Origin: Mycolicibacterium smegmatis
Lineage (GTDB): Bacteria; Actinomycetota; Actinomycetes; Mycobacteriales; Mycobacteriaceae
DNA length: 32,000 bases
Reading direction: 5' to 3'
NCBI RefSeq assembly: GCF_001457595.1
Contig: NZ_LN831039.1
Span: 5,370,001-5,402,000 of the forward strand
Part shown: positions 1-32,000 of the stretch, piece by piece
Layout of the letters: each line of letters opens with the position of its first letter
How positions within the stretch are numbered: the first letter of the stretch is position 1
Notes under the pieces: model-generated
Databases searched by the model: none
Told to the model about the DNA's origin: nothing
The model's input: only the letters and a program-made list of their open reading frames with translations
Program-made: the position numbers and the translations under genes

Positions 1-626
1 TGATGGCGCCGATGATCGAGACGACGCCGCCGCCGGTCGCCATCGACAGTTCGAAGCCGTCGGCCGAGCTGGTCGAGGTGAACGCTCCGGAGATGCCGTT
101 GACGATGCCCTGCAGGATGGCGTAGACCAGCCCGAACACCAGTGCGGGAACGATCATCTCGACGGCGTGCTTGGAGAACTTGTTCCAGGCCCACGAGAAC
201 GCGTCGCCGACGCTGTAGGCGCCACCGAAGCCCGGCGCACCCACCGGGGCGTAACCCCCGGGCTGACCGAAGCCGCCTGCGGGCGGGTATCCCGCGCCTG
301 GTCCGCCCGGGTAACCCGGCGGCGGGTAGCCCGCCGCTCCCGGCGGAGGCGGCGGCGGATAGCTTCCGCCCTGCGGCGGCGGAGGCGGTGGGTAACCGCC
401 GGGGGGCGGCGGCGGGAAGCCACCCTGCGGAGGAGGCGGGTAGCCTCCCGGCGGCGGGGGTGGCGGGTAACCGCCCTGCGGTGGCGGGCCGAAACCGCCC
501 GGTTGCGCAGGGGGATAGCCGCCGTCCGGCGGCGGGGGCGGCGGGTAGCCGCCGTCGGGCGGCGGGGGCGGCGGGTAGCCGCCGTCGGGCGGCGGCGGGT
601 TGTTGCCCGGAGGCTGATCAGTCACG
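1..626 (-). CDS. pra: Proline-rich membrane protein (Pra-like); the 3' end runs off the window
   Basis: Absent from the ORF track because it has no stop inside the window. GTG at 626-624 lies 8 nt downstream of a GGAGAG SD (rc of 635-640). It translates MTDQPPGNNPPPPDGGYPPPPPPDGGYPPPPPPDGGYPPAQPGGFGPPPQGGYPPPPPPGGY..., followed by a hydrophobic C-terminal part (..AFSWAWNKFSKHAVEMIVPALVFGLVYAILQGIVNG..). Its position next to cbs matches pra (Rv1078) as I recall it. Confidence 0.8.
515..604. repeat. Three tandem copies of a 30-bp unit inside pra (encodes PPPPPPDGGY x3)
   Basis: Units 515-544, 545-574 and 575-604. Copies 2 and 3 are identical over gtagccgccgtcgggcggcgg. Copy 1 differs at 2 positions. 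The third copy decays at its end. Confidence 0.85.
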
Positions 627-881
627 TTGCAAGCTCTCCTCACCTCGGATAGCGACCGCGGCACGGCCGCGACTTTCTACCAGCACCTGGATGCGGCGCG
701 AACGAACAACTCCACAGGCAGATTACGCATCGCACGCGCCGTCGTTAGCTGCTTCGACATGGCCGCAACCTGCGTCGGCAAGACCACGGGCGGTCGTGTA
801 TGGCCGGTCATGGCGCCTTCCCGTCGGGTTTGCTGACCCTGAGCGAGCCCACCTTACCTGGGAAGCCGCTGACAGCAGCGC

Positions 882-904
882 ATTCCACGCGGCGTGCGCG
901 GAAT
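882..904 (-). terminator. Candidate stem-loop downstream of cbs
   Basis: ATTCCaCGC-ggcgt-GCGcGGAAT is a 9-bp stem with one mismatch, 29-51 nt past the cbs stop. There is no U-tract, which is common in mycobacteria. Confidence 0.3.
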
Positions 905-932
905 CTGCGGACGCGGCGCGGATGGGGGCAAC

Positions 933-2324
933 CTAGTGCCGGTAACCGCCCTCGGACAGGAACCCCAGCAGGTCGTGCCTGGTCAGCACACCGACGGGCT
1001 TGCCGTCCTCGACCACCATCACGGCGTCGGATTCACGAAGGGTCTTGGCGGCCGTGCTGACCAGTTCACCGGCGCCGATCAGCGGCAGCGGCGGGCTCAT
1101 GTGCTCGGCGACCGCGTCGGCCAGCTTGGCGCGGCCCTCGAACACCGCCGAGAGCAGTTCGCGCTCGGAGACGCTGCCTGCCACCTCGCCTGCCATCACG
1201 GGCGGCTCCGCGCCGACGACGGGCATCTGGGAGACGCCGTACTCGCGCAGGATCCCGATCGCGTCGCGCACGGTTTCCGACGGATGCGTGTGCACCAGGT
1301 CGGGCAGTGCACCCGACTTGCCGCGCAACACGTCACCGACGGTCTTCTCGACGCTGCCGTCGAGGCGGGTGCGCAGGAAACCGTAGGACGACATCCACGC
1401 GTCGTTGAAAATCTTTGACAGATAACCACGTCCACCGTCGGGCAGCAGCACCACGACCACGGCGTCGGGCCCGGCCTTGCGGGCCACCTCGATGGCGGCG
1501 ACGACGGCCATGCCGCACGATCCGCCGACCAGCAGGGCCTCTTCACGTGCGAGTCGCCGGGTCATCTCGAACGAGTCGGCGTCGGACACCGCGATGATCT
1601 CGTCGGGGACCGAAGGATCGTAGGCCGTGGGCCAGAAGTCCTCGCCGACACCTTCGACGAGGTAGGGCCGGCCCGTGCCGCCCGAGTACACCGAGCCCTC
1701 GGGATCGGCGCCGATGACCTTGACCTTGCCGCCCGAGACCTCCTTGAGGTAGCGGCCGGTGCCGGTGATGGTCCCGCCGGTGCCCACACCCGCGACGAAG
1801 TGTGTGATCTTGCCTTCGGTGTCGGCCCAGATCTCGGGGCCGGTGGTCTCATAGTGGCTCTCCGGGCCCATCTGGTTGGAGTACTGGTCGGGCTTCCAGG
1901 CGCCCTCGATCTCGGTGACCAGGCGGTTGGAGACGCTGTAGTAGCTGTCCGGATGGTCCGGCGGAACCGCCGTCGGGCACACCACGACCTCGGCGCCGTA
2001 CGCGCGCAGGACATTCCGCTTGTCCTCGCTGACCTTGTCAGGGCAGACGAAGACGCACTTGTAGCCGCGCTGCTGGGCCACCAGGGCCAGGCCGACGCCG
2101 GTGTTGCCCGAGGTGGGTTCGACGATGGTGCCGCCCGGTTTGAGCTCACCGCTGACCTCGGCGGCCTCGATCATCTTGAGCGCGATGCGGTCCTTGGAGC
2201 TGCCGCCGGGGTTGAGGTACTCGATTTTCGCCGCCACCAGGCCTGCCCCTTCGGGGACCACCGAGTTCAGCTGGACCAGCGGGGTGTTACCGATGAGCTC
2301 ACTGATGTGCCTGGCTATGCGCAT
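933..2324 (-). CDS. cbs: Cystathionine beta-synthase (PLP enzyme with C-terminal CBS-domain pair)
   Basis: 463-aa ORF. It has PLP-lysine motif GGSSKDR and the TSGNTG loop. The C-terminal ~120 aa look like a tandem CBS pair (..VRDAIGILREYGVSQMPVV.. and ..VMVVEDGKPVGVLTRHDLL..). Confidence 0.93.
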   Translation of the reverse strand: MRIARHISELIGNTPLVQLNSVVPEGAGLVAAKIEYLNPGGSSKDRIALKMIEAAEVSGELKPGGTIVEPTSGNTGVGLALVAQQRGYKCVFVCPDKVSEDKRNVLRAYGAEVVVCPTAVPPDHPDSYYSVSNRLVTEIEGAWKPDQYSNQMGPESHYETTGPEIWADTEGKITHFVAGVGTGGTITGTGRYLKEVSGGKVKVIGADPEGSVYSGGTGRPYLVEGVGEDFWPTAYDPSVPDEIIAVSDADSFEMTRRLAREEALLVGGSCGMAVVAAIEVARKAGPDAVVVVLLPDGGRGYLSKIFNDAWMSSYGFLRTRLDGSVEKTVGDVLRGKSGALPDLVHTHPSETVRDAIGILREYGVSQMPVVGAEPPVMAGEVAGSVSERELLSAVFEGRAKLADAVAEHMSPPLPLIGAGELVSTAAKTLRESDAVMVVEDGKPVGVLTRHDLLGFLSEGGYRH

Positions 2325-2353
2325 ACGTCAATGGTCTCAGGCGCGCGAAAGGC

Positions 2354-3391
2354 TCACCACGTCGCCTCACGTATGTAGGCGCCGATCTGCCGCAACGAGC
2401 GCTTGGCCTCGGGCACCAGGTTGCCCGCGATCTGGAAGACGTGCATCTGACCAGGCCAAACATGGACCTCGACGGGAACACCCGCGGCGCACAGCATGCG
2501 TGCGGCCTTGCGCGCGTCGCTGATCAGCACCTCCGAGCCGGACACGTGGATCAGCGTGCGCGGCAGGCCCGGCTCGATGTGGTCGAGCGGTTCGTAGACC
2601 TGTTCGCCGTTGCGCGCGGCGGCGGCCTCGACGATCTCGACGAGCGCGTCGAACGCCTTGGGCGGGAACATCGCGTCGCGCCGGGCGTTGGGGTGCTCGG
2701 CCCGCGCGCGGTTGTCGATCTCGTACAGCGGCGACATCGCCACCAACGCGGCGGGCACCTCGCCGTCGTCGAGCAGCCGTTCGGCCAGTGCGAGCCCCAG
2801 ATAACCGCCCGCGGAGTCACCCGCGACGACGATCTGTTCGGGTTCGTAGCCCGCGCGACGCAGCCACACGTAGGCGTCGTAACAGTCGTCGACGGCCGTG
2901 CCCACCGAATGCTTGGGCACCATGCGGTAATCGACCACCAGCACGGGGCTGTCGGCGTACTCCGACAACGAGGTCGCCATGCCGCCGTGGGTGTTGGAAC
3001 CGCACGCCAGGAACGCCCCGCCGTGCAGGTACAGGATCACGCTTCGGGTGCCGTCGGCGGGCAGTACCCCGTCGGCGCGGATGAGCTGCGCGGTGCAGTT
3101 CGGCAGCGCGATGGTGGCCTTGATGGTCCCCGGACTGGGCCGCAGCATCCGTGCCGCGAAGTTCAGCGCCCCGAACGGCCACGGGAGATGTGGCACACGG
3201 CTACCGATTGCCAGCGTCGGACGAATTGTCAGCATCGCCGCCAGCGAAGCGAGTCGACCGGCGACGCTTGTGCCGTCCTCGACGATCTCTACCGGCGCCG
3301 AGTCACTGACCGGAAATTTACGCGTGCGATACGCCCCACCTGGGCCTATGCCGGCACGAGGTGACCTGGTTACCTTGCTCGGTGCGGTCAT
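2354..3391 (-). CDS. Alpha/beta-hydrolase esterase/lipase, HSL family (LipU-like)
   Basis: Oxyanion motif LHGGAF and nucleophile elbow GDSAGG. The track start is GTG 3400. I prefer ATG 3391, which has GGGAG 8 nt upstream. It lies 29 bp upstream of cbs on the same strand. Confidence 0.85.
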   Translation of the reverse strand: MTAPSKVTRSPRAGIGPGGAYRTRKFPVSDSAPVEIVEDGTSVAGRLASLAAMLTIRPTLAIGSRVPHLPWPFGALNFAARMLRPSPGTIKATIALPNCTAQLIRADGVLPADGTRSVILYLHGGAFLACGSNTHGGMATSLSEYADSPVLVVDYRMVPKHSVGTAVDDCYDAYVWLRRAGYEPEQIVVAGDSAGGYLGLALAERLLDDGEVPAALVAMSPLYEIDNRARAEHPNARRDAMFPPKAFDALVEIVEAAAARNGEQVYEPLDHIEPGLPRTLIHVSGSEVLISDARKAARMLCAAGVPVEVHVWPGQMHVFQIAGNLVPEAKRSLRQIGAYIREATW

Positions 3392-3591
3392 CGCCACCAC
3401 TCCCTACGACGGTGTAGAACGGTGAGCTAAATCACTTCAGACAACCCGGGTAACTTAGCTTGACACTTCTGAGAAGTTCAACGTTCAAACAAGGCGTTTC
3501 GATACCGGACCTCCCACTGGTTGATACCGCTTCGTGATCGCCCCGCCGGTCCGCACCGCGGACAAGGGGCCGGACAGGGCCGTGGCGCACC

Positions 3592-3597
3592 TAAACT
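3592..3597 (+). promoter_or_regulatory. Candidate -10 hexamer TAAACT placed for a leaderless transcript of the GDSL lipase gene
   Basis: TANNNT hexamer, then exactly 6 nt, then GTG 3604. No SD is visible. Confidence 0.35.
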
Positions 3598-3603
3598 GAA
3601 CCC

Positions 3604-4557
3604 GTGGGCACACGTGCACCGCGTCGGTCGACCGTCGCCCTGGCGGCCGCGGCCACGCTGGCGTCAACCGGCTCCGCAGTCATCGGGGCGCGGAACCTGC
3701 TGAACGGGCAGGCCGCGCAAGCCCGCCGGACCATCCCCAAGGCCTGGGCCATCCCGCCCCGCGCCGACGGCGTCTACTCACCCGGCGGCGGGCCGGTGGA
3801 GCGCTGGGAACGGGGCGTGCCGTTCGATCTGCACCTGATGATCTTCGGTGACTCCACCGCGACCGGATACGGCTGTCACTCCGCCGACGAGGTGCCAGGC
3901 GTGCTGCTGGCACGTGGTGTCGCCGAGCAGTTCGGGCAGCGAATCCGGTTGAGCACCAAAGCCATCGTCGGCGCGACGTCCAAGGGCCTGTCCGGACAGA
4001 TCGACGCCATGTTCGTGGCGGGGCCGCCGCCGGACGCCGCGGTCATCATGATCGGCGCCAACGACATCACCAAGCCCAACGGCATCGGACCTTCGGCGCG
4101 CAGGCTCGGCGCGGGCGTCTCGCGGCTGCGCTCGGCGGGCGCGGCGGTGGTGGTCGGTACGTGCCCGGATTTCGGCGTCATCACGGCCATTCCGCAGCCG
4201 CTGCGCTGGTACGCGCGCAGCCGCGGCCTTCGGCTGGCGCGCGCGCAGGCGCACGCCGTGCGCGCCGCGGGGGGTGTGCCCGTCCCGTTCTCCGACCTGC
4301 TCACCCCGGAGTTCCACAAGACGCCGGAACTGCTGTTCAGCGAGGACATGTTCCACCCGTCGGCGGCCGGTTACGCGCTGGCGGCCAGCCAGCTGCTGCC
4401 CGCCCTGTGTAATGCCTTGGGCCAGTGGGACGGTGACGATGCCCTGGAGACGGGCGCGGCCGACACGTCCTCGCTGTGGTCGCGGCTGGGCGCCATGAGC
4501 CGGTTGTGGCGGCGTTCCACCGGGGTGCCCGCCCCTGTGGTTGCGGCTGCGAGCTAG
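3604..4557 (+). CDS. SGNH/GDSL-family lipase/esterase (Rv1075c-like)
   Basis: Block I IFGDSTATGYG, block III IGANDI and block V DMFHPS. The N-terminus is hydrophobic and signal-like (VALAAAATLASTGSA). Confidence 0.88.
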   Translation: MGTRAPRRSTVALAAAATLASTGSAVIGARNLLNGQAAQARRTIPKAWAIPPRADGVYSPGGGPVERWERGVPFDLHLMIFGDSTATGYGCHSADEVPGVLLARGVAEQFGQRIRLSTKAIVGATSKGLSGQIDAMFVAGPPPDAAVIMIGANDITKPNGIGPSARRLGAGVSRLRSAGAAVVVGTCPDFGVITAIPQPLRWYARSRGLRLARAQAHAVRAAGGVPVPFSDLLTPEFHKTPELLFSEDMFHPSAAGYALAASQLLPALCNALGQWDGDDALETGAADTSSLWSRLGAMSRLWRRSTGVPAPVVAAAS

Positions 4558-4588
4558 GTTCGTCTGAGCCACCTGATGAGGAGTTCTC

Positions 4589-5806
4589 ATGCCTGAAGCC
4601 GTAATCGTTGCCACTGCCCGCTCCCCGATCGGTCGCGCCGGTAAGGGGTCGCTCGTCGAGATGCGCCCCGACGACCTGGCCGCCCAGATGGTCAAGGCCG
4701 TGCTCGACAAGGTTCCCGCGCTCGATCCGCGCGACATCGACGACCTGATCATGGGCTGCGGCCAGCCCGGCGGCGAGGCCGGGTTCAACATCGGCCGTGC
4801 GGTCGCGGTGCAGCTCGGTTACGACTTCCTGCCCGGCACCACGGTCAACCGGTACTGCTCGTCGTCGCTGCAGACCACCCGGATGGCATTCCACGCCATC
4901 AAGGCCGGTGAGGGGCACGCGTTCATCTCCGCGGGCGTCGAGACCGTCTCGCGCTTCGCCAAGGGCAACGCCGACGGCTGGCCCGACACCAAGAACCCGC
5001 TGTACGCCGACGCCATGAAGCGTTCCGATGAGGCGGCCGCGGGTGCCGAGGAATGGCACGACCCGCGTGAGGACGGCGCGCTGCCCGACGTCTACATCGC
5101 CATGGGCCAGACCGCCGAGAACGTCGCGCTGCACACCGGCATCAGCCGTGAGGACCAGGACCACTGGGGCGTCCGCTCGCAGAACCGCGCCGAGGAGGCC
5201 ATCAACAGCGGCTTCTTCGAGCGTGAGATCACGCCGGTGACGCTGCCCGACGGCACCGTGGTGTCCAAGGACGACGGCCCGCGCGCCGGCACCACCTACG
5301 AGAAGATCAGCCAGCTCAAGCCGGTGTTCCGGCCCAACGGCACGGTCACCGCGGGCAACGCCTGCCCGCTCAACGACGGCGCCGCGGCGCTCGTGGTGAT
5401 GTCCGATGTGCGCGCCAAGGAACTCGGCCTGACACCGCTGGCCCGCATCGTGTCGACGGGTGTTTCGGGGCTGTCGCCCGAGATCATGGGCCTCGGCCCG
5501 ATCGAGGCCGTCAAGAAGGCCCTCGCCAACGCGAACATGACGATCGGCGACATCGACCTCTACGAGATCAACGAGGCGTTCGCGGTGCAGGTCCTCGGCT
5601 CGGCACGCGCGCTCGGCATGGACGAGGACAAGCTCAACGTCTCGGGCGGTGCGATCGCGCTCGGCCATCCGTTCGGGATGACCGGTGCCCGCATCACCGC
5701 GACGCTGCTCAACAATCTGCAGACCCACGACAAGACCTTCGGCATCGAGACCATGTGTGTCGGTGGCGGTCAGGGCATGGCAATGGTCGTGGAGCGCCTC
5801 TCCTAG
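4589..5806 (+). CDS. fadA3: Acetyl-CoA C-acetyltransferase (thiolase)
   Basis: GAGGAG SD before ATG 4589. Thiolase motifs are NRYCSSSLQ (active Cys), NEAFA, GHPFGMTGAR and CVGGGQG. The symbol is assigned from synteny recall only. Confidence 0.92.
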   Translation: MPEAVIVATARSPIGRAGKGSLVEMRPDDLAAQMVKAVLDKVPALDPRDIDDLIMGCGQPGGEAGFNIGRAVAVQLGYDFLPGTTVNRYCSSSLQTTRMAFHAIKAGEGHAFISAGVETVSRFAKGNADGWPDTKNPLYADAMKRSDEAAAGAEEWHDPREDGALPDVYIAMGQTAENVALHTGISREDQDHWGVRSQNRAEEAINSGFFEREITPVTLPDGTVVSKDDGPRAGTTYEKISQLKPVFRPNGTVTAGNACPLNDGAAALVVMSDVRAKELGLTPLARIVSTGVSGLSPEIMGLGPIEAVKKALANANMTIGDIDLYEINEAFAVQVLGSARALGMDEDKLNVSGGAIALGHPFGMTGARITATLLNNLQTHDKTFGIETMCVGGGQGMAMVVERLS

Positions 5807-5824
5807 TCGGTACGTGCACGCTGC

Positions 5825-5857
5825 GGCGCGGGTCACCGGTCGGTCCGGCCCCGCGCC
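5825..5857 (+). terminator. GC-rich stem-loop after the thiolase gene
   Basis: GGCGCGGG (5825-5832) pairs with CCCGCGCC (5850-5857), and an inner CCGG/CCGG pairing is possible. It lies 19 nt after the stop and has no U-tract. Confidence 0.5.
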
Positions 5858-5899
5858 GCGGCGTCGAATCCTCGGGTGACCCCATAGAATGCCGTCCCG

Positions 5900-7102
5900 A
5901 TGACCACCATCGGAACGCCGCTGTCACCGCGCGCCACGAAAGTCATGCTGCTGGGCTCGGGTGAGCTGGGCCGCGAAGTGCTGATCGCGCTGCAGCGCCT
6001 CGGCGTCGAGACCATCGCCGTCGACCGCTACGAGAACGCGCCCGGCCACCAGGTCGCCCACCACGCGCGCACCATCGCGATGTCAGACCCGGATCAGCTG
6101 CGGGCGCTCATCGAGGCCGAGCGGCCCGATCTGGTGGTCCCCGAGATCGAGGCCATCGCCACCCCGGTCCTGGAGGCCCTTGAGGCCGAGGGCGTGACGA
6201 CGGTGATCCCCACCGCCCGCGCGACCCGCCTGACCATGGACCGCGAGGGCATCCGTCGTCTGGCCGCCGAGACCCTGGGCGTGCCGACCAGCCCGTACCG
6301 GTTCTGCGACTCGCTCGCCGAACTGCAGGCCGCCATCGACGACGAGATCGGCTACCCGTGCGTCGTCAAGCCCGTGATGAGCAGTTCCGGCAAAGGCCAG
6401 TCGAAGATCAACGGACCCGACGAGGTCGCCGCGGCCTGGGAGTACGCCATGGCCGGCGGCCGGGTCAGCCACACCCGGATCATCGTGGAGGGGTTCGTCG
6501 ACTTCGATTACGAGATCACGCTTCTGACGGTGCGCGCGCGAGGCGCCGACGGCGAGATCGCGACGCAGTTCTGCGAGCCCATCGGTCACCGGCAGGTCGG
6601 CGGTGACTACGTCGAGAGCTGGCAGCCGCATCCGATGCCCGCGACCGCGCTCGAACGCGCCCAGGAGATCGCCGGTGCGGTGACCGGAAACCTCGGCGGT
6701 CAGGGCATCTTCGGCGTCGAACTGTTCGTCAAGGGCGACCAGGTCTGGTTCAGCGAGGTCAGCCCGCGTCCGCACGACACCGGCATGGTGACGATGGTGA
6801 CGCAGTGGCAGAACGAGTTCGAACTGCACGCCCGCGCCATCCTCGGCCTGCCCGTCGACACCACGCTGCGGGCCCCGGGCGCCAGCGCGGTGATCTACGG
6901 CGGCGTGGACGCCACCGGCGTCGTGTTCGACGGGGTCGACGCCGCACTGCAGGTGCCGCACACCGACATCCGGCTGTTCGGCAAGCCCGAGAGCTTCGTC
7001 AAACGCCGCATGGGCGTCGCGCTGGCGTTCGACGACGACGTCCAGACCGCGCGCCGCAACGCCGCCGAGGCAGCCAGCCGGATGAAGCCGCGGGCCGTCT
7101 GA
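5900..7102 (+). CDS. purT: Formate-dependent phosphoribosylglycinamide formyltransferase (GAR transformylase 2)
   Basis: 400 aa. The N-terminus [29 protein letters not shown] and the ATP-grasp body are typical of PurT. A TAGAAT -10-like hexamer sits at 5885-5890. Confidence 0.92.
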
Positions 7103-7135
7103 GCCACGCCGCCACAAGAACCGCGGCCACAAGAA

Positions 7136-7163
7136 AAAGGCGCCCGCTGTCGCGGACGCCTTT
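7136..7163. terminator. Bidirectional intrinsic terminator between convergent purT and the BI-1 gene
   Basis: AAAGGCGcCCGC-tgtc-GCGGaCGCCTTT is a 12-bp stem with one mismatch. It is flanked by an A-run upstream and TTTCT downstream, so it reads as a hairpin plus U-tract on both strands. Confidence 0.7.
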
Positions 7164-7177
7164 CTCGGGTGTGACTG

Positions 7178-8014
7178 CTAGTCGTTGTTGAAGTACGACA
7201 GCAGTCGCAGGATCTCGATGTACAGCCAGACCAGGGTCACGGTCAGGCCGAGGGCGATGCCCCAGGCGGCCTTCTCGGGCGCGCCGGCGCGGATCATCTG
7301 ATCGGCTGCGTCGAAGTCGATCAGGAAGCTGAACGCGGCCAGGCCGATGCACAGCAGCGAGAACCCGATGGCCAGCGGGCCACCGTCGGTCAGCGGGGCG
7401 TTGCCGGTGAAGATCGCGAACAGGATGTTGACGATCGCGAGCGCGACCACACCGAAGATGCCGGCGATGATCATGCGGGTGAACTTCGGGGTCACGCGGA
7501 TGGCGCCGGTCTTGTAGACCACCAGCATGCCGAAGAACACACCGAAGGTGGCGACCACCGCCTGGAAGATCATCGCGGGGCCGCCGCTGGAGACCAGGTT
7601 CGCGAACAGGAACGATGCCGAGCCGACGAACAGACCCTCGAACGCCGCGTAGCTCAGCACGATCGCCGGGTTGTCCTGCTTGCGCCCGAACGTCGCGATG
7701 AGGACCAGGACCAGGCCGCCGATCGAGCCGAGGAAGAACGTCGGCATCATCAGGCCGGGGTTGCCTGCGACGAGGAAGTAGGACACCACACCGACGAGCG
7801 ACACGATGGCCAGCGAGATACCGGTCCGCGTGACGACATCGTCGATGGTCAGCGGGCGGGCGACGCCGGGCTGCTGCTTGTCGAGGTACTCAGGCGCATA
7901 CTGCTGTGCGTGCACCTGCTGCGCACCGTAGCCTGCGGCTCCGGTACCAAATGTTGCGTATCCGCCCTGCGTCTTGGGCAGGCTGCGGAATACCGGGTTG
8001 CTGCTCTCGCGCAC
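7178..8014 (-). CDS. Bax-inhibitor-1/YccA family integral membrane protein (Rv1072-like)
   Basis: GTG 8014 is preceded by a GGAGAGGAA SD. The 278-aa product has about 7 hydrophobic spans and the typical N-terminus ..NPVFRSL.. Confidence 0.85.
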   Translation of the reverse strand: MRESSNPVFRSLPKTQGGYATFGTGAAGYGAQQVHAQQYAPEYLDKQQPGVARPLTIDDVVTRTGISLAIVSLVGVVSYFLVAGNPGLMMPTFFLGSIGGLVLVLIATFGRKQDNPAIVLSYAAFEGLFVGSASFLFANLVSSGGPAMIFQAVVATFGVFFGMLVVYKTGAIRVTPKFTRMIIAGIFGVVALAIVNILFAIFTGNAPLTDGGPLAIGFSLLCIGLAAFSFLIDFDAADQMIRAGAPEKAAWGIALGLTVTLVWLYIEILRLLSYFNND

Positions 8015-8177
8015 CGTGGTTCCTCTCCTATGAGATGTGTTCGGGTTACGAACTACATGGTCAACGTTCGAAGATCTCGGCGGGTTCCCTCTTGAGGGAG
8101 AAAAACTCCCAGGAAACTTCCAGGTTTCGATCTTGCGGCAAACCCTACCCGGCGCGCGAGCGCCACGGGGATCGAAC

Positions 8178-8183
8178 TACATT
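8178..8183 (+). promoter_or_regulatory. Candidate -10 hexamer TACATT placed for a leaderless echA9 transcript
   Basis: TANNNT hexamer, then 6 nt (gcaatc), then GTG 8190. There is no SD. Confidence 0.35.
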
Positions 8184-8189
8184 GCAATC

Positions 8190-9236
8190 GTGACAGAAAA
8201 CGAGGACATCCTAGTAAATGTCCGCAACGGTGTCGGCATCCTCACGCTGAACCGCCCCAAGGCGATCAACTCGCTGACCGAAGCCATGGTCGCGGAGATC
8301 GGCAAGGCACTCCACGCATGGGAGAACGACGACTCCGTCCACACCGTGCTGCTCACCGGTGCCGGTGAGCGGGGTCTGTGTGCCGGCGGCGACGTCGTGG
8401 CGCTCTATCACAGCGCGAAGGCCGGCGGCGCGGACGCGCGCCGATTCTGGTACGACGAGTACCTGGTCAACGCCTACATCGGCAATTACCCCAAACCGTA
8501 CGTCGCCGTGATGGACGGCATCGTGATGGGCGGTGGCGTCGGCGTGGCCGGCCACGGCAGCATCCGGGTGGTCACCGACACCACCAAGATGGCGATGCCC
8601 GAGGTCGGCATCGGCTTCGTTCCCGACGTGGGCGGCACCTATCTGCTCTCGCGCGCCCCCGGCGCGCTCGGTCTGCACGCCGCGCTCACGGGTGCGCCGT
8701 TCTCGGGGGCCGACGCGATCGCCATGGGCTTCGCCGATCACTATGTGCCGCACGACAAGCTCGCCGATTTCATCGAGTCCGTCGTTGCCGAAGGTGTCGA
8801 GCAGGCCCTGTCCGCGCACGCCGTTGAACCGCCGGCCAGCGCCCTGATGGAACAGCGGGCCTGGATCGACGAGTCCTACGCGGGCGCGACGGTCGCCGAC
8901 ATCCTCGCGGCGCTGCAGAACCACGACGCCCCGGAGGCCAGGGCCGCCGCCGATCTGATCGCCACGCGCTCCCCCGTCGCGCTGGCGGTGACGCTTGAGG
9001 CGGTGCGCCGGGCCGAGAAACTGGACACCCTCGAAGAGGCGCTGCGCCAGGAGTACCGGATCTCCAGCGCCGCGGTGAGATCGCATGATTTCGTCGAGGG
9101 CATCCGGGCCCAGTTGGTGGACAAGGACCGCAACCCGAAGTGGTCACCCGCCTCGATCGCCGATGTCACCCAGGCCGACATCGACGCCTATTTCGTTCCG
9201 GCGGACCCGGAACTGGAGTTCGAGAAGGAGAACTGA
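8190..9236 (+). CDS. echA9: Enoyl-CoA hydratase/isomerase family protein, 3-hydroxyisobutyryl-CoA hydrolase type
   Basis: The track ORF starts at 8037, but its first 51 codons have poor third-position GC. The in-frame GTG 8190 gives [29 protein letters not shown], a typical crotonase N-terminus. Motifs are [15 protein letters not shown] and GIVMGGGVG, with a long C-terminal extension as in HIBYL-CoA hydrolases. Confidence 0.88.
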
Positions 9237-10012
9237 TGAGCGACTTCGAGACGATCCTGGTGACCCGCACCGACCGGGTCGCCACCATCCAGCTGAACCG
9301 GCCCAAGGCGCTCAACGCGCTCAACAGCCAGGTGATGACGGAAGTGACCGCGGCCGCAGCCGAACTCGACAAGGATCCGGGCGTCGGCGCGATCATCGTC
9401 ACGGGCAACGAGAAGGCCTTCGCCGCGGGTGCGGACATCAAGGAGATGGCGGACCTGTCGTTCGCCGAGGTCTTCGAGGCGGACTTCTTCGAACTGTGGT
9501 CCAAGTTCGCCGCCACCCGCACGCCCACCATCGCCGCGGTCGCCGGGTACGCCCTCGGCGGCGGCTGCGAGCTCGCGATGATGTGTGACATCCTGATCGC
9601 CGCCGACACCGCGAAATTCGGGCAGCCCGAGATCAAGCTCGGCGTGCTCCCCGGAATGGGCGGTTCGCAACGGCTCACCCGCGCGATCGGCAAGGCCAAG
9701 GCCATGGACCTCATCCTCACCGGACGAACCATCGACGCCGCCGAGGCCGAACGGGCCGGGCTGGTCTCGCGTCTGGTGCCCGCGGACACGCTGATCGACG
9801 AGGCGCTCGCGGTGGCGCAGACCATCGCCGGGATGTCGCTGTCGGCGTCGCGCATGGCCAAGGAAGCCGTCAACCGCGCGTTCGAGACCAGCCTCACCGA
9901 GGGTCTGCTCTACGAGCGCAGGCTGTTCCACTCCGCTTTCGCCACCGCCGACCAGAAAGAGGGCATGGCCGCGTTTGCCGAGAAGCGCGCCGCCAACTTC
10001 ACGCATCGCTAA
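9236..10012 (+). CDS. echA8: Enoyl-CoA hydratase (crotonase)
   Basis: ATG 9236 overlaps the echA9 stop (TGATG) and AGGAGAA lies just upstream. The product starts [29 protein letters not shown]. Motifs are [11 protein letters not shown] and [15 protein letters not shown]. The track start at 9140 lies inside echA9. Confidence 0.92.
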
Positions 10013-10022
10013 AGTTCGACGC

Positions 10023-11753
10023 GTGACGGGCACCAAGACCACCGAGGACGTCGACAGATCCGGCGGCGAACCGCACGCCGCGCGGGCCGCGGGGCACCAC
10101 GAAGCTCCGGACAAGCCCGCATGGTGGGTTCGCCACTACACGTTCTTCGGTACCGCGACGGGTCTGGTGTTCATCTGGCTGTCGCTCACCCCGTCGCTGC
10201 TGCCGCGCGGCCCGCTGTTCCAGGGGCTCGTGAGCGGCGGCGCCGGGGCGATCGGCTACGGCCTCGGTGTTTTCGGCGTCTGGCTGGTGCGCTACATGTG
10301 CTCGGCCGATTCGAGCCCCAAGGCGCCGCGGTGGGCCTGGGTCGCACTCGTCGTGGTCGGGATCGTCGGGCAGATCCTGATGATTGTCTATTTTCACGTG
10401 TGGCAGGACGAGATCCGCGACTTCATGGGCGTACCCCGCCTGAAGTTCTGGGACCACCCGCTCACCGCGGTCCTGTCCATCGTGGTGCTCTACGTCCTGG
10501 TCGAGATCGGCCAGTTGATCGGCAAACTCGTGCGCTTCCTGGTGCGTCAGCTCGATCGTGTTGCCCCGCCCCGGGTTTCGGCGGTGGTCGTGGTGGCGCT
10601 GCTGCTCGCGTTGAGCATCGCGCTGCTCAACGGCGTGGTGGCGCGGTTCGCGATGTCCACCATCAACAAGACGTTCGCGGCCGTGAACGACGAGGACAGC
10701 CCCGACTTCTCCGCGCCGACGTCACCGCTGCGCTCGGGCGGGCCCGGATCGCTTGCCAGCTGGGAGTCGCTGGGCCATCAGGGACGCGTGTTCGTCGCGA
10801 GTGCCCCTACGGTGCAACAGCTCTCGGAGTTCAACGGCGCACCGGCCGTCGAACCGATCCGCGCCTACGCGGGTCTGCACTCCGCCGACGGCATCAAGGC
10901 CACCGCTGCACTCGCGGCGCGCGAACTGGAACGCACGGGCGGCCTGGACCGCGCGGTGGTCGCGGTCGCCACCACCACCGGCACCGGGTGGATCAACAAC
11001 GCCGAAGCCACTGCGCTGGAATACATGTACAACGGCGACACCGCGATCGTGTCGATGCAGTACTCGTATCTGCCGAGCTGGTTGTCGTTCCTCGTGGACA
11101 AGGAGAATGCGCGGCAGGCCGGGCAGGCACTGTTCGAGGCGGTGGACGAACTGATCCGCGAACGCCCCGAGGCCGACCGGCCCAAGCTCGTGGTGTTCGG
11201 CGAGAGCCTCGGTTCGTTCGGCGGTGAGGCGCCGTTCCTGGCGCTCAACAACCTGATCGCCCGCACCGACGGCGCGCTGTTCTCCGGGCCCACGTTCAAC
11301 AACACGATCTGGGCCGACCTCACGCGCAACCGCGATCCCGGGTCGCCGGAATGGCTGCCGATCTACGACAAGGGTGAGAACGTCCGGTTCGTCGCCGAGG
11401 CAGGCGATCTCGGCCGCCCCGAGGACCCGTGGTCCACACCTCGTGTGGTGTACCTGCAGCATGCATCCGATCCGATCGCGTGGTGGAACACCGATCTGCT
11501 GTTCTCCAAACCGGACTGGTTGCGCGAGCCGCGCGGGTACGACGTGTCCCCGCACACCGAGTGGATACCCGTGGTGACGTTCCTGCAGGTGTCCGCCGAC
11601 ATGGCCGTGGCGGTGGACGTCCCCGACGGGCACGGGCACGTCTACGTCAAGAACGTGGCCGACGCGTGGGCGGCGATCATGCGGCCGCCGGGCTGGACCC
11701 CGGAGAAGACCGAGAGGCTGCGCCCGCTGCTCACCAACAACGAGAGCGCCTGA
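10023..11753 (+). CDS. Membrane protein with C-terminal alpha/beta-hydrolase domain (Rv1069c-like, Abhydrolase_9 type)
   Basis: Several N-terminal TM spans are followed by a hydrolase-like domain with a GESLGS nucleophile elbow. The start is uncertain. GTG 10023 avoids a 38-nt overlap with echA8, whereas the track start is 9975. Confidence 0.8.
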   Translation: MTGTKTTEDVDRSGGEPHAARAAGHHEAPDKPAWWVRHYTFFGTATGLVFIWLSLTPSLLPRGPLFQGLVSGGAGAIGYGLGVFGVWLVRYMCSADSSPKAPRWAWVALVVVGIVGQILMIVYFHVWQDEIRDFMGVPRLKFWDHPLTAVLSIVVLYVLVEIGQLIGKLVRFLVRQLDRVAPPRVSAVVVVALLLALSIALLNGVVARFAMSTINKTFAAVNDEDSPDFSAPTSPLRSGGPGSLASWESLGHQGRVFVASAPTVQQLSEFNGAPAVEPIRAYAGLHSADGIKATAALAARELERTGGLDRAVVAVATTTGTGWINNAEATALEYMYNGDTAIVSMQYSYLPSWLSFLVDKENARQAGQALFEAVDELIRERPEADRPKLVVFGESLGSFGGEAPFLALNNLIARTDGALFSGPTFNNTIWADLTRNRDPGSPEWLPIYDKGENVRFVAEAGDLGRPEDPWSTPRVVYLQHASDPIAWWNTDLLFSKPDWLREPRGYDVSPHTEWIPVVTFLQVSADMAVAVDVPDGHGHVYVKNVADAWAAIMRPPGWTPEKTERLRPLLTNNESA

Positions 11754-11767
11754 GCCGCAAAGCTCAG
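11750..11767. terminator. Small hairpin spanning both stop codons of a convergent gene pair
   Basis: CTGAGC-cgcaaa-GCTCAG has a 6-bp stem. The TGA of the plus-strand gene and the TCA (rc TGA) of the rhodanese gene are part of the two arms. The genes are only 10 bp apart. Confidence 0.3.
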
Positions 11768-12132
11768 ACCTGACCGGCCGCGACCAGCGCGTGGTAGCCG
11801 CCGATGACGTCGGTGGCCCGGTGCAGCCCCAGGTCGAGCAGTGCGGCCGCGGCCAGGCTCGACGTGTAGCCCTCCGAGCACAGGATAACCCAGTACACGT
11901 CGTCGTCGACGGCCTGCGGGATCTTCGCCTCGCTCGTGGGATCGCAGCGCCACTCCAGCACGTTGCGTTCGATCACGAGCGCGCCGGGCACCTCACCCTC
12001 GTGCGCGCGCTGCGCGGCCGGGCGGATGTCGACCAGCACCGCGCCGTTGTCCAGCGCCGCCGGCAGGTCCTCAGCGGCAAGCCGGACGAGCCGCGCGCGG
12101 GCGGCTTCGAGGATCGTGTCGATGCGGCTCAT
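11764..12132 (-). CDS. Single-domain rhodanese-like sulfurtransferase
   Basis: 122 aa with active-site loop ILCSEGYTSS. The start is 1 nt past the stop of the upstream dioxygenase gene, with a GGAGGG SD inside that gene's 3' end. Confidence 0.85.
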   Translation of the reverse strand: MSRIDTILEAARARLVRLAAEDLPAALDNGAVLVDIRPAAQRAHEGEVPGALVIERNVLEWRCDPTSEAKIPQAVDDDVYWVILCSEGYTSSLAAAALLDLGLHRATDVIGGYHALVAAGQV

Positions 12133-12133
12133 G

Positions 12134-12682
12134 TCAGCCCTCCGGCGCGTCGGTCAGCTCGGTGCGGCTGCGGCGCAGTGTGTTCTGTTGCGTCACTTCG
12201 TAGTACGACATCGCGGTGAGCGGGGGCGAGTACGCGTGCACGCTCAGGGTGGGGCCGATCACGGGCCCGGGGGCCCGCACGACGTCGTGGACCCAGCCGA
12301 GCGGGAACGCGGCCTGGCTGCCCGCCGACAGCCGCCGGTGCCGCAGCGCCTCACCGTCCCAGCGGGTTTCGGTCAGCGCACCCGACACCACGGTGAGCGC
12401 ACCGAGCGAACCCCCGTGATCGTGCAGTTCGGTCGAGCGGTCGGGAACCCAGCTGATCAGCCACACGTCGAGTTCGTCGTTGCCGTCCAGGCGCGTGTAC
12501 CAGCGCTCGTCTTCGGGCAGGTCGCGCAGCAGCCGGTCGTAACGGCCGGACAGCACGGCATCCGCGGCGCGGTCGGTGGTGTTCAGCAGGTCGGGTAGCC
12601 GCAGCCGGGTGGGAGCCGAGACGGCGGGGACGGTCGCGGACGTGCCGAGGGCAGCAGAACCGGAAGAAACGGTGGTGAGCAT
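12134..12682 (-). CDS. Cysteine dioxygenase type I family cupin protein
   Basis: Cupin metal motif ELHDHGGSLG and C-terminal SVHAYSPPLTAM closely match bacterial CdoA (..HDHGQS.. and ..SLHVYSPPL..M). GGAG SD lies before ATG 12682. Confidence 0.85.
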   Translation of the reverse strand: MLTTVSSGSAALGTSATVPAVSAPTRLRLPDLLNTTDRAADAVLSGRYDRLLRDLPEDERWYTRLDGNDELDVWLISWVPDRSTELHDHGGSLGALTVVSGALTETRWDGEALRHRRLSAGSQAAFPLGWVHDVVRAPGPVIGPTLSVHAYSPPLTAMSYYEVTQQNTLRRSRTELTDAPEG

Positions 12683-12794
12683 GAAGAGAACTCCGGGAAA
12701 TGAAAGTCGGATGGAAGAAACGGGTGCGCGGCTCTACTGAGCCCGACAACACCCTTTGATCCCGGTCCGTGCCTTCATGGCCGCCAGTGTTGCA

Positions 12795-12800
12795 TAGATT
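12795..12800 (+). promoter_or_regulatory. Candidate -10 hexamer TAGATT placed for a leaderless lipoprotein transcript
   Basis: TANNNT hexamer, then 6 nt (ggcctc), then ATG 12807. There is no SD. Confidence 0.35.
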
Positions 12801-12806
12801 GGCCTC

Positions 12807-13277
12807 ATGCGCAGTTACCCGTGGGCCCGCAAGACTGCCGCCGGATTCGCGGCGGCCGCCGGTCTGAGCCTGCTGACGGCATGCGGCTCGGACACCGGCA
12901 AGAACACCGAGGAAGGCCAACCGGCCGAATCCTCCTCCGTTTCCGCACCCGCCTCCACGAGCGCCGAGGCGGCACCGCCGACCGTCGCGCCGGGTGAGGT
13001 GGGGGTGTCGCCGGGCGGGGTCACGACGGCCGTGGGCGCGCCCGCGCAGTCCACTGAAGAGGAGTATTTCCAGGCCTGTCACGCCGCCAAGGTGTGGATG
13101 GACGAAAAGGGCGGCGACCCCAGGGCGCAGATCGAGCCGTATCTGGCGAGCCTGCAGGCGCCCGATGCCGCACCCGGTCCCGGGACCTACGACAAGACGT
13201 GGGCCGAGCTCGAACCGGCCCGCCAGGCCGCGGTCATCGTGGCCGTGGCTGCCGCGGCCGACGACATGTGCGGCTAG
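12807..13277 (+). CDS. lpqV: Lipoprotein (LpqV-like)
   Basis: Signal peptide with lipobox LLTAC|GS, then a Ser/Ala/Pro-rich linker and a small C-terminal domain. The symbol comes from synteny recall (Rv1064c) and is tentative. Confidence 0.75.
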   Translation: MRSYPWARKTAAGFAAAAGLSLLTACGSDTGKNTEEGQPAESSSVSAPASTSAEAAPPTVAPGEVGVSPGGVTTAVGAPAQSTEEEYFQACHAAKVWMDEKGGDPRAQIEPYLASLQAPDAAPGPGTYDKTWAELEPARQAAVIVAVAAAADDMCG

Positions 13278-13293
13278 TTCGGATCACTTCGAA

Positions 13294-13938
13294 TCACGCT
13301 GTGTCAAATCCGGTCCGGATCTGGCCGGCCGCGCCGATGTCGCCGTCGATGTAGCGCTGTAGCGTCGGGCCGACGGCGTCGAGGACCTCGTCCTCACGCA
13401 TCGACGCGACCGGTTCGATGCGCCAGACATACCGCATGAGCGCGAACCCGATGGTCTGTGACGCGACCAGACCGGCCCTGGTGCGGCGCACGCGCTCGTC
13501 GTCGCCCATGGTCGCGATCACACCGATCAGGCTGCGCTCGACGACCTTCCGCAGCTTCTCGTGCGTGGTGGGCTCGTGCGCGGCGGTCTGCAGGATCGCG
13601 CGCAGCACCGGGCCCACCTCGTCGTCGGCCCAGCTGTCGAGCAGCAGGCGCAGCACGGCACGGCCGGTGTCGCCGACCGGTGCCTGCCACGTGGCGACCA
13701 CGGCGTCGAGCCACTTCTGCGGCGGGTCGGTGGCGGCGTCGAGCAGGCCCTCCTTGGAGCCGTAGTAGTGGTAGACCAGCGCCGGGTCCACGTCCGCGGC
13801 GCGGGCCACGGCCCGGATGGTGGTGCCGGCCCACCCGCTTTCGGCGAACGTCTCGCGCGCGGCGGCGAGGATGCGCGCTGCCAGGACGCCCCGATCGTCG
13901 CGCGGTCCGGGGGTCGCGCGCGCTGAACGTTTCACCAT
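13294..13938 (-). CDS. TetR family transcriptional regulator
   Basis: HTH TTIRAVARAADVDPALVYHYYGSKEGLL. The track start 13974 lies inside the operator palindrome. ATG 13938 has AAGGAGAA 9 nt upstream and gives MVKRSARATPG.. Confidence 0.88.
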   Translation of the reverse strand: MVKRSARATPGPRDDRGVLAARILAAARETFAESGWAGTTIRAVARAADVDPALVYHYYGSKEGLLDAATDPPQKWLDAVVATWQAPVGDTGRAVLRLLLDSWADDEVGPVLRAILQTAAHEPTTHEKLRKVVERSLIGVIATMGDDERVRRTRAGLVASQTIGFALMRYVWRIEPVASMREDEVLDAVGPTLQRYIDGDIGAAGQIRTGFDTA

Positions 13939-13959
13939 GCCGAGAATTTCTCCTTGCGT

Positions 13960-14017
13960 TGAAACTAGTTTCATCGTACCGTGAAATTAGTCTCAACGAT
14001 GCGTGAAAATATTGGAG
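13960..14017. promoter_or_regulatory. Phased TetR-type operator array in a divergent promoter
   Basis: There is a perfect 14-bp palindrome TGAAACTAGTTTCA (13960-13973), a near-copy TGAAATTAGTCTCA (13982-13995) and a third half-site TGAAAATATT (14004-). The three start exactly 22 bp apart. Units 1 and 2 match at 16 of 22 positions. Confidence 0.7.
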
Positions 14018-14022
14018 ATCCC

Positions 14023-15726
14023 ATGCCCACGAACACTGACGTGGCCGCGCTCGACCGCCCATGGCGGCGACCGGGTGCGGCGCGCTACGCGTTGTCCCGG
14101 TTGCGCGGGTTCGTCCGCACGCCGGTCGAGGTCTATGAACCCGAACCCGGGAGCGTGACCGTGCGGCACGACGTGCCGGTGACGACGCGTGACGGCACGG
14201 TGCTGCGTGTGAACGTCCACCTGCCCGCGGGCGAGAACCCGGTGCCCGTGCTGCTGTGTGCGCATCCGTACGGCAAGGACAAGGTGCCGGTGCGCAAGAA
14301 GCGGGGCCGCGGATATGCGCTGCCGTTCCAGTACCGCGTGCTGCGTCAGCCCGCGCGTGTGCGGTTTTCGTCGCTGACCACGTGGGAGGCCCCCGACCCG
14401 GCATGGTGGACGAAACAGGGCTTCGCCGTGGTGAATTGCGATCTGCGGGGCGCAGGCACATCCGGCGGCGTGGGATCACCGCTGTCGGACCAGGAGGGTG
14501 AGGACGTCTACGACCTCGTCGAGTGGGCTGCGGCGCAACCGTGGAGCACGGGCGCGGTCGGCATGATCGGCGTGTCCTATCTGGCGATCTCGCAGTGGAA
14601 GTCCGCGGCGCTGCGTCCACCGCATCTGCGGGCCATCGTGCCGTGGGAGGGCATGACCGACCCCTACCGCGACCTGCTGCACCCCGGTGGCATCGCCGAA
14701 ACCGGGTTCATCAAGCTGTGGAGCCGCAGCCTGCGGGACACCCGGTTGAAATACGACCTGGGCAAGGAGAATTCGTCGCGCCCCCGTTACGACGACTGGT
14801 GGCGTTCACTGGTCCCCGCCCTCGACCGCATCGAGGTGCCCGCACTGATCTGCGGAAGCTTCTCCGACAACAACCTGCACACCCGCGGGTCCGTCCGCGG
14901 CTTCGAGCAGATCGGTTCTGCCGAACGTCACCTCTACACCCACCGCGGCGGCAAGTGGGCGGCGTTCTACTCCGACGACGCGCTGCGGACCCAGCTGGCG
15001 TTCCTGGTTCGGCATCTGCGCGGCGGCACCGCGCAGGAACTACCGCGCGTGCGTCTCGAGGTGCGGGAAAGTCGCGATCGCGTCGTCGCGGTGCGCGACG
15101 AGGCGCAGTGGCCGCTCCCCTCGACCCGGTGGACGCCGCTGTACCTGCACGACGCAGGCCTGCGGGCCGCACCGCCGGACGCCGCCGGATCGATCTCGTT
15201 CGACACCCGCAGGGCCGCAGCGCGTTTCGGCTGGACGCTACCCGAGGACACCGAACTCACCGGCCCCATGGCGCTCCGCCTGTACCTCTCGGCCGACACC
15301 GACGATGTCGACCTGTTCGTGGGCGTCGAGAAGTGGGACGGCGCGCGCTACGTCCCGTTCGAGGGGTCCTACGGCTTCGGCCGTGACCGCGTCACCACGG
15401 GGTGGCTGCGCGCGTCGATGCGTGCGCTCGACGAGTCGCGGTCCCGTCCGTTCGAGCCCGTGCCCACCTTCACCGACCCACGGCCGCTACGGCCGGGAGA
15501 GGTTGTGCCGGTGGACATCCCGCTCGGCCCGTCGTCGACGTTGTTCCGTGCCGGCGAACAGTTGCGGCTGGTGGTGGCGGGCCGCTGGCTGTGGCCGCGC
15601 AACCCGCTGACGGGCCAGTTCCCCGCCGCCTACGAGCGGCGCTCGCGCGGCACAGCCACGCTGCACTGGGGCCCGGACCGTCAGGCACGCCTGCTGGTTC
15701 CCGTCGTCGGTGACGCACCTCGGTGA
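14023..15726 (+). CDS. CocE/NonD family hydrolase (X-Pro dipeptidyl-peptidase S15 fold)
   Basis: Motifs are ..VLLCAHPYGKD.. and nucleophile GMIGVSYLAISQW, with a C-terminal beta-sandwich-like region. GGAGA precedes ATG 14023. The track start 13981 lies in the operator. Confidence 0.88.
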   Translation: MPTNTDVAALDRPWRRPGAARYALSRLRGFVRTPVEVYEPEPGSVTVRHDVPVTTRDGTVLRVNVHLPAGENPVPVLLCAHPYGKDKVPVRKKRGRGYALPFQYRVLRQPARVRFSSLTTWEAPDPAWWTKQGFAVVNCDLRGAGTSGGVGSPLSDQEGEDVYDLVEWAAAQPWSTGAVGMIGVSYLAISQWKSAALRPPHLRAIVPWEGMTDPYRDLLHPGGIAETGFIKLWSRSLRDTRLKYDLGKENSSRPRYDDWWRSLVPALDRIEVPALICGSFSDNNLHTRGSVRGFEQIGSAERHLYTHRGGKWAAFYSDDALRTQLAFLVRHLRGGTAQELPRVRLEVRESRDRVVAVRDEAQWPLPSTRWTPLYLHDAGLRAAPPDAAGSISFDTRRAAARFGWTLPEDTELTGPMALRLYLSADTDDVDLFVGVEKWDGARYVPFEGSYGFGRDRVTTGWLRASMRALDESRSRPFEPVPTFTDPRPLRPGEVVPVDIPLGPSSTLFRAGEQLRLVVAGRWLWPRNPLTGQFPAAYERRSRGTATLHWGPDRQARLLVPVVGDAPR

Positions 15727-16745
15727 CGCACAATGAGAGCATGCGCGTCGCCTTGGCTCTCGGTAGTGGCAGCGCCCGCGGCTATGCCCACATCGGGGTC
15801 ATCAACGAATTGCGCGCCCGCGGCTACGAGATCGTCGGGATCTCCGGGTCGTCGATGGGTGCGCTGGTCGGCGGGCTGTACGCGGCGGGCAAGCTCGACG
15901 AGTTCGCCGAGTGGGCCTGCACGCTCACCCAGCGTGCGGTGCTGCGACTGCTGGACCCGTCGCTGTCGGCCGCGGGGATCCTGCGGGCCGAGAAGATCCT
16001 CGACGCGGTGCGCGACATCCTCGGAGACGTCACCATCGAGGAGTTGCCCATCCCCTACACCGCGGTCGCGACCGATCTGATCACCGGTAAGGCGGTGTGG
16101 CTGCAACGCGGTCGCGTGGACACCGCGATCCGCGCCTCGATCGCGATCCCCGGGGTGATCGCACCGCACGTGCACGACGGCAGGCTGCTCGGCGACGGCG
16201 GCATCCTCGACCCCCTTCCGATGGCGCCGATCGCGTCCGTCAACGCCGATCTGACCATCGCGGTCAGCGTCTCGGGCAGTGAGACTCCGCCGGAGACGGC
16301 GTCGGAAGCCCACTCCGAGCCCGCCGAGGGCGGCGGAACCAAGCCCACCACCGAATGGCTCAACCGCATGATGCGCAGCACGTCGGCGGTGCTCGACACC
16401 GCCGCGGTGCGCAGCGTGCTCGACCGGCCGACCTCACGCGCCGTGCTCAGCAGGTTCGGGGTGTCGGTCACCGAATCCGACGACGGCACCGACGCGTCAG
16501 AGGACGCAACGGTTCCGGAGTCGTCCGCCGAACCCGCGGGGGTCCCCCGGCTCGGCAGTTTCGAGGTCATGTACCGCACGATCGACATCGCGCAGGCCGC
16601 GCTGGCGCGGCACACCCTCGCGGCCTATCCGCCGGATCTGCTGATCGAGGTGCCGCGCACGGTGTGCCGCAGCCTGGAGTTCAACCGTGCGGCCGAGGTG
16701 ATCGAGACGGGCCGGCGGCTGGCGGCCGAGGCGCTCGACAGCTAG
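15723..16745 (+). CDS. Patatin-like phospholipase (RssA/NTE type, Rv1063c-like)
   Basis: Motifs are GSGSARG (oxyanion GxGxxG), GSSMG (GxSxG) and LLGDGG (catalytic Asp). GTG 15723 overlaps the upstream stop as GTGA. ATG 15741 (MRVALALGSG) is an alternative start. Confidence 0.88.
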   Translation: MTHNESMRVALALGSGSARGYAHIGVINELRARGYEIVGISGSSMGALVGGLYAAGKLDEFAEWACTLTQRAVLRLLDPSLSAAGILRAEKILDAVRDILGDVTIEELPIPYTAVATDLITGKAVWLQRGRVDTAIRASIAIPGVIAPHVHDGRLLGDGGILDPLPMAPIASVNADLTIAVSVSGSETPPETASEAHSEPAEGGGTKPTTEWLNRMMRSTSAVLDTAAVRSVLDRPTSRAVLSRFGVSVTESDDGTDASEDATVPESSAEPAGVPRLGSFEVMYRTIDIAQAALARHTLAAYPPDLLIEVPRTVCRSLEFNRAAEVIETGRRLAAEALDS

Positions 16746-17618
16746 TCAGACCGCGAGTTCTTCCAGGAACTCCGCGATCTCGCGGGCCTCGCGGCGCCCT
16801 TGTGCGCGTCCGGCCCTGGCCGACGGGATCCGGCATGCCGGGTCGAGCGGATTGGAACCGAACGCGTCGAGCGAGTCGTCGTCGGCGTAGATGCTCAGCG
16901 CGGCCCCGGGGAATTCGGAGATTTCCTCGGCGATGCCGCCGGGATCGAACGGCGACGGTGCCGACTGCCCCGCCGGGATGAACACCACCGCGGTCTGGCA
17001 GTCGACCGCCAGCTCGAGGTTGATGCTGCTGCTCACGCCGCCGTCGATGTAGCGGCGGTCCCCGATCGTGACGGGCGGCCACGCCCCGGGCACGGCACAA
17101 CTCGCGGCCACCGCGTCGACCAGGTCGACGCCGGAGTGCCGGTCGAACCCGACGAGTTCACCGGTCGCGATGTCGATGGCCGCGATCCGGAGGATTCGCT
17201 CCTGTGGCCACTCGTGCGACGGCAGGCGCGCGGCGATCACCTCGCGTCGCACCGATTCGGGCACGGTCTGTGTCTGCGCCGCGATTTCTCCGATGCGCCG
17301 CAGCTTCTGGGCCTTGGTGGTGCCCGGGGTGAGCATGGCGTCGACGAACAGTTCGCTGATCGTGCCGATGCCGGCCGTCGGCGCGAGTTCGGCCGACGCG
17401 TCGCCCACCTGGCGCTCGTACAACTCGTCCAGGCTCAGTCCGCTGCTCAACTGCGCGGCCACCGTCGAGCCTGCCGAGGTGCCCACCAGCACGTCACTGC
17501 CGAGCAGGGCCTGGGCCGTCTCCGGCGATTCGTCGGCGATGCCGCGCAGAATTCCGGTCTCCCAGGCAATTCCCGCTATACCGCCGCCGGCGAGTACGAG
17601 TGCACGTTTCGAATCCAC
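16746..17618 (-). CDS. Patatin-like phospholipase (Rv1062-like)
   Basis: Only the C-terminal 290 aa of the 688-aa track ORF look real. GTG 17618 gives VDSKRALVLAGGGIAGIAWE.., with GTSAG (GxSxG) and YIDGGV. The upstream part of the ORF is antisense to the ADH gene. Confidence 0.85.
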   Translation of the reverse strand: MDSKRALVLAGGGIAGIAWETGILRGIADESPETAQALLGSDVLVGTSAGSTVAAQLSSGLSLDELYERQVGDASAELAPTAGIGTISELFVDAMLTPGTTKAQKLRRIGEIAAQTQTVPESVRREVIAARLPSHEWPQERILRIAAIDIATGELVGFDRHSGVDLVDAVAASCAVPGAWPPVTIGDRRYIDGGVSSSINLELAVDCQTAVVFIPAGQSAPSPFDPGGIAEEISEFPGAALSIYADDDSLDAFGSNPLDPACRIPSARAGRAQGRREAREIAEFLEELAV

Positions 17619-17693
17619 GTTGATCCAGTGTGCCAGGACTACCCTCGGTTCTGAGCCCGCGCCGGTGTCCTGCGCGGAGACGAAGGGATTGCC

Positions 17694-18737
17694 ATGACCG
17701 CAACGATGCGTGCCGAACGCTTCTATGCCGACACCAAAAAAGTTGTCGTGGAGGATGTTCCGGTCCCCGAGCCCGGTCATGGCGAGGTCCTGGTGAAGGT
17801 CGAGTTCTGCGGCATCTGCCATTCGGATCTGAGCCTGATCAACGGCACCTTCCCGGCGCAAGTCCCCGTGGTGACGCAGGGGCACGAGGCCTCGGGCGTC
17901 ATCGCGAAGCTCGGGCCGGGGGTCACCGGATGGTCCGAGGGCGACCGCGTGATCGTGGCGGCAGGCAGGCCGTGCATGAGCTGCCCCAACTGCCTGCGCG
18001 GCGACATCGGCAACTGCCTGCGCATCCAGTTGATGGCGTTCGCCTACGACGGCGCGTGGGCCGAGTACACCGTCGCGCAGGCCGTGGGCCTCACCCGGGT
18101 GCCCGACAACGTGCCGCTGGAGCAGGCCGCGATCCTCGCCGACGCGGTGTCGACGCCGTACGGCGCGGTGGTGCGCACCGGCAAGGTCGGCATCGGTGAG
18201 TCCGTGGGCGTGTGGGGCGTCGGCGGCGTCGGTACGCACATCGTGCAGTTGTCGCGTCTGGTGGGGGCCGCGCCCGTGATCGCCGTCGACATCAAACCCG
18301 AGGTGCTCGAGCGGGCGCTCGCCGTGGGCGCCGACTACGCGTTCGACGCGCGCGACGAGGATCTCGCCGACAAGATCGCGGGCGTGACGGGTGGGCGCGG
18401 TCTGGACGTCGCGTTCGACGCGGTGGGTCTGGCGTCGACGTTCGAGCAGGCACTGGACCGTCTCACGGTCGGCGGGCGCCTGGTCGCGGTCGGGATGAGC
18501 GCCGAGTCCCCCACCGTGGGTCCGACGTCGATGTTCGGGCTCACCCAGAAACAGGTGCTCGGTCACCTCGGTTACCAGAACGTCGACATCGCGACCCTGG
18601 CCACGCTGGTCTCGCTCGGTCGTCTGGATCTGTCGCGGTCGATCAGCGAGATCGTGTCGCTGGAGGACATCGCGGCAGGTATCGACAAGCTCGAACGCCA
18701 GGAGGGCAGCCCCATCCGGATCCTGGTGCGCCCCTAG
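17694..18737 (+). CDS. Zinc-dependent alcohol dehydrogenase (MDR family)
   Basis: Motifs are CGICHSD, GHEASG, the structural-zinc Cys cluster CMSCPNCLRGDIGNC and the Rossmann motif GVWGVGGVG. GAAGGGA SD lies upstream. Confidence 0.92.
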   Translation: MTATMRAERFYADTKKVVVEDVPVPEPGHGEVLVKVEFCGICHSDLSLINGTFPAQVPVVTQGHEASGVIAKLGPGVTGWSEGDRVIVAAGRPCMSCPNCLRGDIGNCLRIQLMAFAYDGAWAEYTVAQAVGLTRVPDNVPLEQAAILADAVSTPYGAVVRTGKVGIGESVGVWGVGGVGTHIVQLSRLVGAAPVIAVDIKPEVLERALAVGADYAFDARDEDLADKIAGVTGGRGLDVAFDAVGLASTFEQALDRLTVGGRLVAVGMSAESPTVGPTSMFGLTQKQVLGHLGYQNVDIATLATLVSLGRLDLSRSISEIVSLEDIAAGIDKLERQEGSPIRILVRP

Positions 18738-19783
18738 CGCAGATGCGGTGCGGCCTTCGCGCTGAACAGCGGCAGGTCGAGGTAGGTGGCGATGCCCGGT
18801 TCGGCCGCACACACCGCGGGGATCGAGTTGACACAGTGCGCCGCGGTGGCCACGACACCGGGTTCGGGTCCGGTTTCACCCACTTCGCCCTGAAAGCCCT
18901 TGATCACCACGTCGAAGTCGGGATTGCCGCACACCTGCATCTCGTAGCGCTGCCCCTGCGGACCGAAAGTCCATGGCGGATCGAGGTTTTCCTCACCCAT
19001 CAGCCAGTTCACGGTCACCCGCACCACCACCTGTTCACCGCGCAGGGCCTCCCAGTGGAACCTGCGGCCCGCGACCTGACCGGGCTGGATCGCCCCGAGC
19101 GGCGAGTCGATCGGCGCGGTGGCGACCGCGATCTCCTGGCGTGAACGGATTTTCGGGTCGGCGGCGAACCCGAACTGGTCGACGCACATCTTGACGGCCT
19201 GCATGAACCCGCCGTCGAGGAGTTTCTGCATGGGCCCGCTCAACGCCTTGTCGGGGACCTCACCGAAACCCATGACGTGGCGCAGGACGTCGGGCGCGTC
19301 GTAGGTGCGCAGATCGGAGAACTCCTCGGCGCGAACGAATGTCACGCCTGTCGAGAAGACCGAGAACAGCAGCGGGAACTTCTCGCTGATCCCGCCGGGT
19401 GCGATGCCGGTGCCGTGCAACGTCGCGTTGCCCGCCAGTGCGGCCTCACGCAGTGGCGCGCCCTGTCTTTCACTCGGATACACCCAGCCGACCGGGGTGA
19501 CGACGTTCTTGCCCGACCGCAGCAGCGCGGCGACCTCCTCGGGGTTCGGCAGCAGCGGCGCGTAGATCACCGCGTCGGCGTCGAGCCCGAGGATGTCGTC
19601 GATGTCGCGGGTCGTCTCCACGCCCAGCGGTTCGGTCCCGATGATCTCACCGACGTCGCGGCCCGCCTTGCCTTCCGAATGCACCCAGCAGCCGACGAGT
19701 TCGAGGGCGGGATGCTCCAGCACACCCTTGATGGCCGCCATCCCGACACCGCCGGTCGCCCACTGCACCACCCGTAACGCCAT
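18734..19783 (-). CDS. NAD(P)-binding oxidoreductase, DapB-N-terminal-like (Rv1059-like)
   Basis: The N-terminal Rossmann region is LRVVQWATGGVGMAAIKGVL. GGAGAGG SD lies 6 nt before ATG 19783. The product is 349 aa. Confidence 0.8.
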   Translation of the reverse strand: MALRVVQWATGGVGMAAIKGVLEHPALELVGCWVHSEGKAGRDVGEIIGTEPLGVETTRDIDDILGLDADAVIYAPLLPNPEEVAALLRSGKNVVTPVGWVYPSERQGAPLREAALAGNATLHGTGIAPGGISEKFPLLFSVFSTGVTFVRAEEFSDLRTYDAPDVLRHVMGFGEVPDKALSGPMQKLLDGGFMQAVKMCVDQFGFAADPKIRSRQEIAVATAPIDSPLGAIQPGQVAGRRFHWEALRGEQVVVRVTVNWLMGEENLDPPWTFGPQGQRYEMQVCGNPDFDVVIKGFQGEVGETGPEPGVVATAAHCVNSIPAVCAAEPGIATYLDLPLFSAKAAPHLR

Positions 19784-19849
19784 CGCCCGCCTCTCCGCAG
19801 AACTGGAACACGTTCTACCACCTGGGGCGCACCTGTGACCAGAGCCGGT

Positions 19850-22111
19850 CTACAGACCTGCGGCGGCCTCGGCGAGCAGAGCGCGGAACCGACCGGGGCC
19901 GGTGATACCGGCCAGCCGCCGCTGCGCTTCGTCGGCGTAGCGGCGCGCCTCGGAGGTGCGTCCCTGCAGGCGCCGTGCGTACACAAGTTCGACGAGGATG
20001 GGGACGACGGATCCGACGGCATCGCGCTCGGGCGGGATGCCTGCGACCACCTCGTAACCCGCGAGGGCGTCGGCCGCGGCCTGATCGACGTCTCCCAGCA
20101 GCCGATGGGTCCGCGCGGTGGACGACCACGTGTTGGCGGCCTGCGGCACGCGGTCGATGCGCTGCTCGCGGCGGATGTCGGCGGCCCGCCGCACCGAGTC
20201 GGCGGCACCGCACTGCCCGTGGGCGGCCTGCACGAGGCCGCGCAACGCCCACAGCCCGGCCAGCGCGATGGGTTGGTGCTCTGTGGATTCCAGCGCCAGG
20301 AGGTCCTCGACGACGTGCAGCACCTCAGGCGTCGGGCCGTCGACCCAGGTGGCCAGCAGCGCGTACACCGCGCCCTGCATCGGGTACCAGATGCCGGTGG
20401 GCGGGGTCATCACGAACGACGAACGCGCACACTCGCGCCCGGCCTCGACCTCGCCGAAGTTGAAGCAACCGCGCAGGAAGTCCATGATCGCCTGTGAGTG
20501 GGAATCGTTGGCCGACAAGGGTTTCACGGCTTCGATGCGCCGGTGGAGTTCGCCGGCCTCGCCTCGGGCGCCCGCGATGGCGGCCCATGCCAGCCCCAGT
20601 TCGGGTGAGCCCGTCACCAGTTCCATGGGCAGCATGTCCAACCACCGTTCGACCGCGGCGCCGCGTGGGCTGATGTTCATGAACCGCGGGTATTCGGCGG
20701 CGATGACCCGCACCGCGTCGTCGTAGTCGGCGGCACGCACGTAGTACTCGATGGCCTCGGGAATCCGGTCGTGGGCCATGAGCCAGTCGGCCGCACGGCG
20801 TTGACGCAGCGGCAGATTCGCGTTGCCGGCCGCGGCGGCCCTCGCGCGCAGCACGGCCGCGAACGTGTGGTGCAGACGCTGCCAGAACCCGATGGCGTCC
20901 AGGCGGAGCACGAACATGTTGCCGCGCAGCTCGCCCAGGATCTCCTCGGAGTCCGTGGCGTCACGCACCGCGTCGCACAGATCGGCCGTGAACCGGTCGA
21001 GGAACGAGATCCCTTCGAGGAACGCGAGCTGCCTCGGGGTGATCGCGTGCAGGATCTCGTCGGCGAAGTAGTCCTGCACGCGCCGGTCCGGTACCGAGAG
21101 CGACTGCAGCACCTCCTCGGTCGTGGCACCCGTCCGCAACGCCAGACCCGACAGGTAGATCGCCGCGGCCCAACCGTCGGTGCCCGCGGCGATCTCGTCG
21201 GCCTGCTCGGGGGTCAGCGCCACCCCCAGACGCTCCAACAGGAGTTCGCGGGTCTCCGCGCCGTCGAAGCTGATGTCCTCGGTCTCCAGGTGCGCGAGCC
21301 GTCCGGTCATCACCAGCTGGGCCGTGGGCAGCGCGGGGCGGGTGCGCGAGCACATGACGACGCGGCACGTCGCGGGATCGATCCGCTCCAGCATCCAGGA
21401 GAGCTGCCGGATGACCGTGACGTCGGTGATCTCGTGCAGGTCGTCGAGAACCACCGACACCGCGGTGTCTTCGGCGTCGAGCGTGTCGGCCAGGCGCACC
21501 AGCACGCGATCGACGTCGGCCCCGCCGACGATCTCGCGGAGAAGGCCGCCGCCGAACTCCGGCAGCGCCGTGCGCAGCGCGATGAGAAACGCCGTCCAGA
21601 AGCCGCCCGGCTCGTTGTCGGAGCGTTCCAGCGACAACCAGGCCGGCGCGCCGTCGGTCCGGTCGAGCAGTTGCGCCGCCAGCGTGGATTTGCCGTTGCC
21701 GCCGGGCGAGGTGATGAGCACGTGGGTCACGTGTGGACCGTCGATCATCTCCAGGCACCGGGTGCGCCGGATGTGTTCGGCGCGCCCGCTGGGCCGCTGG
21801 AACTTGGTCACCGGGAACAACGTCGACGTGTCCATCGCCTCGGTGGACGCCGCGCCGAGGCTGCGACGGGCGCCCACGACGTCGTCGAGGGTGTCACCCG
21901 CCTCCCACGCATCGAGCAGTGCGCTGATCGCGGCGAGCGAGAAACCCTCCTTCTGCAGACGTTGCACGGTGATGAACCGCTCGACGTGCGTCTCGTCGTA
22001 GTACCCGGTCCTACCCACCAGAATCGGCGGTGTCAGCAACCCTTTCTCCTGGTACGCCCGAACGTTTCGCGCCGACGTGCTCATATGTCGAGCAAACTCG
22101 TCGATCGTCAT
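19850..22111 (-). CDS. MerR-type HTH fused to MalT/LAL-type STAND NTPase with C-terminal helical-repeat region
   Basis: ATG 22111 gives MTIDEFARHMSTSARNVRAYQEKGLLTPP (MerR HTH). Other elements are Walker A SPGGNGKST, Walker B VSVVLDDLHEI and the MalT-like signature TDGWAAAIYLSGLAL. The last ~350 aa are Ala/Leu-rich and helical. No C-terminal LuxR HTH is present. The track start 22204 adds an Arg/Gly-rich extension that I reject. Confidence 0.85.
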   Translation of the reverse strand: MTIDEFARHMSTSARNVRAYQEKGLLTPPILVGRTGYYDETHVERFITVQRLQKEGFSLAAISALLDAWEAGDTLDDVVGARRSLGAASTEAMDTSTLFPVTKFQRPSGRAEHIRRTRCLEMIDGPHVTHVLITSPGGNGKSTLAAQLLDRTDGAPAWLSLERSDNEPGGFWTAFLIALRTALPEFGGGLLREIVGGADVDRVLVRLADTLDAEDTAVSVVLDDLHEITDVTVIRQLSWMLERIDPATCRVVMCSRTRPALPTAQLVMTGRLAHLETEDISFDGAETRELLLERLGVALTPEQADEIAAGTDGWAAAIYLSGLALRTGATTEEVLQSLSVPDRRVQDYFADEILHAITPRQLAFLEGISFLDRFTADLCDAVRDATDSEEILGELRGNMFVLRLDAIGFWQRLHHTFAAVLRARAAAAGNANLPLRQRRAADWLMAHDRIPEAIEYYVRAADYDDAVRVIAAEYPRFMNISPRGAAVERWLDMLPMELVTGSPELGLAWAAIAGARGEAGELHRRIEAVKPLSANDSHSQAIMDFLRGCFNFGEVEAGRECARSSFVMTPPTGIWYPMQGAVYALLATWVDGPTPEVLHVVEDLLALESTEHQPIALAGLWALRGLVQAAHGQCGAADSVRRAADIRREQRIDRVPQAANTWSSTARTHRLLGDVDQAAADALAGYEVVAGIPPERDAVGSVVPILVELVYARRLQGRTSEARRYADEAQRRLAGITGPGRFRALLAEAAAGL

Positions 22112-22153
22112 GCGGCCAGACAAACAGCGTCCCCCATCTCCCTGCGCGCACCC

Positions 22154-22165
22154 CGTGTGCACACG
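22154..22165. promoter_or_regulatory. Perfect 12-bp palindrome CGTGTGCACACG upstream of the MerR-STAND gene
   Basis: Self-complementary sequence 43-54 nt upstream of ATG 22111, inside a long divergent intergenic region. It is a candidate operator. Confidence 0.35.
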
Positions 22166-22263
22166 CCGATCCCGTCGCCCCCATGCGCCACCATCTGATG
22201 GCACATTCTTTTCTTCGGTTCACATCTCCCTCCACTATGACGTGTCCCGCCTAGTCTCGCCGT

Positions 22264-22692
22264 GTGGGGATCGCACGCCGGGCACCGTTCACGCCGCCTT
22301 CGTTTACAGGGACCTCCCATGGTCTTCACAGCGAACATATAACGCGCGGGCAAATATCCCTACGCCATCGAGGTCAAACAGGCCGGGCAACCACAAGCCG
22401 GCACCACCGCCCCTCGACCAGGCCGGTCGTGGCGATCGCATCCGACGGCACCGTCGTGTTTGCCAACCACGCGTTCGCCGCTCTCGTCGGCCAAACCCCG
22501 CCCCAGCTCGCCCGGATGAGGAGTTCCGACGTGTTCCTGTCGATCGCCGACGACGACGCCGCGTGCCGAACCCTCCCGGCGCTCGCCGGATCCGACGTGG
22601 AGATGCTGCACGGCGATCTGTACGTGGTCATGGCGCGACTGCGCCGAACCACCGGACCCGACGCACAGATGCTGTACGCGGCGTTCGACTGA
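22264..22692 (+). CDS. Small PAS-like protein, possibly a gene fragment; start uncertain
   Basis: The C-terminal ~87 aa (VAIASDGTVVFANHAFAALVGQTPPQL..) resemble the first two thirds of a PAS fold and have high third-position GC. The first 55 codons have only about 62 percent GC3 and include rare codons (ata x2, cta). However, GTG 22264 sits exactly 6 nt after a TAGTCT -10-like hexamer (22252-22257). The alternative start is GTG 22429. Confidence 0.4.
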   Translation: MGIARRAPFTPPSFTGTSHGLHSEHITRGQISLRHRGQTGRATTSRHHRPSTRPVVAIASDGTVVFANHAFAALVGQTPPQLARMRSSDVFLSIADDDAACRTLPALAGSDVEMLHGDLYVVMARLRRTTGPDAQMLYAAFD

Positions 22693-22782
22693 GCGCTGCC
22701 GACTGGCTTACCGAACCATCGCGGAGAGGGTGAGGCACCTGCGCGGCGCGGCCGTCGTCACGGCCTACCAGCGCGCCGAACG

Positions 22783-24411
22783 CTAGAGGTGGATCACCTC
22801 GTAGGCGCCCTCGGCGTGGCGGGCCCGAATGGTCTTCTTGTCGTACTTGCCGACGCTGGTGCGCGGCACCTGGTCGACGAAGGCCCAGCGTTCGGGCAGC
22901 CACCACCGAACCACCTTGTCGGCGAGGAACTCACGTAGCTCCCCGGGATCGGCCGAGGCGCCCTCGTGCAGCACCACCACCGCCAGCGGACGCTCCTGCC
23001 AACGCTCGTCGGGCACGCCGACGACGGCGGCCTCCAGCACCGCGGGGTGTCCGATGAGGTGGTTCTCGAGTTCGACCGACGAGATCCATTCGCCGCCGGA
23101 CTTGATGACGTCTTTGGCCCGGTCGGTCAGCGTCACGTAGCCGAGTTCGTCGATGACGCCGACGTCACCCGTGCGCAGCCAGCCCGAGTCGAACTTCTCG
23201 GCGTCACGGCCCAGGTAGTAGCCGCCCGTGATCCACGGGCCGCGCACCTCGAGTTCACCGACGGCCTTGCCGTCGCTCGGCAGCGGGTTGCCGGCGTCGT
23301 CGACGATGCGCACCTCGACGCCGCACATGGGCCTGCCCTGCGTGATACGCATCGCCCAGTGCCGCTCGTCGGTGACACCGGGCAGCGGTTTGGCCACCGT
23401 CGCCAGCGGTGACGTCTCGGTCATGCCCCAAGCCTGCTGGATGTAGACGTCGTGGCGCTCCTGGAAGGCCTGCATCAGCGACAACGGCACCGCCGACCCG
23501 CCGCACGCCACCAGGCGCAGCGACGAGATGTCGTGTCCCGGCGACTTTTCCAGGCAGTTCAGTACGTCGTTCCAGATCGTGGGCACGGCTCCGGCCAGCG
23601 TCGGGCGCTGCGTCTCGATCAGTTCGATCAGCGACGCGCCGTCGAGGAACCGGTCGGGCATCACCAGGCCGGCGCCTGCCATCAGCGCGGCGTACGGCAG
23701 GCCCCACGCGTTGGCGTGGAACATCGGCACGATCGGCAGCACCACGTCACCGCAGCTGACGTCCAGTGCGTTGGCGGTGCACGTGTTCAACGAGTGCAGG
23801 TAACTCGACCGGTGGCTGTAGACAACGCCTTTCGGGTTTCCTGTGGTGCCGCTGGTGTAACACATTGCGGCGGCGGAGTTCTCGTCGATGTCGGGCCAGT
23901 CGAACCGGGTGGGCCGCCCGGCCATGGCCTCGTCGTAGCGCAGCACCGTGCGGTCCGCCCCGCGCAGCGGCTCCAGATCGCCGTCCCCGACGACGATCAC
24001 GGTGTGCACGCTGTCGACCAGCGGCAGCACGGGCGCCAGCAGCGGGATCAGTGACGAGTCGGTGATGATCACGCGGTCCTCGGCCTCACGGGCGATGAAC
24101 CCGATCTGCTCGGGCGACAGCCGGATGTTGAGCGTGTGCAGCACGGCCCCCATGGCGGGGATCGCGAGGTAGGCGGTGAGATGCTCGGTGTTGTTCCACA
24201 TGAAGGTGCCGACACGCTCGTCGCCGGTGATGCCGACCTCGCGCAGCAGGTGCGCCAACTGGGCCGCCCGTTCCCCCACCTCGCGGTAGGTCGTGGTGCG
24301 GAAGCCGCCCTGGCCGGTGGCCATGGTGACGGTCTGATCTCCGTTGACGCCGCACGCATGGCGCAGAATCGCGGTGATCGTCAACGGCCATTGCTGCATG
24401 GTGCTGTCCAC
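22783..24411 (-). CDS. Medium/long-chain fatty-acid--CoA ligase (FadD14-like, Thermus LC-FACS type)
   Basis: AMP-binding motif YTSGTTGNPKGV. The N-terminus DSTMQQWPLTI resembles the ..STMMDEELN.. start of characterised homologues. The C-terminal region has GEWISS. The product is 542 aa. Confidence 0.9.
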   Translation of the reverse strand: MDSTMQQWPLTITAILRHACGVNGDQTVTMATGQGGFRTTTYREVGERAAQLAHLLREVGITGDERVGTFMWNNTEHLTAYLAIPAMGAVLHTLNIRLSPEQIGFIAREAEDRVIITDSSLIPLLAPVLPLVDSVHTVIVVGDGDLEPLRGADRTVLRYDEAMAGRPTRFDWPDIDENSAAAMCYTSGTTGNPKGVVYSHRSSYLHSLNTCTANALDVSCGDVVLPIVPMFHANAWGLPYAALMAGAGLVMPDRFLDGASLIELIETQRPTLAGAVPTIWNDVLNCLEKSPGHDISSLRLVACGGSAVPLSLMQAFQERHDVYIQQAWGMTETSPLATVAKPLPGVTDERHWAMRITQGRPMCGVEVRIVDDAGNPLPSDGKAVGELEVRGPWITGGYYLGRDAEKFDSGWLRTGDVGVIDELGYVTLTDRAKDVIKSGGEWISSVELENHLIGHPAVLEAAVVGVPDERWQERPLAVVVLHEGASADPGELREFLADKVVRWWLPERWAFVDQVPRTSVGKYDKKTIRARHAEGAYEVIHL

Positions 24412-24541
24412 GGGCGCGATGCTAGCGGCAACTCCTGATCGCGAGGCGGGAACGAATTGAGTTTCCGAAACGATGTATCCAGGGGAAGATGGTTCTGTAG
24501 ACCCCGTCTAAGTCGGTGAGATGCGAGAAGAGGTGCGGTTG

Positions 24542-24853
24542 ATGCGCGTGAAATGGTCCTTGATGGCGGTCGCTGCGGCTGCGATCGGGGTGGTGAGCGC
24601 ACCCGCGGGTCTCGCGTCGGCCGAGGAGACCGCCCAGGAGACCATCAACCGACTGCAGTCCCAGGGCTACACCGTGCAGATCGACCGCATCGGCACCGCA
24701 CCGATGGACAAATGCGTGGTCACCAACGTCCGTAACCCGCAGCAGGTCCGTCAATGGCTGCCATACGTGGGTCCCGGCCTCAACACCGACAGCGTCCTGA
24801 TCAACACCGTCACCAGTCAGACGGTGTCGGTGTCGCTGAACTGCCAGCGCTGA
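24542..24853 (+). CDS. Small Sec-exported protein A1 (unrecognised family, conserved Cys pair), paralogue of 29023-29337
   Basis: GAAGAGG SD lies 9 nt before ATG 24542. The signal peptide is MRVKWSLMAVAAAAIGVVSAPAGLASA|EE. The mature ~76-aa product shares ETI.RL...GY.V.IDR.G.AP...C.VT.VRNPQ...VSLNC.R with A2. Confidence 0.75.
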   Translation: MRVKWSLMAVAAAAIGVVSAPAGLASAEETAQETINRLQSQGYTVQIDRIGTAPMDKCVVTNVRNPQQVRQWLPYVGPGLNTDSVLINTVTSQTVSVSLNCQR

Positions 24854-24873
24854 GCACCGGGTAGCCGCTCAGC
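24849..24873. terminator. Stem-loop filling the 20-bp gap between convergent A1 and B1
   Basis: GCTGAGC (24849-24855, includes the A1 TGA) pairs with GCTCAGC (24867-24873, abuts the B1 stop). The stem is 7 bp and the loop 11 nt. Confidence 0.45.
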
Positions 24874-25134
24874 TCACCACCAACGCCACCAGGGGCGCAC
24901 GTAGCCCCAACCAGGGCCCCAACCAGGGTGGCCCCAGCCACCGTGGCGGAAGCCGTATCCGTGGAAGCCGCCGCCGTGAAAACCTCCGTGATAGCCGGCC
25001 TGTGCGACATGGGCCGCCACCGGCTCCGGGCCCGTCGCCTCGGTTTGCGCTGAGGCCGCGGGGGCGAGCCCGATGCTGACGACCGCGCCTGCGGCCGCGA
25101 TTGCCGGGACGACGCGCCTGAAGGCTGTTCGCAT
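24874..25134 (-). CDS. Secreted Gly/His/Trp-rich peptide B1
   Basis: AAGGAG lies 6 nt before ATG 25134. The signal peptide is MRTAFRRVVPAIAAAGAVVSIGLAPAASA|Q. The mature product is ..AGYHGGFHGGGFHGYGFRHGGWGHPGWGPGWGYVRPWWRWW. The track start 25218 adds a non-signal N-terminus that I reject. Confidence 0.6.
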   Translation of the reverse strand: MRTAFRRVVPAIAAAGAVVSIGLAPAASAQTEATGPEPVAAHVAQAGYHGGFHGGGFHGYGFRHGGWGHPGWGPGWGYVRPWWRWW

Positions 25135-25260
25135 GGCCATCTCCTTCGAAGATGTTGCTGTTCTTGCCCTTTCAGGATTGCGCGATCTCGCCTTCCCGGC
25201 GTTGGGGCTGGCCTCCAATCCGCACCCCCGGTAGCTTCAATCAGCGTCCCGGTCCAGATC

Positions 25261-26787
25261 TCAGTGCGCGAACAGCAGTTTGACGGCCTGCCGGTCGATG
25301 GCGCCCTTGGCTGTATGCGGCAGTGATTCGACGATGTCGAGGCGCGCGGGCACCTCGTACGGCGCGAGTCCGGTGCGGCACTGCGCCAGGATGTCGTCGG
25401 CCGACACGTGGGCGGCCGCGGGCACCACCGCTGCCCCGACCTGCTCGCCGTAGGTGGCGTCGGGAATCGCGAACACCACGGCCTCGAACACCCCGTCACA
25501 GCCGGTCAGGACACCTTCGACGTGCTCGGGCGAGATCTTCTCGCCGCCGCGGTTGATGATGTTCTTGATCCGGCCGGTGAGCTGCAGGTTGCCGTCGGCG
25601 TCGAGCGCGCCGAGATCTCCTGTGCGGAACCAACCGTCGGTGAAGGCCTGCGCGGTGTTCTCCGGATCGGCGAGGTATCCCCGCACGACGGCCGGCCCGC
25701 TCACCCACACCTCGCCTGTCTCGGCAGGTGTGCACTCGCCGCCGTCGGACCGCACGACCCGAAACCGCGCGGCACCGGATGCGGGGCCCACCGACATACG
25801 GGGATCGTGAGTGCGCACGCGCCTGCTCGCGGCCTGGTGGGTGGTCTCGGTCATGCCGTACGCCTCGAGCATCGGCGCGCCGAACCGCCGCTCGGCCGCC
25901 TCGGCGGTGGCCGGGTCGAGCGGCGCGCTGCAGCTGCGCACGAACCGCAGTGGTGGGTGCTCCTCGTCAGGGCGTTGCAGCAGGATCTGGTGGATTGTCG
26001 GGACGGCGGTGAACCACGTCGCGTCCGCATCGCGCATGTCGGCCCAGAACGTGTGGGCCGAGAAGCGCCCGTGCGCGGGAAGCAGCACCTTCCCGCCGCC
26101 GGCCAGGGTCGACAGCAGCACGGCCACCAGCCCGTGACCGTGGAAGAACGGCATCACGGCGACGGTGGCGTCACCGTCGCCGAGTTCGTAGGCCGCACAG
26201 ATCCCGTGCACCGACGCCGCGATGTTGGCGTGTGTCCACGGCACCATCTTGGCCCGGCCTGTGGTGCCCGACGTGAACAGGATCAACGCGTCGTCGGGTC
26301 CCAGGCCCAGGTCGACGGCCGGCCGCACCGTGGGCTCGACGGTGGCGCCGCGCGTGGGCTCGACGGTGGCCCGGCTCGCGGTGACGCGGACCCGGTGGGT
26401 GCCGAGCGCATGTTCGCACGGTCCGGTGAGCACGGCCCGCGCACCGAGACGTGCCAGCCGGTCGGTCATCTCGGCGTCGGCGAGTGCGGGGTCCAGTGGC
26501 GCGACAACCGCTCCGATGCGCGCGGCCGCGAGCAGCGCGACAACGAATTCCGCGGTGTTGACGTCCACGACCGCGATCACCTCCCCGCGTCGCAGCCCGT
26601 CGGCGGTCAGGCCCGCTGCCACGTCGTCGGCCCATCGGCCGAGCGTCGCGTACGTCACCGCAATCCGCTGCTGGGTCACCACGAGCGCGGGCGCGTCGGG
26701 GCGGGTGCGGACGTGATGATCGAGGACGTCGAACAGTCCCGACAGCAAAGTCGCGGGAGGTGTCGCTGCAGTTCCCATGAACCGCAT
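25261..26787 (-). CDS. AMP-forming acyl-CoA ligase (FadD7-like; candidate oxalate--CoA ligase)
   Basis: Motifs are FTSGTTGRAKMV, ..WFRTGDLG.. and GGEKISP. The product is ~508 aa. It is divergent from oxc, as fadD7 and oxcA are in M. tuberculosis by my recollection. Confidence 0.88.
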   Translation of the reverse strand: MRFMGTAATPPATLLSGLFDVLDHHVRTRPDAPALVVTQQRIAVTYATLGRWADDVAAGLTADGLRRGEVIAVVDVNTAEFVVALLAAARIGAVVAPLDPALADAEMTDRLARLGARAVLTGPCEHALGTHRVRVTASRATVEPTRGATVEPTVRPAVDLGLGPDDALILFTSGTTGRAKMVPWTHANIAASVHGICAAYELGDGDATVAVMPFFHGHGLVAVLLSTLAGGGKVLLPAHGRFSAHTFWADMRDADATWFTAVPTIHQILLQRPDEEHPPLRFVRSCSAPLDPATAEAAERRFGAPMLEAYGMTETTHQAASRRVRTHDPRMSVGPASGAARFRVVRSDGGECTPAETGEVWVSGPAVVRGYLADPENTAQAFTDGWFRTGDLGALDADGNLQLTGRIKNIINRGGEKISPEHVEGVLTGCDGVFEAVVFAIPDATYGEQVGAAVVPAAAHVSADDILAQCRTGLAPYEVPARLDIVESLPHTAKGAIDRQAVKLLFAH

Positions 26788-26815
26788 GCTATGGCCGCGA
26801 TATCGCCCTCAGCAG

Positions 26816-26848
26816 CCCCCTGACCTGGTTTTTCCAGCTGGCAGGGGG
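26816..26848. promoter_or_regulatory. Composite inverted repeat in the ligase/oxc divergent promoter
   Basis: CCCCCTG..CTGG-ttttt-CCAG..CAGGGGG. A 7-bp outer stem and a 4-bp inner stem surround a T5 loop. Confidence 0.3.
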
Positions 26849-26929
26849 GTCATGGTGCCGAAGTCCGGACGTCGCGTTGGACGCCAGCGGTGAAGACGTG
26901 GGCGCCCGCACGGACAAGCATGTTGTCCT

Positions 26930-28660
26930 ATGAACACCGCACCGCTGATGACCGAGTCGGTCCCGGGGACCTCCCCCGTCACCGACGGCGCCCACGTGCT
27001 GGTCGATGCGCTCAAGCTCAACGGGGTCGAGACACTTTACGGCGTGGTCGGCATCCCGATCACCGACGTGGCGCGGGTGGCACAGGCACAAGGCCTGCGC
27101 TACATCGGCTTCCGGCACGAGAGCGACGCCGGGCATGCCGCCGCCGCAGCGGGGTTCCTGACGAAGAAGCCGGGTTTCTGCCTCACGGTCTCCGCGCCCG
27201 GGTTCCTCAACGGCCTGGTCGCGTTGGCCAATGCCACCACGAATTGCTTTCCTATGGTGCAGATCTCCGGGTCCAGCGACCGACACATCGTCGACCTGCA
27301 GCGCGGTGACTACGAGGAGATGGATCAGCTCGCCGCAGCGAAACCTTTCGCCAAGGCGGCCTTTCGCGTCAACCGCGCCGCCGACATCGGTCTGGCGGTC
27401 GCCAGGGCCATCCGCACCGCGTCGTCCGGCCGGCCCGGCGGCGTGTACCTCGACATCCCGGCCGCGGTCCTGGGTGAGGTGATCGACGCCGGTGCCGCAG
27501 CAGCGTCGCTGCGCACCGTCGTCGACGCCGCACCCGAGCAGTTGCCGTCGCCAAGGGCCGTCGACCGTGCGGTCGCGCTGCTCGCAGCGGCCCGACGACC
27601 TCTCGTGGTGCTCGGCAAGGGCGCGGCATATGCGCAGGCGGACAAAACGATTCGCAACTTCCTCGAATCGACGGGCCTGCCGTTCCTGCCGATGTCGATG
27701 GCCAAGGGCCTGCTGCCGGACACGCATCCGCAGTCGGTGGCCTCGGCCCGGTCGATGACGCTGCGCGACGCCGACGTGGTCCTGCTGGTCGGTGCCCGCT
27801 TGAATTGGCTTCTGGGGCACGGCGAACCGCCGCAGTTCAGCCGCGACGTCAAGTTCATCCAGGTCGACATCGATCCGGGTGAACTGGACAGCAACGCGCC
27901 GATCGCCGCACCGCTGGTAGGCGACATAGGCTCGGTGATCGAGGCGCTCGCCGAGCGCGCCCAGTTCATCGACGCCCCGGCACCGTGGCGCGAGCAACTG
28001 GCCGAACGCAAGGCCCGCAACGCCGAGTCCATGGCGAAGCGGCTGGCCGCCGACCCGCGGCCCATGCGCTTCCACGGTGCGCTGCGGGCCATCCGTGATG
28101 TGCTGCGCGACCGTCCCGACGTCTACGTCGTCAACGAGGGTGCCAACGCACTCGACCTGGCACGCAACGTGATCGACATGGCGGTGCCGCGGCACCGGCT
28201 CGACAGCGGCACGTGGGGTGTCATGGGCGTCGGCATGGGGTACGCGATCGCGGCCGCGGTCGAGGGCAGTGGACCGGTCGTCGCGATCGAAGGCGACAGC
28301 GCGTTCGGGTTCAGCGCCATGGAGCTCGAGACGATCTGCCGCTACCGCCTGCCCGTGGTGGTCGTCGTGCTCAACAACGGCGGCGTGTACCGCGGCGACG
28401 GGCACAACCCGGCGTCTGACGACCCGTCACCTACCACGCTGATGCCTGCGGCGCGTCACGACCGGCTGATCGAGGCCTTCGGCGGCACAGGTCATCACGT
28501 CACCACACCCGCCGAACTCGGTGCGGCCCTGACCGAGGCGCTGGCCTCCGGCGGGCCGGCCCTGATCGACTGCGTGATCGATCCGGCCGACGGCACCGAG
28601 AGCGGTCACCTGACGCAATTGAACCCGGCGGTCGTGGGCCACCATCCCGCCACCAATTGA
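26930..28660 (+). CDS. oxc: Oxalyl-CoA decarboxylase (ThDP-dependent)
   Basis: Strong resemblance to Oxc/YfdU in GIPITDVAR..FRHESDAGHAAAAAGFLTKKPGFCLTVSAPGFLNG..NCFPMVQISGSSDRHIVDLQRGDYEEMDQ. The ThDP motif is GDSAFGFSAMELETICRYRLPVVVVVLNNGG. Confidence 0.93.
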   Translation: MNTAPLMTESVPGTSPVTDGAHVLVDALKLNGVETLYGVVGIPITDVARVAQAQGLRYIGFRHESDAGHAAAAAGFLTKKPGFCLTVSAPGFLNGLVALANATTNCFPMVQISGSSDRHIVDLQRGDYEEMDQLAAAKPFAKAAFRVNRAADIGLAVARAIRTASSGRPGGVYLDIPAAVLGEVIDAGAAAASLRTVVDAAPEQLPSPRAVDRAVALLAAARRPLVVLGKGAAYAQADKTIRNFLESTGLPFLPMSMAKGLLPDTHPQSVASARSMTLRDADVVLLVGARLNWLLGHGEPPQFSRDVKFIQVDIDPGELDSNAPIAAPLVGDIGSVIEALAERAQFIDAPAPWREQLAERKARNAESMAKRLAADPRPMRFHGALRAIRDVLRDRPDVYVVNEGANALDLARNVIDMAVPRHRLDSGTWGVMGVGMGYAIAAAVEGSGPVVAIEGDSAFGFSAMELETICRYRLPVVVVVLNNGGVYRGDGHNPASDDPSPTTLMPAARHDRLIEAFGGTGHHVTTPAELGAALTEALASGGPALIDCVIDPADGTESGHLTQLNPAVVGHHPATN

Positions 28661-28694
28661 TGTGTCGCATCGAAGATCACAAAGGAGTATTGCC

Positions 28695-29018
28695 ATGCGA
28701 ATCCGGTCTCTCACACCATTTTTGGCGGTCGGCGCCGGCGCGGTCGCGATCGCACTCGCGCCCGTCGCGTCCGCGGCGCCCACGGATGACTCCGTGGTGC
28801 CCAGTTGCACCAGCATCGGACCTGGTACCGAATGTCAGTCACCCGGCAACGTCGAACTCAACGCCTCGATCCCGCCGGACTTCGAATCGCAGTATCCGGC
28901 ATTCGGCTTGTTCGGGCTTGGTCCCGTCGGCGGATTCGATCACGGCGGTCACGGATTCGCCGGTGGTGCACACGGTTTCGGCGGTGGCGGTATGCACGGT
29001 GGTGGTGGGCACCGCTGA
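28695..29018 (+). CDS. Secreted protein B2 with Cys pair and Gly/His-rich tail
   Basis: AAGGAG lies 7 nt before ATG 28695, 34 bp after the oxc stop. The signal peptide is MRIRSLTPFLAVGAGAVAIALAPVASA|A. The mature product is ..SCTSIGPGTECQSPGNVELN..GGFDHGGHGFAGGAHGFGGGGMHGGGGHR. Confidence 0.65.
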   Translation: MRIRSLTPFLAVGAGAVAIALAPVASAAPTDDSVVPSCTSIGPGTECQSPGNVELNASIPPDFESQYPAFGLFGLGPVGGFDHGGHGFAGGAHGFGGGGMHGGGGHR

Positions 29019-29036
29019 CTGCTCATCTCGAGCAGT
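29018..29036. terminator. Hairpin across the 4-bp gap between convergent B2 and A2
   Basis: ACTGCTC-atctc-GAGCAGT has a 7-bp stem. It overlaps the last base of the B2 TGA (29016-29018) and contains the A2 TCA (29023-29025). Confidence 0.35.
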
Positions 29037-29337
29037 TCAGTGACACCGTGATGGAGCGACGCGTCACCACCGGGATGTAGTCGATGTCCTTCTTTCCGTG
29101 CTTGCCGAACCGCTCGACACGGACGAGTTGGGTCTGTGTCTGTGGGTTGCGCACGCTGGTGACGATGCATTCTCCCAGCGGCGCGCTTCCCACGCGGTCG
29201 ATGTTCACGTAATAGCCCTCGGCTTCGAGTCGGCCGATCGTGTCGATCGCCGTTTCGGCCGAAGCCGCCCCGGCAGGTGTCACGATGGCCGCCAGAGCCG
29301 CCCCCGACGCGGCCAACATGACGAGCGATGTTCGCAT
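29023..29337 (-). CDS. Small Sec-exported protein A2 (paralogue of A1)
   Basis: GGAAGAAAGG precedes ATG 29337. The signal peptide is MRTSLVMLAASGAALAAIVTPAGAASA|E. The core and both Cys are conserved with A1. Confidence 0.75.
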   Translation of the reverse strand: MRTSLVMLAASGAALAAIVTPAGAASAETAIDTIGRLEAEGYYVNIDRVGSAPLGECIVTSVRNPQTQTQLVRVERFGKHGKKDIDYIPVVTRRSITVSLNCSR

Positions 29338-29426
29338 GGCTGCGCCTTTCTTCCGCTGTATCTGTCGGTGATCGGTGCACCGTCGTTACGCATGACACGG
29401 CCCTCCGGGCAGAACGGTTCAACCGC

Positions 29427-30155
29427 TCACACAACACCGCCGTTGGCGTAGATCACCTGCCCGTTGACCCACCGTGCCGGGCCGGCGAGGAACGCGACGA
29501 TCTCGGCGATGTCGGCGGGTTCGCCGAGGCGTTCCAGCGGCGGCGCGGCCTTGGCGCGGTCGATGACCTCCTGAGGCTTGCCCTCGAAGTACAGCGGGGT
29601 GGCCGTGGGTCCCGGCGCGACGGCATTGACCGTGACGTCGCGTCCGCGCATCTCCTTGGCGAGGATCAGCGTCATGGCGTCGACGGCGCCCTTGGTGGCG
29701 GCGTAGGCCGTGTAGGTGGGCGCCGCGATCTTGGTGACCGACGTCGAGAAGTTGATGATGGCCCCGCCCGCGCGGACACGGCGCGCGGCCTGCTGGCTGA
29801 CGGCGAACGTACCGCGCACGTTGGTGCGCAACATACGGTCGAGGTCGGCCAGATCGAGTTCGGCGAGTGGCGCGAGCGTCATGATGCCCGCGGTGTTCAC
29901 CACGACGTCGACGCCGCCGAACTCCGATTCCACCTCATCGAAGAGCGCGGCGACCTGCTGCTCGTCGGCCACGTCGGCGGTCACGACCGTCGCGGCCCCG
30001 CCCAGGGCCGTGATCTCGTCGGCGGTCTGCTGTGCACGGTCGCGGTTGCCGGCATAGTGCACGGCCACAGCCATCCCCGCACGTGCCAACCGCACTGCGA
30101 CGTCATGGCCGATACCGCCGGATGCTCCGGTGATGATGGCTACGCGCTGGGTCAT
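29427..30155 (-). CDS. Short-chain dehydrogenase/reductase (SDR)
   Basis: GGAGAA SD precedes ATG 30155, giving MTQRVAIITGASGGIG. The catalytic motif is YAATKGA, and NTAG is present. The track start 30200 lies in the AT-rich operator region. Confidence 0.9.
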   Translation of the reverse strand: MTQRVAIITGASGGIGHDVAVRLARAGMAVAVHYAGNRDRAQQTADEITALGGAATVVTADVADEQQVAALFDEVESEFGGVDVVVNTAGIMTLAPLAELDLADLDRMLRTNVRGTFAVSQQAARRVRAGGAIINFSTSVTKIAAPTYTAYAATKGAVDAMTLILAKEMRGRDVTVNAVAPGPTATPLYFEGKPQEVIDRAKAAPPLERLGEPADIAEIVAFLAGPARWVNGQVIYANGGVV

Positions 30156-30170
30156 GTCGTTCTCCGTCCG

Positions 30171-30193
30171 TATATGTACGATAAGTTCATATA
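30171..30193. promoter_or_regulatory. Imperfect palindrome (candidate TetR operator) between the divergent SDR and TetR genes
   Basis: TATATGTAC-gataa-GTTCATATA has 8 of 9 arm positions complementary. It lies in an AT-rich 80-bp intergenic region. Confidence 0.55.
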
Positions 30194-30235
30194 TGTCCAA
30201 GTAGGTGGGGCCACCAGATATTCCGGAGGTGACGG

Positions 30236-30826
30236 TTGACCACCAACCCGCGTCGCGGCCGCGGCCGCAGGCCCGCGCAGGACGTGCGCCGCGATGTCCT
30301 CGCAGCCGTGGCCGATCTGCTGTTCACGGAGGGCATGGCGGGATTCACCATCGACAAGGTCGCCGCGCGCTCTGGAGTCAGCAAGGTGACGATCTACAAA
30401 TGGTGGCCGTCGAAGGGCGCACTGGCGCTCGACGGATATTTCGCAAAGGTCGAGCCGCGGTTGGCATTTCCCGACACCGGCGACATCGAGGCCGATCTGC
30501 GGTCGCAGTTGCACGCGTTCCTGCGCGTCATCCGCGACACCCCGGCAGGTACTGTGATCGCCGAGCTCATCGGAGGCGCCCAGACCGATCCGGAGCTCAA
30601 AGCCGCGTTCATGCAACGGTATTCGGGGCCTCGGCGCAGCTTCGCGGTGGCGGCGATGCGGCGTGCACAAGAGCGTGGTCAGCTTGCCGCGCATGTCGAC
30701 CCGGAAACCGTGATCGACCAGCTGTGGGGCGCGTGCTACAACCGCCTGCTGGTTCCCGATCAGCCGTTGAGCGAACAGTTCGTGGACGCCTTGCTGGACA
30801 ACCTGTTCCGCGGCATCGGGGCCTGA
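30236..30826 (+). CDS. TetR family transcriptional regulator
   Basis: TTG start lies 5-6 nt after GGAGG. The HTH is FTIDKVAARSGVSKVTIYKWWPSKGAL. The product is 196 aa. Confidence 0.88.
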   Translation: MTTNPRRGRGRRPAQDVRRDVLAAVADLLFTEGMAGFTIDKVAARSGVSKVTIYKWWPSKGALALDGYFAKVEPRLAFPDTGDIEADLRSQLHAFLRVIRDTPAGTVIAELIGGAQTDPELKAAFMQRYSGPRRSFAVAAMRRAQERGQLAAHVDPETVIDQLWGACYNRLLVPDQPLSEQFVDALLDNLFRGIGA

Positions 30827-30849
30827 GCACAGCATCGGCAGACGCGGAA

Positions 30850-30883
30850 GAGGCCCGGCCGTGAGCGGGTACGGCCGGGCCTC
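30850..30883. terminator. Bidirectional terminator hairpin between convergent TetR and dctA
   Basis: Perfect 12-bp stem GAGGCCCGGCCG / CGGCCGGGCCTC with a 10-nt loop. An A-T pair can extend the stem to 13 bp. Confidence 0.65.
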
Positions 30884-30927
30884 TGGCCCATCGGGCGCGA
30901 GCGCGGAAGGGGGTAGCTCGGCGCCGG

Positions 30928-32000
30928 TCAGGCCGGTGTGGCAGCCGGCTCCTTCTCCGGCGCCGCAGTTTGGTGATCGTCGACCATGGTCAGTTCGTCG
31001 AACGGGTCGTCGCCGCCGAGCACGGCGTCGACCTTGTCCTTGTCGATGGTGTGGGTCCACGACCCGACCAGGATGGTCGCCACGGCGTTGCCCGAGAAGT
31101 TGGTCACCGCACGCGCTTCCGACATGAACCGGTCGATGCCCACGATCAGACCGACGCCGTCGAGCAGGTCGGGACGGTGTGCCTGCAGCCCGCCGGCCAG
31201 CGTGGCCAGGCCCGCGCCGGTGACGCCTGCCGCGCCCTTGGACGCGACGATCATGAACACCAGCAGGCCGATCTGCTCGGTCACCGACAGCGGATCACCC
31301 AGCGCGCCCGCGATGAAAAGCGAGGCCATGGTCAGGTAGATCGCGGTGCCGTCGAGGTTGAACGAGTAGCCGGTGGGCACCACGACGCCGACGGTGCTGC
31401 GGTCGACCCCGAGGTGCTCCATCTTCGCGATGAGTCGGGGCAGGGCGGACTCCGACGACGACGTCGACACGATCAGCAGGTACTCGCGTGCCAGGTAGCG
31501 CACCAGCTTGAAGATCGACACCCCGGCGACCGCGCGCATCAGCACACCCAGCACACCGAACACGAACACGAAGCACGTGACGTAGAAGCCGAACATCAAC
31601 GCCAGCAACTGGGTCACGGCGGTCCAGCCGGTCTGACCGACGACGTTGGCAATCGCACCGAAGGCGCCGATCGGGGCCAGCCACAGGATCATCGCGAGCA
31701 CCTTGAACACGAGCTTCTGCAGATGGACGATGCCGCGCAGGACCGGCTCGCCCGCGCTGCCCATGGCCTGCAGCGCGAAACCGACCAGCAGCGCCACGAA
31801 CAGCGCCTGCAGCACGCTGCCCGCGGTCAGCGCCGAGAACAGGGTTTCGGGGATGATGCCCTGCACGAAGTCCATCAGGCCGCCGGCCTCGTGGGCGGTC
31901 TCGGCCAGTTCGGCACCCTTGCCCGCGGCGCTCTCGGTCAGGTGCATGCCGGTGCCCGGGTGCAGCACGTTGCCCACCACCAGGCCGATCGCGAGCGCGA
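30928..32000 (-). CDS. dctA: C4-dicarboxylate/cation symporter DctA; N-terminus lies beyond the window end
   Basis: Near-collinear match to E. coli DctA motifs: LAPIGAFGA, SSSESALPR, PTGYSFNLDGT, SKGAAGVTG and GIDRFMSEARA. The frame stays open from 31980 to the window edge (..ALAIGLVVGNV..). Confidence 0.92.
   Translation of the reverse strand, partial: ALAIGLVVGNVLHPGTGMHLTESAAGKGAELAETAHEAGGLMDFVQGIIPETLFSALTAGSVLQALFVALLVGFALQAMGSAGEPVLRGIVHLQKLVFKVLAMILWLAPIGAFGAIANVVGQTGWTAVTQLLALMFGFYVTCFVFVFGVLGVLMRAVAGVSIFKLVRYLAREYLLIVSTSSSESALPRLIAKMEHLGVDRSTVGVVVPTGYSFNLDGTAIYLTMASLFIAGALGDPLSVTEQIGLLVFMIVASKGAAGVTGAGLATLAGGLQAHRPDLLDGVGLIVGIDRFMSEARAVTNFSGNAVATILVGSWTHTIDKDKVDAVLGGDDPFDELTMVDDHQTAAPEKEPAATPA

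Follow-up and report, generated by a model that had tools for sequence, protein, structure and literature searches.

A rare actinobacterial regulator with a MerR-type winged helix on a MalT-type STAND core in Mycolicibacterium smegmatis

The regulator locus and its neighbours

The window analysed here, a 32,000-nucleotide stretch of Mycolicibacterium smegmatis DNA (contig NZ_LN831039.1, positions 5,370,001 to 5,402,000), carries on its minus strand a gene for a 753-residue protein, referred to hereafter as the regulator, that is surrounded by housekeeping lipid-metabolism genes. The features with which we are concerned are as follows (window coordinates; no strand is given for palindromic sites).

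18734–19783, minus strand: gene with DapB_N and DAP_DH_C domains, downstream of the regulator on the same strand
19804–19817, minus strand: KstR box TAGAACGTGTTCCA, between the regulator and the DapB-like gene, assigned to that neighbour and not to the regulator
19850–22111, minus strand: coding sequence of the MerR–STAND regulator, 753 aa, UniProt A0R2Z6 (open reading frame and translation; stop codon at 19850–19852)
22154–22165: palindrome CGTGTGCACACG, proposed earlier as a binding site; present, not conserved
22183–22206: candidate operator, a 24-bp dyad ATGTGCCATCAGATGGTGGCGCAT, 73–96 bp upstream of the regulator ATG and conserved in the family
22187–22202: 16-bp dyad core GCCAT-N6-RTGGC, within the 24-bp dyad
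22429–22692, plus strand: gene for a small PAS-domain protein of 87 aa (gene call in L001), divergent from the regulator; the longest open reading frame starts at 22264

The open reading frame of the regulator extends in its longest form over 19850..22204 on the minus strand, and translation from the ATG at 22111 yields the 753-residue product, to which a protein cluster from M. smegmatis (P0001) is 100% identical. Homologs support the ATG at 22111 as the start, as the majority of family members whose N-terminus is intact begin at MTIDEF or a few residues before it; the alternative GTG at 22204 falls within the conserved non-coding dyad. Some mc2 155 records misname the regulator as a Ser/Thr protein kinase and give it a truncated start (models of 722–729 aa, shortened at the N-terminus). 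Judged by sequence comparison, this label stems from similarity to the STAND module of PknK-type kinases, a MalT-like module that they have in common with the regulator (29–33% identity), whereas their N-terminal Ser/Thr kinase domain is replaced here by a DNA-binding winged helix; a Pfam search found no match to a kinase domain (Pkinase) in the regulator. Going by accession order, A0R2Z6 would be MSMEG_5289 (MSMEG_5287 is A0R2Z4, the neighbouring alcohol dehydrogenase), and NC_008596 coordinates are given by the window coordinate plus 5,360,024, an offset derived from MSMEG_5284.

The family to which the regulator belongs is rare, actinobacterial and uncharacterized, and its small size limits the reach of the finding. 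Literature searches by accession, by MerR together with STAND, and by smegmatis, MerR, MalT and PknK returned no study of the protein or of its architecture, and PMC5081680 mentions MerR regulators in unnamed form only. In agreement with the earlier reading of this DNA, made from sequence only, our searches turned up no characterized class of regulator with a MerR–STAND architecture. An Rfam scan of the whole window gave no match.

Downstream, the DapB-like gene follows on the same strand after a gap of 66 bp, as had been reported. This gap (19784–19849) had also been put forward as a binding site for the regulator, which is probably wrong, as it holds the KstR box. Kendall et al (2007; PMC1995591) give the 20-mer ACTGGAACACGTTCTACCAC in their Table 3 as an M. 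smegmatis KstR box, with the flank labelled MSMEG_5286, and the box in the closest ortholog locus (L082) is a perfect palindrome, TAGAACACGTTCTA. With a published KstR box in the gap, the DapB-like gene would be under control of its own. Among ten further family contexts this neighbour is retained in L082 only, which indicates a lineage-specific link between regulator and oxidoreductase, one that is unlikely to be regulatory; on these two counts, restricted retention and an upstream KstR box, the DapB-like gene was dropped as a functional partner.

A MerR-type head on a MalT-type STAND core

The regulator is built from a MerR winged helix, a disordered linker, a MalT-type STAND core and a helical-repeat sensor, whose boundaries (all on the minus strand) are listed below.

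Residues 1–70 (21902–22111): MerR-type winged helix-turn-helix, by Pfam MerR_1, CueR and MerR models, and AF2
Residues 71–101 (21809–21901): flexible linker at the position of the MerR coiled-coil helix, by AF2 pLDDT, variable alignment and a partial PF09278 match
Residues 102–430 (20822–21808): MalT-type NOD, including its helical domain and winged-helix domain, by MalT alignments, PF25873 and Foldseek
Residues 102–107 (within the NOD): N-loop TKFQRP, aligned with MalT SKLSRP
Residues 135–143 (21683–21709): Walker A, SPGGNGKST, by MalT alignment
Residues 220–228 (21428–21454): Walker B, VVLDDLHEI, by MalT alignment
Residues 431–753 (19853–20821): all-helical repeat sensor with no terminal helix-turn-helix, by AF2, Foldseek (6mfv) and alignment with P0022

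The sequence-only reading had claimed an N-terminal MerR-type helix-turn-helix, a MalT-type STAND core with helical repeats, and the absence of a LuxR helix-turn-helix, an arrangement that is borne out by Pfam, NCBIfam and PDB searches, by the AF2 model with its Foldseek matches, and by the alignment with close cousins; all of the motifs that it quoted (Walker A, Walker B, TDGWAAAIYLSGLAL and the two termini) are found in the translation. The AF2 model used throughout is that of a monomer (pLDDT 81.8).

Beginning with MTIDEFARHMSTSARNVRAYQEKGLL, the head matches Pfam MerR_1 (PF13411) over residues 1–68 (E = 1.7e-17, over the gathering score), while the CueR, MerR and HspR models of an NCBIfam profile search match residues 1–70 only; MerR and CueR chains from the PDB also match it, GlnR (4r4e) being another of the PDB sequence matches. 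The model of the head displays helices at residues 3–9, 14–22, 40–54 and 59–70 and a wing at 30–37, and in the family alignment the head ranks among the best conserved parts of the regulator. On the monomer AF2 model and truncated profile matches, the coiled-coil dimerization helix, the hallmark of classical MerR proteins, is missing. The CueR and MerR alignments end at about residue 70 (of the 124–135 in those models), and PF09278 is matched by Pfam at model positions 2–30 of 65 only; pLDDT lies below 50 across residues 73–101, where the sole helix spans five residues (75–79), and the region is poorly conserved in the family, with an indel. The small C-terminal effector-binding domain of classical MerR proteins is absent too, residues 102–753 being taken up by the MalT-type NOD and the helical-repeat sensor. 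The contrast previously drawn between MerR proteins that twist promoters and STAND proteins that oligomerize is thus overstated, in that the winged helix is the only part of MerR present and a disordered linker replaces the coiled-coil.

Residues 102–729 match positions 5–638 of the 903 in the NCBIfam MalT model (E = 2.3e-57), such that the sensor is shorter than that of MalT, and a PDB sequence search aligns residues 102–510 with MalT chain 8bob_C (E = 1e-23). Foldseek searches of the AF2 model retrieve the same chain (E = 1.7e-17, TM 0.77 on the target) and the STAND–TPR protein 6mfv (E = 2.8e-11, 694 columns). PF25873 (WHD_MalT) is precomputed for the regulator protein; matches to AAA_16 and AAA_22 lie under the Pfam gathering thresholds. 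Within the NOD, motif TDGWAAAIYLSGLAL occupies residues 311–325, the sensor arginine R256 (CSRTRP) aligns to the MalT motif, and H414 (RLHH) of the winged-helix domain aligns to MalT YHPLF; the roles of the MalT N-loop and of the winged-helix-domain His that contacts the ADP beta-phosphate have been described (PMC10427625). Across 21 homologs with 44–69% identity to the regulator, T102, K103, F104, P107, G138, G140, K141, S142, D223, D224, H226, R256, W314 and H414 are invariant, and the retention of Walker A/B, R256, W314 and H414 over such divergence argues for purifying selection on the switch.

AF2 places paired helices over residues 433–750 at high pLDDT, in a sensor that Pfam does not match to TPR_MalT (PF17874). 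The C-terminus (...RFRALLAEAAAGL) yielded no LuxR/GerE domain (PF00196) or other helix-turn-helix in Pfam, and all 21 family members terminate at ...AEAxxGL or close by. Elsewhere in the regulator, Pfam matched neither Trans_reg_C/BTAD, the DNA-binding part of AfsR/SARP proteins, nor any nuclease, protease or TIR domain. Collinearity with the regulator extends across 660 residues in P0022 and P0024, its closest cousins; residues 89–748 align with P0022 residues 2–667 at 37% identity, and the regulator stops where the linker to the GerE/LuxR domain of P0022 (686–738) starts. The best explanation of these alignments is that the regulator descends from MalT-like ATPases of ~750 aa, having probably lost a C-terminal LuxR helix-turn-helix and gained an N-terminal MerR-type winged helix. 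In L090 the same MerR–NOD head is found with a GAF sensor.

STAND ATPases are familiar chiefly as immune receptors, and to our knowledge few bacterial STAND transcription factors have been studied (MalT, AfsR and GutR), the DNA-binding domain differing in each; the regulator family brings a fourth type of output domain to this group. Relatives of ~750 aa that carry the same switch with either a C-terminal LuxR helix-turn-helix or an N-terminal MerR winged helix-turn-helix amount to a natural domain-swap experiment. MalT, the best match in both sequence and fold, shares with the regulator the N-loop, Walker A/B, the helical domain, the His-bearing winged-helix domain and the repeat sensor, whereas its DNA-binding domain, of the LuxR/GerE type, is C-terminal, at the end opposite to the MerR-type winged helix. 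MalT binds arrays of MalT boxes, in contrast to the palindrome predicted for the regulator. AfsR (SARP–NOD–TPR; PMC10936776) and Bacillus subtilis GutR, both STAND transcription activators, have the domain order of the regulator, with an N-terminal DNA-binding domain, NOD and helical-repeat sensor. The switch had been called unusual, a view that holds in part only: a DNA-binding domain placed N-terminal to NOD and repeats is, as AfsR and GutR show, an already known STAND design. AfsR nevertheless differs in its OmpR-type SARP domain with BTAD and its NB-ARC-type NOD, as against a MerR-type winged helix-turn-helix, a disordered linker and a MalT-type NOD, and none of our searches returned a sequence relationship between the two.

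A conserved dyad and the divergent PAS gene

The candidate operator, with consensus ATGNGCCAT-N6-ATGGCNCAT, sits in M. smegmatis between the regulator gene and the divergent PAS gene and is the sole copy in the window; alignment of this intergenic region with that of L082 displays it as one of two conserved islands amid diverged flanks. The dyad was found at all 13 family loci; for 12 of the 13 regulator genes, that of the GAF-sensor variant (L090) included, it lies upstream at a distance of no more than 500 bp. For the paralog P0019 (L088) the only nearby copy is downstream of the regulator gene, before a PAS gene, and the upstream region has none. GCCATCANNNNRTGGC is present in 1–2 copies in each family locus versus one in 76 other loci, and GCCAT-N6-RTGGC has a background of 3 matches in 899,170 bp of non-family loci, an enrichment counted on the same loci from which the dyad was derived. 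No gene other than the regulator occurs in every dyad-carrying locus, and MerR-type winged helices are known to bind 16–24-bp palindromes as pairs (PMC5859096); we regard the dyad at 22183–22206 as probably the DNA target of the regulator. The palindrome at 22154–22165, which the sequence-only reading had singled out for binding, does exist, but unrelated sequence takes its place in the 69%-identical ortholog loci (L082/L083); it is probably not the operator and, lacking conservation in the closest ortholog, was dropped.

TANNNT hexamers start 3 nt past the 16-bp core at several loci (TAGAAT in L003b and L089b, TAGCAT in L088a, TACGAT in L090), and in L082 a TAACAT at the same offset points at the PAS gene. 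In M. smegmatis, no clear −10 lies at the 3-nt offset in the direction of the regulator, and a scan of 19700–22800 for sigma-70-type consensus promoters and terminators gave nothing, with no recognizable −35.

The 87-aa product of the divergent gene matches PAS_9 in Pfam (E = 4e-4, under the gathering score); its AF2 model has a pLDDT of 92.9, and its top 50 Foldseek matches are all PAS domains. An ortholog of this gene is divergent from the regulator in L082/L083, and related small PAS genes in L003, L088 and L089 have the dyad 54–137 bp upstream; from this placement the PAS gene at 22429–22692 is a probable target of the regulator. Five loci (L002, L005, L084, L085 and L087) encode instead a divergent PAS protein of 357–393 aa with HTH_3-like and winged-helix-like segments. 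More distant PAS homologs adjoin an unrelated membrane Ser/Thr kinase (R. opacus) or a LAL-type AAA_16+GerE protein; BLAST gave no similarity between the regulator and either neighbour, and both loci are without the dyad, which weakened the idea that the PAS protein is obligately partnered with the regulator's STAND clade.

Gating of the winged helix and the readings weighed against it

What we observe is the domain anatomy, the conserved residues of the switch, the lack of a coiled-coil and the placement of the dyad across the family; the binding of the regulator to the dyad, the dependence of binding on nucleotide and inducer, the existence of an inducer and any sign of regulation are inferences. 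The reading to which we lean, with modest confidence, is that inducer and ATP drive STAND oligomerization, which brings the tethered winged helices together in pairs on the dyad, and that the regulator thereby controls both its own gene and the PAS gene. At rest, the NOD would hold ADP in a closed monomer, with Walker A/B, the sensor arginine and the ADP-contacting His all conserved. The NOD would open when the C-terminal helical repeats sense an inducer, ADP would be exchanged for ATP, and the regulator would then oligomerize, paralleling the MalT cycle, in which an ADP-bound monomer becomes an ATP-bound oligomer on inducer binding (PMC10427625). The MerR head, without a coiled-coil, would be carried on the disordered linker of ~30 residues, which is joined to a MalT-type N-loop, an element that MalT uses for autoinhibition and activation. 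With no coiled-coil of its own and a linker seated on the N-loop, the head would depend on oligomerization for its pairing, and the paired winged helices would bind the 24-bp ATGNGCCAT-N6-ATGGCNCAT dyad; in M. smegmatis this single site would likely serve both autoregulation and the PAS gene. If head pairing does depend on NOD oligomerization, a DNA-binding fold that is otherwise a constitutive dimer would be convertible to one that is gated by oligomerization.

The MerR family itself frames this proposal. Classical members (MerR, CueR, SoxR and BmrR) share with the regulator an N-terminal winged helix, a divergent gene layout and a palindromic operator (a candidate one here), while having an antiparallel coiled-coil and a small C-terminal effector pocket (PMC5859096) where the regulator has a STAND input of ~650 aa. 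BldC and TnrA/GlnR, like the regulator, possess a MerR-type winged helix without the dimerization helix, and their pairing comes from elsewhere (PMC5859096); these are small, stand-alone proteins, whereas the regulator head is fused to a predicted ATP-dependent oligomerization module of ~650 aa. TnrA/GlnR bind palindromes, in line with the candidate site, whereas BldC binds head-to-tail on direct repeats (PMC5859096), not on an inverted repeat like the one described here.

Were the regulator to follow classical MerR logic, it would sit as a permanent dimer on a dyad within an over-long −35/−10 spacer, and its STAND part would, on ATP or inducer, untwist the promoter from a repressed to an active state. 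The site is indeed palindromic, and the hexamers 3 nt past the core at several loci would place that core at about −31 to −16, the MerR-type position; we nonetheless think this unlikely, given that the regulator lacks the coiled-coil through which MerR dimerizes and transmits its allosteric twist, that a disordered linker between winged helix and remainder would make a poor torsion lever, and that the regulator side in M. smegmatis offers neither a clear −10 at the offset nor a recognizable −35. Ownership of the dyad by another factor (the divergent PAS protein with its helix-turn-helix segments, or a global regulator), with the regulator binding elsewhere, perhaps at 22154–22165, would fit the five loci that encode that DNA-binding type of PAS protein. 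It is improbable, however, as the dyad is present equally in loci without it (M. smegmatis, L082/83, L003/4, L088, L089 and L090) and is rare in unrelated actinobacterial DNA, while the alternative palindrome is not conserved.

More doubtful still is a nucleotide-independent or decayed regulator, its STAND part a scaffold or relic, with a PknK-type role that does not involve DNA binding. The sub-threshold AAA_16/AAA_22 matches and the kinase naming of some records, PknK-like kinases sharing the STAND module, are compatible with such a reading; the invariance of Walker A/B, R256, W314 and H414, the absent kinase domain and the well-conserved MerR head speak against it. We give hardly any credence to a conflict or anti-phage STAND protein (Avs/bNACHT-like) in which the helix-turn-helix would be a sensor or effector without promoter specificity. 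Defence proteins are common among bacterial STAND NTPases (PMC13581612), and PADLOC returned a weak match of residues 1–47 to the helix-turn-helix protein mad1 (E = 2e-7), but no PADLOC STAND or effector model was matched, nuclease, protease and TIR domains are missing, the nearest relatives are MalT/LuxR regulators, and the gene lies in a lipid-metabolism context with a conserved dyad upstream of it.

Returning to pairing by oligomerization, a more elaborate form can be entertained tentatively and by analogy: ATP-dependent STAND oligomerization would gate the MerR-type head in place of a coiled-coil, the nucleotide and inducer state setting how many heads are offered to the dyad, and the small PAS proteins may act in trans as co-sensors or anti-activators that feed back on the regulator. 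MalY, MalK and Aes act on MalT as trans-acting feedback partners of this kind.

In practical terms, the analysis corrects a misannotated M. smegmatis gene, supplies a 24-bp candidate operator, and separates the regulator from its KstR-controlled neighbour.

One arrangement outside M. smegmatis touches on the PAS proteins: in L003 a PAS gene is followed by an in-frame fragment of the regulator's sensor domain, a hint of the co-sensor role.

Architecture, gene model and MerR head of the regulator

The sequence-only reading described the regulator as an N-terminal MerR-type winged helix-turn-helix (wHTH) joined to a MalT-type STAND core and helical repeats, with no LuxR HTH, and profiles, alignments and a structural model agree on this architecture. 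Residues 1–68 align with positions 1–68 of the Pfam MerR_1 model (E=1.7e-17), and residues 102–729 with positions 5–638 (of 903) of the NCBIfam MalT model (E=2.3e-57; the score stays under the equivalog cut-off, as it should for a non-orthologue). The MalT structure 8bob_C aligns with residues 102–510 (E=1e-23), and an AlphaFold2 model built from a 21-sequence alignment (mean pLDDT 81.8) has as its top PDB fold matches MalT (E=1.7e-17, TM 0.77 on target) and the archaeal STAND-TPR protein 6mfv. Sequence and fold alike place the regulator in the MalT clade of STAND NTPases, whereas the LuxR HTH that defines MalT/LAL regulators is missing; a Pfam domain search finds no HTH at the C-terminus.

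Segments of the regulator in the AlphaFold2 model, and residues invariant in homologs of 44–69% identity
Residues 1–70: winged helix
Residues 73–101: low-confidence segment, pLDDT <50
After the linker: nucleotide-binding core (NOD), whose strands and helices are those expected of a P-loop domain
C-terminal to the P-loop part of the NOD: helical domain, then winged-helix domain
Residues 433 to 750: helix pairs
T102, K103, F104, P107: invariant, aligned to SKLSRP of the MalT N-loop
G138, G140, K141, S142: invariant, Walker A
D223, D224: invariant, Walker B
R256, W314: invariant, STAND switch residues
H414: invariant, aligned to the MalT histidine of YHPLF

The longest minus-strand ORF spans 19850..22204, and the ATG at 22111 gives 753 aa. 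Public gene models differ in length (722, 729, 744 or 753 aa) and the deposited names are "putative serine/threonine protein kinase" or "MerR family transcriptional regulator". Of these models the correct one has 753 aa, because MerR_1 is aligned from residue 1 and because most homologs with an intact N-terminus, among 21 full-length homologs, start at or just before MTIDEF; the alternative GTG start at 22204 falls within a conserved non-coding dyad. An identical protein heads a 37-member M. smegmatis cluster that includes UniProt A0R2Z6 and AFP41593, and the locus was also recovered in an M. smegmatis assembly. Records from mc2 155 carry the name "serine/threonine protein kinase" at 722–729 aa, with half of the MerR HTH cut off; newer records (744 or 753 aa) name the MerR family. 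The locus tag is ambiguous, being MSMEG_5289 by accession order, while the flank label of Kendall et al would make the neighbor MSMEG_5286. Adding 5,360,024 to a window coordinate gives the position on NC_008596.

Classical MerR proteins comprise a wHTH, a long helix forming an antiparallel coiled-coil, and an effector domain (PMC5859096). All MerR-family matches to the regulator stop near residue 70 (1–70 of 127 for the CueR model, 2–68 of 124 for the MerR model), MerR-family PDB chains align only with residues 1–68, and just positions 2–30 of 65 of PF09278 are matched. The following segment is poorly conserved and carries an indel in the homolog alignment, and is predicted by AlphaFold2 to be disordered. 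With the MerR matches ending ahead of such a variable, predicted-disordered stretch, the head lacks the element for MerR dimerization and for transmission of promoter untwisting; it thereby departs from classical MerR proteins in two of their defining features, and resembles the coiled-coil-less heads of BldC and TnrA/GlnR (PMC5859096).

A conserved dyad as candidate operator

Features of the window
17694..18737, + strand: Zn-dependent alcohol dehydrogenase (Zn-ADH) gene
18734..19783, − strand: DapB-like (DapB_N/DAP_DH_C) gene
19804-19817, − strand: TAGAACGTGTTCCA
19850-22111, − strand: regulator gene
22183-22206: 24-bp dyad, single copy in the window
22327-22338, + strand: CACAGCGAACAT
22429-22692, + strand: small divergent PAS gene (longest ORF from 22264)

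Intergenic alignment of M. smegmatis with the loci of the closest ortholog (L082/L083, 69% identity) reveals two conserved islands amid diverged sequence. The first is ATGTGCCATC-N6-TGGCGCAT, a dyad that recurs ahead of the regulator at all family loci; it has a 16-bp core, GCCAT-N6-(A/G)TGGC, and with its outer arms reads ATGNGCCAT-N6-ATGGCNCAT. The window copy is 73–96 bp from the regulator ATG and 223 bp from the called PAS start, upstream of both. The second island, CACAGCGAACAT, is identical in M. smegmatis and L082/83 within differing flanks, and could either encode HSEH, within a PAS ORF extended at its N-terminus, or act as a regulatory element.

The strict pattern GCCATCANNNNRTGGC occurs once or twice per family locus and in 1 of the 76 other loci compared; the looser 16-bp core has three matches in 899,170 bp of non-family loci, counting both strands. 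A dyad is found no more than 500 bp upstream of 12 of the 13 distinct regulator genes: in L003, L004 and L089 it adjoins the divergent gene, at about −325 to −475, and elsewhere it lies at −63 to −112. The exception is paralog P0019 in L088, which has no upstream dyad within 500 bp; the one copy near it comes right after its stop codon and precedes the next PAS gene by 54 bp. Additional dyads precede small PAS genes in L003 (67 bp upstream) and L089 (137 bp upstream). Since no gene other than the regulator is shared by all dyad-carrying loci, and since its recognition region (TSARNVRAY.ERGLL) is among its most conserved parts in the homolog alignment, we infer from sequence that the dyad is the site of the MerR head, the motif having been counted on the same loci that suggested it.

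One-mismatch matches to the core number four in the window against 1.15 expected, a count reached by 3 of 100 shuffles, and are probably chance; those at 24387-24402 (first codons of the upstream FadD gene) and 20881-20896 (inside the regulator gene) do not fit the 24-bp form.

Proposed mode of action and origin

MalT is a monomer when bound to ADP and an oligomer when bound to ATP, and cycles between the two states with inducer at the sensor domain as trigger (PMC10427625). By analogy, inducer would open the NOD of the regulator, and nucleotide exchange would lead to oligomerization, bringing together two flexibly tethered winged helices to bind the dyad; isolated MerR heads of this kind have no dimerization device of their own. 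The output would comprise autoregulation and control of PAS-domain genes.

The architecture given by the sequence-only reading is confirmed, and its interpretation holds in part. Several loci do carry a TANNNT hexamer starting 3 nt past the dyad core, such that the dyad would fall in the −35/−10 spacer, as in MerR-type promoters. On the regulator side in M. smegmatis there is no TANNNT hexamer at that offset, the PAS side has just cATTCT, and a sigma-70-type consensus scan found no promoter at 19700-22800; the classical twist model is less likely given that the coiled-coil is absent. It is also unlikely that the dyad is owned by another factor, or that a protein with invariant Walker and switch residues is a decayed ATPase. 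A defence role is similarly improbable, with PADLOC yielding just a weak HTH match.

STAND modules are known to swap output domains, and the regulator can be likened to the STAND transcription factors MalT, AfsR and GutR, sharing its domain order with AfsR. The nearest relatives outside the family are LuxR-type MalT-like proteins of ~750 aa: regulator residues 89–748 align with residues 2–667 of cluster P0022 at 37% identity, and P0022 runs on into a GerE/LuxR domain at 686–738. The regulator is collinear with P0022 up to this part, and the family therefore resembles a clean swap, on one and the same switch, of the LuxR HTH at the C-terminus for a MerR wHTH at the N-terminus. The sensor differs in a GAF variant (P0023/P0139, locus L090 2748-4892), which matches residues 1–351 (MerR, linker, NBD and helical domain) at 50% identity; where the winged-helix domain and repeat sensor would follow, it has a stretch that terminates in a GAF domain. 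Its gene keeps the dyad 63 bp upstream.

The family comprises 21 clusters at 90% identity (5.8 billion proteins searched), and a search of 1.84 billion representatives with residues 1–330 gave four full-length 50%-identity clusters (P0004, P0021, P0018 and the GAF variant P0139). Four full-length loci occur in ~185,000 species genomes, all of them Mycobacterium or uncultured Actinomycetes; the named hosts are M. smegmatis, M. confluentis, M. wendilense and Mycolicibacterium spp. Literature searches found no published work on the regulator or on the MerR-STAND architecture, which is rare and real, and now has a testable candidate operator.

Neighboring genes

A PAS-domain gene is the recurrent neighbor of the regulator. 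In M. smegmatis and L082/83 it is the small divergent ORF (50% identity over 80 aa between the two species); in L002, L005, L084, L085 and L087 a divergent gene encodes a PAS protein of 357–393 aa with HTH-like segments; and in L003, L088 and L089 PAS proteins of 182–211 aa are encoded a few kb off or directly downstream, adjoining a PAS-PAS-GGDEF gene. The M. smegmatis ORF scores weakly against the PAS profile (E=4e-4), and its AlphaFold2 model (pLDDT 92.9) has PAS domains as all of its best 50 PDB fold matches (TM up to 0.74). This gene is unannotated-looking, and the protein belongs to a very small family, with 20 clusters among 5.8 billion proteins.

L088, a 16.8-kb metagenome contig, holds two paralogous MerR-STAND genes (P0011 and P0019) 2 kb apart. 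It also has three copies of the dyad and a PAS-PAS-GGDEF gene, and P0019 is followed directly by a small PAS gene; L003 and L089 contain this pair of PAS-PAS-GGDEF and small-PAS genes too, which hints at a link to c-di-GMP signaling. In L003 (12172-13083, + strand) the dyad-preceded PAS gene (211 aa) ends in a stop codon, and the 91 codons immediately after it, in the same frame, are 53% identical to regulator residues 662–752 at the C-terminus; they are what is left of a lost paralog or else part of an interrupted fusion between a PAS domain and a sensor fragment. Distant small-PAS homologs (41–45% identity) lie directly downstream of a membrane Ser/Thr kinase gene in Rhodococcus opacus (L091/L092 8001-8435) and of a gene for an 882-aa AAA_16+GerE (LAL-type) regulator in L093 (3915-4340); the dyad is absent from these loci, and neither partner has similarity to the window regulator.

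The DapB-like, Zn-ADH and patatin genes are kept only in L082, the gene contexts of other family members being quite different. Within the 66-bp gap that separates the regulator gene from the DapB-like gene lies TAGAACGTGTTCCA, whose L082 counterpart is a perfect palindrome, TAGAACACGTTCTA; by its sequence this element is TnnAACnnGTTnnA, the motif of KstR. Table 3 of Kendall et al, 2007 (PMC1995591) gives the exact 20-mer ACTGGAACACGTTCTACCAC as one of the KstR motif instances in M. smegmatis, with the flank "MSMEG_5286" and without an RT-qPCR test. With this motif in the gap, the DapB-like gene appears to be under separate, lipid-catabolism-related control of its own, and is predicted to belong to the KstR lipid/cholesterol regulon. 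The Zn-ADH gene converges on it, the two genes sharing 4 bp at their stop codons (18734-18737).

Follow-up and report, generated by a model that had tools for sequence, protein, structure and literature searches.

The question raised by this locus is whether six genes that read almost the same from both ends form one functional or duplicated unit, or whether their symmetry has another origin. In the window, i.e. the whole stretch of 32,000 nucleotides of Mycolicibacterium smegmatis DNA that was analysed, the divergent genes of an acyl-CoA ligase and an oxalyl-CoA decarboxylase (oxc) are surrounded by four small ORFs, here termed A1, B1, B2 and A2. All six ORFs are present at the coordinates and on the strands given in a preliminary description of this DNA, in the order A1 (+), B1 (−), ligase (−), oxc (+), B2 (+) and A2 (−). 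The gaps agree as well: 20 bp separate the stop codons of A1 and B1, 126 bp the ligase and B1, 142 bp the ligase and oxc, 34 bp oxc and B2, and 4 bp the stop codons of B2 and A2. The two-fold mirror symmetry seen in that description is real in gene order and strand; in homology it is confined to the A pair.

The most probable answer is that three independent layers are combined at this locus, which would then be neither one functional nor one duplicated cassette. The first layer is A1 and A2 themselves, an old convergent pair of paralogues beside the MSMEG_5291 ligase in much of Mycolicibacterium. The gap between them, the second layer, holds cargo that differs by species; it would act as a permissive site of landing or exchange, which in the lineage of M. 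smegmatis and M. goodii would have received the divergent ligase and oxc genes for oxalate degradation. As the third layer, each enzyme gene is followed, in the same orientation, by a gene for a small Sec-exported, low-complexity Gly/His-rich protein: B1 as a lineage-restricted companion of the ligase and B2 as a member of a separate small mycobacterial family unrelated to it. Since a divergent enzyme pair then lies inside a convergent paralogue pair, the mirror symmetry arises automatically as a by-product. The layout in M. smegmatis is thus a lineage-specific juxtaposition.

A1 (24542–24853, plus strand; a 103-aa precursor, recognised by its ORF and its identity to MSMEG_5292) and A2 (29023–29337, minus strand; 104 aa, UniProt A0R307) form the left and right flank of the variable slot. 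They share 47 of 105 aligned residues (45 % identity; E = 1e-25) and are true paralogues, as had been proposed, and both cysteines are at least 90 % conserved among 74 members of the family. A1 has 506 homologues with 399 representatives at 50 % identity; the family is restricted to Mycobacteriaceae (about 400 clusters at 50 % identity) and extends to M. abscessus. Its genes typically occur as convergent or tandem paralogues, and in loci of the M. fortuitum group orthologues of A2 (65–74 % identity) converge directly on A1. According to the AlphaFold2 model (pLDDT of the mature domain about 80) the mature A1 protein of about 75 aa would be an alpha+beta domain; the secreted part of both proteins is predicted to consist of a helix that packs against a sheet of three strands, and the two conserved cysteines may be joined in a disulfide. 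The A family matched no curated family and no solved structure. Database labels for it are inconsistent: several members are called 'PASTA domain-containing protein' in UniRef, and in other sources the family goes under DUF732 or DUF4333. The DUF732 label, which UniRef attaches to some members, is not borne out by Pfam, where none of the 74 members matched the DUF732 profile at E ≤ 1.

The slot was compared in about 90 related loci, with counts based on 80 loci at species level, each with an A1-like gene at its centre; all of them were found by A1 homology, so the counts describe such loci and do not extend to fadD7–oxc loci elsewhere, e.g. in slow-growing mycobacteria. A convergent A paralogue lies within 250 bp in 38 of the 80 loci (within 19 bp in 23 of these) and 0.3–5.7 kb away in a further 15, giving 53 in total. 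The usual distance between the two stop codons is 9–19 bp, and the 16 loci with a 9-bp gap all have one identical junction. In 52 of the 80 loci an orthologue of the acyl-CoA ligase MSMEG_5291 is the neighbour of the A1-like gene; its representative in the window (22783–24411, minus strand; NCBIfam long-chain-fatty-acid–CoA ligase NF004837, 696 bits) is the divergent neighbour of A1, and the MSMEG_5291 product has been called an acyl-CoA synthase (PMC5430705). A survey of gene neighbourhoods for A–B pairing and linkage to oxc pointed elsewhere: A1 has its conserved partner in A2, together with the MSMEG_5291 ligase. Both ligase and oxc were present in only 3 of the 80 loci.

What lies between A1 and A2 varies strongly. 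B1, ligase, oxc and B2 fill the slot in M. smegmatis, in M. goodii and in one close relative (loci L094/L095), and the identical nine-gene layout was seen only in the latter two. Elsewhere the slot holds, as verified by Pfam or tblastn, SDR–SDR–TetR genes (about 11 loci), GntR–MFS–DHDPS–ROK (L007), a DUF4344 metallopeptidase (L042), SDR–TetR–abhydrolase (L065) or, in L006, a 3′ remnant of oxc with B2 and a Dps gene; some slots are empty. In the window an SDR oxidoreductase gene (29427–30155, minus strand), of the kind found inside the slot in other species, and a paired gene of a TetR-family regulator (30236–30826, plus strand), whose M. goodii orthologue has the Pfam domains TetR_N and TetR_C_11, lie beyond A2. 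A mobile genomic island was considered and rejected: no integrase, transposase, tRNA or IS element was found among the ORFs and no direct repeats at the borders, and the GC content is uniform (0.66–0.71 throughout the window). At the DNA level the inverted repeat is confined to the coding regions of A1 and A2.

The order of events, insertion or loss, can be read in two ways. It appears rather unlikely that a cassette A1–[B1–ligase|oxc–…–B2–Dps]–A2 was ancestral in the fast-growing clade of M. smegmatis and the M. fortuitum group and that empty slots and other cargos came about by repeated deletion or replacement, so that the slot would be a decaying region and not an insertion site. In a tree of the upstream FadD (upFadD), L006 with its oxc remnant, B2 and Dps is nested in the 'empty-slot' clade of the M. 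fortuitum group, which shows that cargo can be lost; part of the empty slots could thus have arisen secondarily, and the cassette could be older than assumed; furthermore, deletions in both ligase and oxc seem to be under way in L094/L095, and A1–B1–ligase–oxc is kept in L001, L002 and L004. However, outgroup lineages in the same tree already have directly convergent, cargo-free A pairs (A>A>.<A and A>.<A), the common junction of the 9-bp-gap loci fits a single inherited state better than many independent clean deletions, and the cargos found in the slot include at least four unrelated ones. Even if this history were true, it would not tie the function of the A proteins to oxalate. The model of independent layers, with cargo probably arriving in a pre-existing gap, is preferred.

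A more specific form of this idea is quite improbable: the A pair may mark a dedicated site of cargo exchange, in which the conserved inverted 3′ coding ends (…VSLNC-stop) would form a long hairpin where the two genes abut, and this hairpin or the homology of the flanks would promote the swapping of metabolic modules between strains, for instance during distributive conjugal transfer. B1 and B2 would in addition have joined the oxalate and the Dps modules, respectively, as accessory proteins of the envelope that sequester metals and so buffer cations freed when metal oxalates are consumed. In the window, the stem-loops reported across both stop–stop gaps do exist but are unremarkable. The hairpin over the A1/B1 stop codons (24847–24878, 7-bp stem) folds no better than shuffled sequences (z = −0.5), and the one over the B2/A2 stop codons (29013–29043, about 12 imperfect pairs) reaches −21.5 kcal/mol (z = −2.0); neither carries a U tract and no terminator pattern was matched at A1/B1. 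The divergent intergenic control region between the enzyme genes (26788–26929, 142 bp) contains no match to the sigma-70 consensus or to any Rfam family.

The identity of the decarboxylase is clear. oxc (26930–28660, plus strand; MSMEI_5154) matches the oxalyl-CoA decarboxylase model (TIGR03254/NF006721) over its full length and above the curated equivalog cut-off of TIGR03254 (958 bits against 739), and contains the Pfam domains TPP_enzyme_N, _M and _C. The ligase (25261–26787, minus strand; MSMEI_5153) belongs to the FadD7 family (NF004511, full-length match with 753 bits, curated cut-off 650) and has AMP-binding and AMP-binding_C domains. It is named either 'peroxisomal-coenzyme A synthetase' or FadD7 in the sources, and the former label together with the pairing with oxc suggests that it is probably an oxalate–CoA ligase. 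The divergent pair of both enzymes occurs also in L001, L002 and L004.

B1 (24874–25134, minus strand) encodes an exported protein of 86 aa rich in Gly, His and Trp and shares its strand with the ligase gene, downstream of which it lies; B2 (28695–29018, plus strand; MSMEI_5155, 107 aa, also exported, labelled 'keratin associated protein') follows oxc. They had been taken for a second paralogous pair, an assignment that does not hold. In BLASTP (E = 0.075) the signal peptide alone is aligned, and a profile–profile comparison (hhalign) aligns only 29 columns (1–29) of the signal peptide. Their mature parts also differ in their motifs: C-x6-8-C-QSPGNV, conserved in the B2 family (C-x8-C in B2 itself), is absent from B1, and the Trp-rich tail of B1 (..RPWWRWW) is absent from B2, which has a Gly/His tail ending in GGGGHR. 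B1 and B2 are thus not demonstrably related. It follows that the A–B–enzyme unit was not duplicated and A alone was; of the old, maintained inverted duplication postulated before, only the A pair is left. No curated family was matched by B1 or B2. One relative of B2 matches the Pfam family GRP (E = 8e-5).

The distribution of the two genes differs too. B1 forms just 3 clusters among 5.8 billion proteins. Wherever a FadD7-type ligase adjoins A1, B1 follows downstream (M. smegmatis, M. goodii, L094/L095 and, as B1-like ORFs, L001, L002 and L004), and among the loci found via A1 homology it was seen solely in this company; this constancy may reflect a genuine functional link between ligase and B1. 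In the ligase–B1 intergenic region (25135–25260, minus strand), the 45 nt preceding the B1 start are nearly invariant in a DNA alignment of M. smegmatis and M. goodii, and no stable terminator-like fold was detected (z = −0.26). B2 is one of a small family of mycobacterial proteins (15 homologues). The genes of this family lie upstream of a Dps gene in L006, L085 and L087, in some cases translationally coupled to it; in the six metagenomic loci L088–L093 they have neither a Dps gene nor oxc beside them.

In the light of these data it is very unlikely that the four exported proteins and the oxalate enzymes form a functional module, be it for handling of metals or oxalate in the envelope or as a secreted peptide with its binding or immunity protein, within a mirror unit created by inverted duplication. 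The layout is indeed conserved with all four small genes under purifying selection in M. smegmatis, M. goodii and L094/L095. AAGGAG, correctly noted before, stands 6–7 nt upstream of the ATG of both B1 and B2, and together with the same-strand placement it suggests co-expression, possibly co-transcription, of ligase with B1 and of oxc with B2. The His-rich tails, as read from the sequence, could bind metals, and the ligase is also found together with B1 in L001, L002 and L004. Against the module, 75 of the 80 loci contain no B-like match and 77 of 80 neither ligase nor oxc, so that the proposed tie of A and B to each other and to oxalate is largely refuted; a B-like match turned up in the vicinity of A in 5 loci as against 53 with a convergent A paralogue, which leaves a peptide/binder or immunity pair without comparative support. 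B1 and B2 are not homologous, relatives of B2 lie beside Dps or elsewhere, and in L001, L002 and L004 neither B2 nor A2 follows oxc. In L094/L095 (automated assemblies of reads from two runs that have neighbouring accession numbers and may represent a single strain) the ligase lacks residues 320–414 and oxc residues 413–576, and A1, B1, B2 and A2 are all intact ORFs, which argues against a dependence of the small ORFs on oxalate catabolism.

It is hardly credible that the small ORFs, above all B1 and B2 with their low complexity, arose by chance in GC-rich DNA and are not genes: the original mc2 155 annotation lacked B1, B2 first appeared in the MSMEI annotation, their GC3 (0.77 and 0.69) is below that of neighbouring genes (0.86–0.91) and family matches are missing, but dN/dS against M. 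goodii is 0.13 and 0.12 at a dS of about 0.8, signal peptides, Shine–Dalgarno sequences and C-terminal motifs are conserved, and orthologues with 35–60 % identity exist in other species. With A1 (0.10) and A2 (0.19) included, dN/dS of 0.10–0.19 indicates purifying selection on all four, which are therefore real genes, as the preliminary description had assumed. Sec-type signal peptides ending in A-x-A can be read in all four proteins and predict their export.

Because the mirror cassette fails as a functional unit, little follows for oxalate metabolism. Our best guess is that the two A paralogues would work as a pair of ligand-binding domains in the envelope and that divalent metals would be bound by the tails of the B proteins. 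The A family is a candidate family of envelope proteins that merits structure determination and gene deletion, the gap between the A genes with at least five metabolic cargos is a clean variable slot useful for studies of genome plasticity in fast-growing mycobacteria, and the coupling of B2 to Dps hints at a role of the His-rich exported B2 proteins in metal or oxidative stress. The value of these three findings is modest and no long-standing question is settled by them.

Several known systems resemble parts of the locus. Rv0118c/Rv0119 of M. tuberculosis, which we take from the H37Rv annotation to be the adjacent oxcA–fadD7 pair, likewise consists of divergently transcribed genes for an oxalyl-CoA decarboxylase and a FadD7-family ligase. 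In M. smegmatis and M. goodii, in contrast, the enzyme genes are trailed by genes for small Gly/His-rich exported proteins and the block lies between A paralogues; we know of no such small genes annotated at the M. tuberculosis locus. The PASTA domain (PF03793; C-terminal repeats of PknB and PBP2x) is, like A, a small extracytoplasmic alpha+beta unit of about 70 residues with a helix followed by three strands, and a Foldseek search with the A model listed the PASTA structures 1rp5, 7o61 and 5e10 at non-significant values (E 1.5–2.4, TM about 0.3). Neither A1, A2 nor any of the 74 members matched Pfam PASTA at E ≤ 1, and A proteins differ in standing alone, with no kinase or PBP attached, and in their two conserved cysteines. 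With PepSY_2 (PF13670), a small periplasmic alpha+beta domain, the A family shares size, secreted location and helix-plus-sheet architecture; 13 of 74 members gave weak matches (best E = 0.0016), all below the Pfam gathering score, and A1 and A2 gave none; the family is not assigned to PepSY_2, but may be remotely related to it.

In composition, B1 and B2 are similar to plant glycine-rich proteins (PF07172) and shepherin-type peptides, in which a signal peptide is also followed by a low-complexity tail of Gly, His and aromatic residues. This likeness is compositional only, and B2 has its family-specific Cys-x-Cys-QSPGNV module. Finally, the slot is comparable to genomic islets and integration hotspots, i.e. 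variable loci between conserved flanks: A1 and A2 are conserved and the cargo is variable (at least five kinds as well as empty slots). Insertions into gaps between convergent genes disturb no promoter. Unlike islets and hotspots, the slot is bordered not by an integrase, tRNA, IS element or direct repeats but by inverted paralogues, through which cargo could be exchanged by homologous recombination.

The locus consists of two convergent genes for paralogous small secreted proteins, A1 (24542-24853, + strand) and A2 (29023-29337, - strand), which enclose a divergent enzyme pair, each enzyme being followed by a small gene for an exported Gly/His-rich protein: B1 (24874-25134, -) lies downstream of an acyl-CoA ligase (25261-26787, -) and B2 (28695-29018, +) downstream of oxc (26930-28660, +). 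ORF calling confirmed the coordinates and strands of all these genes, and the gaps of 20, 126, 142, 34 and 4 bp as well as the AAGGAG Shine-Dalgarno sequences ahead of B1 and B2 match the preliminary description. Both enzymes pass curated cut-offs, oxc with 958 bits against TIGR03254 (oxalyl-CoA decarboxylase; cut-off 739) and the ligase with 753 bits against NF004511 (FadD7-family; cut-off 650). By exact look-up A1 is MSMEG_5292, A2 is UniProt A0R307, the ligase is MSMEI_5153 (source labels 'FadD7' or 'peroxisomal-coenzyme A synthetase'), oxc is MSMEI_5154 and B2 is MSMEI_5155 (automatic label 'keratin associated protein'); B1 is annotated in newer records only, e.g. AWT56132. No paper was found on MSMEG_5292-5297 or MSMEI_5152, 5155 and 5156, MSMEG_5291 alone appearing in a thiol-proteomics table, and literature on oxcA/fadD7 contained nothing bearing on the small genes.

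Each stop-stop gap is spanned by a hairpin, but both hairpins are ordinary in comparison with shuffled sequences (z=-0.5 for A1/B1, z=-2.0 for B2/A2). A terminator-pattern scan found none, scanning the region for promoter and terminator consensus sequences gave 0 sites, and no Rfam family matched in the whole window. A mobile element or island at the locus was rejected, as integrase, IS element and repeats are missing and the GC content is uniform. At the beginning of the window, a 463-aa ORF (933-2324, -), by eye cystathionine beta-synthase-like, adjoins a very GC-rich (0.72) stretch at 200-600 with Gly/Ala/Arg-rich reading frames; the gene in this stretch probably continues past the window edge.

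The small ORFs are real genes. Compared with their orthologues in M. goodii, whose nine-gene layout is identical to that of M. smegmatis, dN/dS is 0.10 for A1, 0.13 for B1, 0.12 for B2 and 0.19 for A2 (dS 0.35-0.81), a range equal to that of the adjoining enzyme genes. In all four proteins the N-terminus, as read from the sequence, has a basic n-region and a hydrophobic core as well as an A-x-A site.

The locus had been regarded as a mirror-image cassette of two paralogous pairs, A1/A2 and B1/B2. The layout and the paralogy of the A genes are confirmed (45% identity, E=1e-25), but that of the B genes is not: BLASTP of B1 against B2 gives E=0.075 with an alignment limited to the signal peptides, and when the profiles of both families are compared with each other, columns 1-29 align and nothing else. 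The B2 family combines a conserved C-x6-8-C-QSPGNV module with a PP..Y segment and a G/H tail whose last residues are GGGGHR, all of which are missing in B1 with its Trp-rich C-terminal end. Since B1 and B2 are not demonstrably related, the locus as judged from sequence comparison contains one paralogous pair (A1/A2) and not two. DNA-level inverted repeats in the region (I1 and I3) comprise A coding sequences only. The proposed old inverted duplication is thus supported for the A genes but not for a whole cassette. The mirror symmetry results from a divergent enzyme pair, whose two genes are each followed by a small gene, being enclosed by convergent paralogues.

The neighbourhood of the A genes was surveyed in 80 species-level loci centred on A1-like genes, onto each of which all nine window proteins were mapped. 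A convergent A paralogue lies at most 250 bp away in 38 loci (in 23 of these at most 19 bp) and 0.3-5.7 kb off in a further 15. All M. fortuitum-group loci have a gap of 9 bp, the convergent partner being the A2 orthologue (65-72% identity). The orthologue of MSMEG_5291, the upstream acyl-CoA ligase, adjoins the A1-like gene in 52 of the 80 loci. Ligase and oxc were found together in three only (L001, L002 and L004), in the order A1, B1-like gene, ligase, oxc and an ORF that by eye is gamma-glutamyltransferase-like; B2 and A2 are both absent there. A B-like match of any kind occurs in 5/80 loci, a count based on tblastn; a heuristic detector of B-like ORFs was too insensitive and missed copies in L002, L004 and L006. 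With these frequencies, the suggested functional ties of A to B and of A to the oxalate genes are not supported.

The interval between the converging A genes, here called the slot, varies in content. It may hold nothing; an SDR-SDR-TetR set (about 11 loci, L065 with an additional alpha/beta hydrolase); a DUF4344 metallopeptidase (L042); or, in M. wolinskyi (L007:6334-10655), a GntR-MFS-DHDPS-ROK cluster with a GntR(FCD) regulator and a ROK kinase. This last cluster, which replaces the oxalate genes, resembles a module for sugar-acid catabolism, perhaps of sialic-acid type. The full B1-ligase|oxc-B2 block was seen only in M. smegmatis, M. goodii and one close relative, and L006 contains the last 83 oxc codons, B2 and a Dps gene. 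At L005:6270-6360 and at other loci with a 9-bp gap, the inverted conserved 3' coding ends of the A genes fold to a long hairpin (-37.8 kcal/mol and z=-1.8 for L005), which, speculatively, could be a bidirectional terminator and might favour rearrangement.

A gap between converging genes is a position where insertion or exchange leaves promoters intact. Directly convergent A pairs are present even in distant lineages of a neighbour-joining tree built on the flanking acyl-CoA ligase, in which M. smegmatis and M. goodii are sister to M. wolinskyi, whose cargo differs. The inverted duplication accounts for the A genes only and is older than the presence of the cassette. The slot may have been empty at first and gained its cargo by insertion, or full at first and lost it; the remnant in L006, which nests within the 'empty-slot' clade of the tree, proves that loss does happen.

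Two Logan read assemblies (SRR23593233, L094; SRR23593240, L095) of a close relative of M. smegmatis and M. goodii, with an A1 94% identical to that of the window, have the same nine-gene order, and A1, B1, B2 and A2 are all intact ORFs. In L094:3305-5880 and L095:3306-5880 the ligase is devoid of residues 320-414 and oxc of residues 413-576, so that both enzyme genes look like pseudogenes lying between conserved small genes. Provided that the deletions did not arise in assembly, the small genes persist longer than the oxalate enzymes.

Of the two B families, only B1 is consistently linked to one enzyme, the ligase, and neither is consistently linked to A. Just three B1 clusters turned up among 5.8 billion proteins, and M. 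smegmatis, M. goodii or close relatives are the source of them all. In addition, L001, L002 and L004 each have a divergent B1-like ORF that follows the ligase. The B1-like gene of Mycobacterium sp. 852013-50091 (L001:6353-6592) has lost the Trp-rich tail by an in-frame stop; the tail is retained in L002 and L004. About 45 nt ahead of the B1 start (25135-25180, -) hardly differ between M. smegmatis and M. goodii, although dS in the flanking genes is 0.5-0.8; this stretch may be a promoter or 5' UTR element specific to B1. Because of this conservation B1 is probably expressed with the ligase or just downstream of it.

For B2, 15 homologues were found, and the protein is 100% identical to one from M. 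smegmatis. A B2-family gene directly upstream of a 163-aa Dps-like ferritin-fold gene was seen at L085:6001-6815, L087:763-1565 and L006:7399-8232; in the first two the distant homologues P0275 and P0276 overlap the Dps-like start by 4 nt. This arrangement, at three loci of which two are closely related, suggests that an exported His-rich protein and a cytoplasmic iron-storage/DNA-protection protein are expressed together. A metagenome scan for B2 relatives gave six distant loci only, with uninformative neighbours and neither Dps nor oxc nearby. On one metagenomic contig (L090:2054-3382) the Cys-x-Cys-QSPGNV motif of the B2 family occurs four times in tandem. In addition, the 143-aa protein P0278 from an ENA contig is a chimeric ORF joining a B2-like N-terminus to Dps-like C-terminal residues (…AAWMLKSDNRKI) and looks like a deletion or frameshift fusion of adjacent B2 and Dps genes.

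Taken together, the mirror-cassette interpretation is supported only in part, and the locus is a variable site with uncharacterised but ordinary small secreted-protein families. As a working guess, the exported peptides B1 and B2 would bind metals or be surface-active, and the A proteins would be envelope ligand-binding domains working as paralogue pairs.

A1 has 506 close homologues, nearly all in Mycolicibacterium or Mycobacterium, and an A-family profile search of 1.84 billion representatives gave 399 clusters at E<=1e-3, almost all of about 100 aa. M. abscessus B1MKB4 belongs to them, and distant members (P0248, P0353) are found on M. vanbaalenii plasmids, so that the family is not restricted to the chromosomal slot. 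Its source labels conflict (PASTA, DUF732, DUF4333). Pfam/NCBIfam scans of A1, A2, B1 and B2 gave sub-threshold noise only (EAL, Porin_4, keratin head, VanC), A- and B2-family profiles found nothing below E=0.1 among PDB sequences, and scans including 74 A members found no Pfam, NCBIfam or PDB-sequence relative.

A first AlphaFold2 model of A, based on a shallow alignment, scored poorly (pLDDT 57), and a 74-sequence alignment was required to bring the mature domain to a pLDDT of about 80. The model comprises a helix (residues 31-40) and three strands (43-51, 59-75, 85-101). C58 and C101, at least 90% conserved in the family, are placed where the long hairpin opens, a position that would suit a disulfide staple. 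Foldseek of the model against the PDB found no significant match, PASTA structures reaching E 1.5-2.4 only, and PepSY_2 matches weakly in 13 of the 74 members. Because of these non-significant and weak matches, the A family is, on the model, an uncharacterised small secreted alpha+beta domain which is at most PASTA- or PepSY-like.
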